From assembly GCA_046483495.1 (NCBI GenBank), contig JAWODC010000050.1, positions 1-11,417 of the forward strand: a DNA stretch of 11,417 nucleotides. Reading direction: 5' to 3'. Shown here in pieces: positions 1-11,417 of the stretch (position 1 is its first letter; every line of letters begins with the position of its first letter). The stretch is from Desulfobacterales bacterium (GTDB lineage: Bacteria; Desulfobacterota; Desulfobacteria; Desulfobacterales; UBA5616). A program made the translations under genes and the position numbers. The notes under the pieces were generated by a model. It made no database searches. It saw nothing but the letters and a program-made list of their open reading frames with translations, and was not told where the DNA came from.

Positions 1-84
1 ATACTGAGGCCGTATCTGCCACATATCGTGATTGGAGGGGGTTGGGCGCCGTTTCTCTATGATCGCTATCTTTTTAAAAACCAT
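1..84 (-). CDS. 5' end of an unannotated gene truncated by the window edge (fourth gene of the PKS operon); product uncertain
   Basis: ATG at 84 lies 9 nt after the PKS stop. A GAGG SD overlaps the PKS TGA, 7 nt before the ATG. The frame is open to base 1: MVFKKIAIIEKRRPTPSNHDMWQIRPQY. Too short for the ORF track. Confidence 0.65.
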   Translation of the reverse strand, partial: MVFKKIAIIEKRRPTPSNHDMWQIRPQY

Positions 85-93
85 GCAGATGCC

Positions 94-1152
94 TCAAAAA
101 ACGACCAGCGCGCCGAATGCCGTAAAACCCGCTCCGAAAGACAGGATCAGGCCCATTTGGCCGGATTCGGGACTGTCCCGCTCGAGCATCCGCTTTAACA
201 CATACATCACCGTCGGCGATGACATATTGCCGTAATCCCTGAATATTTCGTACGAAAACCGCAGCTCCTCCTCCGTCAGCCCCAGCCTTTCCTCGATTTT
301 TCGAAGAACCGAAGTTCCTCCCGGGTGGACAATCCAACGGTTTATGTGTTCGAAAGTAAGGCCGTTGCGCTTGAGGATGTTTTCAACGACCGCCGAAACA
401 GCGTTGGCGCCGAGTACCGGAACCCGTCTGCCGAGGACATTGCGAAGCCGCCCCTGTTCGGTCCGGTACCGCAGGTGCTTTCGTTGCCCGGGATAGCAGA
501 CGGCCTCAAAATCCATCAGGTAAAGAAGCCCCTCTGCATCCTTGTTTCCAACCGCCCTGACAATCGCCGCCGAAGCGCCGTCCCCGAAAATCGCGTTGCT
601 GATGACCAGGCCGGGATCGTCACCAAAAAACATGGTGGCGGAACAGATTTCGACGGCAATGCTTAAAACCGGCTTTTCCGGCCGCCCCATAGCCCATCCG
701 GCCGCACATTCGAGATTCGGCACCGCCCCGCCGCATCCCATGCCCTGGATATCCAGTGTTTTCACCATGGGGCCGAGTCCAAGCGCCTCGTGAACATAAG
801 AGGATAAGCCCGGGCAAAGGTAACCGGTGCACGTGTTGACAATAATGCCGCCGATTTCCTCCGGGCCGCAGCACGCCTCTTCCATGGCCTTTCGAGCCGC
901 TTCGACCGCAAGCCGCGTTCCGATTCGGCAATGGCGCTCCGTCATACGGTCCGGATCGTACACCAGCGCCTCTTCGCGGCGGTCGAAAGCAAAATAGCGC
1001 CCTCGTATGGGGCCTTCCAGCAATACCCGCCGATACAGTTCACGTTCGTTTTCCGACATCTGGAGATGCTCGTCATAAAAAGCGAAAACCTCGTTCTGAG
1101 TTGCATACAACGGCGGATTGGCCGTGGAGAGTGCTTCAACCATCCGTTTCAT
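94..1152 (-). CDS. Type III polyketide synthase (chalcone/stilbene synthase-like), 352 aa
   Basis: Catalytic triad motifs GMGCGG (Cys), IVHPGG (His) and YGNMSS (Asn); also TCTG, EICS, IFGDGA and SFGAG. Start placed at ATG 1152 (MKRMVEAL), which forms an ATGA overlap with the methyltransferase stop. Confidence 0.95.
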   Translation of the reverse strand: MKRMVEALSTANPPLYATQNEVFAFYDEHLQMSENERELYRRVLLEGPIRGRYFAFDRREEALVYDPDRMTERHCRIGTRLAVEAARKAMEEACCGPEEIGGIIVNTCTGYLCPGLSSYVHEALGLGPMVKTLDIQGMGCGGAVPNLECAAGWAMGRPEKPVLSIAVEICSATMFFGDDPGLVISNAIFGDGASAAIVRAVGNKDAEGLLYLMDFEAVCYPGQRKHLRYRTEQGRLRNVLGRRVPVLGANAVSAVVENILKRNGLTFEHINRWIVHPGGTSVLRKIEERLGLTEEELRFSYEIFRDYGNMSSPTVMYVLKRMLERDSPESGQMGLILSFGAGFTAFGALVVF

Positions 1153-1961
1153 GCGAAAAATATCCTCCGGCATCCATAGGTGAGCGGCATACATGTTTCA
1201 CAAACAGGATACCCTTTTTTTTCGGCACCTGTTCCGCCATGTATAGTTGGAGTGTTCTCCATGGGGTTAAACTCCACCACGGCCCGAATCCGGAAAAGGG
1301 GCGCATGGCTCACCTGAATCGACGCATCACGGATGGTGCCGAGGAGTTCATGCATTTCAGCTGTTTTGAAGCTTTTACGAACAGAGAGCAACGCGTCGTG
1401 CTCGACACACTTCGGCAAGGGCCACACCAGGAGCCGGCATCCGAAATAACCCAAAACGTTCCTGCAAAGGTCGTTGATCAACAGGCTTGTGCGTACAAAA
1501 GCCCGAAGCCGCTGCACAAGTTCCAGAATGCCCGCTTCACTAAGATGATGAAAGAACATGGAACCCACGGCGCAGTCATAGGCCTTTTCCGGGAAATGGT
1601 TGAAAATGTCGTCCTGAATCATCTCAATGGGCAGGTTCGTTCCGGCCACCTTTTCCGAACCGATCCGGAAGGCATGCCGCCCGTTTTCCACACAGGTGAA
1701 ATGGATGCTGTGCCCTTTTTTTTCAGCCCATCGGCAGACCGAAATGGGTATGTCGCAACTGCCCGACCCGATGTCGAGGATTCGAAGTATCCGATCTTCC
1801 GGTGTTCGAGCGATTTGTGACGACACAAACCGCCGCACGATCCGTGTACCGCCGAGGAACCGGTTGACAAACCCGATAAAGCGGAAACTCTGTTCGGCGG
1901 AAATCCTGCGAAATTCCGGATGATCCATCCCCTCCGGTTCAGTGGCGCGGCAATCGAACAT
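1149..1961 (-). CDS. Class I SAM-dependent methyltransferase of the type commonly linked to type III PKS
   Basis: SAM-binding motif ILDIGSGSCD; FFHHL, INDL.R and HDALLSVRKSF motifs; N-terminal R.TEPEGMD. Overlaps the U32 gene by 23 nt and the PKS by 4 nt. Confidence 0.9.
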   Translation of the reverse strand: MFDCRATEPEGMDHPEFRRISAEQSFRFIGFVNRFLGGTRIVRRFVSSQIARTPEDRILRILDIGSGSCDIPISVCRWAEKKGHSIHFTCVENGRHAFRIGSEKVAGTNLPIEMIQDDIFNHFPEKAYDCAVGSMFFHHLSEAGILELVQRLRAFVRTSLLINDLCRNVLGYFGCRLLVWPLPKCVEHDALLSVRKSFKTAEMHELLGTIRDASIQVSHAPLFRIRAVVEFNPMENTPTIHGGTGAEKKGYPVCETCMPLTYGCRRIFFA

Positions 1962-3150
1962 TCCAAAGCCCCCCGTTGATCATGGACGCGTGAACGGTGT
2001 CGTATTTCGCCAGCGCTTCTTTCCGAAAATCGTCATCGACAAAAACGGCGGCCGCGGCGATATCGGCACAATAGCCGCACCGGTCGCAGCTCAGCACTTC
2101 GCAGTCCCGGTGTTCGAATCCCTGGATAAAGTCATCCGGTATACGGGAGGATTCGATCCAGACAGGGCTTTGTGCCTGCGGAAACAGCATCCCCTGGCTT
2201 CGGACCAGTTCATAGAGCGCCTTTATTTTAAACGGACTTATCTGGATCGGTTTGAAAAAATGTTTAACGATCCACGAGATTCCTTTGGGCGGCGTTTCTT
2301 TAAACCCGTAAGGAAGAAGAAGCTCGGCAAGATTGCCCTGGAATGTGCGTTGACTGTAGGCAACCACCCGTTTCAACAATTCGGAAGAAGGTATATTGCG
2401 TTCGATCAGTTTGAAGGTCGAGTAGCCGAGCGCCTCATATACGTGAAGATCCTCGGGTCTGATCCATGCCGATTTGATGTATAGGGAAGGATCCGCAAGC
2501 CGTTTTTCCGAGCATCGCAGAAAACAGTAATCGATGAACACCCCTTTCGACCCGTCCGACGCATGGGCAAATCCATTCTGATGATACGGCTGCATGGCGC
2601 AATTGGGCAGGCATGGATGATTTGCGATCAGCTGGAGTTCGCAATCCACCGCTTCCCGAATAGCGGCAAGCCGCGGGAAGTTTCGATTGATGGAGAAACT
2701 TTCCAGGTTAATGGCATCCGCCCCGAGCTCTTCCCAGAATTTCGCCCGCCGTGGTGTATCCACCTGGGCGTAAATGCCGATCTTGACAAAAAATTCCGGA
2801 AATCGTTTTTTGATAAGCTCCATCATGTAAGGTGTCGAAACCGTAAGCCGTCGAATCCCCATATCGCCCAGTTTTTCAATCAGGCGCATCACCTTTTTCT
2901 GCCATGAACGCTGCCACTCGCGGTTTCCTGTGCAGGAACTGTTGAGCAGGTAGTTGAAATGAATACCGTGCCGCTCGAGCTCCGACACATAACCGGCCAG
3001 TTTTTTTTCGGAAAGGGACGTTCCCATGAAGCCGGCCCTACCCCCTCCTACGCAGTCGAAGGGAAGCTTTCCGTAAACTTCTTCGACCGGATAAGGCTTG
3101 AGTTTCGGAATCAATTCCGGATCATAATTTGCCGCAAGGGTTAGTTTCAT
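1939..3150 (-). CDS. Peptidase U32 family protein (putative Fe-S, O2-independent hydroxylase), 403 aa
   Basis: U32-like motifs EVYGKL..GGGR, FNYLLNSSC, INRNF..L..IR, LQLIANHPCLPNC, YCFLRC, SAWIRPEDL and FKLIER; C-terminal CEVLSCDRCGYC. Start placed at ATG 3150 (MKLTLAANYD); the 79-codon ORF extension to 3387 crosses a hairpin and looks non-coding. Confidence 0.85.
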   Translation of the reverse strand: MKLTLAANYDPELIPKLKPYPVEEVYGKLPFDCVGGGRAGFMGTSLSEKKLAGYVSELERHGIHFNYLLNSSCTGNREWQRSWQKKVMRLIEKLGDMGIRRLTVSTPYMMELIKKRFPEFFVKIGIYAQVDTPRRAKFWEELGADAINLESFSINRNFPRLAAIREAVDCELQLIANHPCLPNCAMQPYHQNGFAHASDGSKGVFIDYCFLRCSEKRLADPSLYIKSAWIRPEDLHVYEALGYSTFKLIERNIPSSELLKRVVAYSQRTFQGNLAELLLPYGFKETPPKGISWIVKHFFKPIQISPFKIKALYELVRSQGMLFPQAQSPVWIESSRIPDDFIQGFEHRDCEVLSCDRCGYCADIAAAAVFVDDDFRKEALAKYDTVHASMINGGLWNVRLPRH

Positions 3151-3336
3151 GATCGTCTGTGATATGTTTAACGTTCTATGATCAATCGATTTACCGAATG
3201 GATCGGCTGCTTTTTCCGGTGGAACAATCCATGATTTACCATAACAGCTTATGCGATTACAGTGGGCGGTGGTATTCCTAAATGGCTGTATATTCGGCTG
3301 CTTTCGTATGTAGATCGTGGGGGGGAGAAACGTTGT

Positions 3337-3384
3337 CAAGCCGCACGATGGTCTGCCGGCGAGACCGTCGTCTCGTGCGGCTTG
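3337..3384. repeat. Perfect 12-bp inverted repeat with nested inner stem (possible terminator/attenuator after the sigma54 regulator)
   Basis: CAAGCCGCACGA (3337-3348) pairs with TCGTGCGGCTTG (3373-3384); inner TGGTCT/AGACCG arms. It starts 27 nt after the regulator stop. No canonical U-tract. Confidence 0.6.
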
Positions 3385-3411
3385 CATGGGGGCCTATCGA
3401 CCCCGGCGGGT

Positions 3412-4791
3412 TTATTCCCGGTCCGGCCGGTATTCCGAAGGCTTCAACCCGTACTTTTTCATGAGCTGATAGAGGTCTGACCTGTATTTACCGGATAATT
3501 CAGCGGCTTGGCTCATATTTCCCTGGGTCAGATCAATGAGACGGGAAAGGTATTTCTTCTCGAAGTCCGCTTTTGCCGCCTTGAACGGCCGCAATGGCTC
3601 TATGGCCTGCCTGTGATTTCTGAGGATCGCATCTTCACCGATCACATCGGTTCTGGACATAACAACGGCGGACTCCACCTCGTTTTTCAATTCGCGGATG
3701 TTTCCGGGCCAGTCGTATAAGGACAGCATCTGCATGGCGCCCGTTGAAAATCCTTTGATCTGCCGCTTGTTTTTTTTGCAGTATTTTTTAAGAAAGAAAT
3801 GCGCCAGCAGCGGGATGTCTTCTTTTCGTTCTCTCAGCGGCGGGAGCTTAATCACTACCACGTGAATGCGATAAAAAAGGTCCTCCCTAAAATTCCCTTT
3901 TTCCACCTCCGCCATTAAATCCCGGTTCGATGTGGAAATCAACCGGGTATCCACCGTTATCACTTTGTTGCTCCCGAGGGGATAATATTCTCCTTCCTGG
4001 ACAACCCTGAGCAGTTTGGTTTGAAGAGCCATGGGCATTTCGGAAATTTCATCCAGGAAAAAGGATCCGCCGTTGGCCTGTGCGAAAAACCCCTGTTTGC
4101 GACCGACGGCGCCGGTAAATGCGCCTTTTTCGAACCCGAAAAGCTCGCTCTCAAATAGTGTATCGGGAATAGCCGCGCAATTGATCACGACAAACGGATT
4201 GTCCCGCCTCGGACTTGCGGCATGTACGATTCGCGCGATGAGCTCTTTGCCGGTTCCGCTTTCTCCTTCGATGTACACGCTGGAATCCGTCGCTGCCGCC
4301 TGGACCACCTGTTCGAAGACCAGCTTCATTTTCCCGCTTTTGCCGATGACGCTTTCGAATCCGTATTTCTGTTCCAAAAGCGGTGGAAGGCTCTGGACTT
4401 TTTTCAAAAATTTTTTCTGCTCCAGACATGCATCGATTTGCGACAGAAGGTTTCGGTGATCGAACGGCTTCCGAATATAGCTGACAGCCCCCTTTTGCAT
4501 GGCCTCCACAGCACTGTCGACCGTACCGTATGCCGTTAAAATGATAATCGGCATTTCGGGGTTGATCTCATGAAGCTTTTCCATCAGTTCGATGCCGTTT
4601 TCATCGGCAAGCTTCAAGTCGACGAGCGCCAAGTCGACGGGGTTTTCAATTGCCCGGCTTACCGCGGTCTCCACGTTATCGGCGGTATTCACATGGTAAC
4701 CCTCGGCCTCCAATCGCATTTTAATGATTTTCAGGATATTTCGATCGTCATCGGCAACCAGGATATTGACGTCACCGTCAGTTGTCTTCAT
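3412..4791 (-). CDS. Sigma54-dependent NtrC-family response regulator (GlrR/QseF-like): receiver, AAA+ and Fis-type HTH
   Basis: Receiver ADDD, LVDLKL (phospho-Asp) and KPF; Walker A GESGTGKE; ESELFGFEKGAFTGA; Walker B FFLDEI; FREDLFYRI and WPGNIREL; HTH GNMSQAAELSGKYRSDLYQLMKKYGL. Confidence 0.95.
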   Translation of the reverse strand: MKTTDGDVNILVADDDRNILKIIKMRLEAEGYHVNTADNVETAVSRAIENPVDLALVDLKLADENGIELMEKLHEINPEMPIIILTAYGTVDSAVEAMQKGAVSYIRKPFDHRNLLSQIDACLEQKKFLKKVQSLPPLLEQKYGFESVIGKSGKMKLVFEQVVQAAATDSSVYIEGESGTGKELIARIVHAASPRRDNPFVVINCAAIPDTLFESELFGFEKGAFTGAVGRKQGFFAQANGGSFFLDEISEMPMALQTKLLRVVQEGEYYPLGSNKVITVDTRLISTSNRDLMAEVEKGNFREDLFYRIHVVVIKLPPLRERKEDIPLLAHFFLKKYCKKNKRQIKGFSTGAMQMLSLYDWPGNIRELKNEVESAVVMSRTDVIGEDAILRNHRQAIEPLRPFKAAKADFEKKYLSRLIDLTQGNMSQAAELSGKYRSDLYQLMKKYGLKPSEYRPDRE

Positions 4792-4932
4792 GCTACCGCT
4801 CCCATTCTAACTTTAAAAAGCTCTGTTGTTTTTGTGTTGTATTTCAAATAATATATAGCTGTTTACATAAACCTTAAGATTTAAGTTTTTGGATTTTGGG
4901 ATCACGATCCAAACGATTCCAACGATACACAA

Positions 4933-5523
4933 TCATTTCTGTTTCCGATCCTCCATATTCAAATCGATACTCTTATATTCTTCGATTTGAGATTCCAACT
5001 CGGCGATACGGTCTTTCAAATCTCCCATTTCCGTTTTCTGACAGCTCACCTTTTTTTGGTATGCTTCGGCCGCCGTTTTCAGTTCCGCGATGGTTCCTTC
5101 CAATTCTTCGATTCTACCATCGTATTCATACGACATGGATTCATATCGATCAAAATAAAAAACCAGCATCCTCGCCGGTTCGACCAGGCAGCTATCCGGA
5201 TGCTCATCGATCATTTCCCGAAAACAGGCCGCTGATTTTTCCGCATCTCTGTTCGGATTGTGGGGGTGTCCGAGAATCACCGCTCTCTGGAACAATGCCA
5301 TATCATCGTGCATGCCCAGGGGGTGTTCAGATATTTTCTGATTTTCCGCCAGTGCCGCCTCGAAATCGTTGACGCGGATCAATCGATCCGTTTTAACGAT
5401 CGACATATCCTCATTACGAAGGTTATGCATCATCTTAGAGCACCCTGGCGCCATTAACACGCAGCACAAACACGCAGTGTAAAATAAAACGTGCTTCCTT
5501 TTCCCGCTGTACTTTCTACCCAT
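4933..5523 (-). CDS. Putative lipoprotein with TPR-like helices and C-terminal coiled coil (positional QseG analog)
   Basis: Basic N-terminus, hydrophobic stretch and lipobox-like MAPG-C; GHPHNP..D.EKS..CF..M...HPDS segment; heptad-rich C-terminus ending KSIDLNME. Lies between kinase and regulator. AGGGG SD upstream. Confidence 0.8.
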   Translation of the reverse strand: MGRKYSGKRKHVLFYTACLCCVLMAPGCSKMMHNLRNEDMSIVKTDRLIRVNDFEAALAENQKISEHPLGMHDDMALFQRAVILGHPHNPNRDAEKSAACFREMIDEHPDSCLVEPARMLVFYFDRYESMSYEYDGRIEELEGTIAELKTAAEAYQKKVSCQKTEMGDLKDRIAELESQIEEYKSIDLNMEDRKQK

Positions 5524-6923
5524 ATTTTTCCCCTGTGAGCTGAAATGATATGCTTGGCGATCGAAAGACCGAGCCCGGTGCCCCTGACCGTCTCCTTGCC
5601 GCTTTCGATACGCTGGAACTTGTCAAATATACGTTTTAGGTCCTCCTGCTTAATGCCGGACCCGGTGTCGGAAATCGATATTTTCAGATAATCCCCGTCT
5701 TCCGGATCACGCGAAAGCCGGATGCAAACCGAGCCGTCTTTCGGCGTATACTTCAGCGCATTTCCCAGCAGATTCTCCATCACCTGTTCGATCCGCTCTT
5801 TATCGATCGCCACATACGGAACAGCGTCCGACAGGTCCAATTCCAGCTGGATGCCTTTCCGTTCGAAAAGCGGACGAATCTTGGAAACGGATTTCTCGAC
5901 GATGCACTTAAAATCCATGGATTCATAATGATATGTCATCATGCCGCCCTCCATGCGCGACAGGTCGAGAATCCGGTTGACGGAGGTGATTAAGCGTTCG
6001 CATTCATCATTGATGAGCACCAAAAGTTCGTGCTGCTTTTCGATGCTGTCCCGGTAAGTGCCTTCCAGCAGCATATTGGACCCCTCCTTGATTATGGTCA
6101 GGGGAGTGCGCAACTCGTGGGAAACATGGCTGACGAAGTCGATTTTCATTTCTTCCAACTCTTTGAGCCTTTCGCACATGACGTTGAAATCATGATCCAA
6201 TTCCATGATTTCAGGCGGGGACGTGATGGCGGAAACCACTTCGAAATTCCCTTCTGAGATATCCTTCGTCTTTTTTTTAAGGATGGATATCGGCCGATTG
6301 ATGCTTCTCGTATTGAAGAAAGAGATCAATATGCCCAGAAATATGACCATACCCACGGTGATAGCCGTGAAATTGAGGACCAATTGACTGATGCGATTCG
6401 AAGCCCTGATCATTTCATCACTGGACTGACGCGAAATTTTGATGATTTGGCCCAGGCTTTTGTCCAGGTTATCGATCAGATGGTCTTTTTTGTTTCGATA
6501 CGCCTCAATAGAATAATCGGCGTTGATTTTAATAAGACCGGCCTCTTCCCTGAACACCGCCAGGTATCGGGCATAAAGACGACGAGCCTCTTCGACCATC
6601 GTCTTTTTTTGGGGCGTGGCGGCCAGATTCTCGAGTTCGGTCAACCCGTCGAGAAAGCGATTGGATGTTTTGTAAAATTGATCATGGAAATCCGAATCCC
6701 GGGAAACGAGGTATTTTTTTTCGAAGGCCACCTGGGAAAACAGTTCGTCTGAGAGGTGCTGGGACAATCGTATGGCGGCGCCGTCAACCAAATCGATGGT
6801 TTTGTTGAGGTAGTGGATTTGATTCAGTTTGATCGTTGTATATCCTCCCTGGAACACGACCAATACCATAATGGCGGCGTACCCCAGGGAAAGTCTTCCA
6901 AAAATGGTCAATTTCATCATCAT
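5454..6923 (-). CDS. Membrane sensor histidine kinase (GlrK/QseE-like): 2 TM, periplasmic helical domain, HAMP, HisKA, HATPase
   Basis: Two hydrophobic segments; HAMP (INRPI..L..EI.EL..DFN.M); H-box FVSHVSHELRTPL; N-box ENLLGNALKY; G1 DTGSGI; F-box IFDKF; G2 GTGLGL. Start is one of three tandem ATGs (6923/6920/6917). Confidence 0.95.
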   Translation of the reverse strand: MMMKLTIFGRLSLGYAAIMVLVVFQGGYTTIKLNQIHYLNKTIDLVDGAAIRLSQHLSDELFSQVAFEKKYLVSRDSDFHDQFYKTSNRFLDGLTELENLAATPQKKTMVEEARRLYARYLAVFREEAGLIKINADYSIEAYRNKKDHLIDNLDKSLGQIIKISRQSSDEMIRASNRISQLVLNFTAITVGMVIFLGILISFFNTRSINRPISILKKKTKDISEGNFEVVSAITSPPEIMELDHDFNVMCERLKELEEMKIDFVSHVSHELRTPLTIIKEGSNMLLEGTYRDSIEKQHELLVLINDECERLITSVNRILDLSRMEGGMMTYHYESMDFKCIVEKSVSKIRPLFERKGIQLELDLSDAVPYVAIDKERIEQVMENLLGNALKYTPKDGSVCIRLSRDPEDGDYLKISISDTGSGIKQEDLKRIFDKFQRIESGKETVRGTGLGLSIAKHIISAHRGKIWVESTAGKGSTFYFTLRVCAAC

Positions 6924-7130
6924 GCAGTACGGAACGCAACAACGCGCGTATGAAAAATTCCGGGACTTGTTTGCCGGAATCCGGCACGCCGGAATGCGTT
7001 CATGGTGTAGTGGTTAATTGAACCGAACAGGCCGCCTTCACCTTCAATTCCTCGCCGGGATTCTTTCCCCGGTATGCGCCGAACCGTGCCTGATCTCACT
7101 CGTGGCTCAAGGTCTTGAAATGGGTTCTGA

Positions 7131-7160
7131 GAGTGTCCGGCCGGAGAGGGCCGGGCACTC
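7131..7160. other. GC-rich 12-bp stem-loop in the intergenic region upstream of the kinase
   Basis: GAGTGTCCGGCC-GGAGAG-GGCCGGGCACTC: 11 Watson-Crick pairs plus one G-U pair as + strand RNA. Confidence 0.6.
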
Positions 7161-7177
7161 ATGGATTTTACAGGTAG

Positions 7178-7207
7178 CGTATATCCAAATTACGACCGGT
7201 ATGTCAA
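7178..7207 (-). promoter_or_regulatory. Possible sigma70 promoter for the kinase operon
   Basis: Perfect TTGACA (7207-7202), 18-nt spacer, weak -10 TATACG (7183-7178). Confidence 0.3.
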
Positions 7208-7287
7208 CCCCGGAGACACTCCACCCATCCGAAGCTGCGATCGAGGTGTAAACGGCTGTTTTTGAGCGGGTGTTTCGTCTACAGCAC

Positions 7288-7818
7288 TCAGCCGAAAAAC
7301 ATCCGGTTCAGGATCTGCCGGGCCGAGAGCGCATGCCGGTTCAAACCCTGGTAGAATTCCCAGAACGCCTGTGTCACGAAACAGGGATATGCTGTGGTGC
7401 AGACCATCGGTCTGGCATCAAATGAAAAGAAACATCCGTTTGGGCACAACAGCGGGCATTGATGACGGACGCCGTTCGTGTCGAGCTTCTCAGCGAGTTC
7501 ATCGTGTTCAGCCGCTGTCAGGAAATGCGGGGAAACGAAAAAATCCACGGGCGCCAGATTTTTCGGAAACTGCCGCACACAGCATTGCCCTTTGCAGATG
7601 TGCATAAGTTCCCTGCATAATTTCGAAAAACCGAGGCGCTCGGCCTCGGACTCGATTCGGCATTTGATGCTGTAAAGCCTTCGAATCCCGGCCTTTGCAT
7701 GCGGTTTGTCGACATGGGACAATCCCTGATAAGCCTTCCGTGCGGACCGGAAGGCCTTTTGCATGGTGGTCCGTGTGCGGTCGGTCGCTTTGTTGCAGCG
7801 GCACAGCGTGCTTTGCAT
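7288..7818 (-). CDS. Cys-rich hypothetical protein resembling the YkgJ/UPF0153 (CxxCxxCC, Zn/Fe-chelating) family
   Basis: Motifs LCRELMHICKGQCC, CPLLCPNGC and ARPMVCTTAYPC. Starts 12 nt after the nudC stop; an alternative start is ATG 7764. Confidence 0.7.
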   Translation of the reverse strand: MQSTLCRCNKATDRTRTTMQKAFRSARKAYQGLSHVDKPHAKAGIRRLYSIKCRIESEAERLGFSKLCRELMHICKGQCCVRQFPKNLAPVDFFVSPHFLTAAEHDELAEKLDTNGVRHQCPLLCPNGCFFSFDARPMVCTTAYPCFVTQAFWEFYQGLNRHALSARQILNRMFFG

Positions 7819-7830
7819 GGCATACGTCTT

Positions 7831-8658
7831 TCATCGGCGGCTGCCGACCGTTTCTACATACCAATCGATCAAACGCCTGGCGATACTGATTTTAGGTGGA
7901 ATATCGGGGAGTTGATCCGCAGCGAACCAACCGGCATCGGCAATTTCGGAGGGGTCCGGATTCAGATCGCCGTGGGAATATTCCGCTGTAAACCCAAGCA
8001 TGAGGGAATCGGGAAAGGGCCATGGCTGGCTGCCGAAATACCGCACATTTTTTACCCAAATGCCCACTTCTTCAAACACCTCTCGTACGACACATTCTTC
8101 CAATGTTTCGCCGGGTTCCACAAAACCGGCGAGGACCGAATAGAATCCCGTCGGAAACCGGCCTGAACGCGCCAGCAAAAGTTTATCGTGGTGTACCACG
8201 GCCATGATGACGGCCGGTGAAAGCCTTGGGTAAAAAACGAGATTGCAATCAGGGCATCGTTTTGCCCGTTCGTCGGTTTTGTCCTCCATGGGCCTGCCGC
8301 ATTGGCCGCAGTAGGTATGCGTTTTGAACCAACGGATCAGCTGCGCCGCGCAGGCTGCGGTCAGAATGACGTCCTCTTTCATCCATCCGATCAGCTCGAA
8401 CAATCCTTTCAGTTCAAAACCATTTTCCTGTGTGATGCCGCTGCTTTCAATCTCCGCGATATGGCACGGACAATCGTCTTGTATTCCGAAATACTGAATC
8501 CGTGACATCTTTTCAGAAAGGTGCTTTACATCGATGAATTCAGGCACCCGGAAGCCTTCTCGATCCTTTTGGACCACAATCTTGCCGTCACTGATGACAA
8601 ACCACAGATCATGATCCGTCTTAGGCTGCTCCGGGTTGAATTCGGGCTTGAAAGACAT
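7831..8658 (-). CDS. nudC: NAD(+)/NADH diphosphatase NudC
   Basis: Zinc ribbon YCGQCG..RCPDC, FYPRLSPAVI, Nudix box GFVEPGETLEECVVREVFEEVG, signature SQPWPFPDS; AGAGGT SD. Confidence 0.96.
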   Translation of the reverse strand: MSFKPEFNPEQPKTDHDLWFVISDGKIVVQKDREGFRVPEFIDVKHLSEKMSRIQYFGIQDDCPCHIAEIESSGITQENGFELKGLFELIGWMKEDVILTAACAAQLIRWFKTHTYCGQCGRPMEDKTDERAKRCPDCNLVFYPRLSPAVIMAVVHHDKLLLARSGRFPTGFYSVLAGFVEPGETLEECVVREVFEEVGIWVKNVRYFGSQPWPFPDSLMLGFTAEYSHGDLNPDPSEIADAGWFAADQLPDIPPKISIARRLIDWYVETVGSRR

Positions 8659-8824
8659 CGTTATTTACCTCTGGAATAGGGATTGGTATTCATTCGGATA
8701 TCGCGGTTAAAATTATTCGTCCGCCTTGAACGGAACCGGATTATCTCATTTCCGGATGGACACCAATTCGGATAAAAAGGTTCATCCCATGAAGACCATG
8801 GCCGCCGAAAATCCGTTAACGTTT

Positions 8825-9466
8825 TTATAACCAGCGCCGTTTCAGATGGTCCTCGATATCATAAAAATCATTCCACGGAATATAATCGTATCCGTTCTTC
8901 TCGAGAAAAACCGCCAGACGATCCCGGGCAAACACCAACGAGGCGTTCAGGGCCATATTCCGGTCCGTAGCCCCGTCACCGATAACGGCGCACGCTTCGA
9001 ACCGGTACAGGGACATGACCCGGACCTTGGCCACGAGCTCGTCCCCCTCTTCGAACCGTGAAACCACTTTTACGTACTCGCCGGAGTTATCGACATCAGC
9101 GGCGTATACGGCGTGAATCAGCCCGTTATAGGCAGCCAGCCGGGTGTTTACCGAATCCAACAGTCCACCGGAGATCACGACGAAGGGAATACCGAGACCG
9201 TTTAGAAATTCGAGAAAATCGCGAAACCCCGGCCGGATGTCCTTGTCCCGCACATAGGCGACCATCTCCGGGTATTTGGCGGACGGAATGGATTCCACTA
9301 CCCGGGGCACCCCCTCTCTCAGGGTGACGCTGCCTTCTGAAAAATTGCGCCGGAACGCTTTCATCCGTTCAGGGGCAAAACGGCTGAGCATACCGACGAA
9401 GGTTTCATCAACCGTTATGGTGCCGTCAAAATCGCAAAATACGATTTTAGGAAAGGTATTTTTCAT
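8825..9466 (-). CDS. HAD-IB family phosphatase, MtnX-like, 213 aa
   Basis: Motif I FCDFDGTIT, motif II VISGG, motif III/IV K..IGDGATD..A..VFARD.L, and C-terminal WNDFYDI. Start placed at ATG 9466; the ORF start at 9553 would overlap the divergent gene. Confidence 0.88.
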   Translation of the reverse strand: MKNTFPKIVFCDFDGTITVDETFVGMLSRFAPERMKAFRRNFSEGSVTLREGVPRVVESIPSAKYPEMVAYVRDKDIRPGFRDFLEFLNGLGIPFVVISGGLLDSVNTRLAAYNGLIHAVYAADVDNSGEYVKVVSRFEEGDELVAKVRVMSLYRFEACAVIGDGATDRNMALNASLVFARDRLAVFLEKNGYDYIPWNDFYDIEDHLKRRWL

Positions 9467-9543
9467 TTGCCAATCCGATTGGTAATTTTGTATGCAAGTG
9501 TATCTTCTGTTTTTTATTTTTACAAGCGGGAAGGAGCGTTGCC

Positions 9544-10125
9544 ATGATTTCACGAATTGACCATGTATCGCTGGCCGTAAACGATTTTAAAGCGGCAAAA
9601 GCCTTTTTCGAAGGGATCTTAGGGGCTGTACCCGGTGCCGAGGCCAAAGACGATTCCCTGAAATTCTTCTGGAAGATTTTCTCCCTTGGGGATCTGAGCC
9701 GGTTCGAACTGATGGAGCCCACCGGCAGCGGAAGCTTTTTGGATAATTTTTTGGCGGGGAAAAAAGGCGGAGGCATCCACCACATGACACTGGAAACACC
9801 GGATATCGCACAATTCAAAAGGCACCTCGAAGATCATCATATTCCGTATTTCGGATATGCCGATCTAGGGGACGCCTGGAAGGAGCTGTTCATTCATCCC
9901 CGCGATGCGTTCGGCGTTCTGATCCAGGTGGCGGAAATGAGTGACCCCGACGACTATCTCGGTGAGGGAGCAAAGCACGGAACGGGAAAACGGTGGCGCA
10001 TCGAACGTGTGAACGGCGGCATCGAACTCGTTATGGCCCATCCGGGCGGGGGAAACGTGCGTTTTGAGATGGATCGGGACGAAGTGGGTGCTCTTGTTGA
10101 GGAGTTGACGGCGTTCATATCGTAA
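9544..10125 (+). CDS. VOC/glyoxalase family protein, methylmalonyl-CoA epimerase-like, with a C-terminal extension
   Basis: IDHVSLAV, RFELMEP, FL..K.GGGIHHMTL and FIHPRDAFGVLIQ motifs; AAGGAG SD 7 nt upstream. Confidence 0.85.
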   Translation: MISRIDHVSLAVNDFKAAKAFFEGILGAVPGAEAKDDSLKFFWKIFSLGDLSRFELMEPTGSGSFLDNFLAGKKGGGIHHMTLETPDIAQFKRHLEDHHIPYFGYADLGDAWKELFIHPRDAFGVLIQVAEMSDPDDYLGEGAKHGTGKRWRIERVNGGIELVMAHPGGGNVRFEMDRDEVGALVEELTAFIS

Positions 10126-10142
10126 TTTTAAAGGCGGGTCAG

Positions 10143-10177
10143 GGGTGATGGGCTATGGGTGATGGGTGATGGGTGAT
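10143..10177 (+). repeat. Heptamer tandem repeat (GGGTGAT)x5, one unit GGGCTAT
   Basis: gggtgat gggctat gggtgat gggtgat gggtgat read directly. Confidence 0.9.
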
Positions 10178-10197
10178 GGATGGGAATCTATTTATTT

Positions 10198-10484
10198 CCC
10201 CCCCATCCCGGCCTTCCCCCTCCAGGTGGGAAGGGGAGATGCAGCGGCAATTGTCAGTGATTCCACTTCCTGCTTTTTAGATCATATTTTCAAGCGGCTG
10301 CTTCGCGCCGCTTTCCTCGCAACACCTTTAGCCCCATAACCCGACCGTGAGCGAAGCGAACGGCACTTTTATTTACTTGTTGAAAATTAAGGCATTACGA
10401 TCAGTGGACTCGCGGCGCAGCATGTCCCCTTCACCCCTGGAGGGGGAAGGCCGGGATGGGGGGGATAAAGACCCGATCCGATTT
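10198..10484 (+). mobile_element. Non-coding element copy 1 (REP-doublet/MITE-like) with 49-bp terminal inverted repeats and a 20-bp conserved tail
   Basis: 10198-10246 matches the reverse complement of 10416-10464 at 45/49 (first 29 perfect). Homologous in inverted orientation to 11099-11383. The repeat is certain; mobility is inferred. Confidence 0.75.
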
Positions 10485-10550
10485 GGCTTTGAGTACCTTT
10501 CAGCCGATAACTGACAGCCCGTATTCAACGATCTTCGATCCACAAGCCAT

Positions 10551-10868
10551 TCACGCGGTCTGCTCGTCGATCCACGATAGAAAATCCGGATTTCCCCCCG
10601 TGACCGGCACCGTCAAAATGCAGGGGCATTCATAACTGTGCATGGCTTTTACCTTTTCCATGAGCTCGGGCACCTTAACATCGACCGTTTTTGCAATCAT
10701 CACCACTTCCGTGCTTTCCTGAACCTCGCCATCCCACCAGTACAGCGACTGCATTTTATCCAGCAGGTTGACGCATGCCGCCAACCGGTCCTTTACCAAC
10801 ATTCGGCCGATGGCCCTCGCCTCGTCCATATCTCCGGCCGTCATGTATATCCAGAAATGTGCTGCCAT
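10551..10868 (-). CDS. cutA: Divalent-cation tolerance protein CutA
   Basis: LVKDRLAACVN, SLYWWDGEV, E..MIAKT and HSYECPCI..P..GGN..FL.WI motifs; GGAGG SD. Confidence 0.96.
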   Translation of the reverse strand: MAAHFWIYMTAGDMDEARAIGRMLVKDRLAACVNLLDKMQSLYWWDGEVQESTEVVMIAKTVDVKVPELMEKVKAMHSYECPCILTVPVTGGNPDFLSWIDEQTA

Positions 10869-10917
10869 TTGGCCTCCCTGTATGCTTGAAAAACGTTGAC
10901 GATGAGACTTCCCGAAA

Positions 10918-10979
10918 ATCGAACTCGGGATCGGGATCGTTTGTTTCTTTTTTAATTTCGATACCGATACTGATCCCGA
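10918..10979. repeat. Degenerate hexamer tandem repeats in inverted arrangement (ATCGGG)n...(CCCGAT)n
   Basis: atcgaa ctcggg atcggg atcg, then a T-rich loop, then tcgat accgat actgat cccga; the arms are partly complementary. Confidence 0.65.
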
Positions 10980-11040
10980 ATGCTTTTTTTAAACCAGAAC
11001 CGATCCAATGTAAACGTTGTTAAGCCGTGTAATCCGTGTT

Positions 11041-11098
11041 TAAAGATAGTGAACGGTGATTCTATTCTAAAGATAGTGAGCGTTGAACAGTGAACAGT
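11041..11098 (+). repeat. 12-bp direct repeat TAAAGATAGTGA x2 followed by degenerate heptamers (TGAACAG)
   Basis: Identical 12-mers at 11041-11052 and 11068-11079, then tgagcgt tgaacag tgaacag up to the edge of element copy 2. Confidence 0.7.
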
Positions 11099-11383
11099 AA
11101 ATCGGATCGGGTCTTAATCCCCCCCATCCCGGCCTTCCCCCTCCAGGGGTGAAGGAGAGTTGTTGCGACGAAAGTCCAATAATCGTAATGAGTTAATTTT
11201 CAACAAGTAAACAAAAGTGCCGTTCGCTTTGCTCACGGTTTGTTTTTCTGGTCATGGTCATATTTGCAAGCGGCGCGAAGCAGCCGCTTGAACGGACTTC
11301 TAAAAAAACGGGGCATTGGAAAAACGGTCATCTGTCGCTGCATCTCCCCTTCACCCCCTGAGGGGGAAGGCCGGGATGGGGGG
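11099..11383 (-). mobile_element. Non-coding element copy 2, inverted relative to copy 1
   Basis: TIRs CCCCCC(C)ATCCCGGCCTTCCCCCTC.. start at 11119 and end at 11383. Internal blocks 11268-11292 (25/25) and 11193-11239 (45/47) and tail 11099-11118 (19/20) match copy 1 in reverse complement. Confidence 0.75.
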
Positions 11384-11417
11384 TCAGCTGCCTGTGAATT
11401 CCCCCCACTCAGCTTTG

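Follow-up and report, generated by a model that had tools for sequence, protein, structure and literature searches.

A U32-family protein in a type III polyketide synthase and methyltransferase cassette of a Desulfobacterales bacterium: a candidate oxygen-independent hydroxylase

Several bacterial clusters combine a type III polyketide synthase (PKS) with a methyltransferase and a third, redox-active protein. In srsABC of Streptomyces griseus and pkqABC of Mycobacterium smegmatis and Streptomyces MNU77, the PKS, methyltransferase and hydroxylase lead to alkylquinone-type lipids; the pkq products (PkQs) are electron carriers in hypoxia (PMC9927152), SrsB is an ICMT-type methyltransferase, and SrsC is an FAD hydroxylase (PMC13730376, PMC6669644). 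The hidABC cluster of Cyanobium, which makes hierridins, and the methyltransferase-FAD oxidoreductase-PKS operon of Planctomycetota likewise unite a PKS with a class I methyltransferase and, as third member, a redox gene (PMC10896814, PMC6836626). A different solution to hydroxylating an aromatic lipid is found in anaerobic ubiquinone synthesis, where the U32-family Fe-S proteins UbiU/UbiV(/UbiT) stand in for flavin hydroxylases (PMC10990095, PMC10470549), with prephenate as the oxygen donor (PMC10990095). The U32 family has been split into twelve subfamilies, PepU32#n (PMC5727448), and includes the RNA-hydroxylation factors TrhP and RlhA, for which direct catalysis has not been shown; the same source describes direct in vitro hydroxylation by a U32 protein as still lacking in 2024 (PMC10990095). 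Our literature search, in which subscription journals were thinly covered, found no paper tying U32 to a type III PKS and, in the literature on U32, no role for the family in phenolic-lipid hydroxylation; U32 is mentioned nowhere in PMC10896814 or PMC13730376.

The window analyzed here, the whole 11,417-nucleotide stretch, is an entire contig of a Desulfobacterales bacterium and encodes a predicted three-gene operon on the minus strand in the order U32-methyltransferase-PKS.

1939..3150, minus strand: U32-family protein, 403 aa; PF01136 at 26 bits, above the gathering cut-off of 22.4
1149..1961, minus strand: class I SAM-dependent methyltransferase, PRK06202-like, 270 aa; NF004851 at 125 bits, below the cut-off of 243
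94..1152, minus strand: type III PKS, 352 aa; PF00195 and PF02797 above cut-off
1..84, minus strand: first 28 of 32 codons of an open reading frame, most likely not a gene

The initial annotation had described four co-oriented genes joined by two overlaps and a 9-nt gap, and three of the four genes stand. The U32 and methyltransferase genes share 23 nt (1939-1961), and the methyltransferase and PKS genes overlap in an ATGA at 1152-1149, provided that the PKS starts at 1152, a position supported by homologues that align from this methionine and by a GGAGG 11 nt upstream; the three genes are thus likely co-translated. The 9-nt gap between the PKS and an ATG at 84 also exists, and it is the gene beyond it that lacks support. 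The first 191 bases of the window are identical to the last 191 of contig C39, the sole other match to this sequence within the genome, and there the reading frame ends at 32 codons; a tRNA-Pro(TGG) gene on the opposite strand has its 3' end 4 bases away. Its 28 visible residues matched no Pfam or NCBIfam family and it has no counterpart in any of 101 loci compared, so that a reading frame this short, without relatives and ending beside a tRNA was rejected as a gene. Downstream, an amidase is followed by reading frames that look by eye like tig, clpP, clpX and lon; an FAD hydroxylase further downstream, which the initial annotation had named as an alternative source of hydroxylation, was not found on C39.

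In a public DNA run, assembled contigs carry near-identical sequence across the methyltransferase-PKS junction and also span the U32-methyltransferase overlap, though not with long flanks on both sides. One RNA run yielded two near-identical 151-nt contigs, in the methyltransferase gene and across the U32-methyltransferase overlap (share 0.06), too little to speak of expression, and a promoter and terminator scan returned chance-level signals only. The cassette has a GC content of 54%, close to the 51% of the genome, lies at a synteny break beside the tRNA gene, and is present in 1 of 60 relatives. Integration at tRNA-Pro was considered and rejected: the tRNA 3' end is not repeated nearby (its sole other 25-nt match is on contig C81) and a tRNA or tmRNA occurs in just 2 of 26 related loci scanned, leaving site-specific integration unsupported.

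The methyltransferase may tie this locus to the hierridin-type clusters. NF004851 finds both the window methyltransferase and those of the planctomycete operons, every match falling below cut-off. As a model, srsABC, the one named in the initial annotation, is less close, since the window encodes neither an ICMT-type methyltransferase nor an SrsC-type FAD hydroxylase; what carries over from it is the common logic of PKS, methyltransferase and hydroxylase. The window nevertheless departs from hidABC-type clusters in that U32 replaces the flavoprotein, the gene order is U32-methyltransferase-PKS, and the methyltransferase gene overlaps the PKS gene directly with no FAD oxidoreductase in between. 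Neighboring genes are not conserved between the two, the window PKS belongs to a different clade from the PKSs of the planctomycete operons, and HidA, HidB and HidC were likened by description only.

As first annotated, the PKS has an intact catalytic triad (C140/H276/N309). Its clade comprises 42 uncharacterized entries, 40 adjoining a U32 gene and two a UbiH-like flavoprotein gene. At 174 bits against the DpgA model NF042429 (cut-off 425) it is not a DpgA. C15/C17 alkylresorcinols are the products that mark the PKSs of hidABC-type operons, and cavity residues did not separate the PKS clades. Because the window enzyme is only distantly related to characterized ones (126 bits to the best PDB match), the kind of product is uncertain; the window PKS probably makes a phenolic core of the alkylresorcinol type, which the methyltransferase would then methylate.

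What occupies the third position differs between loci. Among 122 PKS loci, U32 alone is present in 57, a flavoprotein alone in 49, neither in 15, and both in a single one (L078), so that the two are almost mutually exclusive at the locus level. Likewise, the best 60 PRK06202-type methyltransferase loci in 300 Planctomycetota include 47 with a HidB-like protein, two more with a UbiH-like protein, three with U32, and none with both. Tests on phylogenetically independent pairs were underpowered and did not reach significance: of 7 pairs, 3.5 went in the expected direction and 0 against it (median p 0.125), and a stricter filter left 6 pairs (p 0.5). The U32-anchored loci had themselves been chosen for their U32. 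The exchange can be followed within one PKS clade of 99% support, in which the gene after the PKS encodes either an FAD_binding_3 protein (L188, L189, L197) or a U32 of the sister clade (L190, L192, L196, L199). Here the two alternatives have even undergone parallel fusions to the methyltransferase of the cluster, U32::UbiE in L190 (672 aa) and FAD::UbiE in L189 (667 aa), and between U32-type and FAD-type cassettes the UbiE domains share 45-54% identity. The flavoproteins of this clade score best to aromatic monooxygenase and UbiH/F models, below cut-offs, and the partner in the fusion pair has GxGxxG and GDAAH motifs. Clusters with an ICMT and an FAD protein occur in another PKS clade (L193).

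Exclusivity by oxygen lifestyle, which the initial annotation had put forward as a check, was found within Planctomycetota, where CoxA is encoded in 0 of 5 U32 genomes vs 46 of 47 HidB-like genomes, and not overall. Of 10 window-clade genomes 3 encode CoxA, as do all 4 PKS-linked sister-clade genomes, and the split is partial because the window genome itself encodes a CoxA-like oxidase. The window genome further encodes chorismate mutase and MenB, while futalosine-pathway MqnA/D were not found in it; given MenB, the cassette product need not be the main quinone of the host.

The window U32 is predicted to consist of a TIM barrel (residues 1-270) and, C-terminal to it, a region bearing a CX4CX2CX2C motif. 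The structure model (pLDDT 85) is closest in sequence and fold to Mk0906 (PDB 5d88), a U32 protein, which ranks first in Foldseek (E 1.8e-11) and in VIA (Z 18.6 vs 15.0 for the next; rmsd 3.2, 217 aligned), and the top ESM Atlas matches are PF01136 (0.97-0.98). The C-terminal domain folded alone (pLDDT 70) was uninformative (best Z 5.2). Seven cysteines (C180, C184, C213, C350, C355, C358, C361) are kept in 131-134 of 134 wider-family sequences, C73 in 116 and C209 in 87, so that at least four conserved cysteines could bind a [4Fe-4S] cluster. A possible selenocysteine in one related U32 (G054) was discarded, its TGA being just the C-terminal stop. Cysteine spacing in the window protein, CX3CX24CX3C, is unlike that of RlhA and TrhP (CX6C), and Q173 aligns with a glutamate conserved in these proteins (RlhA E161, TrhP E162), which is essential in TrhP and largely so in RlhA; the alignment to such distant references is rough, and position 173 is Gln in 50 and Glu in 27 of the 134 sequences.

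The recurrence of U32 in the flavin-enzyme slot of related clusters suggests that it hydroxylates a phenolic lipid without O2. We therefore consider the window U32 a candidate Fe-S, O2-independent hydroxylase, and favor, with somewhat better than even confidence, its being a ring hydroxylase, probably prephenate-dependent, that replaces HidB/SrsC-type enzymes. In this proposal U32 would use Fe-S clusters and prephenate as in UbiU/V, would substitute, as a non-homologous protein, for the HidB/SrsC-like or UbiH-like flavoproteins of the same slot, and would yield a lipid resembling hierridins or of the alkyl(hydro)quinone type. Sister cassettes recall the UbiU/V setting in carrying UbiE-like and lipid-binding YceI genes. 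The window U32 differs from UbiU/V in being single rather than paired, in profile similarity (under 5 bits), in cysteine spacing, in its four-cysteine C-terminal motif, and in its predicted substrate, a polyketide in place of a prenyl compound.

An unlikely alternative, though the strongest, is that U32 acts on the PKS product otherwise, by acyl-chain oxidation, another redox step or another group transfer, the slot perhaps not always holding a hydroxylase. HidB-like proteins score best to a geranylgeranyl-reductase model, the papers cited here call them hydroxylases by inference, and work in C. glutamicum did not settle what the G. maris oxidoreductase does (PMC10896814). In addition, neither CoxA nor cytochrome bd was seen in two genomes with a UbiH-like flavoprotein, wider-clade U32 genes neighbor B12-radical SAM, LuxC/LuxE and KAS/ACP genes and an aminodeoxychorismate cluster, and Gln replaces Glu in the window protein. 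Set against this are the motifs and aromatic monooxygenase resemblance of the slot partner in the fusion pair, the description of SrsC as a hydroxylase, and the fact that all U32 proteins described as characterized in the cited literature serve hydroxylation.

The linkage itself is conserved, as the idea in the initial annotation requires. All 10 of 10 related genome loci (Planctomycetota, Desulfuromonadales, Muiribacteriota, Victivallales) combine U32, methyltransferase and PKS genes, and among 32 metagenome loci with flanks of 2 kb or more on both sides, 24 have a PKS and 21 both a PKS and a methyltransferase. Three phylum samples of 300-350 genomes each contained seven full-length window-clade U32 genes (two from sampling centers picked for the cassette, one from the window), all accompanied by PKS and methyltransferase, and one fragment with a methyltransferase at a contig end. 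All-vs-all clustering of neighbors was swamped by antisense reading frames. At least four separately supported PKS clades have U32 beside them, including L026, L027 and L050, which branch within the planctomycete HidB-type clusters (L026 has its methyltransferase gene abutting the PKS gene, with no flavoprotein in between), and U32 lies upstream of, downstream of, or convergent with the PKS. The cassette is thus patchily distributed across several bacterial phyla; plasmids held one distant U32 and no close PKS.

The lone U32 genes, with neither PKS nor methyltransferase, in 8 of the 32 metagenome loci, several amid general-stress-like genes (by eye), would also fit a U32 that has its own substrate and shares mobile stress or lipid islands with the PKS, in which case a methylated phenolic lipid would be made by PKS and methyltransferase alone. 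The patchiness of the cassette, its rarity among relatives at a synteny break beside a tRNA, and two-gene PKS-methyltransferase operons such as that of S. maiorica (PMC10896814) point the same way. Six planctomycete sister-clade U32 genes have no PKS within about 5 kb; of five tested genome-wide, two are in genomes without any PKS found and one (G344) is in a genome with a full PKS-FAD-methyltransferase cluster elsewhere. Conversely, G549 has a PKS-UbiE locus whose slot is empty, and its lone U32 gene lies elsewhere in the genome, which fits action in trans. Together with the association of U32 with several PKS clades in three arrangements, its in-frame fusion to a UbiE-like methyltransferase, and its near-exclusion with flavoproteins, this makes an independent substrate rather improbable.

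Placement within the family speaks to what remains. Against a profile of the U32 clade, the E. coli proteins TrhP and RlhA score 18.9 and 7.6 bits and UbiU and UbiV 4.9 and -2.9 bits, and in a FastTree phylogeny with long branches the window U32 falls outside all of these in a separate Cys-rich clade, the position of UbiV being unreliable owing to its long branch. No NCBIfam U32 model matches it, and neither DUF3656, the RlhA domain, nor any other Pfam domain accompanies PF01136. The genome has a single gene of this clade rather than a ubiU-ubiV-like pair, and its own TrhP/RlhA-like genes on contigs C86 and C75. An RNA-hydroxylation factor like TrhP or RlhA, adjacent to the PKS by chance, would share the Pfam family and suit the nearby tRNA gene; the low scores, separate clade, Gln at the conserved Glu, biosynthetic context, resident TrhP/RlhA-like genes and scarcity of tRNA genes at related loci render it very improbable. 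Grouping with tRNA/rRNA hydroxylases, which the initial annotation took as a counter-argument to its proposal, was not seen. Slimmer still is the case for a collagenase-like protease, which draws on names assigned automatically by JGI ('collagenase-like PrtC family protease', for example) and on collagenase reports for two U32 members (PMC5727448), while the seven near-invariant cysteines and biosynthetic context point to a metal-cluster enzyme.

Returning to the favored O2-independent ring hydroxylase, a broader proposal, which we hold to be evenly balanced, is that the Cys-rich clade constitutes an undescribed group of stand-alone, two-cluster, prephenate-dependent hydroxylases of specialized metabolism that on several independent occasions displaced the flavin monooxygenases of type III PKS clusters, with wider relatives serving other lipid and peptide clusters of anaerobes. 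Most U32 subfamilies are uncharacterized, and a single soluble U32 whose substrate could be made by the adjoining PKS offers a simple system for studying prephenate-dependent hydroxylation. If the proposal is correct, natural-product biosynthesis would have its first O2-independent aromatic hydroxylase with an organic oxygen donor, and U32 chemistry would reach beyond RNA and ubiquinone into specialized metabolism. Many genes named "collagenase-like protease" would then be flagged as tailoring enzymes for genome mining, and anaerobes would gain a route to hydroquinone or quinone-type lipids.

The cassette comprises three genes, all on the minus strand:

3150-1939, minus strand, U32-family gene
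1961-1149, minus strand, class I methyltransferase (MT) gene
1152-94, minus strand, type III polyketide synthase (PKS) gene

The 23-nt and ATGA overlaps described in the initial annotation are both present in the sequence, and the PKS triad is intact (C140/H276/N309), as had been claimed. Three of the four co-oriented genes proposed there were confirmed. The first 191 bases of the window (contig C60) coincide with the final 191 of contig C39 of the same genome. On C39 the candidate fourth gene runs for 32 codons and stops 4 bases away from a convergent tRNA-Pro; it was rejected on these grounds. Beyond tRNA-Pro lie an amidase and then housekeeping genes, so the unit is one of three genes, and no flavin hydroxylase was found downstream of it in the C39 continuation. 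Its distribution is patchy (1/60 relatives). The sensor kinase, small coiled-coil protein and sigma-54 response regulator upstream (3412-6923, minus strand) are probably unrelated to the cassette, since a different gene, by eye a multiheme cytochrome, follows the regulator in two family relatives (G002 and G003). Elsewhere in the window, a Cys-rich ORF of 176 aa without Pfam match (7288-7818, minus strand) lies downstream of a NudC-like gene, and an inverted repeat pair (10194-10504 and 11066-11403; ~290 nt, 82% alike), REP- or MITE-like and with many copies on other contigs, flanks cutA.

Linkage of U32 with PKS is kept in other genomes. In a pattern scan, PKS and MT adjoin the U32 at 10/10 genome loci, with a different gene order at L006 and frameshifted pieces at L001 and L008. 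Of 599 candidates from a metagenome scan, 562 were confirmed; among the best 80 of these, many on short contigs, 37 loci harbor MT and PKS (36 in an ORF-based recount), 12 PKS only, 5 MT only and 26 neither; the 32 loci flanked by at least 2 kb in each direction have PKS in 24 cases, PKS with MT in 21 and neither in 8, figures unchanged by the recount. In two loci (L029:4828-6195, L030:5257-6624), a single open frame that converges on U32 joins MT to the C-terminal portion of PKS, apparently a fusion created by deletion. The Cys-rich clade holding the window U32 (window clade) was found in G000 and G054 of a 350-genome sample, in G061, G160 and G342 (plus a fragment in G338) of 300 Planctomycetota, and in G065 and G1002 of a further 300 genomes; PKS and MT accompany 7/7 full copies, which include the window and two sampling centers picked for having the cassette.

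Clusters of PKS, MT and a flavoprotein, such as hidABC (PMC6836626, PMC10896814), srsABC (PMC13730376, PMC6669644) and pkqABC (PMC9927152), are described as yielding methylated, hydroxylated alkylresorcinols or alkylquinones, the role of HidB itself being inferred in the hidABC papers. The 60 best planctomycete MT loci, out of 148 MT-family-matching genomes among 300 Planctomycetota, carry a HidB-like flavoprotein in 47 cases, U32 in 3 and both in none. Two of the remaining 10 (L137, L138) have a UbiH-like flavoprotein next to a PKS from the clade of the window PKS, and their genomes showed no match to CoxA or cytochrome bd; at L137:300-4210 and in L138 this PKS is divergent from the flavoprotein, a UbiE-like MT and a PRK06202-like MT. 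Type III PKS occurs in 23 other genomes of the window's own phylum, probably Desulfobacterota to judge by the taxa of Atlas matches; 20 of these and one more were examined. In one PKS clade (support 99), the gene after PKS is FAD_binding_3 in L188, L189 and L197, a U32 of the neighboring sister clade in L190, L192, L196 and L199 (partial in L227), and neither in L191 and L198. Four of these loci (L188, L190, L191 and L196) have YceI upstream, and a UbiE-like MT comes next in L188, L189, L190, L196 and L199, as an in-frame U32::UbiE fusion in L190 and a FAD::UbiE fusion in L189. On the PKS tree (117 rows), the supported clades that U32 accompanies number at least four, and the state switches between U32 and flavoprotein at least seven times. 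The 122 PKS loci counted, a mixture of kin and differently anchored samples, divide into 57 with U32 alone, 49 with a flavoprotein alone, 1 with both and 15 with neither. Independent-pairs tests gave 7 pairs (96 rows, p 0.125) and 6 pairs (57 rows, p 0.5), none against and neither significant. Members of the PKS clade adjacent to that of the window PKS are preceded by a radical SAM gene of the B12-binding type (L183:2935-5444; L184 and L185 similar), possibly another O2-independent tailoring route; a scan of L183 gave TIGR04072 as best model, below cut-off.

The anticipated split of U32 and flavin enzymes by oxygen lifestyle held within Planctomycetota, where, with terminal oxidase as a crude proxy and incomplete genomes, A-type cytochrome c oxidase (E up to 1e-30) was matched in 46/47 HidB-like versus 0/5 U32-cassette genomes. 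Outside this phylum it blurs, the oxidase being present in 3/10 window-clade genomes (the window's, G063, G065) and in 4/4 PKS-linked sister-clade genomes. CoxA and bd both went unmatched in G329 and G227, which carry the UbiH-like gene; in G617 bd alone was matched.

Under anoxia, UbiU/V are reported to take over from flavin hydroxylases, drawing the oxygen atom from prephenate (PMC10990095, PMC10470549). From this precedent and the products of PKS-MT-flavoprotein clusters, we infer a U32-dependent ring hydroxylation, the role assigned in the initial annotation: PKS would form the core, MT would methylate it, and hydroxylation would follow. We consider this reading reasonably probable. The cassette would work like hidABC and srsABC, yet belongs to neither. 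This reading is least secure on the class of product, because no characterized member of the PKS clade was found. Another tailoring reaction by U32 is an unlikely but appreciable alternative. The window's genome encodes chorismate mutase and MenB. A literature search, with most subscription journals outside its coverage, returned no paper connecting U32 with type III PKS.

Lone U32 copies cut both ways on whether U32 hitchhikes with PKS genes, which we judge improbable: G549 combines a PKS cluster whose slot is empty with a lone U32 at another site, G344 a lone U32 with a complete PKS-FAD-MT cluster, and in G244 and G274, with lone U32, no PKS was found. Lone sister-clade copies adjoin anthranilate synthase component I (L165:549-3262) or a radical SAM/SPASM gene (L166, L167). 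At five loci (L038, L055, L056, L079, L021) U32, lone or in cassette, lies among general-stress-island genes as read by eye (alpha/beta hydrolase, ferritin-like, aldo-keto reductase).

RNA modification by U32 is very improbable. E. coli TrhP, RlhA, UbiU and UbiV score at most 18.9 bits against the clade profile, and the window U32 belongs to none of them. By FastTree (103 rows) it falls in a 23-row clade (support 99), sister to a group of further PKS-linked U32s plus one member that lies in an aminodeoxychorismate cluster of Bacillus; the grouping with tRNA/rRNA hydroxylases that the initial annotation saw as contrary to its reading did not appear, the RNA enzymes lying far away on a tree in which, owing to long branches, deep nodes and the position of UbiV are unreliable. 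Separate TrhP/RlhA-like genes are present in the genome. In the window U32, Gln173 aligns with the Glu reported as needed in TrhP and largely so in RlhA (PMC6599085, PMC5727448). A protease is scarcely credible. The protein passes the PF01136 cut-off by a narrow margin, matches no NCBIfam model and is predicted (pLDDT 85) to form a TIM barrel closest to archaeal U32 Mk0906. Seven cysteines (C180, C184, C213 and a C-terminal CX4CX2CX2C) occur in 131-134 of 134 wider-family sequences, where C73 and C209 are common, a number that would suffice for two predicted clusters.

The window U32 has 1533 relatives in a clustered database. One, on a Bacillus wiedmannii plasmid (L203:6655-16861, CP024685.1; 40% over 286 aa), accompanies 4-amino-4-deoxychorismate mutase, pabA/pabB, three ATP-grasp-type proteins, an MFS transporter and DAHP synthase, a set that gives this U32 an (amino)prephenate source within its own cluster. 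Tandem pairs resembling UbiU/UbiV occur in lipid-like clusters at L225:4282-6746 (with YceI, MMPL, KAS, B12-radical SAM), L229:4982-7431 (with LuxE/LuxC, B12-radical SAM) and L231:2928-5335. More distant U32s neighbor B12-radical SAM, LuxC/LuxE, KAS/ACP, MMPL and YceI genes, which suggests that the wider group is a general lipid-tailoring clade.
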